A stretch of 64,000 bases of DNA, taken from the NCBI GenBank assembly GCA_035623825.1, contig DASPSR010000007.1, forward strand, positions 192,001-256,000. The letters run 5' to 3'. Below the pieces are notes generated by a model. It was not told where the DNA came from, did not search any database, and saw only the letters and a program-made list of their open reading frames with translations. The translations under genes were made by a program, and so were the position numbers. Positions 1 to 64,000 of this stretch are shown piece after piece. The first letter of the stretch is position 1, and every line of letters starts with the position of its first letter. Source of the DNA: Nitrospirota bacterium (GTDB lineage Bacteria; Nitrospirota; UBA9217).

Positions 1-2
1 CG

Positions 3-341
3 AACGTACGGAATCCGGGGGCGGCGTTCGGAATCTTCTCGGACGTGCACAGCAGATGGCGGAGCCTGTTCTTCATCGTGATTACGCTCGTGGCTGTGAT
101 TGTGATCGCCGCACTGATACGGAAGTCCCATGAGCGCTTGCTCGTGTTCGCTTTTTCGCTCATCGCGGGTGGGGCGATAGGGAATGTGATCGATCGCGTG
201 CGGTATGGGGAGGTGGTCGATTTCATCCAGTGGTACGTTAAGTCGTACTACTGGCCTTCGTTCAACGTGGCGGACTCCGCCATCTCCATTGGTGTGACGC
301 TGTTGGCAATCGATATGCTGATCAGAAAGCCACAGAGGTAG
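3..341 (+). CDS. lspA: Lipoprotein signal peptidase II (5' truncated by window edge)
   Basis: Frame from nt 3 reads NVRNPGAAFGI...GGAIGNVIDR...VVDFI...WPSFNVADSAI, the conserved SPase II motifs; next to lgt. Confidence 0.95.
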   Translation, partial: NVRNPGAAFGIFSDVHSRWRSLFFIVITLVAVIVIAALIRKSHERLLVFAFSLIAGGAIGNVIDRVRYGEVVDFIQWYVKSYYWPSFNVADSAISIGVTLLAIDMLIRKPQR

Positions 342-441
342 TCATGTAAATACCAAAGCTGAAGATTCTGATCAGGCCACATGTCAGAGGATCGAAATTT
401 AAACGCTGACCGTCATAATTGAACATTCCAAAAGAGTCAAT

Positions 442-1248
442 ATGCATCCCATACTGTTCGAAATACCGAAAATCACTTTCGGCCCCTGGGTCATCGGTCC
501 TATCCCGATCAGGATGTATGGCCTCATGATTGGCATCGGTTTTCTCCTCGGCATCTGGCTTGCGTCGCGACGGGCGGAGAAGGAGGGCGTTAAGCCTGAT
601 CTTATCCTCGACATGGGTGTCTATCTGCTTCTGGCGGCCATCATCGGTTCTCGTGTGCTCTATGTGCTGACGACCCTGCAAGAATTCACGAGGAACCCCC
701 TGGATGTGTTCGCAATCTGGAAGGGTGGTCTGGTGTTTTACGGCGGGTTGCTCGCGGCCGTGCCAGTTGGCATCTGGTATGTGAAGAAGCACAGCCTGCC
801 GGTCTGGAAGACGGCGGACATCATGGCGCCATACATCGCGCTCGGGCACGCTTTCGGCAGGCTCGGCTGTTTCTTTGCCGGCTGCTGCTACGGTGCGCCC
901 TGCAGCGGCTTTGTCTGCATCACGTTCAATGACCCTCATTCGCTCGCGCCCCTCGGCGTTCCGCTGTTCCCCACCCAACTCATGGAGTCGGGCGGGGAGT
1001 TCATTATTTTTGGGGCCCTTATCTTCCTCCGGCGGCATAAAACGTTCGATGGCCAGTTGTTCTGGCTCTACCCGCTCTTCTATTCTGTTCTCCGGTTTGC
1101 GGTCGAATTCTTCCGTGGTGATGCAGCGCGGGGCCTCTACTTCAGCGGCTTGGTTTCGACCTCCCAGATCATCGCGGTCTTCATGTTCGGATTTTCGTTA
1201 TTTATGTTCTGGAGACTCGGCAAAGAACGGGCGGCCAATGTCAGATAG
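442..1248 (+). CDS. lgt: Prolipoprotein diacylglyceryl transferase
   Basis: MHPILF start, RMYGLMI, WKGGLVFYGG, GRLGCFFAGCCYG, PTQLMES, RFAVEFFRGD; multi-pass membrane protein. Confidence 0.95.
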   Translation: MHPILFEIPKITFGPWVIGPIPIRMYGLMIGIGFLLGIWLASRRAEKEGVKPDLILDMGVYLLLAAIIGSRVLYVLTTLQEFTRNPLDVFAIWKGGLVFYGGLLAAVPVGIWYVKKHSLPVWKTADIMAPYIALGHAFGRLGCFFAGCCYGAPCSGFVCITFNDPHSLAPLGVPLFPTQLMESGGEFIIFGALIFLRRHKTFDGQLFWLYPLFYSVLRFAVEFFRGDAARGLYFSGLVSTSQIIAVFMFGFSLFMFWRLGKERAANVR

Positions 1249-1319
1249 CGCTGCCTAGGGTTCAAATAAGACCAAGGCCCGAATATAAGAGACGCACTTG
1301 ATGTTTTGTCATCCATCCC

Positions 1320-2264
1320 ATGCTCACGACAACCCTCACAGTCACCGAAAAACATATTGGCAAACGCTTCGATATCTTCATCGCACACTATGAGCCGAAC
1401 ATCTCCCGCAGCCGCATCCAGGCCATGATCAAAGAAGGCCTTGCACGCGTAAACGGCAGGATCGAAAAGCCGGGGTATAAGGTAAAGCTCAATGAGACAG
1501 TTGCCCTCGAACTGCCGGAGAAGAAGGTGCTGGAAGTGCTGCCGGAGCCTATCCCGCTGTACGTCATCTATGAAGACCCCCACATTATTGTGCTAAATAA
1601 ACCACCTGGCCTCGTGGTGCATCCGGCACCAGGCAACTACACGGGCACACTCGTGAACGCCCTCCTGTTCCACTACGGGAGCCTTCCCGCTTCCGGCCCC
1701 GGCATTCGGGGAATCGAGCGGGAGCGTGCTGGCATAGTTCACAGACTGGACAAGGACACTTCAGGAGTCATGGTGGTGGCGAGGACGCAGGAGGCTCTCC
1801 ACTCTCTTTCGGCCCAGTTCAAGAACCGTACAGTGCAAAAGCACTATCTGGCCCTGGTCTCTGGCGTAATCAAGAAAGGCTCAGGAGCGATCGAGGCCGG
1901 CCTTGGCCGGCACGTGAAGGAGCGGAAGAAGATCAGTGTGACCACTCATCGGCCGCGAGAGGCCATCACGCTCTACACGGTCAAGGAGCGGTTTGGGAAC
2001 GCGACCCTCGTCGCGGTTGAAATCAAGACCGGCCGCACGCACCAGATTCGCGTGCACATGGCTCACATCGGTCATCCCGTCCTAGGTGACAGGGTGTACG
2101 GCGGCGCTAAAGCCGCGAAAATCGGCGAATTCCCGATATCGCGCCAGATGCTCCACGCCGAATCGTTATCCGTACTCCATCCTGAAACAGGCCATCCTAT
2201 GACTTTTACAGTCCCGCCTCCCGCTGATATGGCAAGCATTATCGAAAAATTGCGCAAGAAGTGA
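1320..2264 (+). CDS. rluD: RluA-family 23S rRNA pseudouridine synthase with N-terminal S4 domain
   Basis: S4 domain (SRSRIQAMIKEG), NKPPGLVVHP, GIVHRLDKDTSG (catalytic Asp), TGRTHQIRVHM, RQMLHA. Confidence 0.93.
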   Translation: MLTTTLTVTEKHIGKRFDIFIAHYEPNISRSRIQAMIKEGLARVNGRIEKPGYKVKLNETVALELPEKKVLEVLPEPIPLYVIYEDPHIIVLNKPPGLVVHPAPGNYTGTLVNALLFHYGSLPASGPGIRGIERERAGIVHRLDKDTSGVMVVARTQEALHSLSAQFKNRTVQKHYLALVSGVIKKGSGAIEAGLGRHVKERKKISVTTHRPREAITLYTVKERFGNATLVAVEIKTGRTHQIRVHMAHIGHPVLGDRVYGGAKAAKIGEFPISRQMLHAESLSVLHPETGHPMTFTVPPPADMASIIEKLRKK

Positions 2265-2395
2265 TTGTTTTGTGGTGTTTGACTTTGCCATAAGGCTCAA
2301 ATTGACCTTAAATTTTCCTGCCTGGATGCTATAGTTTTTCACAAGTTGTTCGATAAGGTTATTGAGGTCTGTCGTGTTGTGTGGAGATAGAGATT

Positions 2396-3388
2396 ATGCA
2401 ACAAAAATTCTTTTCCTCTCGATTATTCCTAATGATTTCAATGTTCGTGGGCATGAGTATTTTACAGTGGAGCAGCTTCAGCGATGGCCAGGATAAAGCA
2501 GCATTGCAAGAACAGGATGAGGTATTGACCATTGTGAAATACGGGTCCGTGATGGTAAAAAGCTCGATTCCGGATGCAAAGGTCTTTGTTGACGATGTTT
2601 ACAAAGGGGTGGCTGAGAACATCATAGAAAGCGTGGTCGCAGGAGAACATATCGTTTCCTGCCGTGCAGGGAGCAAAACAGTTTCAGGAGTGTTTAACGT
2701 GAAAAAGAACGATATGTTGCGGCTCGAAGCTCGTTTTGATGAGGGCAGGCTTGTCATCACACCGGTGGTGGCAGAGAAGGTTGAGGTAGAAAAACCCGAA
2801 CCCGAAAAAAAGAAGAAACCCGAGCCGATCAAGCATGAAAAACCGAAAAAACCCGCACCGGTAGTTGAGGCGAAGCGGGAGGAGCCGAAAGATCCACAGG
2901 CAGAACGGCGTAAACTGCACCTGACCCCCATGAAAATCTTGTTTGAGATCACACCATCCCAAGAGGTCCGAATCGATCATAGGGCAAACCAAGCGACGAT
3001 CAGCAAATATACGGAGAACAAAACGCTGATCGGGAGATATTACAGGACGAAGCAGAATGTGCTGCTGTGCGACGCGGGCCCCTGCGAAATGGGCTGGTCA
3101 GTCAGTTTCCTCTACGCGAGCGAAGCTGGGAAAAGCGATGCTTTTCTCCTGTCCTGGAAGGAGATCGTCTTTAACGGCATTACTCCCATTGGGACGAGTA
3201 AGCGGGTGCTGGAGTGGTGCTTGGACGGTATATGCAGGAAGCTTGAAGATACCAGTACCGTCGATACGGAACAGAATCTGGAAATGGAGACGTATAAGCT
3301 GATCTGGACAAAGACATCGGTGACTATCAGGCGTACGGACATCATGAACGAGATAGCCGCCGCAGGTAAATCGCTTTCTGATTATTGA
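2396..3388 (+). CDS. Exported PEGA-domain protein with K/E/P-rich linker and unknown C-terminal domain
   Basis: Hydrophobic N-terminus; YGSVMVKSSIPDAKVFVDDVYKG...GEHIV resembles PEGA; EKPEPEKKKKPEP linker; ATG at 2396 preferred. Confidence 0.6.
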   Translation: MQQKFFSSRLFLMISMFVGMSILQWSSFSDGQDKAALQEQDEVLTIVKYGSVMVKSSIPDAKVFVDDVYKGVAENIIESVVAGEHIVSCRAGSKTVSGVFNVKKNDMLRLEARFDEGRLVITPVVAEKVEVEKPEPEKKKKPEPIKHEKPKKPAPVVEAKREEPKDPQAERRKLHLTPMKILFEITPSQEVRIDHRANQATISKYTENKTLIGRYYRTKQNVLLCDAGPCEMGWSVSFLYASEAGKSDAFLLSWKEIVFNGITPIGTSKRVLEWCLDGICRKLEDTSTVDTEQNLEMETYKLIWTKTSVTIRRTDIMNEIAAAGKSLSDY

Positions 3389-3416
3389 TGAGAGATGCCT
3401 GCGAGCAACGCACGGG

Positions 3417-3455
3417 AATCCCCCTCCGCATTTACGCGAGAGGGGGATTTTGTTT
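3417..3455 (+). terminator. Rho-independent terminator between convergent genes
   Basis: Stem AATCCCCCTC/GAGGGGGATT followed by TTGTTT, between the stop codons at 3388 (+) and 3464 (-). Confidence 0.65.
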
Positions 3456-3463
3456 CCAGGCTT

Positions 3464-4525
3464 TCATTGATCGGCAGGAGCCGACAGTGCAGCCCTCAGC
3501 TGGCCGCAGGCGGCGTTAATATCCTGTCCCCGGCTGTTTCGGACCACGGTGATGCACCCGTGGTTGAGAAGGAAGTCCCTGAAGGCGTATACCTGCTTCT
3601 CATCCGGACGCACGAACGCGCTCCCCGGGAAGGGGTTGAACATCAGGAGGTTGATCATGCACGGAAGACCCCTGAGAAGGGCCGCGAGCCGCTTCGCGTC
3701 TTCGAAGGAATCGTTAATGCCCTTGAGCAGCACATATTCGATTGTTATGGTGTTGCCTGTTGTCCTGCAGTAATGATGCAGGGCCTGCATCAGCCTCTCG
3801 ATCGGATAGGTTCTGTTCACCGGCATGAGGCGATCCCGCTGTTCGTCTGTGGTTGCGTTAAGCGATACGGCGAGGCTTGCATCCATTTCTTTATCCTCGG
3901 CCATCCGCTCTATCATCGGAGCAAGGCCGCAGGTGGAAATCGTCACCTTTTTATTCGGGAATCCCATCCCGTTCCGGTCGGTGGCAATCAAAATAAAAGA
4001 TTTGACAGCATCGTAGTTGCTGAGCGGCTCACCGGTTCCCATAAGGACGATATTCGTTATGGGGACGTTTGCGATTCTGTGAGCTGCGAAGACCTGGTTC
4101 ACGATCTCCGCAGGAGTGAGGTTCCGCACCAGTCCGCTTGAACCGGTGCGGCAGAAGCCGCAGCCAGATGCGCAGCCCGCCTGGGTAGAAGCGCATAGTG
4201 TGAGCCTGCCTGGTCCAGGTATGAGGACGCCCTCAATTGTATTCCCGTCAGAGAGACGATAGAGGAGCTTTTCGGTGCCGTCCCGTGATGCGCTCCTCTG
4301 CTCGACCGTCAGCCTGGAGAGGGTGCCATACTTCTTGAGCTGCTCCCGGAACGGCTTGTTCAGATCGGCCATAAAATCGAAGTCCTCGACCTTCCTCCGG
4401 TACATCCAAATTGCTACACGAAGTCCCTGTCCCGGCCTCTGTCCCATTCTGTCGCTACAGAGGCTGTCTATCTCGTTCGGGGTTAGCCCCTTCAGGTCTA
4501 TGGTATCATCAAGTGCCTTTTTCAT
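3464..4525 (-). CDS. rlmN: RlmN-family radical SAM RNA methyltransferase
   Basis: SRDGTEKLL, TLCASTQAGCASGCGFC (CxxxCxxC plus resolving Cys), RNLTPAEIV, MGTGEPL, SLNA, IEYVLL.GIND, C-terminal AACGQL; start placed at MKKALDD. Confidence 0.9.
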   Translation of the reverse strand: MKKALDDTIDLKGLTPNEIDSLCSDRMGQRPGQGLRVAIWMYRRKVEDFDFMADLNKPFREQLKKYGTLSRLTVEQRSASRDGTEKLLYRLSDGNTIEGVLIPGPGRLTLCASTQAGCASGCGFCRTGSSGLVRNLTPAEIVNQVFAAHRIANVPITNIVLMGTGEPLSNYDAVKSFILIATDRNGMGFPNKKVTISTCGLAPMIERMAEDKEMDASLAVSLNATTDEQRDRLMPVNRTYPIERLMQALHHYCRTTGNTITIEYVLLKGINDSFEDAKRLAALLRGLPCMINLLMFNPFPGSAFVRPDEKQVYAFRDFLLNHGCITVVRNSRGQDINAACGQLRAALSAPADQ

Positions 4526-4708
4526 GATTTGTAAACTTCGAAGTACGAAGAGGATCATCGGATAGACCCGCAGTTATTACGTCTCGGTGTCTTTCGCTGT
4601 CTTCGTGATGTATGCTGTCTTAAATTTTAATCCGGACGCTAAAACAATGCAAGATGATTGTGTGGAAATGAATTGACAGACTTGCAGCTAACATGATAAG
4701 AATTATCC

Positions 4709-5152
4709 ATGAAGGCACTGCTTCAAAGAGTTTCTGAGGCAAGGGTCACGATAAACGATGAGACCGTGGGGAATATAAGTAAAGGCCTCCTCGTGTTCCT
4801 CTGCGCGGTAAGAGGAGATGTGGACAAAGATCTCAACTATATCGTCAAGAAAGTCGCACAGCTCAGGATATTCGCAGACGACCAGGGCAAGATGAACCTC
4901 TCGGTCACGGAGATCGAGGGAGAAGTCCTTGTGATTTCGCAGTTCACCCTTGCCGCATCCAGCCGCAAAGGAAACCGTCCATCCTTCGATGCCGCGGAGG
5001 TCCCCGACCGGGCACGGGCTATATACGACACATTCGTTATGAAGCTTCGAGAGACCGGGCTTTCCGTCAAGACGGGGGTGTTTGCGGAGTCAATGTCAGT
5101 GTCGCTGACTAACGACGGGCCTGTCACCATACTCATTGACTCACGAGAATGA
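4709..5152 (+). CDS. dtd: D-aminoacyl-tRNA deacylase
   Basis: MKALLQRV, SQFTL, KGNRPSF and NDGPVT motifs. Confidence 0.96.
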   Translation: MKALLQRVSEARVTINDETVGNISKGLLVFLCAVRGDVDKDLNYIVKKVAQLRIFADDQGKMNLSVTEIEGEVLVISQFTLAASSRKGNRPSFDAAEVPDRARAIYDTFVMKLRETGLSVKTGVFAESMSVSLTNDGPVTILIDSRE

Positions 5153-5155
5153 TCG

Positions 5156-6067
5156 ATGAACGATCAGAAAGAAGGATCCGATCGAGCGCGTATGCGACTC
5201 TCAGCGAATAAGATTCCCCATTTCCTGCTTTTTCTGCTCTTCCTGCTTGTCTCGGGATGCAGCTCTCTCTTTTTTTATCCTCAAAAGCAGCTTCACGATA
5301 ATCCTGTAGCCCAGCTCTTCTTTCCCGAGGACATTTATTTCAAAACTCCCGACGGGCTCACTCTGCACGGATGGTTCTTCCATGCAGCAAAGCCGGATGC
5401 TCGTGCGACCATCATGGTTCTTCACGGCAACGCGGAGAACCTGAGTACGCATGTGAACGGCGTCCTGTGGCTTGTCAAGGAAGGATTCAATCTGTTCATC
5501 TTTGACTACCGCGGGTATGGAATGTCACAGGGAAAGCCTAGTATCAAGGGCGTTCACGTGGATGCCGAAGCGGCGCTTAAGACGCTTCTTTCCCTTCCCG
5601 ACATGGACAAGGAACAGATCATAGTCCTCGGCCAGAGCATCGGCGGCGCCATTGCGGTCTATACCGTGGCCAACACTCCATATAAAGACAGGATTTCTGT
5701 CCTGGTGATTGACAGCGCTTTTTCCAGTTATCGCCTCATCGCACGCGAAAAGCTTGCTCAGGTCTTCATCACCTGGCCCTTTCAGTATCCGCTGTCGCTT
5801 TTCTTCAACGACGATTACAGTCCCGTAAAGTGCATCAAGAGGGTCTCTCCGGTGCCCCTTCTCATAATTCACGGCGAACAGGATCCTGTAGTTCCAGAAC
5901 ATCACGGCCAAATGCTGTATGACGCGGCGTTACAACCAAAGGCTTTCTGGAAGACCACAGTCCCGGGGCATATCAGATCGTTTGCCGACGAAGGGGTACG
6001 GGAAAGGCTTGTAGGCTATCTTAATGAGCAGGTCAAGAAAGATGTGATCAGCGTCACCGAGAAATGA
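5156..6067 (+). CDS. Alpha/beta-hydrolase lipoprotein (YfhR-like)
   Basis: Lipobox LVSGC, HGNAEN, DYRGYG, nucleophile elbow GQSIGG, HGEQDPVV, His in PGHI; start may be the Met at 5192. Confidence 0.85.
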   Translation: MNDQKEGSDRARMRLSANKIPHFLLFLLFLLVSGCSSLFFYPQKQLHDNPVAQLFFPEDIYFKTPDGLTLHGWFFHAAKPDARATIMVLHGNAENLSTHVNGVLWLVKEGFNLFIFDYRGYGMSQGKPSIKGVHVDAEAALKTLLSLPDMDKEQIIVLGQSIGGAIAVYTVANTPYKDRISVLVIDSAFSSYRLIAREKLAQVFITWPFQYPLSLFFNDDYSPVKCIKRVSPVPLLIIHGEQDPVVPEHHGQMLYDAALQPKAFWKTTVPGHIRSFADEGVRERLVGYLNEQVKKDVISVTEK

Positions 6068-6090
6068 ACCAGCAGCGCATGGCTTTTTGG

Positions 6091-6119
6091 TTGACAAAAA
6101 TAAAAAAGTACGCTTTAAT
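6091..6119 (+). promoter_or_regulatory. sigma70 promoter of the DUF3015 gene
   Basis: TTGACA-N17-TTTAAT; AGGAGG RBS before ATG 6159. Confidence 0.65.
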
Positions 6120-6158
6120 GGTTACCATCGTATCAAAATTTCAATTAAGGAGGACTTT

Positions 6159-6650
6159 ATGAAGAAGCTGTTCGCAGTTGCTGTATTATCCATTATGGTT
6201 GTTTTTGTAGTCAGTTCGGCTTTTGCTGCTTCTGCAACCGGCACGGCGCGGTCAAACGTAGGTTGCGGCCTGGGTACCATGCTCTTCCAGAACAATGCCG
6301 ACCAGTCATCTTTGCTCCAGGCATTTCAGGCAACAACAAACGGCACCGTGGGCAGCCAGACCTTCGGCGTCACCTCGGGCACATCGGAGTGTAAACAGCC
6401 TACCAAGTTTGTGAGCAATGAACGCCTGAACGAATTTGTTGTCGCCAACATGGATAACCTGGCAAAAGACATTGCCAGAGGCAATGGCGAGACTCTCGAG
6501 GCATTTGCAGATTTGATGCAGGTTCCCGCCGAGCAGCGCCCCGAGTTCTATCAGAAGCTTCAGGTCAGCTTCGCCAAGATCTTCACCTCCGAGAGTGTTG
6601 TTCTTGCCAATGTCGTAGATAACGTGGCAGATGTCTCTTCCACGAAGTAA
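6159..6650 (+). CDS. DUF3015-family secreted protein
   Basis: Sec signal peptide MKKLFAVAV...SAFA; GCGLG..LF, ATTNGT..QTFGVTSGTSEC and FV..NMDNLAKDIARGNGETL are characteristic of DUF3015. Confidence 0.85.
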   Translation: MKKLFAVAVLSIMVVFVVSSAFAASATGTARSNVGCGLGTMLFQNNADQSSLLQAFQATTNGTVGSQTFGVTSGTSECKQPTKFVSNERLNEFVVANMDNLAKDIARGNGETLEAFADLMQVPAEQRPEFYQKLQVSFAKIFTSESVVLANVVDNVADVSSTK

Positions 6651-6652
6651 TC

Positions 6653-8608
6653 ATGCGTTTTGCGGATTTTTCGGTTACCGCGGTATACGGGGTATCATAC
6701 CCCGTATACCTTTTTTTTGTAGTCCTCTCGGTCCTTTTCTTTTTCCCCTTGGCCCGTCCGTCCTCAGCTGCGGACGACAACTATCTCGATGTACTGCTTA
6801 AGTCCGCAAGAGAAAAGCGCCTTTACGAAGACCGCTACTGGGACATTCTTGTCCACTATAAACATCACGGTTCCGGGATGAAAAGCCTCATCGATGATCC
6901 CAAGTTTTTTCTTGCGCCGGACGGGAAGCGGAATCCTGCTGCCGAACTCGAAGCCACCATCAGGAGCTTTTTCCGAGAGGAAAGGAATGGTGAAGAACAC
7001 CCTCGCTGCAGATTCGTTGCGCGTTATGCCTGGCTCAAGGAAAAGCTGGATATAGACGAACTCAGGCTTCCACCCGTCGACTGCACTGAATTCGATGAGG
7101 CGCTCAAGAAGGTAAATCCTCACTCTGCGGCGCTCGTCTTTCCCACGACCCTTAACAACAGCCCGGGATCCATGTTCGGCCATACCCTGATCAGGATAGA
7201 CAGCGAGAAGCAGAGCGATCTATTGTCCTATGCAGTGACTTATGCCGCGGCTGCCACTGACACGAACGGGTTTCTCTATGCTTTCAAGGGAATATTCGGT
7301 TATTATCCCGGTTATTTCTCAATTCTTCCTTATTACGAAAAAGTGGCAGAGTATAGCAATATCGAATACCGGGACATATGGGAATATCATCTCAACCTGA
7401 CCGAAGAAGAGGTGCGCAGGCTGGTCATGCATGTCTGGGAACTCAGGGACATCTACGCAGACTATTATTTTTTTGATGAAAACTGTTCTTTTGACCTGCT
7501 TTTTCTCCTGGAAGTTGCCCGGCCGTCGCTCCATTTGACTGATGCGTTCTGGGACAATAAGGTCCGGTTCTGGGTGATCCCGATCGACACCATACGGGTC
7601 ATTAAGGAGAGTGGTTTGATCACCGGGGAGAAGTACCGTCCCTCCCAAGCAACGCGCATCCTAGCCATTGCGTCACACATGGAAAGCGGCAACGAGGACG
7701 TGGCGCTCGATGTGGTGGACAAGAAGACATCACCGCAGGCCGTTGTGGAAATGCAATTAGCGCGTGAAGAAAAAATGATGATCCTGGACCTGTCCGCTGA
7801 ACTGCTCCAGTATAAATATTCGCGCAAACAGCTGGAGAAAGAGGAATACCTGAAGCAGTATCTGCCCGTGCTGAGCGCCCGGAGCTCGCTCGGGAAACAG
7901 GATGCAGACGCTTACTCCATTACGCCACCTATCCCCCCCGAGCAGGGGCACCTCCCGGGAAGACTCAGCTTCGGCGGGGGCTATCGGACAGACTCCTTTT
8001 TTACGGAGATAGGGTGGAGGGCAGCATATCATGACCTTCTCGACCCGGATGAGGGGTTTACCGAAGGCGCACAGATAAATTTTTTCGACATCAGCGGCAG
8101 ATATTATTTCAAGGAAGACAGGGCGCAACTCCAACGTCTCCGCCTAATCGACATTGTTTCGCTCTCGCCCCGGGATGCGTTTTTCAAGCCCGTTTCGTGG
8201 AAAGTGAATACGGGGTTCGACCGCGAACTTTTCTCGGACGGGGATGAACACCTCATCTATCGGTTAAACCCGGGTGGTGGTTTTTCCTATAAGAGCGGTT
8301 TTCTCGGTCTTTCGTATATCATGATTGAAACGGACCTGGAGCTCAGCGGGGGGCTTCAAGACAATTATTCGCTCGGGTTCGGGGCTTCCGCAGGCATCAT
8401 TAAGAGATTGAGCGATTCATGGAAAATCGACCTTTCCGCGAAGAGTGTCTACTATGTAGCAGGGGACGAACACCGCAGCATAAAGACCTCGCTGGTTCAA
8501 AATTTCAAAATCACTACAAACAACAGCATTGCTTTTTCCCTTTCCTGGGAAAAGACCTTCGATCGGTATCAGTCAGAGGGGAATTTGAGCTGGAATATCT
8601 ATTTCTAA
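6653..8608 (+). CDS. DUF4105 (Lnb N-terminal-like) domain protein with C-terminal outer-membrane beta-barrel
   Basis: Signal peptide; W..LVHY, CRFVARY.WL, PGSMFGHTLIRID and YYFFDENCS motifs; C-terminal amphipathic beta strands ending in WNIYF (beta-signal). Confidence 0.82.
   Translation: MRFADFSVTAVYGVSYPVYLFFVVLSVLFFFPLARPSSAADDNYLDVLLKSAREKRLYEDRYWDILVHYKHHGSGMKSLIDDPKFFLAPDGKRNPAAELEATIRSFFREERNGEEHPRCRFVARYAWLKEKLDIDELRLPPVDCTEFDEALKKVNPHSAALVFPTTLNNSPGSMFGHTLIRIDSEKQSDLLSYAVTYAAAATDTNGFLYAFKGIFGYYPGYFSILPYYEKVAEYSNIEYRDIWEYHLNLTEEEVRRLVMHVWELRDIYADYYFFDENCSFDLLFLLEVARPSLHLTDAFWDNKVRFWVIPIDTIRVIKESGLITGEKYRPSQATRILAIASHMESGNEDVALDVVDKKTSPQAVVEMQLAREEKMMILDLSAELLQYKYSRKQLEKEEYLKQYLPVLSARSSLGKQDADAYSITPPIPPEQGHLPGRLSFGGGYRTDSFFTEIGWRAAYHDLLDPDEGFTEGAQINFFDISGRYYFKEDRAQLQRLRLIDIVSLSPRDAFFKPVSWKVNTGFDRELFSDGDEHLIYRLNPGGGFSYKSGFLGLSYIMIETDLELSGGLQDNYSLGFGASAGIIKRLSDSWKIDLSAKSVYYVAGDEHRSIKTSLVQNFKITTNNSIAFSLSWEKTFDRYQSEGNLSWNIYF
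6682..6718 (+). terminator. Rho-independent terminator after the DUF3015 gene, inside the 5' end of the DUF4105 gene
   Basis: Perfect 13-bp stem GGTATACGGGGTA-TCA-TACCCCGTATACC followed by 8 T. Confidence 0.85.
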
Positions 8609-8721
8609 GCAAGACACGGGAGGACGACTCCCCGCCTGTGGCATAGCCAAAGCATCTAGAAATGCGGTAAAGAAGCAATGTCGTCATAAACAACTTAACG
8701 GCCATGGTGGGAAAAACGTCC

Positions 8722-8750
8722 TTGACAATCGCGGCCGTTCTCTTTATTAT
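8722..8750 (+). promoter_or_regulatory. sigma70 promoter of tRNA-Leu-bamD
   Basis: TTGACA-N17-TATTAT ending 24 nt before the tRNA. Confidence 0.7.
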
Positions 8751-8774
8751 TACAGCCTGTTGTCGTGTACCCGT

Positions 8775-8861
8775 GCCGAAGTGGTGGAACTGGTAGACGC
8801 GCTGCGTTCAGGGCGCAGTGGGAGCAATCCCGTGGGGGTTCGAGTCCCCCCTTCGGCACCA
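8775..8861 (+). tRNA. tRNA-Leu (anticodon CAG)
   Basis: Acceptor stem GCCGAAG/CTTCGGC plus ACCA, D-loop GGAACTGGTAGAC, anticodon arm CTGCG-TTCAGGG-CGCAG, long variable arm, T-loop GTTCGAGTC; 87 nt. Confidence 0.97.
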
Positions 8862-8890
8862 ATTTTCCCGGCCGCTTTGCTTTCATTGAT

Positions 8891-9628
8891 ATGAGAAAAA
8901 CATCCTCCATACTCCCCGTTCTGATTGTAATGGTCATGGCAGGCTGTGCCGAGAAAAAAGAGGTCTTCGACGCTTCAGCCGTATTCAGAGCTGCCGAAGA
9001 AGACATGCAGAGAGGCAACTTCGAAAAAGCTCGCAAGGGCTATCAGGAAATCGAGGAAAAGTCGCCTGACAAGAGCTATGACGCGGCGCTGATGCTCCGT
9101 GTTGCGGACACGTACTACGGCGAAGAGAAGTACGACGAAGCACTCGTGGAGTACCAGGCGTTCCTGAACTACCATCCCGTGAATAAGGACGCGGCATATG
9201 CGCAGTACCAGATTGCTATGTGCAGCTTCAATCAGTTCACTACCATCGATCGGGACCCGGGTCCTAACCGGACGGCAATGAAGGAGTTTCAGAAGCTCCT
9301 CCAGAAGTATCCAAAGAGCATCTATGAGGAGGATGCAAGCGGCAAAATCGCCATTTGTGTCGACAGGAGCGCTGAATACGAACTCTATGTCGCACTTTTC
9401 TACTACAAAAGGGGTTCGTACCTGTCTGCCATCGGCAGGCTTGAAAAGCTGCTCAAGGACTATCCTGGCTCCTCTGCGGAAAAGGACGCGCTCTATTATA
9501 CAGGCATGTCGTATGCGGAGCGCGGCGACCGAGAGCAGGCACTGGCTGCGTTGGACACGCTCGTGAAGAAATACCCTTCCATGCAGAGGGAAGTCAGGCC
9601 TCTCATAGCAAGACTCCGGACAAAATGA
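8891..9628 (+). CDS. bamD: Outer membrane protein assembly factor BamD (TPR lipoprotein)
   Basis: Lipobox MAGC; TPR helices; FLNYHP, AYAQYQIAMC, DRDPG, LLQKYPKSIY, E.YVA.FY; start ATG 8891, since the ORF-track start overlaps the tRNA. Confidence 0.88.
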   Translation: MRKTSSILPVLIVMVMAGCAEKKEVFDASAVFRAAEEDMQRGNFEKARKGYQEIEEKSPDKSYDAALMLRVADTYYGEEKYDEALVEYQAFLNYHPVNKDAAYAQYQIAMCSFNQFTTIDRDPGPNRTAMKEFQKLLQKYPKSIYEEDASGKIAICVDRSAEYELYVALFYYKRGSYLSAIGRLEKLLKDYPGSSAEKDALYYTGMSYAERGDREQALAALDTLVKKYPSMQREVRPLIARLRTK

Positions 9629-10263
9629 AATACTATCCTGTCTACCTTGATCTTCGAGAACGGCCCTGCGTGGTTGCCGGCGGAGGACAGGTAGCCGAGC
9701 GCAAGGCGCTCTCCTTACTTGAAGCGGGCGCCGAGGTAAGGGTCATCAGCCCTTCGCTCACGGCCAAACTGCAGGAACTGTCGCAATCGGGCAAGATAGC
9801 CCACATCCCGAAAACGTTCGATGAAAAAGACTTAGCCGACGATCTTCTCGTCATAGCAGCTACGGATTCCCCGGAGGTGAACGCTGGTATAGGCAGGCTT
9901 TGCAGAAAAAGGCATATCCTCGTGAATGTAGCCGCCCCGCCTGACGAAAGCACGTTCATCGTACCGTCGGTAGTAGAGCGCGGTGACCTTTTGATCGCTG
10001 TTTCGACGAGCGGCGTGAGCCCCGCGCTGTCGAAAAAGATCCGCAGGGAAATCGAGGAACGGTATGGTCATGAGTATGAGGTGTTTCTCCGAAAGATGTC
10101 AGTGTTTCGCGCCCGTGTCCTGGATGAAGTCAAGGATGAGGCCGCTCGCAGAGAGATCTTTCAGGCCATCGCGGATGCAGATGTCATCAGTCTTTTGAAA
10201 GAGGGAAGAACGCACGAAGCAGATTGCCGGTTAGAAGAGATTGCCCGGTTAAAATCAAAATAG
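9625..10263 (+). CDS. Precorrin-2 dehydrogenase / sirohydrochlorin ferrochelatase (CysG N-terminal / Met8-like)
   Basis: YYPVYLDL, GGGQVAERK Rossmann motif, VIAATD, VNVA.PP...FIVPS, IAVSTSGVSPAL. Confidence 0.9.
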   Translation: MKYYPVYLDLRERPCVVAGGGQVAERKALSLLEAGAEVRVISPSLTAKLQELSQSGKIAHIPKTFDEKDLADDLLVIAATDSPEVNAGIGRLCRKRHILVNVAAPPDESTFIVPSVVERGDLLIAVSTSGVSPALSKKIRREIEERYGHEYEVFLRKMSVFRARVLDEVKDEAARREIFQAIADADVISLLKEGRTHEADCRLEEIARLKSK

Positions 10264-10290
10264 TATGGCAGGGTGTTCGGTGCAGTGGCA

Positions 10291-11835
10291 CTATTTGTTG
10301 TCCTTAAAGATCCTGCTGAAGATGCCGCCCTTAGATCCCTTGTCCAGCTCTTTTTCTTTCTTCACTTCTCCTTCGCTTGCCGCGGCAGCGATTGCCTGCC
10401 TCAACTGCGCAGAGTCGAGCCCCCTGTCCCGAGCCTTGTTGAATACGGCAAGGGCCTTGGCCTTGAGATTGTTCTTTAGATAAAAATTCCCGAGCTCCAT
10501 ATAATACTCCAGTCTGCCCGGTGACATCTCGATCACTTTATTGAAGTGCTCCTCGGCTTCATGGCGCCTCCTTGGCATGTTGGACAGGGCAAGCCCCTGA
10601 TAGAACAGGAACCGCGGATTTCCCGGATCGAGACGGGAAGCCCACCGGAAGGCCTCTTCCGCTCCCCAGAAGTTCCCTGACTTAAACTGCCTCATCCCTT
10701 CATTATACTGGTTAACGGCGGACTCCTTCTGGGCCGCTTTCTCTGGTGCCTGCTGTTCCGCCCCGGACCTTTTCCCCGTTTTGCTCAGGTTTCTGGAGTA
10801 CTGATCTCGCGCGTCCTGTGTGCGGAGCATATCATATGCCTTGTGGATCCTCATGAAGAGCGCTTCTAGTTTCGGCTTCAGGTCGCTCATCTCAGGGTCA
10901 AAGTGCCTGTCTGGGTGATAGAGCTTTGCGAGCTTGAAGTACGCCTTCTTGATTACCTGTGCGGTGGCGTTGCGGTCCACGCCAAGCACCTGGTAATGGT
11001 CCTGGGATTCCATATCTTGATACGCCTTCTGTATCCTTTCTTTCGTAGCAGAAGGTGATGGACGCTCGGGTTCAACCGGCTTTTGTTCTAAGGTCGTTTT
11101 TGCCTTTACTGTCTCGCGCACAATCTCGCGCGCGAAGCTCTTTTCCTCCTCGGTCTTGATTTCACCGGGCTCGACCATTCTAAGCGCGAGGAGGACATAC
11201 ACCGCCTTGAGCGTGTTGAAGTCACCGATGCCGGAATGTGAACAGAGCTCCTCGATATTCTTCTTGCCGTCGATGAGCGAAAGAATCGCCATCTGGTCCG
11301 GGGTGAGATCCGCGCCCTGAAAAAGCTGCGATGGGTCTTGGGACGGGCGGAGCACCGTTTTGAGCTGTGGGAGCGATTTGCGGACGAGCTGCCAGTCGAC
11401 ACCTCGCAAACCTTCAAGGATTAGGTTTCCGGTGCTCATCTGGAGCGGTACGATGTCTGCCTGCGGCAGCGAGCCTTCCTCGAAGGTATACCGACCTTCA
11501 CGCCAGCCGAACAGGCTGAGAATGATATGCTTGACCTGGTCCTTAACGCCGGCGACGAGATTCTGCGGCGAGATAAAGCCGAGCTGAATGAGAACAGCCT
11601 CGTGTTTTCTCCCTGATTTCTTGAGAGCCTCCATGGATGCATCGTATTGTGTTTTGGTTATAGTGCCGGCCCGGAGCAGATATTCTCCAAGGCTGTCCTC
11701 CGCTAGGCTGGACGAGGCAAAGATGATGTCGCCTTCCTTGAAATAGACCTTTTTAACGACCTCGTCTCGCTCGAACACGACCGTGCCGGTTTTTTTCTCC
11801 GTGCGCAGTCCCTGGAAAAGCGAGGGTATTTTCAT
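10291..11835 (-). CDS. DUF4388 + J-domain + TPR protein
   Basis: N-terminal KTGTVVF...KKVYFKEGDIIFASS...LGEYLL...LF.WREGRYTF (DUF4388/PatA-N-like); DHYQVLGV...KLYHPD J-domain; C-terminal TPR; start uncertain (11835 or 11865). Confidence 0.8.
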   Translation of the reverse strand: MKIPSLFQGLRTEKKTGTVVFERDEVVKKVYFKEGDIIFASSSLAEDSLGEYLLRAGTITKTQYDASMEALKKSGRKHEAVLIQLGFISPQNLVAGVKDQVKHIILSLFGWREGRYTFEEGSLPQADIVPLQMSTGNLILEGLRGVDWQLVRKSLPQLKTVLRPSQDPSQLFQGADLTPDQMAILSLIDGKKNIEELCSHSGIGDFNTLKAVYVLLALRMVEPGEIKTEEEKSFAREIVRETVKAKTTLEQKPVEPERPSPSATKERIQKAYQDMESQDHYQVLGVDRNATAQVIKKAYFKLAKLYHPDRHFDPEMSDLKPKLEALFMRIHKAYDMLRTQDARDQYSRNLSKTGKRSGAEQQAPEKAAQKESAVNQYNEGMRQFKSGNFWGAEEAFRWASRLDPGNPRFLFYQGLALSNMPRRRHEAEEHFNKVIEMSPGRLEYYMELGNFYLKNNLKAKALAVFNKARDRGLDSAQLRQAIAAAASEGEVKKEKELDKGSKGGIFSRIFKDNK

Positions 11836-12002
11836 ATCCGTTATATCGCCGGGAGGGTTCATCATAACATTCCCTTGGGGAAAATGGCAGCACGTTACCG
11901 GCATTATACCATGATTTTGTATTTTTGTATCTAAATCCTTGTACCTTGGGGTCAAGGTTTTTTGAATACCTCAGTTTGACGGGGAATCGGCAAGCATTAG
12001 TG

Positions 12003-12031
12003 TTGACTGTCACCTTTGTTCTTATTATAAT
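12003..12031 (+). promoter_or_regulatory. sigma70 promoter of the activase gene
   Basis: TTGACT-N17-TATAAT. Confidence 0.7.
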
Positions 12032-12196
12032 GGTAATTGCTTCAGATACATCTGATCTCCGTTGTTCGCCGCAATGATGCTCGTGTGAAATGAGAACGGT
12101 TGCAACGGTTAAATCGCGCACGTTTGGTCAACGATCGCAGCATTCTGTCGTAAACCGCAAGTTAAATCAACTCATGCAGGATCAGGAGCGGCACTT

Positions 12197-15100
12197 ATGC
12201 AGAGAGATTATATTATCGGTATCGATATTGGTTCCGTAACCGTTAAGACAGCGGTTCTTGATGAGGACGGTACCGTTCTCGACACGACCTATATCCGCAT
12301 CAAGGGGGATCCTGTCAATACACTTGTAGGCGCCCTCTCCGCGTTTTCGTTACAATTCCCTGAAGCCACGATCCGGTCGGCGGGTATCACCGGTTGCGGA
12401 GGGAAACCGATTGCCGACATCATCGGCGCGCGGTTCATCAACGAGATCCTCGCCCAGTCCGTTTTCGCCGGTCACTTTCACCCTCGCACGAGGACCGTGA
12501 TTGAGATGGGGGGGGAGGATGCGAAGCTCATAAGCCTTGTTGCCGATCAGTCCTCCTGCGGCGTCAAAGTAGAGGATTTTTCCATGAACACGGCCTGCGC
12601 AGCCGGGACGGGATCGTTCCTTGATCAACAGGCGTCACGTCTTCACCTTTCCATAGAAGAATTCAGCCGTATCGCACTTCAGTCAAAAATCCCCCCCCGT
12701 GTGGCGGGGCGGTGCAGCGTCTTTGCCAAGAGCGACATGATTCACCTGCAGCAGATCGCCACGCCGGATTATGATATCGTGGCGGGACTATGCTACGCCA
12801 TGGCGAGGAACTTCAAGGCCACAGTCGGGAAAGGGAAGAGCTTTTCGGCACCGCTTCTTTTCCTTGGCGGCGTGGCCGCCAACCTCGGCATGCGCAGGGC
12901 GTTCCGAGAAGTCCTAAAACTGGCCGAATCAGAAATAACGGTTCCGGAGCACTTCAATACCTCCGGGGCAATCGGTGCCGCGCTTATGGTCATCCAGCGT
13001 CCCGAGCGTACGGTTCCATACCGCGGTGGTTCCGCGCTCGCCGCCCACTTGTCGGCAGAACAGCGGCATGATCGGAGAGGAGTACGTCCACTCGAGAAGC
13101 CCACAGGCGTCATGCCGAATCCGGACCAGGACGCTGTCCTCGGAGAGGACGGCCTGATCGAAGGGTATCTCGGCGTGGATGTGGGGTCTGTTTCGACCAA
13201 TGTGGTGGTTATCGACAATCGGATGCGCGTCCTTTCTAAGCGGTATCTGCCTACGGCCGGCCGGCCGATCGAAGCCGTGAAACAAGGACTGGCAGAGGTG
13301 GGCGAAGAGGTCGGTTCTCAGGTGAAAATCGCAGGCGCGGGAACCACGGGCTCGGGTAGATACCTTACAGGCGACATGATTGGCGCGGATGTGGTCAGGA
13401 ACGAAATCACGGCGCAGGCAACGGCTGCTGCTGCGATAGATCCTGCTGTGGACACCATCTTCGAGATCGGTGGACAGGATTCCAAGTACATCAGCCTGCG
13501 GGACGGGGCGGTAGTGGACTTCGAGATGAACAAGGCCTGCGCGGCAGGAACAGGGTCCTTCCTCGAAGAGCAGGCCGAACGGCTCGGCATCCGGATCAAA
13601 CAGGAGTTCGAGGCCCGGGCGTTCTGCGCTTCCTCTCCGTGCGAGCTCGGAGAGCGCTGCACCGTGTTCATGGAGTCGGATCTCGTGCACTATCTGAGCA
13701 AGGGCGCCGGTGTTGAAGAGCTGACCGCCGGCCTTGCCTATTCCATTGCCCACAACTATCTAAACAAGGTAGTGGCAGGGAAAAAGGTCGGAGAAAGGAT
13801 CTTCTTTCAGGGTGGAGTGGCAGCGAACAAAGCCGTTATTGCTGCGTTCGAACAGATAACCGGTAAATCAATCACCGTTCCTCCGCACCACGAGGTCACC
13901 GGAGCGATCGGTGCGGCCATTCTCGCAATGCGCGAGGGCACCGGCAGGAGCGGGTTCAAGGGATTCGACCTCAGCAGGCGTGCGTACAGCATCTCGACAT
14001 TTGAGTGCGCCGAATGCGCGAACCGGTGCGACATCCGCAGGGTAAGCTTTGACGGAGAGAAACCGCTATTCTACGGGAGTCGTTGCGAGAAATACGACGT
14101 CAAAAAAAAATCATCACCTGCGTGCGCGTTGCCCGATCTGTTTGCGGAGCGCGAGAAACTGATCATGGCAGGGGGACCCTCTCGGATGCGTGTGGACAAC
14201 GCGCCGAGCATAGGCATCCCGCAGATGCTCTACGTGAACGACTACCTGCCGTTCTGGCGAGCATTTTTTACGGAGCTGGGGTTCCGTGTCGTCCTGTCCG
14301 AGCGCACGAACCGGACGCTGATCAACCGTGCGCTCGAGGCCACGGTCGCCGAGACGTGCTTCCCATCAAAGGTCGCCCTCGGACACATCCAAGACCTTCT
14401 CGATAAAAAAGTTGACGTCCTGTTCCTGCCGAGCTTTATCCGGTTCCCGGTTTCTAACGGAAGGAGGGATAACGCGCAGGCCTGCCCTTACGCGCAGGCC
14501 CTGCCGTATATTGCGCGCGCTTCCTTGCGGCTCAGCAATATCAAAACGGTGGAACCGGTGCTATATCTCCAGGACAGACGCTACTTCAATAGAAGCATGA
14601 AAACGCTCGGAGCGGCACTCGGAAAAAGCGCCGGGGTGGTGAGCCGTGCGCAGCGGCTCGCATGGCGTGCACAGGAAGCATTTCACCGGGCCATCGCGGA
14701 GCGTGGGAACTCGGTTCTGTCCGGGATGCAACCGGGCCAGAAGGCACTGGTGCTCGTCGGGCGGAGTTACAATACCTGCGACTATGGTGTGAACATGAAC
14801 CTCCCGTCCAAGATACGGGACCTGGGGGTTCAGGCCATTCCCATGGATTTCCTCCCGCTTCACACCGCGGACATGTCTGGCCTTGAGGCGATGTACTGGA
14901 GATCGGGACAGAAGATCCTGGCTGCAGCCAGGCTTATACGGGAGCGCAACGGTCTGTACCCTGTGTATATCACGAATTTCGGGTGCGGCCCGGATTCTTT
15001 CATCACGCATTTTTTCAGGCAGGAGATGGGTGAAAAGACGTTCCTCCAGCTTGAGATTGATGAACATAGCGCGGACGCCGGCGCACTTACGAGGATCGAG

Positions 15101-16378
15101 GCATTCATGGACAGCCTTAACAATGCGGGAAAATCCAGACAGCTCAGGACGGCTCCAGTTAAATCGAACGGCTCGCCCCGCACTAAGAAGGTCTTCCTGC
15201 CGCCCATGACGGACCATGCCAGCGCTCTCGCCGCGGCGTTCCGTGCTTGCGGCGTCGAAGCGGAAGTGCTGCCTGAATCCGATGAGGAGACCGTGAGGAT
15301 CGGCAAGGAATTCAGTTCGGGCAGGGAATGTTATCCTCTCGCCCTCACAACCGGTGATATGATCAAGGCCACGCGAAGGTCTGGATTCGATCCCAGCAGG
15401 AGCGCGTTTTTTATGCCGACGGGCAAAGGTCCGTGCAGGTTCGGTCAGTACCATCGCTACCACCGTCAGGTGCTTGATCGGATCGGGATGAGTCAGGTGG
15501 CGATCCTTTCGCCCATGCAAGATGAAAGTTTGCACAGCGACGTGCGTGCCTTGGATAAGGATTTTGTGCTCATGAGTTGGCGCGGGGCTCTCGCGGTGGA
15601 CCTTCTCCAGAAGGCGCTTTGGGAACACAGGCCATACGAGAAGCAGAAAGGCCGAACGGACCAGGTGTACCAAACTGCCCTCACTGCAGTGACAGCTGCC
15701 ATCGAGAACAGGGCAGATCTTCTTCCCGTGCTGCGACAGGCGTATGAAGATTTCATTTCCGTGGAGATAACCGAACGCCAGAAACCGGTCATCGGGATTG
15801 TGGGCGAGATCTACATCCGCTCAAATCGATTCAGCAACGAGGATATTGTCAACCAGATAGAACGGCTCGGTGGCGAGGCCTGGGTCGCGCCCATATCAGA
15901 ATGGCTGCTGTACGTCAATGAAACGGCAAAGGTATCGGCAAAGATGACACGCTCATGGAAGTCTCTGCTCAAGGCGTACATGACGGAAAGGGTACAGCGG
16001 AAGGACGAACGCCGGTTCCTGAGCGGGTTTAACGGGAGCATGAGGAGCCTGCATGAGCCGAGCATCGAGCAAACCTTGCGGAGGGCCATGCCGTACATCC
16101 ATCGCTCATTCGAGGGCGAGGCCGTGCTGTCAGTAGGCAAGGCCATCGACTACATCAACAAGGGCGCCTCGGGTATCATAAACGTGATGCCGTTTACGTG
16201 CATGCCCGGCACGATCGCAATCGCCATACTGAAGAGGGTGCGCGAGGACCACAACAACATCCCCCTTCTGAACATCGCTTACGAAGGCCAAAGGGATTCT
16301 CAGACCATCACGCGCCTCGAAGCGTTCATTCATCAGGCAAGAGCATATCAGGGGGCCCGGTCTAGTTCTGGGGGATGA
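12197..16378 (+). CDS. CoA-substrate-specific enzyme activase: two BadF/BadG/BcrA/BcrD ATPase domains plus DUF2229/dehydratase-like domains
   Basis: Two ASKHA repeats (GIDIGSVTVK...GGEDAK...MNTACAAGTGSFLDQQA; GVDVGSVSTN...GGQDSK...MNKACAAGTGSFLEEQA), CAECANRC, ETCFPSK, NFGCGPDS, ECYP, GPCRFGQY, PFTCMP. Confidence 0.9.
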   Translation: MQRDYIIGIDIGSVTVKTAVLDEDGTVLDTTYIRIKGDPVNTLVGALSAFSLQFPEATIRSAGITGCGGKPIADIIGARFINEILAQSVFAGHFHPRTRTVIEMGGEDAKLISLVADQSSCGVKVEDFSMNTACAAGTGSFLDQQASRLHLSIEEFSRIALQSKIPPRVAGRCSVFAKSDMIHLQQIATPDYDIVAGLCYAMARNFKATVGKGKSFSAPLLFLGGVAANLGMRRAFREVLKLAESEITVPEHFNTSGAIGAALMVIQRPERTVPYRGGSALAAHLSAEQRHDRRGVRPLEKPTGVMPNPDQDAVLGEDGLIEGYLGVDVGSVSTNVVVIDNRMRVLSKRYLPTAGRPIEAVKQGLAEVGEEVGSQVKIAGAGTTGSGRYLTGDMIGADVVRNEITAQATAAAAIDPAVDTIFEIGGQDSKYISLRDGAVVDFEMNKACAAGTGSFLEEQAERLGIRIKQEFEARAFCASSPCELGERCTVFMESDLVHYLSKGAGVEELTAGLAYSIAHNYLNKVVAGKKVGERIFFQGGVAANKAVIAAFEQITGKSITVPPHHEVTGAIGAAILAMREGTGRSGFKGFDLSRRAYSISTFECAECANRCDIRRVSFDGEKPLFYGSRCEKYDVKKKSSPACALPDLFAEREKLIMAGGPSRMRVDNAPSIGIPQMLYVNDYLPFWRAFFTELGFRVVLSERTNRTLINRALEATVAETCFPSKVALGHIQDLLDKKVDVLFLPSFIRFPVSNGRRDNAQACPYAQALPYIARASLRLSNIKTVEPVLYLQDRRYFNRSMKTLGAALGKSAGVVSRAQRLAWRAQEAFHRAIAERGNSVLSGMQPGQKALVLVGRSYNTCDYGVNMNLPSKIRDLGVQAIPMDFLPLHTADMSGLEAMYWRSGQKILAAARLIRERNGLYPVYITNFGCGPDSFITHFFRQEMGEKTFLQLEIDEHSADAGALTRIEAFMDSLNNAGKSRQLRTAPVKSNGSPRTKKVFLPPMTDHASALAAAFRACGVEAEVLPESDEETVRIGKEFSSGRECYPLALTTGDMIKATRRSGFDPSRSAFFMPTGKGPCRFGQYHRYHRQVLDRIGMSQVAILSPMQDESLHSDVRALDKDFVLMSWRGALAVDLLQKALWEHRPYEKQKGRTDQVYQTALTAVTAAIENRADLLPVLRQAYEDFISVEITERQKPVIGIVGEIYIRSNRFSNEDIVNQIERLGGEAWVAPISEWLLYVNETAKVSAKMTRSWKSLLKAYMTERVQRKDERRFLSGFNGSMRSLHEPSIEQTLRRAMPYIHRSFEGEAVLSVGKAIDYINKGASGIINVMPFTCMPGTIAIAILKRVREDHNNIPLLNIAYEGQRDSQTITRLEAFIHQARAYQGARSSSGG

Positions 16379-16663
16379 GATGCGTTGTCTCTTTAATCAG
16401 TGTGGCAAGATCATCTGCCGGCAAGGGCATTTGTCACGGTCATTTTCCCCCGCGAAGCGCAGAGAAAAAAGGGTCTTCAATGCGGGTGAATATATCCGGG
16501 AATAGGTGCAGAATTATTCTCCCGGACATATGTTCTTCTTTCGTTTGATCTGGCGGCCGAATATCCCTCGGGAAGGGCGGGGAGCACAGAGAGGGGCCAT
16601 GTACGCGCCTCTTGCGGCCCGATGACCGGCCCGAGAAGCAGCGACCAGTGGAGGGGACAGGGA

Positions 16664-17383
16664 ATGCAGGACATGAGGCGGTATAAGAGATTCAGATTGG
16701 ATGTAATGGAAATAAACGGCAAGATGATCTTAGCCGAGAAAGTGGACATCATTGACATTAGTCTCGGCGGAATCGCCCTGAAGACGGACAGGAGGCTGAA
16801 TGTCGGCAAGGAATATGTGATCAAGCTGGGGGACAAGGGGAAGCGTATCGATGTGAAGGGCGTTATCGTCCGTTGCGAATTAAGCACGATTGAGGAACGA
16901 TGCGACGGGGAGAGGGTCCCCATATACACGGCGGGGATGATGTTTAAAGACGTCGCCCCGGATAAGATTGCCGATTTCCTGAACACCATTGAGCAGCACA
17001 AAAAGGAGCAAGCGCCGGCGGTGGTTGATCGGAGGCTCGCGGTAAGATTTTACATCACCACTCCCGAGGAGCATACCCTGAGCTTTCCGTCCCAGTTCAC
17101 GGTGAAAGAGATCAGCCTAAGCGGCATGCTCATCCAAACCGAGGAGGCCCTGGGGATGGAAAGCATGGTCCCCATGGGGTTGTCTCTCAAGGCCGACCAT
17201 CCCGTCAATTTTATCGGAAGGGTTGCTTCATGCCGGATGGCGGGAGCCAAGGGTCAGGCGCTCTATGAAATAGGGGTGGAGTTTACGGGTTTGACGGATG
17301 AGGACCGGGCGCCGCTCAAGACCTTCATAGACTATCTGACAATGATGGAAAGGAATGCTGAAGGAGAAAAATCATCCCCTTAG
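16664..17383 (+). CDS. Tandem PilZ-domain protein (c-di-GMP receptor)
   Basis: Domain 1 RRYKR...DISLGG; domain 2 RRLAVR...EISLSG; YTAGMMF and YEIGVEF terminal strands. Confidence 0.82.
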   Translation: MQDMRRYKRFRLDVMEINGKMILAEKVDIIDISLGGIALKTDRRLNVGKEYVIKLGDKGKRIDVKGVIVRCELSTIEERCDGERVPIYTAGMMFKDVAPDKIADFLNTIEQHKKEQAPAVVDRRLAVRFYITTPEEHTLSFPSQFTVKEISLSGMLIQTEEALGMESMVPMGLSLKADHPVNFIGRVASCRMAGAKGQALYEIGVEFTGLTDEDRAPLKTFIDYLTMMERNAEGEKSSP

Positions 17384-17515
17384 GCTGCCGGTCAGCAAAG
17401 CGGTCCGTTTCGCTCACGACTTCTGAGAGGCATCGGCAGTTAAGACGTTCAATACCTTTAGCTTCGAGTAAAATCTTCAATTGAATGATCTGCAACGGGT
17501 TTTTAAATTATGAGC

Positions 17516-17545
17516 TTGACATGACGTGGTGAAATACTGTATGCT
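17516..17545 (+). promoter_or_regulatory. sigma70 promoter of the cold-shock gene
   Basis: TTGACA-N18-TATGCT. Confidence 0.55.
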
Positions 17546-17602
17546 TTATTCGTCCGGGAAAATTCCCGGATAAATTTCATAAGGAAGCAGAGGAGAAACA
17601 GA

Positions 17603-17806
17603 ATGGCAAATGGAGTAGTGAAGTGGTTCAACAACAGTAAGGGGTTTGGCTTTATCACGCAGGACAACGGCGAAGATGTATTCGTACACTTTTCGGCCAT
17701 CACCGGAGACGGCTTCAAGTCTCTGAACGAGGGAGATAAAGTTACGTTCGAGGTTGTGAAGGGCCCTAAAGGCCTTCAGGCAGCGAACGTGTCAAAAGTT
17801 CAATAA
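17603..17806 (+). CDS. cspA: Cold-shock protein
   Basis: [15 protein letters not shown] (RNP1), DVFVHFSAI (RNP2), KGLQAANV. Confidence 0.96.
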
Positions 17807-17843
17807 TCATACTGCGAAAAAAATATTATAAATAACCACTTCG

Positions 17844-17872
17844 AAAGCCCTGCATCACTGCAGGGCTTTTTT
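17844..17872 (+). terminator. Rho-independent terminator after csp
   Basis: AAAGCCCTGCA-TCAC-TGCAGGGCTTT running into a T tract. Confidence 0.85.
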
Positions 17873-18166
17873 ATATTAATGCCATCTCTATGTTGCAGAG
17901 AGATGCGCGTGGAAGCAAAAAGGCTGAGATTTCTCCCCACCTTGTTTTTTCATGGCCCATGGCTTACGGCAGATTGTCATGATTATCGTTGCTCTGCTGT
18001 CCCTGGGTTGTCTTCAGCTTTCGCCTCCGTGCAGCAGCCGCATACTGGTTGTCAAAGAGCAAGTGTATTTAATGCAGCAGACTAGTGCATTGTTTGCAGC
18101 ATAATAATTTCACTCGCCTTATATCCCCGTCCCGAAGGACTAGGCTTCACGACGCAAAGCGATACA

Positions 18167-19171
18167 TTACAGAGGCATGCTGGCACGCGGATTCAGGTCA
18201 AGGCCCGATTTCTCACCACGCTGATAGTGGAGATATCCCGCGAGCGCGATCATTGCGGCGTTGTCGATGCAGAGGTCCATTCTGGGAAGAAACTGCGCCA
18301 GGCCGTATTTGTCCGATTGTTCCTTCATGCGGGTCCTGAGCGAATTGTTCGCAGCTACCCCTCCCGCCACGACAATCTTATCCACCCCGCTTTCTCTGGC
18401 TGCCTGGAATGTCTTCTGCGTCAGGATGTCAACCACTGTCTTCTGAAAACTTGCGGCAATATCCTTGATATTTAATATCGGATCGATGCCTTGGTCTTTG
18501 CTCGTGAAGAGAGCTATATGATTTCTAACAGCGGTCTTGAGACCGCTGAAGCTGAAATCGAATCCTTCACAATGGCCGCGCGGAAATTTAACAGCATCGG
18601 GATTCCCTTCCTGTGCGAGGCGGTCGATCACCGGGCCTCCGGGATATTCCAGTCCGAGCAGCTTCGCCACCTTGTCGTAGGCCTCGCCTGCGGCATCATC
18701 CCTCGTCTGACCCAGAAGGCGGTAGTTTCCGAGATTTTTGACTTGATAGAGCGCGGTGTGCCCGCCGGAGACGAGCAACGCGATGTAGGGATAGCCGATT
18801 TCGGGATATTCGATGTGAGCGGCGAGAATGTGCCCCTCGCCGTGATGCACGCCGATGAGGGGGATGTTTAAAGCATAAGCGATGGCCTTTGCCGCTGAGA
18901 CACCGACAAGCAGCGAACCGATAAGGCCGGGCGCATACGTGACAGCAACAAGTCCGATGTCACTGAGCGATACCGATGCGTTTGTCATCGCTTCGCGGAC
19001 AATCAACATGATGTTCTTCAGGTGTTCCCGGGACGCAAGCTCTGGCACCACGCCGCCATATTTTTTATGGATATCGATTTGCGAGGATACGATGCTCGAC
19101 AGGACCTTGTCGTCGCGGAGGACAGCGGCCGCAGTTTCATCGCATGACGTTTCTATCCCGAGGGTGAGCAT
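18167..19171 (-). CDS. tsaD: tRNA N6-threonylcarbamoyladenosine transferase TsaD
   Basis: LGIETSCDET, GGVVPELASREH, HHGEGH, VSGGHT, DDAAGEAYDK, FSFSGLKT, GGVAAN, DNAAMIA. Confidence 0.97.
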   Translation of the reverse strand: MLTLGIETSCDETAAAVLRDDKVLSSIVSSQIDIHKKYGGVVPELASREHLKNIMLIVREAMTNASVSLSDIGLVAVTYAPGLIGSLLVGVSAAKAIAYALNIPLIGVHHGEGHILAAHIEYPEIGYPYIALLVSGGHTALYQVKNLGNYRLLGQTRDDAAGEAYDKVAKLLGLEYPGGPVIDRLAQEGNPDAVKFPRGHCEGFDFSFSGLKTAVRNHIALFTSKDQGIDPILNIKDIAASFQKTVVDILTQKTFQAARESGVDKIVVAGGVAANNSLRTRMKEQSDKYGLAQFLPRMDLCIDNAAMIALAGYLHYQRGEKSGLDLNPRASMPL

Positions 19172-19277
19172 GATTGAGAGGTGTAAATCGTCTATAACGC
19201 AAAGGGGTCAGGTGCAGTGGCCGAGAACCGCGGAAACCTGCATATCGTAACCATGCGCGCTGATTCCGAACGTTTTT

Positions 19278-20240
19278 TTACTGTATAAGCCGTGAAACGG
19301 GGACGATCGTAATCCCCAGTTTGTCCGCTTCGGCGATCCACGAGCGGAGCGCATTGATCGTAGCCGGATGGGGGTGGCCGATCCCGACGGCCCAGCCGTG
19401 TGCTTTCGCGATGCGTGTAAGTTCATCGAGCTGCTTGCGGATATACTCCTCGTTATCGCTTTCGTTATCGAGAAACACATCTCGTTTCGCGGCTTTCACG
19501 CCGAATTCCTTCGCTGTGGCATAGGCAACGCTCTTTGGGCTCGTGAGGCTGTCGAGGAAGAGAAGGTCCCGTGATTTGAGTTCGGCCATCAGGAACTTCA
19601 TTGCCTCTTTATTCTCGGTGAGGGACGATCCCTCGTGGTTGTTGACGCCCACTGCGCCAGGAACTGACGCCACGTCATCACTGATAGTGTTCAGAAAGTC
19701 CATGGGCGTCATATCGGAGCGCAGCATGCCGGGTGCCGGTTTTCCGTTCCTGCCCCGGTACTCCATTGGCAGATGCAGCAGCACCTCGCGGTTGTTTTGC
19801 TCTGCAAGTTCCGCAACCTTCCGAGACTGGGGCAAGCCGGGCATAACAGCGAAAGTGACCTTAGCGGGGAGTGACAGAATCTCTCGTGCCGGCTTTACAT
19901 CCTGACCCAGATCGTCGATGACTATGGCGACGAGCGCAGGCTTTTCAGACGGCTTGACAACGGCAACCTCGTCGCGCTGCGTCGCCTCCCTCTGTTCTCC
20001 CTTTTCTGGCTGCTTTTTCTTTTCCGGTTTTTCCGCCGTTAATTGTTTTTTGGGCGCAGGCGCCAGCTTCTTTACCTGCTGAGCGGGTTTCCCTTCCTCG
20101 CTGGTCCGGGACCTGCGCAGAGGTCCCCAGAGCGAGAGCGCGATTACGACCAGGGTCAGGATAATGCCGATCGCAATCCACCGATCATATTTACTGCCCT
20201 TGCCCTTCGATCTTCCTTTTGCCGGGGATTTCTTTGCCAT
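19278..20240 (-). CDS. Divergent polysaccharide deacetylase (YibQ family), membrane-anchored
   Basis: N-terminal TM helix, Lys/Glu linker, AIVIDDLG, LLHLPME, GVNNHEGS, FLDSLT, RDVFLDN, IGHPHP. Confidence 0.9.
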   Translation of the reverse strand: MAKKSPAKGRSKGKGSKYDRWIAIGIILTLVVIALSLWGPLRRSRTSEEGKPAQQVKKLAPAPKKQLTAEKPEKKKQPEKGEQREATQRDEVAVVKPSEKPALVAIVIDDLGQDVKPAREILSLPAKVTFAVMPGLPQSRKVAELAEQNNREVLLHLPMEYRGRNGKPAPGMLRSDMTPMDFLNTISDDVASVPGAVGVNNHEGSSLTENKEAMKFLMAELKSRDLLFLDSLTSPKSVAYATAKEFGVKAAKRDVFLDNESDNEEYIRKQLDELTRIAKAHGWAVGIGHPHPATINALRSWIAEADKLGITIVPVSRLIQ

Positions 20241-20340
20241 TGCAAGCCATTTATACAATATTATGATAAAAAAAACCAGAGGTTTTTGCGGTATGGGCGG
20301 GATAAAGCCTTCCGCTTGTCAGTATAGCCTGTTTTTTGCC

Positions 20341-20369
20341 TTGACTTAGAAGGTGACGGATTTTATACT
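20341..20369 (+). promoter_or_regulatory. sigma70 promoter of the DAHP synthase gene
   Basis: TTGACT-N17-TATACT; GGAGG RBS downstream. Confidence 0.7.
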
Positions 20370-20428
20370 GCATGCCAGTCGTGCGATAGGGGAAGCGGCA
20401 CATGAACTAGGAGGTCCATAAAAAATCC

Positions 20429-21457
20429 ATGAGCTTCAAGTACATCCGGGAAATTCCTAAGCCGAATGAAATCCTCTCGGCCATGCCTTTTCACCGGGAC
20501 CTAACGGCTATCAAGAAGAGGCGCGATCAGGAGATCAAGGCCGTATTCACTGGCGAGAGCGGCAAGTTTGTGCTCATCATCGGGCCCTGCTCGGCACACG
20601 ATGAAGAAGCTGTCTGCGATTATATCTCGCGGTTGGCAAAGGTCCAGGCTGAGGTGAAAGACACGATTGTCATCATTCCCCGGATCTATACCAATAAGCC
20701 CCGCACGACAGGCATCGGATATAAGGGGATGGCCCACCAACCGAACCCGCAGGAAGAGCCGAATATCGTCGAAGGCATCAAGGCCATCAGGAAGATGCAC
20801 CTCCGTGCTTTAGGAGAATCGCATCTTCCGGCAGCCGACGAGATGCTCTATCCCGGAAATTATCCTTACCTCGAGGACGTCCTGAGCTATGTGGCCGTCG
20901 GAGCCCGTTCCGTGGAAAACCAGGCGCATCGTCTGACGTGCAGCGGCCTGGACGTTCCTGTGGGTATGAAAAATCCCACCTCAGGCGACATGGAAGTGAC
21001 ACTGAATTCGATTCAGGCGGCCCAGGCACCTCATATCTTCAGCTACAACAGGTGGGAGGTGAAAACAACCGGTAATCCCCTTACCCATGCAGTGCTGCGG
21101 GGCGCTGTTGATCCGCATGGCGTGACCGTTCCCAACTATCATTACGAGGACCTCATGCGGTTTGCAGAAGCATACAGAAAGCGGGGATTCAACAATCCAG
21201 CCATCATTGTAGATACGAACCACTCCAATTCGAACAAAAAATTCGCCGAACAACCTCGGATCGCCATGGAGGTCATGCAGAGCCGTAAACATTCGCGGCT
21301 GCTCACAGAAATGATCAAAGGGTTCATGATCGAGAGCTTCATCGAGGAGGGCAGCCAGAAGGTGACGGAGAACGTCTATGGCAAGTCCATCACCGATCCC
21401 TGTCTGGGATGGAAGGACTCAGAGAAACTGATTCGCGACTTGGCAGGGATGGTGTAG
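20429..21457 (+). CDS. aroG: 3-deoxy-7-phosphoheptulonate (DAHP) synthase, class I
   Basis: IIGPCSAH, KPRTT, GARSVENQ.HR, PVGMKNPTSG, DTNHSNS.K, YGKSITDPCLGW; the isoenzyme (aroF/G/H) cannot be resolved. Confidence 0.9.
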   Translation: MSFKYIREIPKPNEILSAMPFHRDLTAIKKRRDQEIKAVFTGESGKFVLIIGPCSAHDEEAVCDYISRLAKVQAEVKDTIVIIPRIYTNKPRTTGIGYKGMAHQPNPQEEPNIVEGIKAIRKMHLRALGESHLPAADEMLYPGNYPYLEDVLSYVAVGARSVENQAHRLTCSGLDVPVGMKNPTSGDMEVTLNSIQAAQAPHIFSYNRWEVKTTGNPLTHAVLRGAVDPHGVTVPNYHYEDLMRFAEAYRKRGFNNPAIIVDTNHSNSNKKFAEQPRIAMEVMQSRKHSRLLTEMIKGFMIESFIEEGSQKVTENVYGKSITDPCLGWKDSEKLIRDLAGMV

Positions 21458-21571
21458 GAAACTGCCTTTACCGCCGAAACAACAGGATATCGGGAAAACA
21501 CAGCCGTGATTAGTCCTGAATATTTGGTTTACTTCGTGACCACGTGCTACCGTGGTGCGGCTTAATTAAGT

Positions 21572-22204
21572 ATGGACCTCTTCGAAGCTATTCTGGGAAG
21601 AAAAAGCATACGACGGTTCGAGCAGACGCCGGTTCCCGACGAAGACATCAAAAGGATTCTCGATGCAGGAAGTCTTGCGCCCTCGGCGAACAACACCCAG
21701 CCTTGGAGGTTCATCGTTGTGAAGAACCGGACCGTGTTAAAACAAATGGCCGAAGCAGTGCGCCAAATGGTCGACCGGATGATCCCCTATGCTGATAACG
21801 AGCAGCAGGCCCAGCGGCTCGCGGCGTACAAGAATACCTATTACACCTTCTTCGAGAACGCCCCCGTGGTGATTACCGTGCTCATGGAGGGTTACGATGC
21901 CGGAACGGACCGGCTGCTCGCGAAGATGGGCTATTCTCCGGAAGACATCAGGAGACTCCGGCCCCTCCCCGGGCTCCAGAGCGTCGCGGCTGCCATCGAG
22001 AACATGCTTCTTGCCATCCACGCGCTTGGTTACGGTTCGTGCTGGATGACGGGGCCGATTGTGGCGCAGGAGGCATTTGAACGGCTTTTGGGGTTCGGCA
22101 AAGAGAAGTCGATTGTAGCACTCCTGCCGGTAGGCAGGCCCAGCGAGAACCCATCGGCGAGGCCAAGGAGGCCGCTGGAAGACAACATGCGCACAATAGG
22201 GTAG
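21572..22204 (+). CDS. Nitroreductase family protein
   Basis: RKSIRRF, APSANNTQPWRFIVV, AIENMLLAIHALGYGSCW. Confidence 0.9.
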   Translation: MDLFEAILGRKSIRRFEQTPVPDEDIKRILDAGSLAPSANNTQPWRFIVVKNRTVLKQMAEAVRQMVDRMIPYADNEQQAQRLAAYKNTYYTFFENAPVVITVLMEGYDAGTDRLLAKMGYSPEDIRRLRPLPGLQSVAAAIENMLLAIHALGYGSCWMTGPIVAQEAFERLLGFGKEKSIVALLPVGRPSENPSARPRRPLEDNMRTIG

Positions 22205-22355
22205 TTGATTCGTCATTTTTGATTCATCCGTTCTCAAACCCAGTCTTTGATTGACAAATCCCCTTGTTATTTCTTTGTTTTTTTCATGTGATGGGCTGAC
22301 GGCCTTTTGCCGCGGACCGCGTCGCATTTATCTTTTGTCCGGTTTCTTTTGCCCC

Positions 22356-22384
22356 TTGACCCTTCGCCCCGATTATAGTATCTT
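22356..22384 (+). promoter_or_regulatory. Putative sigma70 promoter ahead of a ~200-nt structured leader
   Basis: TTGACC-N17-TATCTT. Confidence 0.45.
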
Positions 22385-22588
22385 AATTCTTATCGGGGTT
22401 CTGCGAAAATGTTTTCGATTCGGAGCAGGATGCCCGAGGACATCAACCAGTTTGAACGAGGCTGACGCTCAGTAGAGAAGAAACGGCTTACAACGAGTCG
22501 GCTCTTCAATCTTATGAAGAGGGCGACATGATAAAATGTATCACGAAGGCGGGTCAGGGGGACTAGATATTCTAGCAGAGGTGAGCGA

Positions 22589-22789
22589 ATGATCACGGTC
22601 AAAGAACTAGCAAAAGCTGTAACCGGCTTGTCACCGGAACAACTCGCTGAATTCCGGGCGTGGTTTAAGTCATTCGAGACAGCGCGCTGGGACAGGAAGA
22701 TCGATGAGGATGTGACGTCGGGGAGGCTCGGCCGGATCCTGGAAAAAGCGTTTGGAGATTATCGTAAAGGGAAGGAAAAACCGCAATAA
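22589..22789 (+). CDS. Small hypothetical protein resembling a putative type II antitoxin
   Basis: MxTVxEL..AV..LSPEQLAEFRAWF..F...RWDR.I..D...GRL......A..DYR.G pattern, which I recall from small ORFs preceding RelE/ParE-like toxins; GAGGTG RBS. Confidence 0.65.
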   Translation: MITVKELAKAVTGLSPEQLAEFRAWFKSFETARWDRKIDEDVTSGRLGRILEKAFGDYRKGKEKPQ

Positions 22790-23336
22790 GGGCCTTACTG
22801 GCCAGTTCTCCCGGGGAGGCCATAAAAACCTTTCCAGAAAGATGTCAGGGTGCTTGCTCACGAAGTTTCGCCCCCTAGAGCGTAGCCCACTTCTCCGCCG
22901 CCGGCCTATCGCTGCTTTTCATCATTGCTATTGGCCGACGCCCCTGTTTTTAAAATCTGGTTTTTCGCCAGTTTGTCGTCTGAACGCCGATAGGTGGTGC
23001 GAACACCGGGTTCTAGGCATTGGCGGACTAGTATCATCCTCTGTAGCGACAGTTTCCTACCTATTGAGGTGAGCATCGATTTTCCGGTCATCAACGGAAT
23101 ATATCGGTCTCGACTTACCTGCGGGGAATCCCCTCCCTCCTCTCTCTAAGGTCCTGTTTGCAATAGCGTTTTTCCTATTTTTGAAGACCGGTAGCTTTTC
23201 CTGAATGTATACCGCGGCCTCCTTCGCTCACAGCTCCAGTTGCCAAGAGCTTCCGAGTCGTGTTATGCTCTACAACCTGAAGTCCGAGATTCCCGGGTCA
23301 GGCCACTAAAGTACTGAGAGCCGCTGCTGCTCCCGT

Positions 23337-23597
23337 TTGCGGATGCTGCACACCCGGATTATGAAGAAGATTGTGGATTTATGTATCCGGGGTACCGGTC
23401 CCGCTGACTATAATCAGAAACTTTCGGAAAGACGCGCTGCCACGGTAGCCCTGTATCTTCATAACAGGGGTGTGGCCAAGGAGCGGCTGGCGGCCATCCG
23501 TTCTGGTGAGAAAAAACCCGTCGCAAGCAATAATACTGCGGAAGGCCGGGCAAGGAACCGCCGCGTCGAGATCACGCTGGACCCCATCACCAGCTGA
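23337..23597 (+). pseudogene. Remnant of an OmpA-family peptidoglycan-binding domain
   Basis: G.ADYNQKLSERRAATVALYL...GEKKPVASNNTAEGRARNRRVEI is the second half of OmpA_C; the GHTD motif, first half and signal peptide are missing. Confidence 0.7.
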
Positions 23598-23626
23598 GCC
23601 GTCAAGGCGAGCAGGTGGAACGGTAC

Positions 23627-24076
23627 TTACCGAACCGCCACCTCCACGAAATCCTTCTTTCTGCCGTCCCAGAGGTATCCCTTGATATCGTGGATGACGC
23701 CCTGTTGCACCGACACCACGATATGCACGGCGTCGGGGAACTCGGGCTCGCCGAAGACAGTCTGGACATCCTTGTCCATCGCGGAGAAATAGGCCCCGCA
23801 GTCTATGTGAGAATGATAGAAGGCGAGAATCGATTCGTTTCTATTTGTTGCCTCGCGAATGATCCGTTCGACCTCGTTGCGGTCCACGGCATAGGCCTCG
23901 CGGCTTGTGCGAGGGTGAGCCCCCGGGTCTTCGGAATGCAGCCTATCCTGAATGTTCACCAGGGTATGGACTCGCAGAACGATGTTCGCGCCGGTCACGA
24001 TACCGCAGCACTCGGAAGGATATTCGGCGATGGTATGCTTCATGATGGATTCGATGGCTTCCGGAGTAAGCTGCAT
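23627..24076 (-). CDS. Mov34/MPN/JAB (JAMM) metallopeptidase, M67 family (Mec-like)
   Basis: YPSECCG (Glu) and FYHSHIDCGAYFSAMD (HxH-x10-D) JAMM motif. Confidence 0.88.
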   Translation of the reverse strand: MQLTPEAIESIMKHTIAEYPSECCGIVTGANIVLRVHTLVNIQDRLHSEDPGAHPRTSREAYAVDRNEVERIIREATNRNESILAFYHSHIDCGAYFSAMDKDVQTVFGEPEFPDAVHIVVSVQQGVIHDIKGYLWDGRKKDFVEVAVR

Positions 24077-24280
24077 CAGTTAAGACCTCCCGCTTATTCA
24101 AACGCGTCATAGACTGTATGCCCTGACGTGGCTGGAGATGAATAATAGTTCTCTTCGATTCAGCAAAAAGGCGGATGAAAGTGTCCATCCGCCCGTATAA
24201 ATTCTAGTCACCGCCGTTCGTGCAGGTCCGCGGCTCGTTATTGTCGGATTGTCCGCGATTGTCCCGGCTTTGCGCAGGGG

Positions 24281-25531
24281 TCATACGGCCTCTTCCGCCA
24301 GATTTACTCCCGCTTCGTCTGACACTTCCGTTCCTTTTGCAATCACCACAATGCCCGAGGGTGTCACATGGTATCGCTTCTTGTCTTCCTCGTGGTCATA
24401 CCCGATCTCGCTTCTCGCAGGAATCGTTACGTCCTTGTCAATGATGGCCTTCCGAATGCGGCAGTGTCTGCCGATGTCCACGTTTTCCATGAGGATTGAA
24501 TCGCGCACTTCGCTGTAGCTGTTGACACGCACGTTCGGCGACAGCACCGAGTTTTGCACACGGCCGCCGCTCACGATGCATCCATGCGCGACGATCGAGT
24601 CCAGGGCGATGCCGAGTCTCCCGCCCTTCTTCTCTTGGGCGAACACGAACTTGGCCGGCGGATTCTGCGCTTGGTATGTGCGGATGGGCCAGGCATTGTC
24701 ATAAAGGTTGAGTTGCGGATCTACGCTCACCAGGTCCATATTGGCTTCCCAGTAAGCGTCGATGGTCCCGACATCACGCCAGTATTTCGCCTCCTTCTTG
24801 TTCTCATCTTTGAAATTATACGCACAGACGCGGTCGGTCTTGAACATCTGAGGGATGATGTTCTTGCCGAAGTCGTGCGCAGTGTCCTGCAGCGCGTCGA
24901 ATTCCAGATGTTCAATAGCCTTCTTGGTGTTGAACAGGTAGATGCCCATGGATGCGAACGCCACGTCGGGTCGTCCAGGTATGTGTTTGGGGTCCTTGGG
25001 TTTCTCTTCGAATCCGATGATGCGGCAGTCTTCATCCACCTCGATGACTCCGAATGATGATGCCATTGTTCGCGGCATTTCGATCGCGGCGACGGTGGCG
25101 TCTGCCTGCTTCTCCCTGTGAAACCTGAACATCTCAGCGTAGTCCATTTTGTAAATGTGGTCTCCAGCCAGGACGAGCAGGTGGTCTGGGGCATCCTTCT
25201 CGATCATGTAGATATTCTGGTAGATGGCATCGGCGGTTCCCTGATACCAACGGTCCCCGACCCGCTGTTGGGGAGGTACTGATATGATGTATTCGTTCAG
25301 TTCGCCGGAGAAGAAGTTCCAAGCGAGTCGCAGGTGTTTGTCGAGAGACAGAGATTTATACTGCGGGAGCACGGCGATCTTACGGATTCCCGAGTTGATG
25401 CAGTTCGAAAGTGTAAAATCAATGATCCGGTAGATACCGCCAAAGGGTACAGCGGGCTTCGCGCGATGGATAGTGAGAGGATGAAGCCGCTCTCCCTTGC
25501 CACCGGCGAGTATCATTGCGAGGATACTCAT
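24281..25531 (-). CDS. glgC: Glucose-1-phosphate adenylyltransferase
   Basis: ILAGGKGERL.PLT..RAKPAVPFGG.YRIIDF.LSN, WYQGTADA, GDHIYKMDY, ASMGIY, DFGKNIIP, YWRDVGT; GGAGA RBS. Confidence 0.97.
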   Translation of the reverse strand: MSILAMILAGGKGERLHPLTIHRAKPAVPFGGIYRIIDFTLSNCINSGIRKIAVLPQYKSLSLDKHLRLAWNFFSGELNEYIISVPPQQRVGDRWYQGTADAIYQNIYMIEKDAPDHLLVLAGDHIYKMDYAEMFRFHREKQADATVAAIEMPRTMASSFGVIEVDEDCRIIGFEEKPKDPKHIPGRPDVAFASMGIYLFNTKKAIEHLEFDALQDTAHDFGKNIIPQMFKTDRVCAYNFKDENKKEAKYWRDVGTIDAYWEANMDLVSVDPQLNLYDNAWPIRTYQAQNPPAKFVFAQEKKGGRLGIALDSIVAHGCIVSGGRVQNSVLSPNVRVNSYSEVRDSILMENVDIGRHCRIRKAIIDKDVTIPARSEIGYDHEEDKKRYHVTPSGIVVIAKGTEVSDEAGVNLAEEAV

Positions 25532-25560
25532 GACTTCTCCTTGGTGTATTGCCTGTAAAG

Positions 25561-25589
25561 ATGATAGCAAGAGGATTGATGACTGTCAA
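25561..25589 (-). promoter_or_regulatory. sigma70 promoter of glgC (extended -10)
   Basis: Minus strand reads TTGACA-N17-TATCAT with TGn immediately before the -10. Confidence 0.7.
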
Positions 25590-25870
25590 ACACGGGCTCG
25601 GCGTTGTATCCGACTTCGAATATCCTTCCCAGTTCACTGCCTAAGGATAGAGAAATATAATTTTCTTATGAAATTTATTAATGTTATTTTCGCTTGATTT
25701 TTTACCGTTCGGTTGCTAATATGCACCCTCCACGAAAGAAAGTCAAATTTGAGTATATTTTGATCTTGCCAAGTCAGGTTACAAAAAGTAACATAGCCTG
25801 CGGTGTGGCAATATCCCGGAAAAATTACTATAATCCGAAGTTATGGCTTGTCCGCATATAATGACTGAGG

Positions 25871-26377
25871 ATGGGGGAGGTTGTGACCGTGCTCCAGCAA
25901 GACGATCTTAAAAAAGTTGATGCTGTCCTCGAGGACACCGCAGGCCAGCGTGGTGTTCTCATCTCAGTGCTCCAAAGGGTCCAGGAGAAGGTAGGTTATC
26001 TGCCCGAGGAGGCGATGAAGATGATCGCGGAAAGGATGTCACTTTCCCTGACGAACGTCTACGGCGTAGCTTCATTCTACAAGCATTTCCACTTTAAGCC
26101 CCGGGGCAGGAACATCGTTAAGGTCTGTATGGGTACCGCATGCCACGTGCGGGGAGCCAAGGCGGTGCTAACCGAGATGGAGAACAAACTCGGGATCAAA
26201 GAGGGCGATACCACGAAAGACCTTTCGGTCACGCTCGAGACTGTCGGGTGTGTAGGGTGCTGCGCCCTTGCGCCCGTTGCCACGATCAACGATCAAGACC
26301 TTTACGGAGAATTGACTCCAAAAATGGTTGATGACATCATCGGTACAGTGAGGAGTGAACATGGAACTCACGTATAA
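25871..26377 (+). CDS. NuoE/HydC-like [2Fe-2S] subunit
   Basis: LISVLQRVQEKVGYLP, VYGVASFY..F, VCMGTACHVRG, VGCVGCCALAP; true start may be GTG 25889. Confidence 0.92.
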   Translation: MGEVVTVLQQDDLKKVDAVLEDTAGQRGVLISVLQRVQEKVGYLPEEAMKMIAERMSLSLTNVYGVASFYKHFHFKPRGRNIVKVCMGTACHVRGAKAVLTEMENKLGIKEGDTTKDLSVTLETVGCVGCCALAPVATINDQDLYGELTPKMVDDIIGTVRSEHGTHV

Positions 26378-28259
26378 ACGGTTGGAAAGCGTCAAGGATC
26401 TCGATGCCCTGCGGCAAAAGCTCCGGGAAGAACACAAGCAAAGCGATGCCCACCGCGTGCGCGTCTGCTGCGGAACAGCCTGTCAGGCAACAGGATCCAA
26501 AAAACTCATAGAGCAATTCGAAAAGGAAGCGGCCCAGAAGCAGGTGAAGCTCGAGATTGTGAAGACTGGGTGCCAAGGTTTTTGCCAGCGTGGCCCGGTC
26601 ATGATCCAGGAGCCGCAGGAAATCTTCTATCAGAAGGTAAAAGTGAGCGATATCCCCGCCTTGTTCTCCACCTCTGTACTTCATGGGATGCCCTACCGCA
26701 AGCAGCTCTACCGTGAGTTCTCGCTATCCGATCCGAACATCGAGATGCAGGACATCCCGTTCTACAAGAAGCAGAAGCGCGTTGCTCTTCACAGGAACGG
26801 ATTTGTCGATCCCTGCAATATCTACGATGCCATCCGCGAGGACGGTTATGCCGGTTTATCGAAGGCGCTGACTGAGATGAAGCCCGACGAGGTTATCGAA
26901 GTCATCAAGAAGTCAGGCCTCCGCGGCCGAGGCGGCGCAGGCTTCCCTGCCGGCCTCAAATGGGAGCATACAAAGAAATCGGGTTCTAAGGTCAAGGCCG
27001 TTGTGTGCAACGGAGACGAAGGCGACCCGGGCGCGTTCATGGACCGCTCGGTCATGGAGGGAGACCCCCACTCCGTGCTCGAGGGGATGCTCATCAATGC
27101 TTATGCCATAGGTGCGCAACACGGCTACATCTACGTGCGACATGAGTACCCCCTTGCCGTGAAGAACCTTGGCGTGGCCATAAACCAGGCGCGGGCCATG
27201 GGGCTACTCGGCAAGAACATCCTGGGTTCTGGACTCGACTTCGACATCGAAATCAAAGAAGGTGCCGGCGCATTCGTCTGCGGCGAATCCACAGCGCTCA
27301 TCGCCTCCATCGAGGGCGAACGCGGCATGCCGCGGCCCCGGCCGCCGAGGCTCTCGGAAGCTGCAGGCGGCCTCTGGAATATGCCAACGAATCTCAACAA
27401 TGTCGAGACCTTTGCCAACGTCCCGACGATCATCACGAAGGGGCTGGACTACTATACCAAGATCGGCACTGAGAAATCGAAAGGTACAAAGGTATTCGCC
27501 TTAACCGGCAAAATCAAAAACACAGGCCTCATCGAAGTGCCGATGGGGATTACGCTTCGAGAGATCATCTTCGACATCGGCGGCGGCATGCTGAATCCCG
27601 AGAAACAATTCAAAGCAGTTCAGACCGGAGGTCCCTCTGGCGGATGCATTCCTGCCCAGTTCCTCGACATGGCAGTTGACTTCGACTCGCTCACGGCCGT
27701 TGGCTCTATGATGGGATCGGGCGGCATGGTGGTCCTGGACGAAGAGGACTGTATGGTGGATGTGGCTAAGTTCTTCCTGTCCTTTACCAAGAGTGAGTCT
27801 TGCGGCAAGTGCCCACCGTGCCGTATCGGTACTTGGCAGATGTATGATCTCTTGGACAAGATAACCACCGGACGAGGCGAAAAGGGCGACATCGAGCGGC
27901 TCGAGAAGATGGGCAAGATGGTTGTTGCCGGTTCGCTCTGCGGTCTCGGGACCAGCGCTCCGAACCCCGTGCTCTCGACCATCCGTTACTTCCGCGAGGA
28001 ATACGAGGAGCATGTGAATGATAAGTACTGCCGCGCCAAGCGATGCCAGGGACTCGGCACCTTCCGCATCCTGCCAGAGCACTGCATCCTCTGCGGGCTG
28101 TGTAAACAGGCATGCGCCTTTGATTCCGTGGTGGAGCTGAGGGACCGGTTCTACATCGACCAGGACTACTGCACCAAATGTAAGGCCTGCTACTCTGTCT
28201 GCCCCACGCAGGCCGTTGTGATCGAAAAAGGAGGGGCTCATGTCGCAGCAAGAAAATAA
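26361..28259 (+). CDS. NuoF/HydB-like FMN- and NAD(H)-binding subunit with bifurcating-type architecture
   Basis: N-terminal [2Fe-2S] (CCGTAC...GCQGFC), GLRGRGGAGFP, CNGDEGDPGAFMDR, GAFVCGE, GGPSGGC, ESCGKCPPCR...LCGLG, H-x5-C-x4-C, two C-terminal CxxCxxCxxxC; AGGAG RBS. Confidence 0.93.
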   Translation: MELTYKRLESVKDLDALRQKLREEHKQSDAHRVRVCCGTACQATGSKKLIEQFEKEAAQKQVKLEIVKTGCQGFCQRGPVMIQEPQEIFYQKVKVSDIPALFSTSVLHGMPYRKQLYREFSLSDPNIEMQDIPFYKKQKRVALHRNGFVDPCNIYDAIREDGYAGLSKALTEMKPDEVIEVIKKSGLRGRGGAGFPAGLKWEHTKKSGSKVKAVVCNGDEGDPGAFMDRSVMEGDPHSVLEGMLINAYAIGAQHGYIYVRHEYPLAVKNLGVAINQARAMGLLGKNILGSGLDFDIEIKEGAGAFVCGESTALIASIEGERGMPRPRPPRLSEAAGGLWNMPTNLNNVETFANVPTIITKGLDYYTKIGTEKSKGTKVFALTGKIKNTGLIEVPMGITLREIIFDIGGGMLNPEKQFKAVQTGGPSGGCIPAQFLDMAVDFDSLTAVGSMMGSGGMVVLDEEDCMVDVAKFFLSFTKSESCGKCPPCRIGTWQMYDLLDKITTGRGEKGDIERLEKMGKMVVAGSLCGLGTSAPNPVLSTIRYFREEYEEHVNDKYCRAKRCQGLGTFRILPEHCILCGLCKQACAFDSVVELRDRFYIDQDYCTKCKACYSVCPTQAVVIEKGGAHVAARK

Positions 28260-28851
28260 ATGCCCGGTGACGGCCACAAAGCTCAAGCTGGAGTTCTTCT
28301 ATAACGACGATTCCAAGGACGGCATGTGTTCCAAGTGCCACCCCTGTAAACTGGGGATCTATGATGCCGTCAAGATCCTTGAAGCGATCCAGGAGGGGAA
28401 GGGACTCGATATCTATCCGGCCCTGCTCAAGCGGATTGCCGTGGAAGTGAAAGACGGCGGAATGTGCAAGAAAGGCAAAGACCATGCAGATATTCTTGCT
28501 GCCTTCCTCAGAGATTTCGAATCGGATCTGCAAAGGCATATCAAAGGCGTATGCACACATCATGTCTGTGCCCGACTGGTCCGGTACGAGATCATCCCCG
28601 AGAGATGCACTATGTGCGATAAGTGCCGCGTCGTCTGCATGGATTCCGCAATCGAGGGCCAAAAATTGGTCCCGGGAAAAACAGGTTTTACTCCGTACCG
28701 GATCAGGCAGAAACGCTGTACCCACTGCGGTGAGTGCATCAAGGTCTGTCCCGAAGGTGCGGTGGTCATCTCTGACGCGGCGCTTGCAGGCGAGGAGAAG
28801 CCGGTGCATCCCGTAAAACATACTGTCGGGACCTGCCCCTTGAAGTATTGA
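28240..28851 (+). CDS. Fe-S protein: NuoF C-terminal [4Fe-4S] domain plus 2x[4Fe-4S] ferredoxin
   Basis: CSKCHPCKLG...MCKKG, H-x4-C-x4-C, CTMCDKCRVVC, CTHCGECIKVCP; overlaps the upstream gene and has a GGAGG RBS. Confidence 0.85.
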   Translation: MSQQENKCPVTATKLKLEFFYNDDSKDGMCSKCHPCKLGIYDAVKILEAIQEGKGLDIYPALLKRIAVEVKDGGMCKKGKDHADILAAFLRDFESDLQRHIKGVCTHHVCARLVRYEIIPERCTMCDKCRVVCMDSAIEGQKLVPGKTGFTPYRIRQKRCTHCGECIKVCPEGAVVISDAALAGEEKPVHPVKHTVGTCPLKY

Positions 28852-28945
28852 TCGTGCATTACACACAGCGGCCGTTCCGAGCGAGCGGCTAGCTGCTGGG
28901 TGTGACCCACTATAACTGAGCGAAACTGATTTGCTGGAGGAAGCT

Positions 28946-31090
28946 ATGACGACCAAGATGGTGAATATGGAATTTGACGGAAAGACCGTATCGGTCCCGG
29001 AGGGAATGACGCTCGTGGACGCTGCGGCGACCGTGGGGATTCATATCCCGAACCTTTGCCATATCAAGGAGCTACGCGGCGTGGGCGCCTGCCGCATGTG
29101 CATGGTGGAGATCGAGGGCATGAAAGCACCGATCACGGCCTGCACAACCCGGACCAAGGAGGGCATGAAGGTCCAGACCAGCACCCCCAAAGTCGAGGAG
29201 ATTCGGAAGTTTGTGACCGACCTGGTCCTCTCGTTTCATCCCCTTGACTGCATGACCTGCCCCAAGGCAGGAGCCTGCGACCTTCAGAGGTACGCCGCCG
29301 ATTTGAAAATTCAGGAGTCGTCATTCGGCAGGAAGAGCTTTAACTACGAACTGAACGACCGAAGCCCGTTCATCACCATCGACAACAACTACTGCATCCT
29401 CTGCGGCAGGTGCGTGCGGGTCTGCAAGGAACAGAATACGAATGTGCTCGACTTCATGGGCCGCGGCATCACCACCAAAGTTACGACGGCGCTGGACAAG
29501 CCTCTCCACGAGTCCGGCTGCACCTTTTGCGGAAGCTGCGTCGATGCCTGTCCAGTGAACTCAATCATGGAGCGCGACCGCTGGCAGCACGGTAGGGAGT
29601 GGGACCTTGAGAAGTTGGACACAGTCTGCACTGCCTGTGGGTCGGGCTGCAGCGTGATCACAAGCAGCAGGGGCGGAAAGATCGTGAAGGTAAACGCGAA
29701 GGAAGACAACGGCTACATTTGTGTCATCGGACGTTTCGGTTTTGACTCCCTGAGGGCCGCGAACCGTATCACCACGCCAATGAAGAGGCAGGACGGCAAG
29801 CTCATACCCACGACCTGGGAAGATGCCGCTGCTATCGCGGGTGACGCCCTTCGGAAAGCAGGTGAGAACGCCGGGTTCATCGCGGCGGGCTCGCTGACGA
29901 ACGAAGAGGCATATGCAGTTCGGGCGCTTGCCCGTGAAGTAACCGGGAGCGACGCTATCAGCACGCCGGCATCGCTGTACGCGGGCGGTATGATATCGGC
30001 CCTTCGCACGGTCTACAGCGATGCGGGCATCAACATCGCGTCCCATGCAGACCTCAAGTCAGCTGACCTGGTAGTGCTGATCGGCGCCGATCCGTCCCAG
30101 AAGAAGCAGGCCCTCCAGGAAGTGGAGGTCATGATCCGCAGAAGGGCCCAGGCCGGGGCAAAAGTCATCGTCGTGAACCCGGAGAAGATCGAACTCGCCT
30201 CACATCAGAATGCCATTCACCTCCAGCTCACGGAAGGGACCGATACAGTCCTTCTCGCGGGGCTTATGAGCGCGGCGATCGCCGAGGGTGCGACCTCCTC
30301 GGCAAAAGGGCTGGATGCGCTCAAGAAATCCTTGGTGAGCGCGGAGAACGCCGCGTCAATATCCGGCGTTTCCGCCGAGGCGATCGCGATGGCAGGCAAG
30401 GCTTACGCCGCAGCAAAGCAGCCGGTCGTTGTAATCGGGACCGGGATTGCTGCAAATGAAGATGCCTCGATTCAGGCACTCAACCTAGCGCTTCTTAAGA
30501 GCGCAGGCGTTGTGCCCCTCATGCTGGAGGCGAATTCCCTGGGCGTAATGCAGATGGGGCCGGGCGCTGCGACGGGGAACAAAGCCGACAGGGGATACAG
30601 CGAAATGAAGTCAGGCATGAAGGCCCTTTACATTGCCGGGAACATGATGGAGCCTGATTTTAAGTCCGATTTCATCATTGTCCAGGCGAGCCATTTCACG
30701 CCGCTCGCGGAAAAAGCGGACCTGGTACTTCCCATGGCCGCACTCTACGAAAAAGAGGGGACGATTGTAAATACCTATGGCATGCTCAAGAATATTGCCC
30801 AGGCCCAACAGCCAGCGGGAGAGGCAAAGGACGGAGCGGAGATCGCCTCGAAGATATCAGCGGCGGTGAGCAAGGCCAAGGCCTTCACGCAGAAAGACGT
30901 CGCTGCTGCGGTCAGAAAGGTCAAGGCGAAGAAACTCGGCGCGGGATCCTTCAAGCCGGTGGCTGCCAAAGCCGCAAAGCCCTATGGCATTTCGGCGACT
31001 AGGCTGATCATGGCAATGAACCAGGGGATGCTGTCGGATTCCGGCGTGGCCAAGGTCATGGTTGTCAGGCAGCCGGTGCTCAAGGGATAG
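28946..31090 (+). CDS. NuoG/FdhA-like multi-Fe-S subunit (molybdopterin oxidoreductase fold, no metal ligand)
   Basis: [2Fe-2S] LCH...GACRMC...TAC; HPLDCMTC....C; CILCGRCVRVC; CTFCGSCVDACP; CTACGSGC...C.IGRFG; degenerate Moco domains. Confidence 0.88.
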   Translation: MTTKMVNMEFDGKTVSVPEGMTLVDAAATVGIHIPNLCHIKELRGVGACRMCMVEIEGMKAPITACTTRTKEGMKVQTSTPKVEEIRKFVTDLVLSFHPLDCMTCPKAGACDLQRYAADLKIQESSFGRKSFNYELNDRSPFITIDNNYCILCGRCVRVCKEQNTNVLDFMGRGITTKVTTALDKPLHESGCTFCGSCVDACPVNSIMERDRWQHGREWDLEKLDTVCTACGSGCSVITSSRGGKIVKVNAKEDNGYICVIGRFGFDSLRAANRITTPMKRQDGKLIPTTWEDAAAIAGDALRKAGENAGFIAAGSLTNEEAYAVRALAREVTGSDAISTPASLYAGGMISALRTVYSDAGINIASHADLKSADLVVLIGADPSQKKQALQEVEVMIRRRAQAGAKVIVVNPEKIELASHQNAIHLQLTEGTDTVLLAGLMSAAIAEGATSSAKGLDALKKSLVSAENAASISGVSAEAIAMAGKAYAAAKQPVVVIGTGIAANEDASIQALNLALLKSAGVVPLMLEANSLGVMQMGPGAATGNKADRGYSEMKSGMKALYIAGNMMEPDFKSDFIIVQASHFTPLAEKADLVLPMAALYEKEGTIVNTYGMLKNIAQAQQPAGEAKDGAEIASKISAAVSKAKAFTQKDVAAAVRKVKAKKLGAGSFKPVAAKAAKPYGISATRLIMAMNQGMLSDSGVAKVMVVRQPVLKG

Positions 31091-31186
31091 ACGTATACAG
31101 TAAAAAATGCATTTTAAGCATCATTATCAGGTACGGAAGCAAAAGAGGGACGCTGAGCCCATTTAGGAAAGGAGTAACAAACGGTT

Positions 31187-33169
31187 ATGAGAGAGGACCA
31201 GAAATCAGTTGACCCGGCCGCACAAGTGCTGTTGAAACATGCCGGAGAGATGAAAATAGAAACTTCCTTTGAACGAGCCGAAAAGCTTAAACCATGCCCC
31301 ATCGGGCACCAGGGCGCCTGCTGCAAGATGTGCCATATGGGTCCCTGCCGCCTCGTGGGCAAAGAGGATGAGGCCGAGGGTGTATGCGGTGCGACGCTGC
31401 CGGTGGTGACAGCAAGAAACTTCGCCCGGATGGTGGCTGCAGGAACGGCGGCGCATTCGGACCATGCGAGAGACCTGGCGAATACCTTGCTAGCAGTGGG
31501 AAGGGGCGAGGCGAAGGACTTCAAGGTGAAGGATGTGCGTAAGCTGAACCGTGTTGCCGGCTATCTCGGCATCAATGTCGAGGGGAAGTCGGTGAACAAG
31601 GTGGCCGAAGAGGTCGCGCTCAAGTTCCTGGAGCAGTTTGGCCAGCAGCACGGCACGCTTGCGTACCTCGGCCGGGCTCCAAAAAAGCGGCAGGAAATCT
31701 GGAAGAAGCTCGGGATCGCACCGCGGGCAATTGACCGCGAGTGTGTTGAGATGCTGCACCGCACGACCATGGGTGTCGATCAGGAAATGAACAATATCAT
31801 GCTTGGCGCCATGCGCGCGGCCCTGGCCGATGGGTGGGGCGGGTCCATGATGGGAACCGACATCTCAGATATCCTCTTCGGGACGCCAAAACCGGTCAGA
31901 ACCAATGCCAGTCTCGATGTGTTCATGGAGGATCACGTGAACCTCGTAGTACACGGCCACGAGCCGTCATTCGCCGAGATGCTGGTCATCGCGTCAGAGG
32001 ATCCGGAGATCGAGGCCTACGCGAAGTCGAAGGGGGCCAAAGGGGTAAAGCTCGTCGGCATGTGTTGTACGGCGAATGAAATTCTGATCCGTCATGGAAT
32101 TGCCACAGCGGGCGGCTTTTTGCAGCAAGAACTCGGGCTCCTCACGGGCTTGGTCGAGGCCATGGTGGTGGACGTGCAGTGTATCATGCCCGCTATCGGC
32201 CAGCTGTCAAAGAAATTTCATACCAAGATCGTAACGACGACGCCAAAAGGGAAAATGAAGGATGCCATCCATATCGAATATGATGAGCATCATGCGCTCG
32301 ACCTCGCCAAAAAGGTCGTGCGGCTAGCCATCGACAATTTCCCGAACCGCAAGAAGGAGCTTGTGTCTCCGGCCAAAGTACGACCGGCCGACCTGATCGC
32401 GGGCTTCTCTCATGAGTACATTGAGTACATGCAGGGAGGGCAGTATCGCGGCTCATTCAGGCCCTTGAATGACGCCATTATCGCCGGTCGCATCCGAGGC
32501 GTGGTCGGTCTCGCAGGCTGCAATAACCCGAGGATCAGTCAGGACAGCATGCATAACTTCCTTTCTCGCGAACTGATCAAGAACGATGTGCTTGTCGTCC
32601 AGACCGGCTGCTCAGCCATGGCGTCGGCCAAGGCGGGTTACATGACACCTGAGAATGCTATGGAGAACGCCGGCCAGGGCCTTCGTGAGGTCTGCGAAGC
32701 CATCGGTATTCCACCGATACTCCACATGGGATCCTGTGTGGATAACTCGCGCATTTTGACCGTAGCTACGGCGATTGCCGAGGAAGGCGGTCTCGGCGAT
32801 GATATCGGCGGACTACCGGCAGTCGGTATCGCGCCCGAGTGGATGAGCGAGAAAGCAATCGCTATCGGCACCTACCTCGTGGCGTCCGGTGTCCCGATCA
32901 TATTCGGCGCAGGGTCCCCCGTGAGTGCAAGCAAGACGTTGAAAGATCTAATGGAGAACAAGTGGTGGGACATGGTGAATGCCGGATTCTACTTCGAAGA
33001 AGATCCGGGCAAGATCCTTGAGCTGGCGCTGAAGCTCATCGACACCGCTCGGGAGAAACTGAAGCTCCGCAGGTACGAACCGGGGCGGTTCGGTACGGAA
33101 CGCGTACTGCTCGATATGGCAGCAAGACGTGCGGGTACGTTTGCCACACCACACGGTGTGGACATCTAA
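31187..33169 (+). CDS. cooS: Anaerobic Ni-containing carbon monoxide dehydrogenase catalytic subunit
   Basis: CPIGHQGACCKMCHMGPC...VCG (D and B clusters), AAHSDHARD, HGHEP, GMCCTANE, VDVQC, GCNN, TGCSA, GSCVDNSR, EWMSEKA. Confidence 0.96.
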   Translation: MREDQKSVDPAAQVLLKHAGEMKIETSFERAEKLKPCPIGHQGACCKMCHMGPCRLVGKEDEAEGVCGATLPVVTARNFARMVAAGTAAHSDHARDLANTLLAVGRGEAKDFKVKDVRKLNRVAGYLGINVEGKSVNKVAEEVALKFLEQFGQQHGTLAYLGRAPKKRQEIWKKLGIAPRAIDRECVEMLHRTTMGVDQEMNNIMLGAMRAALADGWGGSMMGTDISDILFGTPKPVRTNASLDVFMEDHVNLVVHGHEPSFAEMLVIASEDPEIEAYAKSKGAKGVKLVGMCCTANEILIRHGIATAGGFLQQELGLLTGLVEAMVVDVQCIMPAIGQLSKKFHTKIVTTTPKGKMKDAIHIEYDEHHALDLAKKVVRLAIDNFPNRKKELVSPAKVRPADLIAGFSHEYIEYMQGGQYRGSFRPLNDAIIAGRIRGVVGLAGCNNPRISQDSMHNFLSRELIKNDVLVVQTGCSAMASAKAGYMTPENAMENAGQGLREVCEAIGIPPILHMGSCVDNSRILTVATAIAEEGGLGDDIGGLPAVGIAPEWMSEKAIAIGTYLVASGVPIIFGAGSPVSASKTLKDLMENKWWDMVNAGFYFEEDPGKILELALKLIDTAREKLKLRRYEPGRFGTERVLLDMAARRAGTFATPHGVDI

Positions 33170-33191
33170 GGAGAACGATAAGCATTGTCTC

Positions 33192-33221
33192 AAGGAGAGG
33201 CCTTCGCGCCTCTCTTTTTTT
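33192..33221 (+). terminator. Rho-independent terminator after cooS
   Basis: AAGGAGAGGC-loop-GCCTCTCTTT running into a T tract. Confidence 0.8.
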
Positions 33222-33284
33222 ATGGTGCGCGCTTCTGGAAAGATAATTTTTTTATCACGAGAGCGCCCATATTACCGTATTGAT

Positions 33285-33302
33285 TTGTGACGCACATCAC
33301 AA
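33285..33302. promoter_or_regulatory. CRP/Vfr- or Rex-type palindrome
   Basis: TTGTGA-CGCACA-TCACAA perfect inverted repeat in the intergenic region upstream of the pil operon. Confidence 0.6.
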
Positions 33303-33430
33303 TTCCCGGACCCCTCTCCCTGCAATGCAAGGGAGGAGCTTCCGGCCTCCCCCATATTTAGTGCCTTTCCCTCCAGCCGAGCACAACATCTCGTGGGCCT
33401 TAAGTTTACTGTAAAAGAGCCGAAAAAAAC

Positions 33431-33458
33431 TTGACAAGCAAGTCTTTTTAAGTATCAT
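33431..33458 (+). promoter_or_regulatory. sigma70 promoter of the HTH-pilMNOPQ operon
   Basis: TTGACA-N16-TATCAT, followed by palindrome TATACT-T-AGTATA (33465-33477). Confidence 0.55.
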
Positions 33459-33510
33459 CATAACTATACTTAGTATATCTATTATGCATAAAATATCCAG
33501 TGAGGGCATA

Positions 33511-33711
33511 ATGGTTACACGCAAAAGTCTTAAAAAATACAAAACCAAAGAGATATGCGATCGATTCGATATTTCCCGCGCGACACTCTTCAGATGGGAG
33601 AGCGAAGGTCTCCTTGTGGGTGTCGGACGTGACTGGCGGGGATGGCGCGTGTACGATGACAGAAACCTGAAGAGCATCGAAAGAATTATGAAGAGCAAGA
33701 ACGCCACGTAA
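33511..33711 (+). CDS. Small MerR-family helix-turn-helix protein
   Basis: YKTKEICDRFDISRATLFRWESEGLL...RDWRGWRVY MerR-type winged HTH; no effector domain. Confidence 0.85.
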   Translation: MVTRKSLKKYKTKEICDRFDISRATLFRWESEGLLVGVGRDWRGWRVYDDRNLKSIERIMKSKNAT

Positions 33712-33738
33712 TGCAGTTTGGGTATTGCCGGAGCAAGA

Positions 33739-34791
33739 ATGCTTTTCTCAAGAAAAATAGAACCGATTGCACTTGACATAGGGTCCTCCTTCATCAAGCT
33801 GGTGCAGTTGAAAGGCTCCAAAGGGGCCTATCAACTCGTCAAGTTCGGCATGGTGCCTCTGCCGCCTGAGGTGATCGTCGAGGGGGCGGTCATGGACGCC
33901 GGCCGCGTCGTTGATGCGATCAAAGAGCTCCTCGCAACGCAGAACGTGAAAACGAAGGAAGTGGTGATATCCGTTTCCGGAAGCTCCGTCATCATCAAGC
34001 GCATCGCAGTGTCCGATGCTACTGAAGAAGAGCTTGCCGAATCCATCAAATGGGAAGCGGAACAGTACATTCCATTCTCTATCGATGACGTGAACGTGGA
34101 TTTCCAGAAACTTGGCCCGGGCGCTGCCGAGGGACAGGCGGACATCCTCCTTGTTGCCGTGAAAAAGGACAAGATAAACGACTATATCAACCTCGTGAAG
34201 GAGGCTGGTCTGGAGCCCGTTGTCATGGATGTTGACGCCTTTGCGCTGGCTAACATGTATGAGCTCAACTATGAAATGAGCGCGGGTATCACCGCGCTTC
34301 TTAATATTGGCGCCTCGGTCATGAATATCAGTATCCTGAAAGACGGTGTGTCAATCTTCACGCGCGACATCACAGTCGGCGGCAACCGCTACACCGAGGC
34401 GCTCCAGAAAGAGTGTGGACTCAGTTATGAGGATGCGGAAAGGGTCAAGCAGGGAGAGGCCGTTGAGGGCGCGGATGCCGAGAACGCCTCGAGCGTGATG
34501 TCATCGGTGACAGAGGACATAGTGGGTGAGACGCAGCGGTCTTTCGATTTTTTCCGGTCCACAACGGGAAGCGACAGCGTTGCGCGGGTGCTGGTATCAG
34601 GCGGATGCGCGCGAATCAAAAATTTTACGAACGCACTTTCCGAGCGAATAGGAATCCCCGTGGAGATCACGAACCCATTCAAGAACGTCAAGGTCGACCC
34701 TAAGCGGTTTAATCCGGCAGCCCTACAGGAGGCAGGACCCCAGTGCGCCGTGGCGGTAGGACTTGCGATAAGGAGGCCTGGAGACCGATGA
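33739..34791 (+). CDS. pilM: Type IV pilus assembly protein PilM
   Basis: LDIGSSFIKLVQL, WEAEQYIPF, VDAFALAN, NIGAS, SGGCA, VAVGLAIR (actin-like fold). Confidence 0.95.
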   Translation: MLFSRKIEPIALDIGSSFIKLVQLKGSKGAYQLVKFGMVPLPPEVIVEGAVMDAGRVVDAIKELLATQNVKTKEVVISVSGSSVIIKRIAVSDATEEELAESIKWEAEQYIPFSIDDVNVDFQKLGPGAAEGQADILLVAVKKDKINDYINLVKEAGLEPVVMDVDAFALANMYELNYEMSAGITALLNIGASVMNISILKDGVSIFTRDITVGGNRYTEALQKECGLSYEDAERVKQGEAVEGADAENASSVMSSVTEDIVGETQRSFDFFRSTTGSDSVARVLVSGGCARIKNFTNALSERIGIPVEITNPFKNVKVDPKRFNPAALQEAGPQCAVAVGLAIRRPGDR

Positions 34792-35336
34792 TCACGATTA
34801 ATCTCCTACCCACCAAACGCAAACCGCCAAAAAAAATAACCGAGCTTCAGCAGCAAATTGTTCTCGGCATGCTGATTTTGGTCCTCACGGGGATCGGCTT
34901 TTTGTACTTCTGGACCCAGCTGAACAGCCGTATTGAGAGGCTGCAGCGGGACAATGAAGCCGCGGAGGCCCGGGTTCGCGAACAGGACAACATGCTCAAG
35001 GAAGTACAAACCGTCGAGGAAGAAAGGAAAAAGGTTGCTGACAAGATCGGGGTCATCGAACAGCTGAAAAAAAACCAGAGCAGTCTTGTCCGGCTTCTAG
35101 ACGAGGTTAGCAAGGCACTGCCGCTGGGCGTGAACCTGACATCGCTGTCTGAGTCGAGCGGTCAAGTAAACGTTGAAGGCACAGCTTTCACAAATAACGA
35201 TATCGTCAGATTTGTAGATAACCTGAAGGCGTCACCGCTATTGACGGACGTCTTCTTGCTGGAATCAGCACAGGCCGCACAAGAGGGAGTTGAAATCTAT
35301 AAATATAAGCTGAAGTTAGTTTTCAAGGGAGCGTAA
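34788..35336 (+). CDS. pilN: Type IV pilus assembly protein PilN
   Basis: MITINLLP motif, one TM helix, coiled coil, LP.GVNLTSL. Confidence 0.92.
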   Translation: MITINLLPTKRKPPKKITELQQQIVLGMLILVLTGIGFLYFWTQLNSRIERLQRDNEAAEARVREQDNMLKEVQTVEEERKKVADKIGVIEQLKKNQSSLVRLLDEVSKALPLGVNLTSLSESSGQVNVEGTAFTNNDIVRFVDNLKASPLLTDVFLLESAQAAQEGVEIYKYKLKLVFKGA

Positions 35337-35974
35337 TGGCGCAGGCTATAGCCATAGACAAAATCGCGGTTCAGATACAGAAAATCCCGTCGAAGACGAG
35401 AGTGGTGGGATTTTTTGCTTTTTTGGGCGTTCTCGTGATCCTCTTTATCTGGCAGGTCCACATCCCCAAGAAGACGCAGATCAGGCAGCTCGAGAAGGAT
35501 ATCGCCGTAGTCCAGGCAAAGATAAATGACAACGACGCGAAGATCAGGAGACTCGATGAGCTCAAGGCTGAAGTGAAGTCGCTCGAGAGGAAGCTGCAGG
35601 TGCTAACGGAACAACTCCCTCCGGGAACCGAGGTTTCCGGATTGCTGCGGCAGATACAGAACCTCGTGAGCCAGTCGGGCCTCTCGCTCAAACTTTGGAG
35701 GCCGGAAACACGGAAGGTGCATCCAAGCGGGTTATACGAAGAAATTCCCATCACCATGGAGCTTGACGGCGGGTACCATAATTTGGCATCATTCTTCGAC
35801 CAAGTGAGCAAACTGACGAGGATCGTAAACATGCTGAACCTCAAAATGGGTTCTGCGACGATCAGTAAATCGGGGAACACGGCGATAAAGATAAACTGTA
35901 CAGCCATGACCTTTGCGGCAGTGGAGAAAAAACCTGATGTGGCATCGGGACCAGCAACCCAGAAAGCAAAATAG
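35336..35974 (+). CDS. pilO: Type IV pilus assembly protein PilO
   Basis: TM helix and coiled coil, QLPPGTEVSGLL, YEEIPI...GGYHNLASFF.QVSKL.RIVN. Confidence 0.93.
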   Translation: MAQAIAIDKIAVQIQKIPSKTRVVGFFAFLGVLVILFIWQVHIPKKTQIRQLEKDIAVVQAKINDNDAKIRRLDELKAEVKSLERKLQVLTEQLPPGTEVSGLLRQIQNLVSQSGLSLKLWRPETRKVHPSGLYEEIPITMELDGGYHNLASFFDQVSKLTRIVNMLNLKMGSATISKSGNTAIKINCTAMTFAAVEKKPDVASGPATQKAK

Positions 35975-36503
35975 CGGGCGTCTTGCCCGTGCTGCAGTGC
36001 TCCTGGCAGGGGCAATGATCGCGCTCGCCGGCTGTCCCGAGACGCAAAAGGCTCCGACAAAGCCTGCGACCCAGCCGGTGCAGAAGCAGCCCATCGTCTC
36101 AGCCCCGACCAGGACGGAGATTGCAAAGACTGAAGAAAGGCCCGAGCGGGCATATACCTATAATCCGACCGGCAGGAGTGACCCCTTTGCGCCCATTATC
36201 GTTAAGGAAGGCAGTAAAGGGAAAGGGGGAGACCGTCCACCTCTGGAGCGGTACAACCTGAGCGAGTTCAAGCTTACGGGGATCGTCTGGGGCGGTTTTG
36301 GTTACAATGCGATGCTTGAAGGTCCGGATGGAAAAGGCTATTTTGTCCGAGTCGGCACCATTGTCGGTCCCAATCGCGGGGTTGTGAAGAAAATTACGCA
36401 GAACACCATGGTTGTCGAGGAAAAGTACAAAACATACACGGGAGAAACCGAACGCAAGGAGATTGTAGTCGAACTCCGGAAAAAACAGGAGGAGACCCCA
36501 TGA
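35937..36503 (+). CDS. pilP: Type IV pilus assembly lipoprotein PilP
   Basis: Lipobox LAGC, YNPTGRSDPF, PLERYNLSEFKLTGIVW, DGKGYFV..G..VGPNRGVV; start uncertain. Confidence 0.92.
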   Translation: MWHRDQQPRKQNSGRLARAAVLLAGAMIALAGCPETQKAPTKPATQPVQKQPIVSAPTRTEIAKTEERPERAYTYNPTGRSDPFAPIIVKEGSKGKGGDRPPLERYNLSEFKLTGIVWGGFGYNAMLEGPDGKGYFVRVGTIVGPNRGVVKKITQNTMVVEEKYKTYTGETERKEIVVELRKKQEETP

Positions 36504-38818
36504 AGTATTCTCAACCACGCAGCATTATCTGGTTGATGATCCTCATTTTGCCCATACTGCTGATGCACGGCTGCGCCGCAAAATCGCCGACTGCAGGGGT
36601 GCAACAGGGTCCGTCGGTTGTCATTAACAGTATTGAACCCCGCGATGAGGGCGGCAAGACCGAGATCGACATCGAAGGGGCCGAGCCCATCCAGCAATAC
36701 ACATCGTTCCAGCTTACCGAGCCGCTCAGACTGGTGGTGGACATTTCGGACGCCGACATCAAAAAATTCCATGAAAAGATAAGCGTGAACAAAGGGGCGA
36801 TTTTGGACATCACTCCGAGCCAAGTGGACAATATCGCGCGGCTCGAAATCGCGCTCACTCAGACAGTCGACACGAAGCTCTATCAAGCGGGCGGAAAGTT
36901 GATTATCGAAATCGCCAAGCCCTCCGAGGTCGTTAAGGCCGAGCCTGGAGCGGTCAAACCGGCACCTCTGACTGCTGAACAGGCCACGCCGACGCCAGAG
37001 AAGCCCACGGAAGAAAAACCTGTTGTTGAGAAACCGGAGAAGGGCACAGCAACGATCGTTACCGCGGTCAAGGCGACTGCGGGCAAAGACGGGGTCAAGG
37101 TGGTCATTTCCGCGAACGGCACGATCGTGCCGAGCACATTCATGGTAGAGGGGAAGAAGCTCGTCATCGACATCCCTGGGACCATGAGCAAGGTCAAACC
37201 AAGTGTCGTCCCCGTACGGAAAGGAGGACTCGACAGGGTCCGCATAGGCCAGCACGCTGCGCCCGACCAGAAGGTACGCGTGGTGCTCGACCTGACCAAG
37301 CCGATGGACTACACGACGAAGTCTGAGGGAAATACCATCATCATTGCCATGACCCCCGCGCCCAAAACCGAAGAAAAAGCCCCGCAGGAGAAGGCGGCCC
37401 CCATGGAGCCTGAAAAAGCACCATCAGCGGAAAAGGAAGTAATGCCACCCGCGCTGGAAGCGGAGGCGGTACCTGCACCACCGGCTAAGAACGCAGAGGT
37501 CAGGCGGACCGAACCCGCAGAAGCAGGCGCTTCTTCCCTTATTGGCGGGGGGGCTTACTCCGGACGGAGGATCTCCCTCGACCTGCAGGACGCAGATCTG
37601 GTGAATGTGTTGAGGCTCTTTGCCGAGGTAGCGAACATCAACATGATCCTCTCTCCCGATGTCAAGGGAAAGGTGACCGTACGTATGGTCAATATCCCTT
37701 GGGACCAGGCCATGGATATCATTCTCAAGATGAACGGCCTGGGATATGCGCTTGAGGACAACGTTCTGCGGATCGCTTCTGTCGCGTCCCTGACCAAGGA
37801 GGCCGAGGACGAGTCGAAGGCCAAGGAAGCCAAGAAGAGGGCGGAAGACCTTGTTACCCGCATCGTTTCGATCAATTACGCAAAGGCGAGGGAGGTCGAT
37901 CCCACTCTCAAAAAATCCCTCTCACCCCGCGGTGAAACCGTGGTCGATGAGCGGACTAATACTATAATTATCAAGGACATTCCGCGAAACGTGGATGAAA
38001 TCGTGACCCTGGTAAAAATCCTGGACAAACCCATTGCCCAAGTCATGATCGAGTCGAGGATCGTTCAGGCCTCGACCAACTTCACCCGCGATATCGGCGT
38101 CCAGTGGGGAGGGACCTCGTTCCACGACGCTGCGCACGGAAATCCGACCGGCTTGAGCTTCCCCAACTCAGTCAACGTGACCGGCGGGCCTACTATGGGG
38201 ACGACGCCGTCAGGTTCCGGCAACTTTCTCGTGAACCTCCCTGCTGCGGTATCTCAGGGATCAGGCGGAGCAGTAGGATTCACCTTAGGCTCTCTCAATA
38301 AGGCCTTGAATCTCGACCTTATCCTCTCAGCCATGGAATCTCAAGGTGAAGGCAAAGTCATTTCATCGCCGCGCGTGAGCGCTCTCGACAACAAAGAGGC
38401 GAAGATCGAGCAGGGTCAGTCGATCCCCTACCAGACAACATCGGCTACAGGAACCCAGGTGCAGTTCATTGACGCCGTTGTTCGCTTGACTGTTACACCC
38501 CATGTCACACCAGATAACAAGATCTTCATGAAGATCGTCGCCACCCGAAACGCACCTGACACATCGCTCCTCGGGGCAGGTGGACAGCCGTCAATCTCCA
38601 AGAACGAGGCCACAACAGAGATTCTCCTCTCCGACGGCGAGACTGCGGTGATCGGCGGTATCCTTGTCATCGACCGCGGCTATACGATCCAAAAGGTCCC
38701 ATTCTTTGGTGATCTTCCGCTCATCGGATGGCTCTTTAGAGAGAAGAGTTCGAGGGACAACAAGACGGAGCTGCTTATCTTTATAACCCCGAAGATCATC
38801 AAGCAGGAGGCTATTTAA
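36500..38818 (+). CDS. pilQ: Type IV pilus secretin PilQ with two AMIN domains
   Basis: AMIN (PLRLVVDI; VRVVLDL), YSGRRISLDLQDAD, VDERTN, QVMIESRIV, KVPFFGDLPLIGWLF, ELLIFITPKI. Confidence 0.96.
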   Translation: MKYSQPRSIIWLMILILPILLMHGCAAKSPTAGVQQGPSVVINSIEPRDEGGKTEIDIEGAEPIQQYTSFQLTEPLRLVVDISDADIKKFHEKISVNKGAILDITPSQVDNIARLEIALTQTVDTKLYQAGGKLIIEIAKPSEVVKAEPGAVKPAPLTAEQATPTPEKPTEEKPVVEKPEKGTATIVTAVKATAGKDGVKVVISANGTIVPSTFMVEGKKLVIDIPGTMSKVKPSVVPVRKGGLDRVRIGQHAAPDQKVRVVLDLTKPMDYTTKSEGNTIIIAMTPAPKTEEKAPQEKAAPMEPEKAPSAEKEVMPPALEAEAVPAPPAKNAEVRRTEPAEAGASSLIGGGAYSGRRISLDLQDADLVNVLRLFAEVANINMILSPDVKGKVTVRMVNIPWDQAMDIILKMNGLGYALEDNVLRIASVASLTKEAEDESKAKEAKKRAEDLVTRIVSINYAKAREVDPTLKKSLSPRGETVVDERTNTIIIKDIPRNVDEIVTLVKILDKPIAQVMIESRIVQASTNFTRDIGVQWGGTSFHDAAHGNPTGLSFPNSVNVTGGPTMGTTPSGSGNFLVNLPAAVSQGSGGAVGFTLGSLNKALNLDLILSAMESQGEGKVISSPRVSALDNKEAKIEQGQSIPYQTTSATGTQVQFIDAVVRLTVTPHVTPDNKIFMKIVATRNAPDTSLLGAGGQPSISKNEATTEILLSDGETAVIGGILVIDRGYTIQKVPFFGDLPLIGWLFREKSSRDNKTELLIFITPKIIKQEAI

Positions 38819-39024
38819 CAGGATTTGCTCGCTTCAGTGTGCATTGGTGAAAAATGCTGCGATTTGCCGTAGCAAGGCTAGCACTATGTAAACAAGGAAC
38901 TCAGGCGGTTTGCACAAACCGCAGGCATATTGGTAGCCGATACTGTAAAAATCATGGTGTTATGACGGTGGTGGTGCTTCACGTAATTTGATTTCTTGAG
39001 AGATGTTGCGAGGAGGTTGGATCG

Positions 39025-39510
39025 ATGAAACTGACCATAAAACAGAAGCAGACCGTGATTCTTACCCTGCTTTTCGTCCTGATTTTGATAACTCTGGCAC
39101 AGGGATGCGGAAGTGAAAGTAATTCTAATAACTGTACCGCCCCGGCCGGGTCAAAAATAACAATATCTCCCGCAAGCTCGACGATTAGCACAGGTGGTGT
39201 TGGTCTTTTCCAGCCAACAAACCTTAATTGGCTAGTCACTGTGGATTACCCTGACGGCACGGTTATGCCAAAAGCATGCATCACGGTAATTGGAACATTT
39301 GCGGTCCCGAACGGGTATGGGCTCTACCAGTTTTTCACCGGACCCAACAGCACTGGCGTAGCTGTCAATTCGGGGTTTAGCGCCCAGTCGGATGACTTCG
39401 GCCAATACACGTTTTCAACACTACTCACCGCTGGAACTGGTACGTGGACTGACACTCTTTATGTTCAATCCGGTACGAATCAAGGAAGTGCGACAATAAC
39501 AGTAAATTAG
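39025..39510 (+). CDS. Hypothetical Thr/Gly/Ser-rich lipoprotein, probably Ig-like
   Basis: GGAGG RBS; lipoprotein signal ending AQGC; beta-rich sequence with SDDFGQYTF and a terminal ATITVN. Confidence 0.7.
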   Translation: MKLTIKQKQTVILTLLFVLILITLAQGCGSESNSNNCTAPAGSKITISPASSTISTGGVGLFQPTNLNWLVTVDYPDGTVMPKACITVIGTFAVPNGYGLYQFFTGPNSTGVAVNSGFSAQSDDFGQYTFSTLLTAGTGTWTDTLYVQSGTNQGSATITVN

Positions 39511-39723
39511 GATTGTTCGTTTGTCCATCATTTTGCATCAGGGGTATGTAATAATTCTGGTATTTAAGAAGTTTCTGTAAACACTGCCGGCATATTGCGG
39601 TTAAACCATTTTTTGCAACAGTGCAGATCGGCACATGTTCTGTACAAGATACGTAAGCCATATCGCTGTGATTCATGCCAGCACCTTCCATATAACAACG
39701 TACTTTTTGTAAACCCGCAACTG

Positions 39724-40413
39724 ATGCATAGCCTTAAACAACGCATATTACACGCCCTCGAGTCGAACGATCTGGATGCCGTTGTCTCGCTGGTAAAGAA
39801 TGAGAGAAGGTCGCTGAGCATACTTGTGCGCATCTCGTACGATAAGGAAACTCTTGCTGCATGGCGAGCGATCAAGGCAGTCGGACTAGCGGCGAAGGAG
39901 ATCATAAAAACGGATGACGGATTTCTGCGCGAGGCGGTGCGCAAGCTCCTCTGGTCTCTTTCGGACGAGTCCGGCGGCATCGGCTGGTCCGCGCCCGAGC
40001 TGCTCGGCGAGATCGTGAGCGCCGACCCGAAAAGGTTTAGCGACATTATCCCGCTCATTGCGCAGGTCTATGAGATCGAAGAAGAGGTGTTCAGGCCAGG
40101 TGTGGTGTACGCCCTCGCCCGGATCGCGGAGGCCGATCCTGAGCAAATCGCAGTCTATCAGGAAATAGTTGTGAAGTCGTTGGCTGATAAGAATCCTCTG
40201 CTCAATTTATACGGGCTTCAGCTTGTGGAAAGGTTGTGGCAGCCGGCAATCCGCGAAAACTTATGGAATCCTGAATATATCGGAATGGTGATGAACCTTA
40301 TTGAAAAAATAACCACATATAAAGAAGTGGAATGGATATATAAAAATGAAGGATTTATTAGCTGTCAAGTGGGAGACATGGCAAAAAAAATACATAAATA
40401 TATATCTCAATAA
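39724..40413 (+). CDS. HEAT-repeat protein (DVU0298-like)
   Basis: WRAIKAVG...RKLLWSLSDESGGIGWSAPELLGEI...GVVYALARIA, as I recall for this family of anaerobe proteins; start at ATG 39724. Confidence 0.7.
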   Translation: MHSLKQRILHALESNDLDAVVSLVKNERRSLSILVRISYDKETLAAWRAIKAVGLAAKEIIKTDDGFLREAVRKLLWSLSDESGGIGWSAPELLGEIVSADPKRFSDIIPLIAQVYEIEEEVFRPGVVYALARIAEADPEQIAVYQEIVVKSLADKNPLLNLYGLQLVERLWQPAIRENLWNPEYIGMVMNLIEKITTYKEVEWIYKNEGFISCQVGDMAKKIHKYISQ

Positions 40414-40450
40414 GATAAAATAGGGCTACTTATTATTTTTTTGCAATAAA

Positions 40451-40480
40451 CTTGACAATGACTGACTAATATTATATAAT
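40451..40480 (+). promoter_or_regulatory. Consensus sigma70 promoter of dnaJ-hspR-clpB with an overlapping HAIR-like site
   Basis: TTGACA-N17-TATAAT (40452-40480); CTTGACA-N7-ACTAATA (40451-40471) partly matches HAIR CTTGAGT-N7-ACTCAAG. Confidence 0.75.
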
Positions 40481-40508
40481 ACGCTCACTATAATATTATG
40501 GAGATGCT

Positions 40509-41645
40509 ATGGGGGCGACAACGAAGAGAGATTATTACGAGGTTCTTGGTGTCGGCAGGGGCGCTTCTGAAGCAGACATTAAAAAGGCATTTAGAAAACT
40601 TGCACGGAAGCATCATCCCGATGTCAATCCTGGCGATAAGACCGCAGAACAAAAATTCAAGGAGATAAATGAAGCCTACGAGGTCCTGTCTGACGCCAAG
40701 AAAAGGCAGCAGTACGACCAGTTTGGCCACGCAGCTTTTGAAGCTGGCTTCGGACAAGGTCCTAGTGGCTCCGGACCTGGATTCGAGGGCTTCGCGCAGG
40801 GTCCGGAATCCTTCAGAGGCGGCGGTTTTGAGGACATCTTTGGCAACATATTCGGCGAACGGGGGGCGAGACAGCGAGGGCCGCGCAGGGGCGAGGATAT
40901 CACCTATACTGTTGAGATCGATCTCGAAGACGCTATATTCGGCAAGACCATGCAGGTTGATCTCCGACGCGATATAACCTGTTCAACGTGCAACGGCACG
41001 GGTTCTCAGCCGGGAACATCTTCCCGCACCTGCCCGACCTGCAAGGGCAGCGGGAGCGTATCGCAGGGCCGGGGGTACTTCTCATTCGAACAACCCTGTC
41101 CGACCTGCCATGGCGAGGGGAAGATCAATCCGAATCCCTGCAGGGTATGCGGTGGCAGCGGCGTTATTCCAAGATCCGAACGCATAAACGTCAAGATCCC
41201 GCCCGGAGTGGACAACGGGTCAAAGGTTAGGGTTGCGGGCATGGGCGAACCAGGCGAGCGGGGCGGGCCTGCGGGAGACGTCTATATCATAACGAGGGTG
41301 AGGCCGCACTTCTACTTTGAGCGCAAGGGCGATAATCTCTATTCCGAAGCGAACGTGACAGCAAAGGAGGCCGCGCTCGGCGACAAAATAGAAATTCCCA
41401 CCGTAGACGGCATGGTGGCACTCACCATCCCTCCAGGCACGCAGTGCGGGCAGCAGCTTAAGCTCAAGGGTAAGGGTGTCCCCCACCTCGGCGGAGGGGG
41501 CGTCGGCGACCACTATGTAACGATAAAGGTGGCCACTCCGACTGGTCTGTCCGAACGGGGCAAAGAGCTGCTTCGCGAGCTAGACCGGCTTCATCCCTCG
41601 AATCCGAGGTCGGGAACGACGTTCAGAGGGTTCAGAAAGCGATGA
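40509..41645 (+). CDS. dnaJ: Chaperone DnaJ
   Basis: DYYEVLGV...HHPD J-domain, G/F region, four CxxCxGxG zinc-finger repeats. Confidence 0.96.
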
Positions 41646-41711
41646 GTCAGGCTCCTGGGGCGAGGAACAAGTGTCCAGCATCCGGAGATATCGTACGTAA
41701 CGGGGTGAATT

Positions 41712-42089
41712 ATGGCTGCACGTGAACACAGACTGTTTATGATCAGCGTGGTTTCCGAAATGCTCGGCATCCATCCGCAGACGCTGAGGCTCTATGAGCG
41801 CGAAGGTTTCATCAAGCCCAAGCGGAGCGTTGGGAACACTCGCCTCTATTCCGAGGAGGACGTGGAAAAGCTCGAGATGATCCTTCGGCTTACACGCGAC
41901 CTCGGCGTGAACCTGGCTGGCGTCGAAGTGATCCTCTCGATGCGAAAGAAGATGGAGCAGATGCAGAAGGAGATGGATGAGACCATCATGCAGTTGCATG
42001 AGGATCTCGCACGAGAGATCCGTCGGCGGGAAGAGATAAAGAACGCCCTCGTGCCCGTGAGGAGGATTGTCGTAAGACGAGGAGAATAA
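41712..42089 (+). CDS. hspR: Heat-shock repressor HspR (MerR family)
   Basis: ISVVSEMLGIHPQTLRLYEREG..PKRS.GNTRLYS...LGVNLAGV; located between dnaJ and clpB. Confidence 0.92.
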   Translation: MAAREHRLFMISVVSEMLGIHPQTLRLYEREGFIKPKRSVGNTRLYSEEDVEKLEMILRLTRDLGVNLAGVEVILSMRKKMEQMQKEMDETIMQLHEDLAREIRRREEIKNALVPVRRIVVRRGE

Positions 42090-42169
42090 GGGCGCGGCGC
42101 CTGCAGCATTGAACATCGAATATCGTAGGGGTTTCCCTCGTGCCCTACGCGTGGTTTGAGGAGGTTGCA

Positions 42170-44770
42170 ATGGTACGGTTTGATAAACTTACACTAAAAG
42201 CGCAAGAAGCGTTGCAGGCGGCTCAGGACATCGCCGGGAAGCGACACCATCAACAGATGGAACCCGAACACCTGCTGCTTGCACTCGTCGCTCAGACAGA
42301 CGGCGTCGTACTCCCGCTGCTCAAGAAACTCGGCGCAGATCCCGCCAGGCTCAAGGACGAAATCGAGGAAGCCCTGAACAGGCTCCCCCAGGTCGAGGGG
42401 CTGGTGCAGACCTATCTTTCGCCGAGGCTTGGCAGGCTATTCGACAAAGCTGAGCAGGAGGCCGATCGGTTCAAGGATGAGTATGTCAGCACCGAGCATC
42501 TACTGATCGCCGCAGCTGACGGCGACGGCGCGGTACATGACATTCTCGCCCGGCACGGAATGACAAAGGACCGGATTTTCACAGCCCTCATGGACATCAG
42601 AGGGTCCCAGCGAGTGACGGATCAGAATCCGGAGGACAAGTACCAGGCCCTTACCCGTTACGGCAGGGACCTGACTGATTTGGCGCGACGAGGGAAGCTC
42701 GATCCCGTAATAGGCCGCGACGAGGAGATCCGACGCGTGGTTCAGGTGCTATCCCGCCGTACCAAGAACAATCCCGTGCTCATCGGCGAGCCGGGGGTGG
42801 GCAAGACAGCAATTGCCGAAGGGCTTGCACAGCGCGTCGTGAGCGGCGATGTGCCTGAAGGGTTGAAGAACAAGCGCGTGGTCGCGCTCGACATGGGCGC
42901 GCTCATCGCCGGTGCAAAGTACAGAGGCGAGTTCGAGGATCGTCTGAAGGCCGTGCTCAAGGAAGTGACGGAAGCCAACGGCGAAGTGATCCTCTTCATC
43001 GACGAACTGCATACCGTCGTCGGAGCAGGCGCCGCAGAGGGTGCCATGGACGCTTCGAACATGCTCAAGCCCGCGCTTGCCCGTGGCGAGCTGCGGTGTG
43101 TTGGGGCCACCACGCTGAACGAGTATCGGAAGCACATCGAGAAGGACCCCGCGCTCGAGCGCCGGTTCCAACCGGTCATGGTGAGTGAGCCCTCGGTGGA
43201 GGACACGATATCGATCCTCCGAGGCCTCAAGGAGCGATACGAGGTGCATCACGGAGTGAAGATCAAGGACTCGGCTCTCGTGAGCGCCGCGGTTCTCTCG
43301 CACCGCTACATCGCAGACCGGTTCCTGCCTGACAAGGCCATCGATCTGATCGATGAGGCTGCATCGCGCCTCCGGATGGAGATTGACAGCATGCCGATTG
43401 AGCTTGACGAGGTGGAGCGCAGGATCAGGCAACTCGAGATTGAGCGGGAGGCCGTGAAAAAGGAGCAGGACCTCGCATCGCGGGAGAGGCTCACGAAGAT
43501 AGACAAGGAAATTTCCGAACTTTCCGAGAGGCGGAGCGGCCTCAAGGCACAGTGGCAAGCTGAGAAAGAGGGAATTCAGAAGATACGAAGCATCAAGGAA
43601 CAGACCGAGCAGGCCAAGGTCGATGCAGAGAAGGCTGAGCGAGAAGGCAATCTGGGACGTGCGGCTGAGCTGAGGTACGGTAAGCTGCTTGAACTCCAGA
43701 AACAGCTCGATCAGGAGTCGTCCAAGCTTGCAAAAGTGCAGTCCCAGAAGAAGATCCTGAAGGAAGAGGTGGATGATGAGGATGTGGCCGAGATCGTATC
43801 CAAGTGGACCGGTATTCCTGTGAGCAGGATGCTCGAGGGCGAGGTCAAGAAACTGCTGCATATGGAGGAGAAGTTGCGGATGCGCGTCGTAGGCCAGGAC
43901 GAGGCTATTGAGGCGGTTTCCGATGCGGTGCGACGGGCGCGCGCAGGCATCCAGGACCCGAACCGTCCGATCGGGAGCTTCATCTTCATGGGTCCCACGG
44001 GCGTGGGCAAGACGGAGCTCGCCCGGGCGCTCGCCGAGTTCCTCTTCGATGATGAGCAGGCTATGATCCGTATCGACATGTCTGAGTACCAGGAGCGACA
44101 CACGGTTTCACGCCTTATCGGGGCCCCCCCGGGGTATGTGGGGTATGAGGAGGGAGGTCAGCTGACCGAAGCAGTACGGAGGAGGCCGTACTCTGTCATC
44201 CTATTCGATGAGATCGAGAAGGCGCACCCTGAGGTCTTCAACGTGCTGCTTCAGCTTCTCGACGACGGCAGGCTCACCGATGGCAAGGGTAGGACCGTGG
44301 ATTTCAAGAACACGGTAGTCATCATGACTTCGAACATAGGTAGCCAGTACATCCAAGACCTCCACAACAATGAGCAAGAGATGCGTCGGAGAGTGACAGA
44401 GACGATGCGTCAATACTTCAAGCCGGAGTTCCTGAACCGAGTTGACGACATAATCATCTTCCATCCTCTAGATGCCGAAATGCTGAAACAAATCGTTTCC
44501 ATCCAGGTCGGGCGCTTGCAGAAGCGGCTGACTGACAAGAAGATCGAGGTAGAGCTTACTGACGGCGCCAAGGAGCTCATGGCCGAGGAAGGCTTTGACA
44601 TGGTCTACGGCGCGCGGCCGCTCAAACGAGTGATCCAGCGGGACGTGCTGAATCCGCTCGCGTCAAAGATACTTTCCGGAGAAGTCAAGGAAGGCTCGAA
44701 AGTCGTGGTGGATCGGGAAGACCGCCGGCTTGTTTTCAGGTCGGCAGCGCAGGCGATGGCCTCCAGGTAG
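42170..44770 (+). CDS. clpB: ATP-dependent chaperone ClpB
   Basis: [24 protein letters not shown], coiled-coil M domain, [29 protein letters not shown]; ATG 42170. Confidence 0.97.
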
Positions 44771-44834
44771 GGATAGTACGGAGGTCCTTCGCAGCTGCGC
44801 CACAAAAAAAGACAGCAAGACAAATTATTTATGG

Positions 44835-44863
44835 TTGACAAAAGAATAATGGTGGTATATTAT
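44835..44863 (+). promoter_or_regulatory. sigma70 promoter of the diguanylate cyclase gene
   Basis: TTGACA-N17-TATTAT. Confidence 0.65.
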
Positions 44864-44906
44864 TACAGTTAGATCGCTGCGGTTCCGGGATGAGGGCACG
44901 TAGGGA

Positions 44907-46043
44907 ATGTCTAAAAAAAGTACTGCCAAGAAGAAGTCAGACGATAAAATGGGTGCAAAGCGGGACTATAAAAACCTTTTTTATCGAAAGCTTACCGAAA
45001 CTCACCTGTTCTACGAAGTCGGCAGGATAATCGCGTCAGAGTTAGAGCCATCCGATCTTGTTGAAAAAATCGTGTCGTCAATCAGAAAAGCGATAACCTT
45101 TGAGGGTGCCTCTGTTTATGTCGTGAAAAAGGACATGACAGGCCTTGACCCGCTGTCTGTGCATGCGCCGTCGGCTCAGGATAAGACATTCGGCGCGGTC
45201 TACTTTGATGTCGGTGCACCCGGTGAGATCGCGGCAAGCGGCGAACCGCTTTTCTTGGAAGATGCGACCCTCTTCGAGGGTTTTATCCACCATCCCGATG
45301 AGGAGATCAAGACCGGCAGCTACATCGGTGTCCCGCTGAAAAATGAGAACCGCATTGTCGGAGTGATGGGCTTCAGCCACAGCAGGAAGGCTGCGTTCAG
45401 GGTCGAGGACTTTGATCTGCTCCGGACCCTTTCCCACCTGATTTCCGCCGGCATCGAGAAGGCTGAGCTCTTCAAGAAAACGTTAGAGCTCTCGCGGGTC
45501 GATGAACTGACCGGCTTGCTCAACTATCGGGTCCTCCTGGAGAAGCTGGAAGAGGAAATCCACAGACAGGCTCGTACTGCCAGAGAGTTCTCATTCATCA
45601 TGATTGATATCGACGACTTCAAGCGGATCAACGACCGCTACGGACACCTTGAAGGGAGCAGGCTGATAGCGCAAATGGGGCCACTTCTGAAATCTGCATG
45701 CAGGACGGCAAGCACTGACATCTGTTTCCGCTACGGCGGAGAGGAATTTTCGATCCTCCTGGCAGAGACGGATCTGCAGGAGGCCTTGGGCGTTGCCGAA
45801 CGGGTGCGGAAGACCGTTGAGGAGTATCCGTTCTCTGTTAAAGTCATCCACCCGTTTGAACAGGTAACGGTAAGCCTCGGTGTTTCCATCGTGTCCCGGG
45901 GCGGAAAAACTGTCCCCGAGATCATGAACGAGGCTGACGTTGCGCTCTACCGGTCAAAGGCCACGGGCAAAAACCGTGTCACTCCGTACAGTGAGACGTA
46001 TACAATGCCCGGTCCTGCCCCAGAGCCGATGTCGGGGCATTAA
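44907..46043 (+). CDS. GAF-GGDEF diguanylate cyclase
   Basis: GAF domain (SYIGVPL...VGVM), DELTGLLN, DIDDFKRINDRYGH, RYGGEEF, ADVALYRSKATGKN. Confidence 0.93.
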   Translation: MSKKSTAKKKSDDKMGAKRDYKNLFYRKLTETHLFYEVGRIIASELEPSDLVEKIVSSIRKAITFEGASVYVVKKDMTGLDPLSVHAPSAQDKTFGAVYFDVGAPGEIAASGEPLFLEDATLFEGFIHHPDEEIKTGSYIGVPLKNENRIVGVMGFSHSRKAAFRVEDFDLLRTLSHLISAGIEKAELFKKTLELSRVDELTGLLNYRVLLEKLEEEIHRQARTAREFSFIMIDIDDFKRINDRYGHLEGSRLIAQMGPLLKSACRTASTDICFRYGGEEFSILLAETDLQEALGVAERVRKTVEEYPFSVKVIHPFEQVTVSLGVSIVSRGGKTVPEIMNEADVALYRSKATGKNRVTPYSETYTMPGPAPEPMSGH

Positions 46044-46045
46044 CC

Positions 46046-46222
46046 CTAAAAACACCCAAGCTGGCACGCCGAAATCTTGATCTTGATCTCATTGCAGATC
46101 GATCCAATCTCCTTTAAGGGGACCTTCAGCTCACGGGCCAGTGAATGGGCCTTTCCGCACGTTAGCCTGTCCTTTACCGATGCATTCCGTATTGCTTCCA
46201 TGATGATCTTCTTGCGGGTCAT
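46046..46222 (-). CDS. Small 58-aa Cys-containing hypothetical protein (absent from the ORF track)
   Basis: Hand translation MTRKKIIMEAIRNASVKDRLTCGKAHSLARELKVPLKEIGSICNEIKIKISACQLGCF*; GGAGGAAG RBS just upstream; C-terminal CQLGCF motif. Confidence 0.85.
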   Translation of the reverse strand: MTRKKIIMEAIRNASVKDRLTCGKAHSLARELKVPLKEIGSICNEIKIKISACQLGCF

Positions 46223-46380
46223 ACTTCCTCCTCTGTTACCATCCTGGCGAGGTCAACCCAGAATCGGGATTCTCTGAGACAAACAACGCCGGGAGCCACT
46301 ATAATACACGATGCGCAATGTAGGATGCAAGAAAAGAACGTTCTCCCTTGGCTTAAGCCCGACAATATCCGTTTCCGGGG

Positions 46381-46409
46381 TTGACTTGTCACCATCACTC
46401 AGATAAAAT
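46381..46409 (+). promoter_or_regulatory. sigma70 promoter of trxB
   Basis: TTGACT-N17-TAAAAT. Confidence 0.65.
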
Positions 46410-46440
46410 ACGGAATACCCGACAGAGAGGAGGAGCAGGA

Positions 46441-47373
46441 ATGGCGCAATCGTTCGACGCAATTATCATTGGATCAGGACCAGCCGGACTTACGGCAGCG
46501 ATCTATCTCGGGCGTGCTGGCCAAAAGGCCGTTGTTCTGGAAAAAGATTTTACCGGCGGGTACACGGCAAAGATCGCGCATATCGAGAATTACCCGGGAT
46601 ATGAAACCATCAGCGGCATGGATCTCACCATGATCATGGCAAAACAGGCGGAAAAGTTCGGTGCCACGATTGTTTTCCCAGTTGAGGTGATCGACCTGGA
46701 GCTCAAAGGAGAGGTCAAACGGGTCCGCACGCGCGAGGAGATTTACGAGGCGCCCGCCGTGATTATTGCAATCGGTGTGGCCAGAAAGAAACTGGAAGTT
46801 CCCGGGGCGAAGGAATTCCTCGGCAAGGGCGTCTCCTACTGCGCTACCTGCGACGGGGCGTTCTTCAAAGGGAGGACGGTAGCTGTGGTCGGATCGGACG
46901 ACGAGGCTGCAGAAGAAGCTCTTCACCTTGCCGATCTTGCCGACAAAGTATCTCTGGTGCCGCACAAGGAACTCGATGTTGTCGTGGCAGTCATGGCAAG
47001 GATGAAATCCAAAACGAATCTGGAAATCCATCCTGTATCGCACATCAAGGAGATTATCGGTGATGAGTTGGTAACCGGCCTCAAGATCTTGCGGGACAAC
47101 ACGGAAAAAGTGCTGCCCTTCGAAGGCGTGTTCATCGCCATGGGCTCAACCCCCATTTCTTCACTCATCCTTAAGGCGGGCGGGCTCGCCGACGACCGTG
47201 GCTGCCTGATCGTGGACAAGCACCAGCGGATGAACATCGACGGCGTCTTCGCCGCCGGCGACTGCACCTGCGGCGGAATGCAGATCGTGTCCGCAGCGGG
47301 CGAAGGAGCCGTTGCGGGCATGCGGGCTGCCTCGTACGTACGGAAGATTAAAGCCAAGACATCGGGAAAATGA
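46441..47373 (+). CDS. trxB: Thioredoxin-disulfide reductase
   Basis: IIGSGPAGLTAAIY, IENYPG, GKGVSYCATCDG, GVFAAGD; start ATG 46441 after AGGAG. Confidence 0.88.
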   Translation: MAQSFDAIIIGSGPAGLTAAIYLGRAGQKAVVLEKDFTGGYTAKIAHIENYPGYETISGMDLTMIMAKQAEKFGATIVFPVEVIDLELKGEVKRVRTREEIYEAPAVIIAIGVARKKLEVPGAKEFLGKGVSYCATCDGAFFKGRTVAVVGSDDEAAEEALHLADLADKVSLVPHKELDVVVAVMARMKSKTNLEIHPVSHIKEIIGDELVTGLKILRDNTEKVLPFEGVFIAMGSTPISSLILKAGGLADDRGCLIVDKHQRMNIDGVFAAGDCTCGGMQIVSAAGEGAVAGMRAASYVRKIKAKTSGK

Positions 47374-47508
47374 AAGGCAAGCGCCAAGTCCCATGCGCCC
47401 GAATCCAACTACAGTTTAAGTTCCCATTTATGAAGACTTCGCTTCTGTTCATTGGTAGTTGTTTGTAATTTTGATATTGGTATTTGATATTTTCCATTTG
47501 GGGTATCG

Positions 47509-48795
47509 ATGACCGTCAAAGATATGCTTGGCCGCTCCGGTGTGGTAACGAAAGAAGAGGCGCTCAGGATGATTGCAGAGCGTTACAGGCCGCCCGTTAT
47601 CCCTTCAGAAGAGATCTCCATCGGGCTTTCCCTCGGAAGAATAATGGCACGGGATATCACGTCGCCAGTTGATCTGCCTGAATTTGACCGGTCGACAATG
47701 GATGGGTACGCCGTCCGCAGTGCGGACACCTTTGGCGCCGCCGAAGGCCGGGCAGCTTATCTTCGCATCGTTGGAGATATCCCCATGGGGAAACTGCCCG
47801 ATCGGGGTGTCACCACGGGTCAGGCAATGAGGATCGCCACTGGTGGCGCGCTCCCACCGGGTGCGGACGCTGTAGTGATGTTCGAACACACCCAGCCCGT
47901 CGACGTGGAAGGCGTCGAGGTCGTGAAAGCTGTTGCGCCCAGGGAAAACGTCACCCTGGCAGGGGAAGACATCCGGAAGGGTGAGCCGGTGCTCTCGAAA
48001 GGTCATGTAATCCGTCCGCAGGACATGGCGGCGCTTGCCGGCATGGGTATCATGCACGTACCGGTGTTCGAGAGACCGCGTGTTGCGATTATATCCACGG
48101 GCAACGAGATCGTTTCCGCCGATACCGTTCCTGGACCAGGCCAGATACGGGACAGCAATTCCTATAGCTTAGAAGGTCTCATCACACAGGTAGGCGGAGT
48201 TCCCGTGAAAATGGGGATCATCCCCGATGATTACGGCCGCCTGCGGAGAACCCTGGAGGACGCCATGCAGCATTGCAATCTTGTCCTGTTCACCGGCGGA
48301 AGCTCCGTTGGAACGGCGGATTTTACGGCGAATGTGATCAACGATATGGGACCACCGGGTGTGCTTGTGCACGGAGTTTCGATTAAGCCCGGAAAGCCGC
48401 TCATCATCGGCTTGGCGAAAAGGAAAGACAGAAACGAACAGGTTCCGGTGTTCGGCCTGCCGGGACATCAGGCGGCGGTTGCCATCTGCTTTGAGGTGTT
48501 TGTGAAACCCGTTCTTGCGAAGCTGACCGGCGCTGTGCCGCATCCCGCCTTGGAGGGAATTTCCCCCAGTCGATTGGTAAAGGCTAAGCTCGCTCGAAGC
48601 ATCTCCTCCTCCCCGGGTCGCGAAGATCACGTCCGCGTAACGCTCGAAAAACGTGATGATGGCCTCTGGGCTAGGCCCGTCTTCGGCGCTTCCGGACTCA
48701 TCAGCACACTCGTCAGGGCCGTGGGTACGGTAGTTGTGCCCGTGAACAAGATAGGGATCGAGGCGGGCGAAGAAGTGGAAGTGAGGCTATTTTAA
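47509..48795 (+). CDS. moeA: Molybdopterin molybdotransferase MoeA (gephyrin-like)
   Basis: P.FDRSTMDGYAVR, IATGGALPPGADAVVM.E, STGNE, DSN, TGGSSVG, IKPGKP, GLPG. Confidence 0.93.
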   Translation: MTVKDMLGRSGVVTKEEALRMIAERYRPPVIPSEEISIGLSLGRIMARDITSPVDLPEFDRSTMDGYAVRSADTFGAAEGRAAYLRIVGDIPMGKLPDRGVTTGQAMRIATGGALPPGADAVVMFEHTQPVDVEGVEVVKAVAPRENVTLAGEDIRKGEPVLSKGHVIRPQDMAALAGMGIMHVPVFERPRVAIISTGNEIVSADTVPGPGQIRDSNSYSLEGLITQVGGVPVKMGIIPDDYGRLRRTLEDAMQHCNLVLFTGGSSVGTADFTANVINDMGPPGVLVHGVSIKPGKPLIIGLAKRKDRNEQVPVFGLPGHQAAVAICFEVFVKPVLAKLTGAVPHPALEGISPSRLVKAKLARSISSSPGREDHVRVTLEKRDDGLWARPVFGASGLISTLVRAVGTVVVPVNKIGIEAGEEVEVRLF

Positions 48796-48957
48796 CGTGA
48801 GAAGAGCAACCCTTCGGGACACAAACAACACGGTAAGAAATTCGGAATATGAACTGGATAAATTATCGAATGACTCGGAGAAGACGGGATTCATCAATTG
48901 TTTACTCGGATTCGTGAGAAGCGTCCAGGCGTGATATTCGCGCTAAAATCTTTGATC

Positions 48958-50886
48958 ATGTATAAGCAGAAAAAATATATTGAGAACCAACCACTCAATG
49001 AGGCGATTCAGAAATATCATGATGCACTCAAGGCTGAGGATATTGGCAAGCCTCTATCGGGTGAGCGTGTCCCTGTGGGCGATGTCCTGGGACGAGTGAC
49101 ATCTGAGGCCGTGATCGCGAAGCTCTCCTCTCCTTTTTATCATTCCGCAGCCATGGACGGCTATGCCGTCCGCTTCATGGACACATTCGGCGCGGCAGAG
49201 ACGACGCCGAGGCGTCTCACGGTACCGACAATGGCTGTTGCCGTGGATACCGGTGACCCCATGCCGGACGGCTACGATGCCGTCATAATGATCGAAGACG
49301 TTGAAAGGGTCTCGGAGGCCGAGATCGAAATCTTAAAGCCGGCAACACCATGGCAACATGTGCGGCTTGTGGGCGAGGACATCGTCGCGACGGAGCTTAT
49401 CATCCCCGAGAACCACGTTGTCCGTCCAGTAGACATGGCGGCGATGATCGCGAGCGGCCATGCCTCGGTCATGGTGCGGCGCAGACCGGTCGTCTCAATC
49501 ATCCCCACGGGCTCAGAGCTCGTAGAACCAGGCAGCAAGCTCAAGAAGGGCGTCATCATCGATTTCAACTCGACCATGCTTGCGGCCATGACAACGGAGT
49601 GTGGAGCACATGCGGTTCGGCAGCATATCGTAAAAGACGATGCCGTCCTTCTTCGCAAGGCCATTCTCGAAGCGATTGCCGACACGGACGTCGTTGTCAT
49701 CAACGCAGGATCTTCAGCAGGCAGGGAAGACTTCACCGCGGACGTGATCGCAGAACTCGGCAAGGTTATTGTCCATGGCGTGAACATCAAACCCGGTAAG
49801 CCCGTGATTCTTGGCATTGTGAACGGGAAACCGGTAATCGGTATTCCGGGCTATCCGGTCTCTGCGGCGCTCACCTTCGCTCTCTTCGTTAAGCCCCGTA
49901 TTCACGCACTGCTGGGGCTCGCGCCGCCTAAGCCAGAGACGATCACGGCCAAACTCAGCAGGCAAGTGGCATCCTCCCTCGGACAGGAAGAATTCATCCG
50001 CGTAAAGCTCGGAGACGTTTCCGGCAACCTGATCGCAACACCTGTGACCAGGGGAGCCGGGTCGCTCATGTCGCTGGTCAGAGCGGATGGTATTATCCGT
50101 GTTCCAGCGCAGAGCGAAGGGATTGCTGCCGGGCATGATGTGACTGTGGAACTTCTGCGGTCAGCCCGCGATATCGGAAATACCATCGTCTGTATTGGTT
50201 CCCACGATAACGCCCTTGATGTCCTCGCCAACTATCTGAAGAAGAAGCATCCGGAACTTTCCCTCTCCTCGGCCCATGTTGGCAGTATGGGAGGGCTTCT
50301 TGCGCTCAAACGTGGCGAGGCGCATCTTTCAGGTACCCATTTACTCGACGAGGAGACCGGCGAATATAATGTCAGCTTCATCAAAAAGATGCTCCCTGGC
50401 AGCAAGACGGTCCTCGTGAACCTTGTGTATCGGACGCAGGGATTCATCGTTCCCAAAGGGAATCCTAAAGGCATAAAGGGATTCGAAGACCTGGCGCGCG
50501 GGGGTGTGGTATTCGTGAACCGTCAGGCAGGTGCAGGAACGCGTCTCCTGACGGACCTGCATCTTAAGAAATTGAAGATTGACCCGAAGAACGTAAAAGG
50601 GTATCATCACGAGGAATTCACGCACATGGCTGTGGCCGCTGCCGTACTGTCAGGAGCAGCGGACACGGGCCTTGCAGTGCTGTCCGCAGCACAGGCGTTG
50701 GACCTGGACTTCATCGCGGTGGCGCAGGAACGGTACGATTTGGCAATCCCGAAGGAATTCTATGATACGCCTATGCTCCAGGAGTTGCTTGGGATCATTC
50801 GTAACGACAGGGATTTCCGTGACAAGATCGTCGGTATGGGGGGGTATGAGGTGACCGATATGGGCAAAGTTCTCGGTGTTTTTTAA
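48958..50886 (+). CDS. moeA: MoeA fused to a C-terminal PBP (molybdate/tungstate-binding-like) domain
   Basis: SAAMDGYAV, TGDPMP, GSSAGREDF, IKPGKP, GIPGYPVS, then GSHD...GSMGGL.AL.RGEAH..G.HL, NRQ.GAGTR. Confidence 0.92.
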   Translation: MYKQKKYIENQPLNEAIQKYHDALKAEDIGKPLSGERVPVGDVLGRVTSEAVIAKLSSPFYHSAAMDGYAVRFMDTFGAAETTPRRLTVPTMAVAVDTGDPMPDGYDAVIMIEDVERVSEAEIEILKPATPWQHVRLVGEDIVATELIIPENHVVRPVDMAAMIASGHASVMVRRRPVVSIIPTGSELVEPGSKLKKGVIIDFNSTMLAAMTTECGAHAVRQHIVKDDAVLLRKAILEAIADTDVVVINAGSSAGREDFTADVIAELGKVIVHGVNIKPGKPVILGIVNGKPVIGIPGYPVSAALTFALFVKPRIHALLGLAPPKPETITAKLSRQVASSLGQEEFIRVKLGDVSGNLIATPVTRGAGSLMSLVRADGIIRVPAQSEGIAAGHDVTVELLRSARDIGNTIVCIGSHDNALDVLANYLKKKHPELSLSSAHVGSMGGLLALKRGEAHLSGTHLLDEETGEYNVSFIKKMLPGSKTVLVNLVYRTQGFIVPKGNPKGIKGFEDLARGGVVFVNRQAGAGTRLLTDLHLKKLKIDPKNVKGYHHEEFTHMAVAAAVLSGAADTGLAVLSAAQALDLDFIAVAQERYDLAIPKEFYDTPMLQELLGIIRNDRDFRDKIVGMGGYEVTDMGKVLGVF

Positions 50887-50970
50887 CTCTGGTTTAAAAA
50901 TCAAAAAGGCGGAACAGTGCCTCTTTTTTTCATTGTGCGTTTTACATTTTAAATTTTATCGGAGGTAACA

Positions 50971-51684
50971 ATGCTCGCAATCAGCGCGGTGCCTGGATTG
51001 GGGACGGGAGTAATCGGTCTCTTTGGGGAAACAGGGTGGGTCGGTAAAGGGATCGTGATCATTCTCTTGGGATTTTCCATCGTATCCTGGGCCATGATCC
51101 TTCTTAAATACCAGTTTCTGAGAAAGGCTGAGAGAGAATCCCATGATTTCCTGTCTACGTTCCGGAAGACCAAGAACATCGACGAGCTCTTCAGGCATGC
51201 GGAGAGAACGAAATACAGCCCGCTTGCCACCCTCTTCATCGAGGGCTACCGGGAGACCGAGTCGATCATGAAGACCTTTCCGGACGGGAAGGCGCCCGAG
51301 GAAGAACGACCGCTCATAGCCCAGGAGATCGAGCGTTCTCTAAAGATCACAACGCAGGACGAAATCGTATACATGGAGCGTTACCTAGCGTTCCTCGGCA
51401 CGACCGGCACGGTAGGACCGCTCCTGGGCCTCTTTGGCACGGTTTGGGGCATCATGGACGCGTTCTACGGCATCGGCCTGAAAGGCGCCGGAGACATCGG
51501 CTCACTGGCGCCGGGGCTCGCGGCCGCACTGATCAACACCATATCCGGCCTGTTCGTAGCCATTCCTGCGGTAATCGCCTATAACTATTTCGCTGACAAG
51601 ATCCGGGACATCGCCATCCGTTGTGATTCGTTCTCCATGGAGTTCTTGAGTTTCCTCGAGAGAAATCTGAGGAGGCGGTCATGA
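50971..51684 (+). CDS. tolQ: TolQ (MotA/TolQ/ExbB proton channel)
   Basis: Three TM helices; FLGTTG..GPLLGLFGTVWGIM, GLFVAIPAVIAYN. Confidence 0.9.
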   Translation: MLAISAVPGLGTGVIGLFGETGWVGKGIVIILLGFSIVSWAMILLKYQFLRKAERESHDFLSTFRKTKNIDELFRHAERTKYSPLATLFIEGYRETESIMKTFPDGKAPEEERPLIAQEIERSLKITTQDEIVYMERYLAFLGTTGTVGPLLGLFGTVWGIMDAFYGIGLKGAGDIGSLAPGLAAALINTISGLFVAIPAVIAYNYFADKIRDIAIRCDSFSMEFLSFLERNLRRRS

Positions 51685-52100
51685 GCTTCGAGCGAAGAGA
51701 GAGGCACATCATCCGGGAGATCAACCTCGTACCGCTTATCGACGTGCTTCTGACGGTGCTGTTCTTCTACATGATCGTTTCTCCGATGATGAGCAGGGGC
51801 CTCGATGTAAACCTGCCCAAGTCCGAGGCGAACACCGTAAAGTCCGAAGACCGTATCGTACTCACGGTCACCCGGGCGCAGGAACTGTTTGTGGAGAAGG
51901 AGCGGGTGGACATTTCAAAGCTAAAAGGAGTGCTCGATTCCATACGGAAATCGAAGCCGCAGATCAACGTTTACCTCAGGGCCGACCGTGATGCTCCATA
52001 CGGCGCGGTGGTGCAGGTTATGGATGTCGTAAAGCGCGCGGGTATCGACCGGTTGGGCATGGTGACCGAACCTGCATCGGGAGGCGAGACCGGAAAATGA
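51681..52100 (+). CDS. tolR: TolR (ExbD/TolR family)
   Basis: EINLVPLIDV, VNLPK, YLRADRDAPYGAVVQVMD. Confidence 0.92.
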   Translation: MSFERRERHIIREINLVPLIDVLLTVLFFYMIVSPMMSRGLDVNLPKSEANTVKSEDRIVLTVTRAQELFVEKERVDISKLKGVLDSIRKSKPQINVYLRADRDAPYGAVVQVMDVVKRAGIDRLGMVTEPASGGETGK

Positions 52101-52852
52101 GGCTGCTCTCCGGGAAGAGGATCGGGCAGTCGCGACCGGAACTGGCATACGCGGTTCTCTTTTCTTTTTTCCTCCATGGTATTATCCTATTTACCGCGCT
52201 CTTCTTGTACACGAGTGCCACGCCGAAGACATACGTTCCCCCCGCTTATCAGGTCAAGCTGGTTGGTCAACCCGCAGAAATCCCAAGGGAGCCATCGGAA
52301 AGACCCGCGGGAAGCGTTACGCCTCCCCTGCCGAAGCACGAGGAGAAGGCCGCTCCGAAGAAGAGTACGATTCCACAAAGGGTCGCAAAGACAGCTCCCG
52401 CGAAAGGAGCCATGCCAGAGCTTGCGCAGCCAAAGCATCGGCCAATAAATGAGGAAGTGGCAAAGCCGGAAGAAACCGCGAAGGAACAGCACGCTGGGCC
52501 GGTCGGAGGCCCGTCCGTGTCGGGCGGCGGGGCGGCATCCGGCGTAAGTGTAGCTACAGCCCAGCCGGACTTCAAGTTCCAGTACTATATCGACAGAGTT
52601 CGGGACAAGATAGGTCAAAACTGGAGACCGCCACCGGATGCTAAAGACGCAAAGGCCAGAGTCATATTTACCATCAACAGGTCGGGCTGGATAGGGGAAG
52701 TCAACCTGGATACTGGACACTCGAGCGGTACCTTCGGCTTTAAGCAGGCAGCAGTAAGAGCAATACAGTCGTCAAATCCGTTTCCGCCCTTGCCCGATGA
52801 TTTTGCAAAACAGTCGCTGGAGTTCAGTGTGGATCTGATGGAGAAAGAATAA
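52097..52852 (+). CDS. tolA: TolA/TonB-family energy transducer
   Basis: TM helix with S..LH motif, Pro/Lys/Glu linker, C-terminal KIGQNW.PP...F.INRSG...AVRAI..SNPFPPLP; located between tolR and tolB. Confidence 0.8.
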   Translation: MRLLSGKRIGQSRPELAYAVLFSFFLHGIILFTALFLYTSATPKTYVPPAYQVKLVGQPAEIPREPSERPAGSVTPPLPKHEEKAAPKKSTIPQRVAKTAPAKGAMPELAQPKHRPINEEVAKPEETAKEQHAGPVGGPSVSGGGAASGVSVATAQPDFKFQYYIDRVRDKIGQNWRPPPDAKDAKARVIFTINRSGWIGEVNLDTGHSSGTFGFKQAAVRAIQSSNPFPPLPDDFAKQSLEFSVDLMEKE

Positions 52853-52927
52853 AGTCAGGAACCGGAGCCGGGGCAGGGCGAAGAAAAAAATATTCCCTTG
52901 ACCCTTGACTCTTTATCATCGCGAGTC

Positions 52928-54214
52928 ATGAAACGAAAAATAACAATCGCAATATTGATTCTGCTTTTGGCAAATCCCGCCGTTGTCCGTTCCCAGTACT
53001 ATCTTGGCGTGATACAGGGGGAGGCGAAGAAGATCCCGATCTCTGTGCTGAATGTCTATGATGACGCCGGCTCTCCGCAGCTTCGTGAAATGGCTATCGA
53101 GGTCCTGGAGGCGGACCTGCGCCGCTCACAGATATTCGATGTTATGGACCCGAAGAAGCTTGACCTAGCATATTCGGCAAGGACAGAGCCACCGGAGGAT
53201 GTCGTCAAACGGGCGGGAACCTTCGGCCTTACCGGAGTTGTCTGGGCGTCTCTGCAGAGGAAGGGAACGGAACTTGTTCTGTCCGGCAAATTGTACGATG
53301 CGGCGACCGGAATGAAGATGACCGCCAAAGAGTATTTTGGCAATAACGATACGGTGCGGCGCATGGTTCATACCTTCGCCGATGAGATCGTAACCCGGTA
53401 CACGGGCGAGAAGGGCATCGCGAGGTCCCGAATCGCGTACGTATCGGACAAGACAAAATACAAAGAACTGTACGTCATGGATTATGACGGCAAGAATGCA
53501 TTGAAGATCTCGGCAGACCGCTCTATCTGCATGTCCCCATCTTGGAGCCCGGACGGCAAGACGCTTGCCTACGTATCATACCGCGACAGGAATCCCGATC
53601 TTTACGGGTTGGATATGGACACAGGCAAGCGCTGGAAGATATCGGGACACGAGGGCCTGAACATTTCGCCCGCATGGTCCCCAAACGGCAGAAACTTGGC
53701 CGTTGCCTTGAGCAAGGACGGGAGCGCTGAGATCTATCTTATGGACCGAAGCGGGAACGACCTCGATCGGCTGACCTACGGAGTGTATGACAACGTTTCG
53801 CCCTCCTGGGCTCCGAACGGAAGGGAGATCGTTTTTACCTCGGGTCGGGCGGGAACGCCGCAGCTGTATATCATGAGTGCCGACGGAACCGACGTACGCA
53901 GGGTAACGTTCGAAGGGCCATATAACGCCTCGCCAAATTGGTCACCGCGAGGAGACCGGATCGTTTTCGTTTCGCAGGTCAGTGGGTTGTTCAAGATCGC
54001 CACGATCAATCCCGATGGCTCCGATTTCCGGCTGCTCACAAATGGGCCGGGAAACGACGAGAATCCCATGTGGTCTCCTTCCGGACGCCAAATCGTATTC
54101 AGTTCAAACCGCGAGGGGAAATTCAATATCTACATCATGAATGCCGACGGCTCCGATATCGAACGCATGACGTCGAACGACGCAAATTACACTTCGCCAG
54201 CATGGTCGCCCTGA
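52928..54214 (+). CDS. tolB: Tol-Pal beta-propeller protein TolB
   Basis: Signal peptide, N-terminal domain ending H.FADEI...TGEKG, SRIAYVS, repeated P.WSP.G (PD40) ending PAWSP. Confidence 0.94.
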   Translation: MKRKITIAILILLLANPAVVRSQYYLGVIQGEAKKIPISVLNVYDDAGSPQLREMAIEVLEADLRRSQIFDVMDPKKLDLAYSARTEPPEDVVKRAGTFGLTGVVWASLQRKGTELVLSGKLYDAATGMKMTAKEYFGNNDTVRRMVHTFADEIVTRYTGEKGIARSRIAYVSDKTKYKELYVMDYDGKNALKISADRSICMSPSWSPDGKTLAYVSYRDRNPDLYGLDMDTGKRWKISGHEGLNISPAWSPNGRNLAVALSKDGSAEIYLMDRSGNDLDRLTYGVYDNVSPSWAPNGREIVFTSGRAGTPQLYIMSADGTDVRRVTFEGPYNASPNWSPRGDRIVFVSQVSGLFKIATINPDGSDFRLLTNGPGNDENPMWSPSGRQIVFSSNREGKFNIYIMNADGSDIERMTSNDANYTSPAWSP

Positions 54215-54547
54215 GTCGCTATGGACAGAGAGATTCTCGTTTAAGGCGCCATTACAGCTGCGGCAACGAAGCAGAGCATTCGTCAATAGGGACGATAAGG
54301 CAATCATCCACATCACGGGAACAGGAAGAGCTTGCCCACAGTTATTCAATGACATCGTGCATTCTCCTTTCGCTTACTTCAAGCAACCGTCGTTCTCCGC
54401 TTAAGCATCACTCTCACCCGGTAAACGATAAAAAAGAGCCTATCTGGTAATGTGATATAATAAGAATATCAGGCCCTTGAAGAGTTTTTCTGTCCTTTAT
54501 CATACTTTATGACCTGAGATATCAGCCGTGCTCTGGGAGGTGATGCC

Positions 54548-55078
54548 ATGAAGGCCTTGATAATCAGTGCCGATAATTTTGAAGATACGGAACTCCTTGT
54601 TCCTTATTACAGGCTCAAGGAAGAGGGCATCGATGTGGATATCGCATCGATGCAGAAAGGCAAAATCAAGGGGAAGCACGGGTATGAGGCGGTGGTGACC
54701 AAAACACTCGCCGAAGTGAAACCCGAAGAGTACGGAATCCTGGTGCTCCCCGGCGGCAGAGCACCAGAAGTCGTGCGGAAACAGCCGAAAGCAGTCGAAA
54801 TCGCGAAATACTTTTTTCAGGCGAACAAACCGGTCTCCGCTATCTGCCACGGTCCGCAGACCCTGATCACAGGGGGGCTACTCAAGGGCAGGCGGGCGAC
54901 CTGTTACCGAAGTGTCGCCGCGGAGATAAAGGCAGCGGGTGCTTTCTATGAGGACAGTGAAGTTGTCATCGACGGCAATCTGGTGACCTCACGCCAGCCA
55001 TCTGACCTTCCGGCGTTCATGCGAGAGACCATGAAGATGATCAAGCGGGCGAAAGCGGAACGGTCTGCAGCAGCATAA
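54548..55078 (+). CDS. pfpI: PfpI/DJ-1 family intracellular protease/deglycase
   Basis: FEDTEL, LVLPGGRAPE, AICHGPQ, DGNLVTSRQPSDLPAF; GGAGG RBS. Confidence 0.92.
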   Translation: MKALIISADNFEDTELLVPYYRLKEEGIDVDIASMQKGKIKGKHGYEAVVTKTLAEVKPEEYGILVLPGGRAPEVVRKQPKAVEIAKYFFQANKPVSAICHGPQTLITGGLLKGRRATCYRSVAAEIKAAGAFYEDSEVVIDGNLVTSRQPSDLPAFMRETMKMIKRAKAERSAAA

Positions 55079-55187
55079 GGAATTTCTCTTAAGGAGAGAA
55101 AGGCATTTTTCGGTTATGTCGTTGAACTGCCGTCGCATGCCGTTACTGCGGAGTTCGACGAGTGATTGTTGTTCCTGAGGTGTTCTT

Positions 55188-55634
55188 ATGCCACATTTCG
55201 GATTAATGGACGAAAAAGCTCTGGGCTCGGTAAAGGGCCCGTTCCAGCGGGCGCGGCTTCATATGCGCAGCGGGAAGCGAAGGCTCCGGGAGGGAAAGAT
55301 ATCCGCAGGAATCGTAACGCTCTATGACGCGCTGCTCGGTGCAATGGAGTCGTATGTCAATTCGCCTGAAAACCGGCGGCACATCGTAATCACAGCGGGT
55401 GACGACCTGAGAAGCGATAAGACCCTTTATGCCGTCCTGGTCCGTTCTGGCATACTTGACGGTGCCTTCGATTTCGAGGCGTTCAGCAGGCTGACGGAAA
55501 CAGCGCTCGAGGAGGAAATGCCCTCCTATGATTACCACGATGTCCTGAATGGTATTGAGCAGATTATGGCCCAGTTGGGGGTCATGCCGTTTGATGAATC
55601 AAAACTCCCGCCCGAAGACCCGTCCACATTCTGA
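55188..55634 (+). CDS. Hypothetical protein
   Basis: GAGGTG RBS, coding-like composition; MPHFGLM...RARLH.R.GKRRLREGKISAGIVTLYDAL...PFDESKLPPEDPSTF; no function assignable. Confidence 0.7.
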   Translation: MPHFGLMDEKALGSVKGPFQRARLHMRSGKRRLREGKISAGIVTLYDALLGAMESYVNSPENRRHIVITAGDDLRSDKTLYAVLVRSGILDGAFDFEAFSRLTETALEEEMPSYDYHDVLNGIEQIMAQLGVMPFDESKLPPEDPSTF

Positions 55635-55837
55635 CTGACATCCCGACACCGGGGCGCCGCGACGAAATATTGGCCCTAGAATTTGCCTGCCGATGGTCAG
55701 GTAGTCAGAGGATGGATAACGATCATGCGACACCGACGGGTTTTGGTACCGTTCAGCATCAATAGAAGACAGCAAGAATCGGGTTGCCCCTGTTTTCATG
55801 CAGTGCTATGATTGCTGATACGGGAAGCGAAGGCACA

Positions 55838-56728
55838 ATGAGGATGCTGACATCAGCGAAAGATTATAAGCGTATCGAGAAGGCTATTCTTTTTTTGGAA
55901 AAGAATATTCGCCTGCAGCCCGGTCTGAAGGAGCTCTCCAGGATAATGAATCTGAGCGAATACCATTTTCAGCGTCTTTTCAGGCGCTGGGCGGGCATCA
56001 GTCCTAAGCGCTTTTTGCAGGTTTTGACTATCGAACACGCTAAAAGGGTCATGAAGAATTCCGGCAGTCTGCTCGATGTCTCGTATGAAACCGGTCTGTC
56101 CGGTACGGGCCGTCTTCATGACCTATTTGTGAGCGTTGAAGCAATGACCCCGGATGAATTCAGAAAACAAGGCAGGCAATTGCGGATTCGCTACGGATTT
56201 CACCCAAGCCCGTTCGGAGAATGTCTCGTGGCCGTTACCAGCAAAGGAATCTGCAATCTTGCTTTTGTGCCGCAGAGCGGAAGAACCGAGGCTGTGAGCG
56301 AATTGAGGAGGCAGTGGAAAAACGCCGAAATTATTGAGGATGCATCTGTCGCCGGACCATATGTGGATACGATATTCGGTGCGTCTGCATCGAACACGGC
56401 ACTGCCGTTAATCATCAAGGGAACGAATTTTCAGGTCAAGGTTTGGCAGGCACTCCTGAAGATCCCAGCCGGGAAGATCGCTTCTTACGAAGACATCGCC
56501 CGCCAGATTGAGAGGCCGAAGGCTGTCCGCGCCGTTGCGAATGCCGTGGCGCACAACCCGATAGCGTTTCTGATTCCCTGCCACCGTATTATCCGGAAAA
56601 CCGGCGCGGTTGGAGGATACCGCTGGGGCAGCGCACGGAAGAAAGCAATGCTCATCTGGGAGGCAGGAAGAATGGCAGAATTTGAAAACAGGGGTAAAGA
56701 GAAAGAGGATAACCCTGGCACACCGTAA
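55838..56728 (+). CDS. AraC-HTH / methylated-DNA-protein-cysteine methyltransferase fusion (Ada-like, no N-terminal Zn domain)
   Basis: LSEYHFQRLFRRWAGISPKRF, GRLHDLFV, GTNFQVKVWQAL, IPCHRII, GGYRWG. Confidence 0.92.
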   Translation: MRMLTSAKDYKRIEKAILFLEKNIRLQPGLKELSRIMNLSEYHFQRLFRRWAGISPKRFLQVLTIEHAKRVMKNSGSLLDVSYETGLSGTGRLHDLFVSVEAMTPDEFRKQGRQLRIRYGFHPSPFGECLVAVTSKGICNLAFVPQSGRTEAVSELRRQWKNAEIIEDASVAGPYVDTIFGASASNTALPLIIKGTNFQVKVWQALLKIPAGKIASYEDIARQIERPKAVRAVANAVAHNPIAFLIPCHRIIRKTGAVGGYRWGSARKKAMLIWEAGRMAEFENRGKEKEDNPGTP

Positions 56729-56830
56729 GGGCCGGAGGTGGATTCCTCTCAGCACTGCATTCGGGTCTCAAGTTATAAAGGTGGCACTTTTGCTGTCTGC
56801 TGAATGCCCTTTGTGTTGCATGGAGGCAAG

Positions 56831-58789
56831 ATGAACAGACTTGCAAACGAAAAATCCGCATACCTCCGACACGCCGCGCACCAGAAGATCGATTGGCATC
56901 CATGGTCCGAAGAGGCGTTCGAACGGGCACGCAGCGAGGACAAGCCGCTGTTCCTCAGCACGGGCGCAGTATGGTGCCACTGGTGCCATGTGATGGCTCA
57001 GGAAAGCTTTGAGGACGATGAGACGGCGCGGTTGCTGAACGAGCTGTTTATCAACATTAAACTCGACCGTGATGAGCGGCCTGACATCGACCGGCGGTAC
57101 CAGCAGGCAGTGGCGGCCATGGGAGCTGGTAGCGGATGGCCGCTCTCCGTCTTCCTGACGCCCGAAAAAAAGCCTTTCTTCGGGGGCACCTATTTTCCGC
57201 TGCAGGACATGCAGGGCAGGCCGGGATTTAAGAATGTGCTCAGGGCGGTGAGTAATTTCTATAAAACCAAGCGATTGAATGCTGTGAAGTACTCTGACCA
57301 GGTTATGGATACGCTGAAGCCCGATGCCCTGCTTCCCAACGGTCTCAGCAGGGGTGCTCTGGACATAGCGACTCATGGCATCGTCTCAGATTTTGACCCT
57401 CGTCATGGCGGCTTCGGAACAGCGCCAAAGTTTCCCATGCCGGGGGCCTTGGAATTCCTGCTCCGGCGGTCCTTTGCGGGCCAGGACCCGTCCATTCGGC
57501 GTGTCTGCCAAGCGACTCTTGATGCCATGGCGCTGGGCGGGTTTCATGACCAGATTGGCGGGGGGTTCCATCGGTATTCCGTCGATGAGGCATGGATCGT
57601 TCCACACTTCGAAAAGATGGCCGACGACAATGCCTGGCTCCTCAGAAATTATATCGACGGATATGCCATCTTCGGCGACGAACGATATAAGAACGTAGCA
57701 CTGGGAATCATCGATTTCACGAGGGGCGTGCTGTCCGATCCCAAAGGCGGATTCTACGCCAGCCAGGATGCAGATGTGACGCCTGATGACGAGGGCGGAT
57801 ACTTCACTTGGACAGATGATGATTTCAAAAAAATTCTGACCGATGAGGAATACACAGTGCTCACCCCGCATCTTTTCCACGAACGTGGTCACCTGCACCA
57901 TGATCCATCGAAGTCAGTTCTCGCCGTTGCCGAAGAAGCAGAAACGATCGCACAAAAGCTTGGAAAGCCCGTTGCCGAGGTGCTCGAAATCATAAGACGA
58001 GGCAAGATGAAGCTTCTTCGCGAGAGAAACCATCGGGAGACGCCGTTTATCGACCGGACGCTGTACACCTCGCTGAACGGCATGCTCATTACCTCTTATC
58101 TTCGGGCGTTCCGTGTCCTGGGAGACACCTCGCTCAAATATTTTGCGCTCTTGAGCCTGAGCCGGATTCTTCGAGAGCGCCGCAGCGGAAACATTCTCTA
58201 CCACTCGGAAAGCGTCCCCGCTGTGCTCGATGACTTCATTTATCTCGTCGCCGCCCTCATAGCCGCCTATGAGGGAACCGGAGCACGGAACCACCTTGAT
58301 TATGCCGATGCGTTCATGGCGGAGTGTGTGGAGAAGTTCGGTGATAGCGAAGGAGGTTTTTTTGATACCGAGGGAGAAGTGCTTGGAACTCGTCTCAAAC
58401 GTGTGGAGGACATTCCTCACCCCTCGGCAAACGCCGTTGCCATCATGATGCTTTTGAAGCTTTTTTCGCTGACTGGAAAGGAGTTGTACCGCGCTGCAGC
58501 GGAGAAAGCGCTCAGTGTTTTTTCCCGGACTGCTGGAGAAATGGGGGTCCACGCAGGCGCTTACTTCTGTGCCCTTGATGAATATTATAACACGCTGAAG
58601 GTTACGGTGGAGGCTGATCCCGAAAGCGTCCTCAGCCGGGCAGCTCTGGCACTGAGCGGCCCATATTCCACAATCGTGTTCGGCGAGAACAATGGTCGTG
58701 TGATTCCGTGCGTCAATGAAACCTGCTTTGACCCAATAACGGATGCGACAATGCTCAAAGATTTCTTTCGACAGCTTCCAATACGATGA
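56831..58789 (+). CDS. Thioredoxin-domain protein, YyaL/SSP411 (DUF255) family
   Basis: MNRLANEKS.YL.HA, WCHWCHVM..ESF, DR.ERPDID, GWPLSVFLTP, APKFP, GGGFHRYSVD, PHFEKM; GGAGG RBS. Confidence 0.93.
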   Translation: MNRLANEKSAYLRHAAHQKIDWHPWSEEAFERARSEDKPLFLSTGAVWCHWCHVMAQESFEDDETARLLNELFINIKLDRDERPDIDRRYQQAVAAMGAGSGWPLSVFLTPEKKPFFGGTYFPLQDMQGRPGFKNVLRAVSNFYKTKRLNAVKYSDQVMDTLKPDALLPNGLSRGALDIATHGIVSDFDPRHGGFGTAPKFPMPGALEFLLRRSFAGQDPSIRRVCQATLDAMALGGFHDQIGGGFHRYSVDEAWIVPHFEKMADDNAWLLRNYIDGYAIFGDERYKNVALGIIDFTRGVLSDPKGGFYASQDADVTPDDEGGYFTWTDDDFKKILTDEEYTVLTPHLFHERGHLHHDPSKSVLAVAEEAETIAQKLGKPVAEVLEIIRRGKMKLLRERNHRETPFIDRTLYTSLNGMLITSYLRAFRVLGDTSLKYFALLSLSRILRERRSGNILYHSESVPAVLDDFIYLVAALIAAYEGTGARNHLDYADAFMAECVEKFGDSEGGFFDTEGEVLGTRLKRVEDIPHPSANAVAIMMLLKLFSLTGKELYRAAAEKALSVFSRTAGEMGVHAGAYFCALDEYYNTLKVTVEADPESVLSRAALALSGPYSTIVFGENNGRVIPCVNETCFDPITDATMLKDFFRQLPIR

Positions 58790-58847
58790 TGAATATAGAA
58801 CGCTTGCTCGAGTTCCTGCATCTTTCCCCCCAGAAAGCAACTGCCCC

Positions 58848-58876
58848 TTGACCTATCCGATGCATGGTAGTAAGAT
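58848..58876 (+). promoter_or_regulatory. sigma70 promoter of the histidine kinase gene
   Basis: TTGACC-N17-TAAGAT. Confidence 0.55.
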
Positions 58877-58960
58877 TATGCATATCCCGTTTTCTCATAC
58901 AAAAGGATTCACGGTAAATCTCCTCCTGCGTCTGCTGCAGCTCCACTGAAGGGGGGAAGC

Positions 58961-60898
58961 ATGACGAAACAGACAGTCGTCCCTTCGTATTTTTTATATC
59001 TCCTCTCTGGTGCTGCGGTTCTGATCGGCCTCACCATCATCAGCATCCACAGCGCTGTCCTCACGCATATCCTAGTGGAAATTTTCAGCATCATCATAGC
59101 CTGCAGCATCTTTCTTGTCGCCTGGAACACACGAAGATTCATCACCAATAACTACATCCTATTCATCGGTATCTGCTTCTTGTTCGTGAGCTTCTTTGAC
59201 CTGCTGCATACGCTGGCCTATAAGGGGATGAGTGTATTCCCCGGGTTCGACCCCAACCTTTCTGCCCAGCTCTGGATTACGGCACGCTATACGGGAAGCA
59301 TCTCGCTCCTCATCGCACCTGTGGTCATGGACTGGAAACCGAGGCCGTTGCTCCTCTTCTGGCTCGCCACAGTCGCAACAGCCCTGCTGCTGGCGACGAT
59401 CTTCATCTGGAGGATCTTTCCCGTATGTTATATTGAGGGTTTGGGGCTCACGAATTTCAATATTGGAAGCGAATATGCCATTATAGCGTTATTCACCGCT
59501 GCTCTTGCACTTCTAATCTGGAGGAGAACCGACTTCGATGGGAGCATTTTCCTTTTGTTGTCCGGCTCGATTCTTCTGCGGGTGGCATCCGAGATCACGT
59601 TCATCCCGTATATAGCTGAGTCCGATGAGCCCAACATAGTTGGCAATTTCTTCAGGATCGCCGCATACTATCTGTTTTATAAGGCCCTTGTCGAATCCGC
59701 GCTTGTCAGGCCTTACGACCTCCTCTTCAGGAACCTGAAGATAAGAGAGGTATCGCTCCGCGAGGAGCGGGACCGGGCACAGCACTATCTTGATGTGGCC
59801 AAGACGCTCCTCGTGATAATCAACGCGGACCAGCGGGTAAGCCTGATCAACAGGAAAGGCTGTGATATTCTGGGATACCCCGAGAACGAGATCATAGGCA
59901 AGAACTGGTTCGACTTTTTTGTGCCTGCAAGAATGCGCGACGAGGTGAAAGCGGTATTCAATAAGCTGATGGCTGGAGAGATTCAGCCCGTGGAGCACTT
60001 TGAGAACCCTGTAATATCACGGCAGGGAGAGGAACGGCTCATTGCGTGGCACAATGCAGTATTGGAGAGCGATGAGGGGCAGATCATAGCTACCTTGAGT
60101 TCGGGCGAAGACGTCACCGAGCGCAAACAGGCAGAGGAACAACTCATACAGAAGACAGCTGAACTGGAACGCTCCAATGCCGAGCTTGAACAGTTTGCGG
60201 CCATCGTTTCGCACGACCTCAAGGAACCCCTTGTTTCCATGGGGGGGTTTGCCCAGATCTTGCGGGAAAAGTATAAAGATAATCTGGATGACAAAGCGCA
60301 AGTCTTGCTCTCACATATCATCAATGGATCCTTCCGCATGGAGCGTCTGATAAGGGATCTTCTTGCTTACGCGAAGGTTAACGCCTCCGAGAAATCTTTC
60401 ATTCCCCTGTCGTGCAACGCCATCTTGGGCGTCGTGCTCTCTAACCTTGGAAGGGCCATTGAGGAGAGCGGCGCGGTCATCACGGTTGATGATCTCCCGA
60501 CCGTGACAGGCGAGGAAATGCAGTTAATTCAACTGTTTCAGAACCTTATCAGTAATGCCATCAAGTATAGGAGCGACCAGACGCCGCACGTCCATGTCTC
60601 TGCCCGTTCTCTCAGGATTGATGGAATGAAAGCCGGAGATTCGATTCCTCTGTCGACACCACACGACTCTGACATTGGTGCCGGCTGGTTGTTTTCCGTA
60701 TCAGACAACGGTATCGGCATCGATCCCGCCCATTCCGAGCGGATATTCCAGATATTCTATCGCTTGCATAACAACCGATATCCCGGTTCCGGCATCGGCC
60801 TTGCCGTATGCAAAAAGATCGTGGAACGGCACGGAGGGCGCATCTGGGTCGAGTCAGAGCCCGGCAAGGGGTCCACATTTTATTTTACAGTTCCCTGA
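58961..60898 (+). CDS. MASE3-PAS sensor histidine kinase
   Basis: MASE3 (H..VEIFSI, DLLHTLAYKGM, QLWITARY), PAS (IGKNWFD), H-box SHDLKEPL, N-box NLISNAIKY, DNGIGI, GSGIGLA, GSTFYF. Confidence 0.92.
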   Translation: MTKQTVVPSYFLYLLSGAAVLIGLTIISIHSAVLTHILVEIFSIIIACSIFLVAWNTRRFITNNYILFIGICFLFVSFFDLLHTLAYKGMSVFPGFDPNLSAQLWITARYTGSISLLIAPVVMDWKPRPLLLFWLATVATALLLATIFIWRIFPVCYIEGLGLTNFNIGSEYAIIALFTAALALLIWRRTDFDGSIFLLLSGSILLRVASEITFIPYIAESDEPNIVGNFFRIAAYYLFYKALVESALVRPYDLLFRNLKIREVSLREERDRAQHYLDVAKTLLVIINADQRVSLINRKGCDILGYPENEIIGKNWFDFFVPARMRDEVKAVFNKLMAGEIQPVEHFENPVISRQGEERLIAWHNAVLESDEGQIIATLSSGEDVTERKQAEEQLIQKTAELERSNAELEQFAAIVSHDLKEPLVSMGGFAQILREKYKDNLDDKAQVLLSHIINGSFRMERLIRDLLAYAKVNASEKSFIPLSCNAILGVVLSNLGRAIEESGAVITVDDLPTVTGEEMQLIQLFQNLISNAIKYRSDQTPHVHVSARSLRIDGMKAGDSIPLSTPHDSDIGAGWLFSVSDNGIGIDPAHSERIFQIFYRLHNNRYPGSGIGLAVCKKIVERHGGRIWVESEPGKGSTFYFTVP

Positions 60899-60987
60899 GC
60901 TAGTTGCTTGGCTAAGCTCCTCCGATCGCAGTCTGCTTGACACCGGAAGCAAACCTGCTATCCTTAAGTTGCAAATCAGGAAATGAT

Positions 60988-62508
60988 ATGAATCCACTTA
61001 TACTGCCGCAGGATGAGAATAATGCAACTCTCGTGAAGAATGTCCATCCTCCGGACTGGATGAATCCCGCCCCGGCCCCGCGTTACAACCTCGTGGTGAT
61101 CGGCGCAGGGACTGCGGGTTTGGTCGCGGCCGCTGGGGCCGCTGGACTTGGTGCAAAGGTCGCACTTGTCGAACGCCATCTGCTGGGGGGCGACTGCCTG
61201 AACGTGGGATGCGTTCCGTCCAAGGGGATCATCAGAGCGAGCCGCGCCGCCTATGATGCCAGAATGGCAGAGCAGTTCGGGGTTCAGATCGGAAAGGAGA
61301 TATTCGTCGATTTCGGCAAGGCCATGGAGAGGATGCGGCAGATCAGGGCCGCGATCAGCTTCCATGATTCCGTGGAGCGATTCAGCGGGGGGCTCGGTAT
61401 TGACGTATTTCTGGGCCAGGGGAAGTTCACCGGTCCCGACAGCGTTGAAGTTGACGGAAAACGCCTGCGATTCAAGAAGGCTGCGATTTGTACTGGCGCG
61501 CGGGCATCGTCCCCTTCCATTCCAGGAATCGAGGAGACGGGCTATCTCACCAACGAGAACGTTTTCTGGCTCACAGAGCTTCCTCGCAGGCTCGCAGTCA
61601 TCGGTGGCGGGCCCGCCGGGTGTGAACTAGCGCAGACCTTTGCCCGGCTGGGGAGCGAGGTCACCATCATCGAATTTCATCCGCGCTTGCTGGCTCGGGA
61701 AGACGATGATGCAGCAGAGATTGTTCGAAAGTCCCTTCTTCGTGACGGGGTGAAGCTGGCATTGAATGCAGTGATCATGAAGGCAGAAAAGCGCGGTCCC
61801 GACAAGGTTATCACTACGGTGCAGCAGGGGAATACCATTGCAATAGCAGCCGATGAAATTCTAGTCAGCATCGGCCGTACGCCAAACGTGGACGGGTTGA
61901 ATCTCGAAGCTGCGAGAGTTCAGTATGATCCGCGCCTCGGCGTAAATGTGAATGCGCTCCTGCAGACCTCGAATCCCCGCGTCTATGCGGCAGGCGATAT
62001 CTGCTTTCCGTACAAGTTCACCCATACAGCCGATGCGCTAGCCCGTGTCATGATCGGCAATGCCCTATTTATGAGGAAACAGCAGACCTCCGCACTCGTC
62101 ATCCCCTGGTGTACCTATACGGATCCCGAAGTCGCCCATGTGGGACTGAACGCAAAAGAGGCAAAGGATAAAGGCATCGACTCGCTCACCCTGACAGTCC
62201 AGCTCTCTGACGTGGACCGTGCGCTCTTGGACGGCGAGACCGAGGGTTTCGCGCGCGTCCACCTGAAAAAAGGGAGTGACCGAATGCTTGGCGCCACCAT
62301 CGTTGCCCGCCATGCGGGCGAGATGATCAACGAATTCTCGCTCGCCATCACTGCCGGTCTGGGACTTTCCGCGATCGGGAAAACGATCCATCCCTATCCC
62401 ACCCAGGCCGAGGCGATCAAGAAAGTGGCCGACGCATATAACAGGACACGACTCACGTCCCTGGTGAAGAATATCCTGACCGCATGGCTAAAATGGCAGA
62501 GGTCCTAA
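60988..62508 (+). CDS. Pyridine nucleotide-disulfide oxidoreductase (MerA/LpdA-like)
   Basis: VIGAGTAG, GGDCLNVGCVPSK redox disulfide, GGGPAGCE, YAAGD, HPYPTQAE; no C-terminal CC pair. Confidence 0.9.
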   Translation: MNPLILPQDENNATLVKNVHPPDWMNPAPAPRYNLVVIGAGTAGLVAAAGAAGLGAKVALVERHLLGGDCLNVGCVPSKGIIRASRAAYDARMAEQFGVQIGKEIFVDFGKAMERMRQIRAAISFHDSVERFSGGLGIDVFLGQGKFTGPDSVEVDGKRLRFKKAAICTGARASSPSIPGIEETGYLTNENVFWLTELPRRLAVIGGGPAGCELAQTFARLGSEVTIIEFHPRLLAREDDDAAEIVRKSLLRDGVKLALNAVIMKAEKRGPDKVITTVQQGNTIAIAADEILVSIGRTPNVDGLNLEAARVQYDPRLGVNVNALLQTSNPRVYAAGDICFPYKFTHTADALARVMIGNALFMRKQQTSALVIPWCTYTDPEVAHVGLNAKEAKDKGIDSLTLTVQLSDVDRALLDGETEGFARVHLKKGSDRMLGATIVARHAGEMINEFSLAITAGLGLSAIGKTIHPYPTQAEAIKKVADAYNRTRLTSLVKNILTAWLKWQRS

Positions 62509-62519
62509 GAAAGGTCATC

Positions 62520-63191
62520 ATGAGCAGGAATAAAATCACAATCCTCATATCCATTGCGCTCCTGGTTGCGCTTTTCTTCTCCCTTGGCCTCGGGAGATAC
62601 CTGACCCTTACGTCGTTAAAAGCTAACCGTGCAGCGCTTGTCGAGTTATACGCAAACCATCGGTTTGTCACGGCATCGGCTTTTATTGCGGTCTATATCG
62701 TGCAGACAGTTCTCTCTCTGCCCGGTGCCGGCATACTCTCGCTCGCGGCTGGAGCAGTATTCGGTGTTGTGAGGGGAGCCCTGTATGTTTGTATCGGCGC
62801 GACCACGGGAGCCACCTTGGCGTTCCTGATCTCGCGATATCTGTTTCGTGATGCGATCCAGAAAAAGTTCAGTTCACGGCTGGAGACGATGAACCGGGAG
62901 CTCGAACACTCCGGTTTCAACTATCTTCTTTTTCTCCGGCTCGTGCCAATTTTCCCGTTCTTTCTGATCAATCTTGCAGCGGGACTGACGAAAATCCCGC
63001 TGCGTACGTTTTTCCTCGGGACCATAATCGGCATGATACCGGGCAACTTTGTTTTCTGCAACGCCGGAGCCAGTCTCGCCACGATTACGAAAATGAACGA
63101 CATAGCGTCTCCGCGAGTCCTCGGATCATTCGCCCTGCTGGGATTGTTCGCCCTTGTACCGGTGGCGTATAGGAAATTTGTCCGGAAGTAA
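62520..63191 (+). CDS. TVP38/TMEM64 (DedA superfamily) membrane protein
   Basis: SLPGA.ILSL.AGAVFG, GAT.AFLISRY, FLRLVPIFPFFLIN, GMIPG. Confidence 0.92.
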   Translation: MSRNKITILISIALLVALFFSLGLGRYLTLTSLKANRAALVELYANHRFVTASAFIAVYIVQTVLSLPGAGILSLAAGAVFGVVRGALYVCIGATTGATLAFLISRYLFRDAIQKKFSSRLETMNRELEHSGFNYLLFLRLVPIFPFFLINLAAGLTKIPLRTFFLGTIIGMIPGNFVFCNAGASLATITKMNDIASPRVLGSFALLGLFALVPVAYRKFVRK

Positions 63192-63274
63192 GAGCGGAAC
63201 AAATCGATGTGCATCGGCAAAGGACGCCGGAAGGTGCTAAAATCTGAGTAAGAGAACTGGAGGCGAGGTATCGA

Positions 63275-63736
63275 ATGATTATCGCGATCGGCGCTGACCA
63301 TGGAGGATTTCTTCTCAAGCAGCAGCTTGTGGGATTGCTTACAGAGATGGGGCACATCGTGAACGACCAGGGGACCTTTAGTGAAGAGGCCGTTGATTAT
63401 CCCGATTATGCCCGGGCCGTTGCCCGTTACATACTCGAAAAAAAGGCCGAGCGGGGAATCCTGATCTGCGGCAGCGGAGTCGGGGCAGGCGTCGCCGCGA
63501 ATAAGTTCCCGGGCATCCGCGCGGCCGTCTGCCACGATACCTTCTCTGCGCACCAGGGCGTCGAGGACGATGATATGAATGTTCTCTGTCTCGGCGCGCG
63601 CGTCGTGGGGCCCGAGCTCGCAAAAGAGATCGTCCGTACGTTTTTAACCGCTGCCTTCTCGGGCGCCGAACGGCATTTGCGGCGTCTGAGAAAGATATCG
63701 GAGATCGAGAAAGAGCATGTGACAAGAAAGGAATAA
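63275..63736 (+). CDS. rpiB: Ribose-5-phosphate isomerase B
   Basis: IGADHGG, VDYPD, GILICGSGVG, ANKFPGIRAA, NVLCLGARVVG, RHLRR. Confidence 0.96.
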   Translation: MIIAIGADHGGFLLKQQLVGLLTEMGHIVNDQGTFSEEAVDYPDYARAVARYILEKKAERGILICGSGVGAGVAANKFPGIRAAVCHDTFSAHQGVEDDDMNVLCLGARVVGPELAKEIVRTFLTAAFSGAERHLRRLRKISEIEKEHVTRKE

Positions 63737-63836
63737 CAATAGCGTCAACAGGAGTTACAGGATATACTGGATCGGGAAGATAACCATATGAATTTAATGC
63801 CCCAATCAAGCTGTAACGGAGATGAATGAGGTTACC

Positions 63837-64000
63837 ATGAAAATCGGCTATATCGGCTTGGGTAAGATGGGTTTCAATATGGTAGAGCTTCTCCTGGAGC
63901 GGGGGTACCAGGTAGCGGCGTATGACAGTAGTGTGGAGCCCGTTCAAAATATCGCAAAGCGAGGTGCAATACCTGCGGACTCGGTCCGTGCTCTCGTCAC
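63837..64000 (+). CDS. gnd: 6-phosphogluconate dehydrogenase (3' truncated by window edge)
   Basis: Hand translation MKIGYIGLGKMGFNMVELLLERGYQVAAYD...; GAGG RBS; follows rpiB (pentose phosphate context). Confidence 0.75.
   Translation, partial: MKIGYIGLGKMGFNMVELLLERGYQVAAYDSSVEPVQNIAKRGAIPADSVRALV

What the first reader, a model, noticed from the sequence alone, without database searches (positions are those of the whole stretch)
25871..33221. Candidate electron-bifurcating CO dehydrogenase: HydABC-like module in an apparent operon with CooS
Seen: five co-directional genes (HydC-like, HydB-like, Fe-S protein, NuoG/HydA-like, cooS) with overlaps or gaps under 100 nt. The only clear terminator follows cooS. 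The HydB homolog has the N-terminal [2Fe-2S] domain, GDPGAFMDR, GAFVCGE, GGPSGGC, a His/Cys metal site (EEHVNDKYCRAKRC) and two C-terminal [4Fe-4S]. Established: this architecture marks bifurcating HydABC-type enzymes rather than Complex I NuoF or NADH-only enzymes, and CooS has all D/B/C-cluster ligands. Inference: no H-cluster, NiFe or Moco site is present, so CooS is the only catalytic input, giving a complex that couples CO/CO2 to both NAD(H) and ferredoxin. As far as I recall, CODH-linked members of this family have been predicted from genomes but not characterised biochemically.
Basis: partly seen in the sequence, partly recalled or inferred. Interest (0 to 1): 0.88.

Follow-up and report, generated by a model that had tools for sequence, protein, structure and literature searches.

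The report
HydABC-type redox module wired to acetyl-CoA-pathway CODH
A Nitrospirota bacterium keeps the CO dehydrogenase of its acetyl-CoA (Wood-Ljungdahl) pathway next to a flavin and iron-sulfur module of the electron-bifurcating hydrogenase type, which suggests that CO2/CO conversion is tied to both NADH and ferredoxin; such enzymes have been predicted but never tested.

Summary
Five co-directional genes lie at 25871-33169: HydC/NuoE-like, HydB/NuoF-like with all the extra clusters, a 203-aa Fe-S protein X, a NuoG/HydA-like wire without a pterin site, and CooS. They overlap or sit less than 100 nt apart, and one strong terminator follows cooS.

HydB scores 611-738 bits against solved bifurcating HydB/NfnB/Stn chains and at most 407 bits against non-bifurcating homologs. 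Module genes lie beside CooS in 70 of 80 related Nitrospirota loci, in two different gene orders.

The main correction is that this CooS is the acetyl-CoA-synthase-type CODH (AcsA).
- In 43 of the 80 loci it follows acsB directly, as acsE-D-C-B-cooS-C-B-X-A.
- Its best solved relatives are CODH/ACS subunits.
- The window's genome has acsEDCB elsewhere without a cooS.
- Its only other cooS is distant (about 30% identity).

So the likeliest function is an NAD(H)- and ferredoxin-coupled CODH serving the Wood-Ljungdahl pathway, not a free-standing CO oxidiser.

"Codh-Bfu" was already predicted in print (Schut et al. 2022) for Firmicutes, with a different architecture. I rate this a new variant of a known kind. 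It is uncharacterised biochemically. Co-transcription and physical binding are not shown.

The parts
25633..25834 (+). Promoter-like sites upstream of the first gene (25633-25661, 25766-25794, 25805-25834)
   Evidence: Consensus scan only. The region holds 15 sites against a mean of 4.7 in shuffles. None has been tested.
25871..26377 (+). HydC/BfuC/NuoE-like [2Fe-2S] subunit, 168 aa (P0005)
   Evidence: PF01257 170 bits. NF005722 NuoE 149 bits against a cut-off of 141. Found beside CooS in relatives.
26355..28259 (+). HydB/BfuB-like FMN/NAD(H) subunit, 634 aa (P0001). It has an N-terminal [2Fe-2S] domain, the NuoF-type [4Fe-4S], a His/Cys site and two C-terminal [4Fe-4S] motifs.
   Evidence: Pfam domains and motifs in the translation. 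Best solved relative is 7t2r_B at 738 bits; non-bifurcating homologs reach at most 407 bits. It is distinct from the genome's Fdh- and Nuo-linked paralogs in the tree.
28240..28851 (+). X: 203-aa Fe-S protein (P0004), a stand-alone paralog of the C-terminal ~170 residues of HydB. It carries one NuoF-type [4Fe-4S] motif, a His/Cys site and two ferredoxin-type [4Fe-4S] motifs.
   Evidence: PF10589 plus Fer4_7. It aligns to residues ~430-600 of HydB/NfnB chains. Invariant residues in 25 orthologs: C30, C33, C36, C76, H100, C105, C110, C123/126/129/133 and C160/163/166/170.
28931..31090 (+). A: NuoG/HydA/BfuA-like electron wire, 719 aa from the TTG start (likely start ATG 28946) (P0002). It has one [2Fe-2S] and four [4Fe-4S] motifs and a degenerate pterin domain.
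   Evidence: Pfam. PDB matches: FdsA 6tg9_A 255 bits, and NiFe-hydrogenase subunit A 7t2r_A 237 bits over residues 9-634. The Sec/Cys-His of FdhA is replaced by Tyr-Ala and there is no Molydop_binding domain.
31091..31186 (+). A-cooS spacer with the AGGAAAGGAG ribosome-binding site
   Evidence: Sequence read. No promoter- or terminator-like site here. Relatives carry a conserved TATAAT-like box and a hairpin in the equivalent spacer.
31187..33169 (+). cooS/acsA: Ni,Fe-CODH catalytic subunit, 660 aa (P0003), of the acetyl-CoA-synthase-associated type
   Evidence: TIGR01702 599.5 bits against a cut-off of 478. Best PDB matches are the CODH/ACS CODH chains 6ytt_B at 597.7 bits and 9fzy_B at 596.4 bits. 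Cluster-ligand Cys and His are invariant in 25 orthologs. Orthologs sit directly after acsB in 43 of 80 loci.
33192..33217 (+). Intrinsic-terminator-like hairpin plus T-run closing the unit
   Evidence: 10-bp stem, 5 G-C pairs, followed by TTTTTAT.

Best explanation
The five genes encode one redox unit.

Composition:
- C ([2Fe-2S]) and B (FMN, the NAD(H) site, one [2Fe-2S], three [4Fe-4S] and a His/Cys site) form a Bfu/HydABC-type core, the kind that handles NAD(H) and ferredoxin together.
- A, a NuoG/HydA-like chain of five Fe-S clusters with a dead pterin domain, and X, an extra three-cluster arm copied from the C-terminal third of B, wire that core to the Ni,Fe-CODH CooS.

Role of CooS: it is the organism's acetyl-CoA-synthase partner (AcsA). 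[quoted passage not shown]

Proposed reaction: 2 CO + 2 H2O + NAD+ + 2 Fd(ox) <-> 2 CO2 + NADH + 2 Fd(red) + 3 H+. It would run towards CO when acetyl-CoA is made and towards CO2 when acetyl-CoA or CO is oxidised.

Shown here: gene content, cofactor motifs, nearest solved relatives, conserved linkage and the relation to acs genes.

Inferred: physical assembly, use of ferredoxin, stoichiometry, direction, and the hand-over of CO to ACS, which is encoded on another contig.
For: 1. Architecture. B has every extra domain that PMC9304861 says separates Bfu cores from non-bifurcating NuoF, FdsB and HoxF homologs (passages; domains and motifs). The nine best solved relatives score 611-738 bits: NiFe hydrogenase subunit B, HydB chains including one titled 'Electron bifurcating hydrogenase subunit HydB', NfnB and others. 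FdsB scores 407 bits and NuoF at most 372.

2. A is full-length alignable to subunit A of the NiFe hydrogenase 7t2r (residues 9-634). It has lost the Sec/Cys-His and the Molydop_binding domain that the genome's own FdhA keeps. CooS is therefore the only catalytic site in the unit.

3. Linkage. Of the 80 best CooS loci from genome contigs (of 256 confirmed), 70 have module genes beside cooS, and 58 have all four. There are two orders: C-B-X-A-cooS (25 complete, 4 cut) and cooS-C-B-X-A (33 complete, 8 cut). The 63 cooS-linked B sequences and the window's B lie on the other side of a branch with 100% SH-aLRT support from the same genome's Fdh-linked and Nuo-linked B paralogs.

4. ACS link.
- In 43 of 80 loci acsB lies directly upstream of cooS. 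L041 reads acsE-acsD-acsC-acsB-cooS-C-B-X-A with the same Pfam architecture.
- The best PDB hits of CooS are CODH/ACS CODH chains.
- The window's genome has acsE-D-C-B on contig C22 without a cooS.
- Its only other cooS (C10) is about 30% identical and has a different nearest solved relative.
- In the window's family, 15 of 18 relatives have cooS with X 2-4.5 kb upstream, and all 15 have acsB on another contig or at least 368 kb away. Two lack both genes. 13 of the 15 have no second cooS above the family cut-off.

5. Short contigs identical to B, X, A and cooS occur in two peat metatranscriptome runs. This is only a weak hint of expression, because DNA carry-over is not excluded.
Against: - No experiment exists, and no transcript bridging the A-cooS spacer was seen.
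- In this family cooS and the module lie away from acsB, so the ACS link here rests on orthology and on gene counts in incomplete MAGs (the window's genome is 89.65% complete).
- The module is not obligatory for CODH/ACS in the phylum. Five of 80 loci have at least 3.7 kb of room but no module gene beside cooS (L036, L039, L049, L075, L078). Relatives G029 and G021 have acsB-cooS followed by other genes.
- Relatives carry a conserved TATAAT-like box in front of cooS, so cooS may also be made on its own.
- CO oxidation (E0' -520 mV in Table 1 of PMC9304861) can reduce both NAD+ and ferredoxin without bifurcation, so the energetic need for such a core is not obvious.
- Fd dependence is inferred from sequence only.
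Confidence: 0.5

Rival explanations
1. Stand-alone bifurcating CO dehydrogenase, which is the first reader's reading and the 'Codh-Bfu' of Schut et al. The complex oxidises free, possibly trace, CO and reduces NAD+ and ferredoxin. In this family it no longer serves ACS.
For: In the window and in 29 of 80 loci the unit stands apart from the acs genes, with its own promoter-like sites and terminator. PMC9304861 argues that bifurcation could allow use of extremely low CO concentrations (passage).
Against: 13 of the 15 family relatives that have this unit possess acsB but no second cooS above the family cut-off. ACS would then have no CODH. Orthologs in sister lineages sit inside the acs operon. 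The nearest solved CODHs are ACS-associated.
Confidence: 0.2
2. NAD(H)-only coupling. C-B-X-A is a plain diaphorase that links CODH to NAD+/NADH without ferredoxin, as in non-bifurcating NAD-dependent formate dehydrogenases and hydrogenases.
For: CO is a strong enough reductant to reduce NAD+ directly (potentials in Table 1 of PMC9304861). Sequence features alone have never been proven sufficient for bifurcation.
Against: B keeps the N-terminal [2Fe-2S] and C-terminal di-cluster domains that non-bifurcating homologs lack. It scores far closer to bifurcating chains than to FdsB or NuoF.
Confidence: 0.12
3. Mere neighbourhood. C-B-X-A works without CooS, for example as an NADH:ferredoxin module for another enzyme such as the FdhA on contig C60 that has no B/C genes beside it, or for a hydrogenase.
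For: A second Sec-type FdhA with FmdE on C60 has no adjacent B/C genes. Physical binding is unproven.
Against: Linkage to cooS survives a change of gene order and about 35% sequence divergence. The C60 FdhA has its own NuoG-like N-terminus, so it would not need A or X. The NiFe hydrogenases on C42 have their own small subunits, and one cytochrome b gene lies between the two sets. No FeFe hydrogenase was found in this 89.65%-complete genome.
Confidence: 0.08

Closest known systems
Codh-Bfu, the predicted CODH-linked member of the Bfu/HydABC family (Schut et al. 2022, PMC9304861; passages read)
   Same: A BfuABC-type gene set shares a cluster with a Ni-CODH gene. The proposed third substrate is CO. 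It is uncharacterised biochemically.
   Different: The paper reports 4 sequences, only in Firmicutes, as a six-subunit 'Type 2' enzyme. The CODH genes lie between bfuB and bfuA, and BfuA lacks two clusters. Here the host is Nitrospirota and the order is C-B-X-A-cooS (or cooS-C-B-X-A). A has five cluster motifs and a dead pterin domain. The only extra Fe-S subunit is X, a copy of the B C-terminus. The CODH is the ACS partner. The paper's supplementary tables could not be opened, so I cannot exclude that such clusters are listed there.
NiFe-HydABCSL, the electron-bifurcating NiFe hydrogenase (PDB 7t2r/7t30)
   Same: It is the best solved match of B (738 bits), and a full-length match of A (237 bits, residues 9-634). 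The logic is the same: an ABC core plus a separate catalytic subunit.
   Different: Its catalytic partner is a NiFe hydrogenase (HydSL), not CooS, and it has no X-like subunit.
Bacterial CODH/ACS (AcsA-AcsB; PDB 6ytt, 9fzy, 1mjg)
   Same: CooS scores 597.7 bits against 6ytt_B, 596.4 against 9fzy_B and 458.8 against 1mjg_A. Orthologs lie in acsE-D-C-B-cooS operons.
   Different: From my own recall, not tested here: known CODH/ACS enzymes exchange electrons with free ferredoxin, and none has been shown to carry a flavin/NAD(H) module. In the window cooS is not next to acsB.
CooS-CooF-FNOR clusters (Geobacter sulfurreducens, Clostridium spp.; PMC4703632, passages read)
   Same: A Ni-CODH is encoded with an Fe-S protein and a pyridine-nucleotide oxidoreductase. 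CO-dependent NADP+ reduction was seen in extracts.
   Different: FNOR is a single FAD/NAD(P) protein unrelated to NuoF/HydB, and that CODH type is not ACS-linked.

Membership tests
Bfu / HydABC-type electron-bifurcating family (as defined in PMC9304861) | BfuB with a NuoF-type FMN/NAD(H) domain and its [4Fe-4S] | tested here: met
   PF01512 161.6 bits and PF10589 111.4 bits. The GDPGAFMDR, GAFVCGE and GGPSGGC motifs are present.
Bfu / HydABC-type electron-bifurcating family (as defined in PMC9304861) | The extra BfuB clusters that non-bifurcating homologs lack: N-terminal [2Fe-2S] and C-terminal two [4Fe-4S] | tested here: met
   PF01257 match at residues 28-103, and Fer4 matches at 572-625 with two CxxCxxCxxxC motifs. 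These align to the same regions of 7t2r_B and 7q4v_B. This is motif-level evidence only.
Bfu / HydABC-type electron-bifurcating family (as defined in PMC9304861) | BfuC with one [2Fe-2S], and a BfuA homolog that feeds electrons | tested here: met
   C: PF01257 170 bits. A: Fe-S motifs invariant across four homologs and a full-length match to 7t2r_A.
Bfu / HydABC-type electron-bifurcating family (as defined in PMC9304861) | Coupled reduction or oxidation of NAD(H) and ferredoxin with a third substrate | not testable with these tools
   This needs anaerobic enzymology.
Codh-Bfu as described for Firmicutes (PMC9304861) | CODH genes sandwiched between bfuB and bfuA; six subunits A-F | tested here: not met
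   The order is C-B-X-A-cooS and there are five genes. Relatives have cooS-C-B-X-A.
Codh-Bfu as described for Firmicutes (PMC9304861) | Type 2 BfuA lacking two of its clusters (A3, A5) | tested here: not met
   A has one [2Fe-2S] and four [4Fe-4S] motifs, including the Molybdop_Fe4S4 one. Mapping these to the paper's cluster numbers is my inference, because its figures are not held.
Codh-Bfu as described for Firmicutes (PMC9304861) | BfuB in the paper's clade 49 | tested here: inconclusive
   The best solved hit of B is the NiFe enzyme, which the paper places mainly in clade 49. No tree with the paper's sequences could be built.
Anaerobic Ni,Fe-CODH catalytic subunit (TIGR01702) | Score above the curated cut-off, and ligands of the D, B and C clusters | tested here: met
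   599.5 bits against 478. C37, C45, C46, C49, C54, C67, H258, C294, C332, C445, C475 and C517 are invariant in 25 orthologs. Assigning them to individual clusters is from recall of the C. hydrogenoformans CODH-II numbering.
ACS-associated CODH (AcsA of bacterial CODH/ACS) | Encoded with acsB/acsCD, and nearest to known CODH/ACS CODH subunits | tested here: inconclusive
   In the window cooS is not next to acsB; acsEDCB is on contig C22. Orthologs are directly after acsB in 43 of 80 loci. The best PDB hits are CODH/ACS chains. Physical association is not testable here.
Respiratory complex I N-module (NuoEFG) | Equivalog scores, and adjacent membrane-arm genes | tested here: not met
   NuoF TIGR01959 scores 477 against 558.65 and NuoG TIGR01973 347.7 against 470. 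The flanks are glgC-like and pil genes. The genome's nuo cluster is on C24 with its own E/F/G-like genes.
NAD-linked formate dehydrogenase (Fdh-Bfu / FdsABG) | Catalytic Sec/Cys-His and a Molydop_binding domain in the A subunit | tested here: not met
   A has Tyr-Ala at the position of the U-H dyad of FdhA, and it lacks PF01568.

The most novel reading that the evidence does not exclude
CODH/ACS of these Nitrospirota is built as a CODH/ACS-Bfu supercomplex. Electrons from NADH and reduced ferredoxin are confurcated through C-B-A-X into the CODH. [quoted passage not shown] In reverse, acetyl-CoA oxidation would yield NADH plus reduced ferredoxin. X would be a new adaptor arm derived from the HydB C-terminus that docks the core to the CODH.
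Probability: 0.3. Interest if true: 0.8.

Novelty: new variant of a known kind. Interest (0 to 1): 0.58.

Why it matters
How the very low-potential CO2/CO step of the Wood-Ljungdahl pathway is powered sets the energy budget of acetogens, sulfate reducers and subsurface autotrophs. A CODH/ACS hard-wired to an NAD(H)/ferredoxin bifurcating core would be a new way to balance that budget.

It would also be the first CODH example with which to test the proposed Bfu mechanism using a third substrate more reducing than both NAD and ferredoxin.

The clade is widespread in groundwater, soil and peat Nitrospirota MAGs. One relative (G030) is held as a single-contig genome with the acsB-cooS-...-X order, so the prediction may be testable in culture if that genome comes from an isolate.

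Tried and rejected
**Complex prediction.** Complex prediction of CooS (25-row alignment A1) with X (25-row alignment A2) gave no verdict: score 0.00 in both runs, and the controls were not run. It is evidence neither way. A CooS dimer with X and A would exceed the 1000-residue limit.

**Transcription.** Two peat metatranscriptome runs (X1, X2) hold only 0.11 and 0.10 of the sampled words. Laid on 25600-33300 they give short contigs of 150-315 nt. Some have no differences, in B, X, A and cooS; others come from relatives at 90-95% likeness. No piece covers or bridges 31091-31186, and 28427-28940 and several other bins are uncovered. Co-transcription is therefore neither shown nor refuted, and DNA carry-over is not excluded.

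**Rfam.** A search of the whole window at gathering thresholds found only a tRNA at 8775-8858 and no riboswitch near the unit.

**Hydrogenase or FDH partner elsewhere.**
- Contig C42 has two NiFe(Se) large subunits, each with its own small subunit, and one cytochrome b gene lies between the two sets.
- C29 has an Ech/FHL-like membrane complex.
- No FeFe hydrogenase was found.
- FdhA on C22 has its own C/B genes.
- FdhA on C60 has none beside it but carries its own NuoG-like N-terminus.
I rejected this as the main reading because the linkage to cooS is conserved.

**Complex I reading.** Rejected: the equivalog scores are under their cut-offs and there are no membrane genes nearby.

**Literature.** Searches found no biochemical study of a CODH-linked HydABC/Bfu enzyme and no description of the Nitrospirota acs-cooS-C-B-X-A operon.
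- 'Codh-Bfu' occurs only in PMC9304861.
- The phrase 'bifurcating carbon monoxide dehydrogenase' in PMC6203783 is loose wording for a ferredoxin-reducing CODH.
- PMC13056359, PMC10203281, PMC8671834 and PMC12827605 were searched for terms only and say nothing on this module.
Subscription journals are not covered.

**Not done.** I did not search for CooC or another Ni-insertion factor. I built no tree with characterised HydB sequences, because none could be imported; the PDB score ranking stands in for it. I did not examine what surrounds cooS in L036.

Full report
**What is there.**
The window is part of contig C13 of a 3.24-Mb, 67-contig genome that is 89.65% complete. Its closest public relatives are MAGs labelled Nitrospirota or Thermodesulfovibrionales.

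At 25871-33169 five genes lie head to tail on the + strand, with overlaps of 23 and 20 nt and gaps of 79 and 96 nt. Upstream is a divergently oriented glgC-like gene. Downstream, after a 10-bp-stem terminator-like hairpin at 33192-33217, come a short ORF and pilMNOPQ. The scan found no promoter- or terminator-like site in the 96-nt spacer before cooS.

**The five proteins.**
- Gene 1 is a NuoE/HydC-type [2Fe-2S] protein (PF01257, 170 bits).
- Gene 2 is a 634-aa NuoF/HydB homolog. Besides the FMN/NAD(H) domain and its [4Fe-4S], it carries an N-terminal thioredoxin-like [2Fe-2S] domain and two C-terminal CxxCxxCxxxC motifs.
- Gene 3 (X, 203 aa) matches only the last ~170 residues of HydB/NfnB chains (at most 80 bits). 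Across 25 orthologs it keeps four Cys of a NuoF-type [4Fe-4S], an H-x4-C-x4-C site and two ferredoxin-type motifs. Its 323 database homologs are named at most 'ferredoxin', 'hypothetical protein' or by the Pfam domain.
- Gene 4 (A) has the NuoG/HydA set of one [2Fe-2S] and four [4Fe-4S] motifs, plus a pterin-like domain. It lacks PF01568, and it has Tyr-Ala where the genome's own selenocysteine FdhA has U-H. It aligns over residues 9-634 with subunit A of the solved NiFe hydrogenase 7t2r.
- Gene 5 is a Ni-CODH catalytic subunit (TIGR01702, 599.5 bits against a cut-off of 478). Its cluster-ligand residues are invariant in 25 orthologs.

None of the five proteins has an H-cluster, NiFe or pterin catalytic domain.

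**Is the B/C pair of the bifurcating kind?**
PMC9304861 defines the Bfu family by a BfuBC core with FMN and six Fe-S clusters. It states that non-bifurcating homologs (FdsB, Nqo1, the Ralstonia and Syntrophomonas enzymes) lack the extra BfuB clusters (passages). The window's B has those domains.

By sequence it scores:
- 738 bits against 7t2r_B;
- 696-706 against 7q4v_B, 8a6t_B ('Electron bifurcating hydrogenase subunit HydB') and 9mqx_B;
- 671-682 against 9bov_B, 8oh5_B and NfnB 9n5u_B;
- 636 against 7p5h_B.

Against FdsB 6vw7_B it scores only 407 bits, and against NuoF chains at most 372. Which of these entries were shown to bifurcate is partly my recall. Membership in the architectural sense is met. 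The activity itself cannot be tested here.

**Does the linkage recur?**
A scan of species genomes with CooS gave 256 confirmed loci, and the best 80 were kept. tblastn with the other four proteins gives:

| Arrangement | Loci |
|---|---|
| C-B-X-A-cooS, complete (CooS 84-93% identical) | 25 |
| the same, cut by a contig end | 4 |
| cooS-C-B-X-A, complete (CooS 63-66% identical) | 33 |
| the same, cut by a contig end | 8 |
| no module gene beside cooS | 10 |

Of the last 10, five have less than 2.3 kb of flank. The other five have room: L036, L039, L049, L075 and L078.

So 70 of 80 loci show the linkage, in two gene orders. A quick maximum-likelihood tree used 63 cooS-linked B sequences plus the genome's five PF01512 hits. 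All cooS-linked B sequences fall on one side of a branch with 100% SH-aLRT support. The paralogs on C22 (formate-dehydrogenase cluster), C24 (nuo cluster) and C27 fall on the other side, with C9 as the outgroup. The tool warns that the paralogs are long branches. C9 is RnfC, because rnfD lies next to it. The loci were chosen through CooS, so the result is that their B genes form one orthologous set, not that every such B has a CooS.

**The correction: this CooS is the ACS partner.**
- In 43 of the 80 loci acsB lies directly upstream of cooS, usually preceded by acsC and acsD.
- In L041 the order is acsE-acsD-acsC-acsB-cooS-C-B-X-A, with the same domain architecture as in the window.
- The best solved relatives of the window's CooS are the CODH chains of CODH/ACS entries 6ytt_B (597.7 bits) and 9fzy_B (596.4). 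They rank ahead of stand-alone CODHs such as 6b6v (565), the 'Carbon monoxide dehydrogenase 2' entries (462-475) and 1jqk (447).
- The window's genome has acsE-acsD-acsC-acsB on contig C22. What follows acsB there is a second HydC/HydB pair, a selenocysteine FdhA and formate-THF ligase, not a cooS.
- The only other cooS (C10) is about 30% identical. Its nearest solved relative is 7b7q (476 bits), which I recall as the atypical CODH-V of C. hydrogenoformans. It sits by unrelated genes.

In the window's family, 15 of 18 relatives have cooS with X 2-4.5 kb upstream on the same contig. All 15 have acsB, on another contig in 13 and 368 or 584 kb away in two. Only one of the 15 has a second cooS above the family cut-off. 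Two genomes lack both cooS and acsB, and one fragmented genome has acsB only.

The simplest reading is that one ancestral operon, acs-cooS-C-B-X-A, was split in this family. [quoted passage not shown]

**Limits of that reading.**
- The module is not universal. Relatives G029 and G021 have acsB-cooS followed by other genes, and G019, G028 and G024 have a lone cooS.
- The genomes are MAGs, so a missing gene is never proof of absence.
- In the spacer before cooS, 6 of the 9 relatives aligned share TATAAT, and five of them have it as TTTTTG-N8-TATAATGC. Most also share a short hairpin and the ribosome-binding site. The window has TTATCAGGTA at that place. cooS may therefore have a promoter of its own in relatives.

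**Mechanism proposed.**
B binds NAD(H) at FMN, and the B/C clusters form the bifurcating core that also deals with ferredoxin. A is the wire, as in the NiFe enzyme. X is a duplicate of the cluster-rich C-terminal arm of B; I infer that it extends or docks the wire to the CODH. CooS interconverts CO2 and CO, and CO passes to or from ACS.

By analogy with HydABC the reaction would be 2 CO + NAD+ + 2 Fd(ox) <-> 2 CO2 + NADH + 2 Fd(red).

With the potentials listed in PMC9304861 (CO2/CO -520 mV, NAD -320/-280 mV, Fd -420/-500 mV), free CO at standard pressure needs no bifurcation. The authors suggest a role at very low CO. I add, as inference, that CO kept very low by ACS raises the effective potential of the couple into the range between NADH and ferredoxin. 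Coupling to both carriers makes sense there, in either direction.

The genome also has dsrAB, Rnf, a nuo cluster with a HydB-like NuoF, and uptake hydrogenases. This fits an anaerobe that runs the pathway with tight energy margins.

**Known or new.**
A CODH-linked Bfu class is already in print as a prediction: 4 sequences, Firmicutes only, six subunits, CODH genes between bfuB and bfuA, 'Type 2' (PMC9304861). NuoEFG-type COGs were noted among the genes that neighbour Wood-Ljungdahl-type Ni-CODH genes (PMC6344411).

In six searches I found no paper that describes this Nitrospirota unit, the X subunit or the acs-cooS-C-B-X-A operon, and none with any biochemical test. Supplementary tables and subscription journals were out of reach.

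I rate it a new variant of a known, still hypothetical, kind.

**Verdict.**
The best explanation (confidence 0.5) is a Bfu-type NAD(H)/ferredoxin module wired to the CODH of CODH/ACS. The stand-alone CO oxidiser (0.2), NAD-only coupling (0.12) and mere adjacency (0.08) remain open.

Noticed in passing
own genome contig C24 (L090:7824-18991): The nuo (complex I) cluster has a 596-aa HydB-like NuoF with an N-terminal [2Fe-2S] and C-terminal Fer4 domains. It lies between a NuoE-like and a NuoG-like gene and is followed by nuoH, I, J, L and M. This matches the 'Nuo-Bfu' that PMC9304861 predicts for Nitrospirae.
   Followed up: partly
own genome contig C22 (L091:3776-17255, minus strand): A Wood-Ljungdahl operon reads acsE-acsD-acsC-acsB, then a HydC-like (241 aa) and a HydB-like (599 aa) gene, an FdhA with an in-frame TGA (read as Sec at residue 347), a cNMP-binding protein and formate-THF ligase. 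It looks like an Fdh-Bfu fused into the acs operon at the place where sister lineages have cooS-C-B-X-A.
   Followed up: partly
own genome contig C60 (L095:4132-7451): A second FdhA with a NuoG-like N-terminus is split at a likely Sec codon and is followed by FmdE. It has no HydB/HydC genes beside it.
   Followed up: no
own genome contig C10 (L088:4618-8826, minus strand): A second cooS (648 aa, about 30% identical to the window's; best PDB match 7b7q at 476 bits) lies about 950 nt upstream of a 437-aa Fer4 plus SCP2/alkyl-sulfatase-C protein. Only one of the 18 family relatives searched (G017) has a similar copy.
   Followed up: partly
L037, L062, L073, L083, L085, L086: Some relatives carry two tandem B genes in the cooS-linked module. 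In the tree one copy from each of L037, L062, L083 and L086 forms its own clade, which suggests an old duplication.
   Followed up: partly
L101 (G004:C98:4000-12342): One family relative has a second C-B-X-A set (68-87% identical) that runs into a contig end. Only one cooS was found in that genome. It could be a second module, a strain variant or binning contamination (5%).
   Followed up: no
spacer before cooS in L011, L012, L017, L019, L022, L034 (aligned with window 31071-31200): A TATAAT box occurs in 6 of the 9 relatives aligned, as TTTTTG-N8-TATAATGC in five of them. A GGGGAT...ATCTCC hairpin occurs in about five. The box is not conserved in the window itself. It may be an internal promoter or a regulatory element.
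   Followed up: partly
window 33512-33712 (+): A short ORF between the cooS terminator and pilM is preceded by a near-consensus promoter-like site at 33431-33458 (TTGACA-16-TATCAT). Read by eye, its product looks like a small helix-turn-helix protein. I did not run it against any library.
   Followed up: no
L036: One fairly close CooS (81% identical) has 10 kb of flank on both sides with no module gene and no acs gene. It is the clearest exception to the linkage.
   Followed up: no
window 8775-8858 (+): A tRNA gene is the only Rfam match in the window at gathering thresholds.
   Followed up: no
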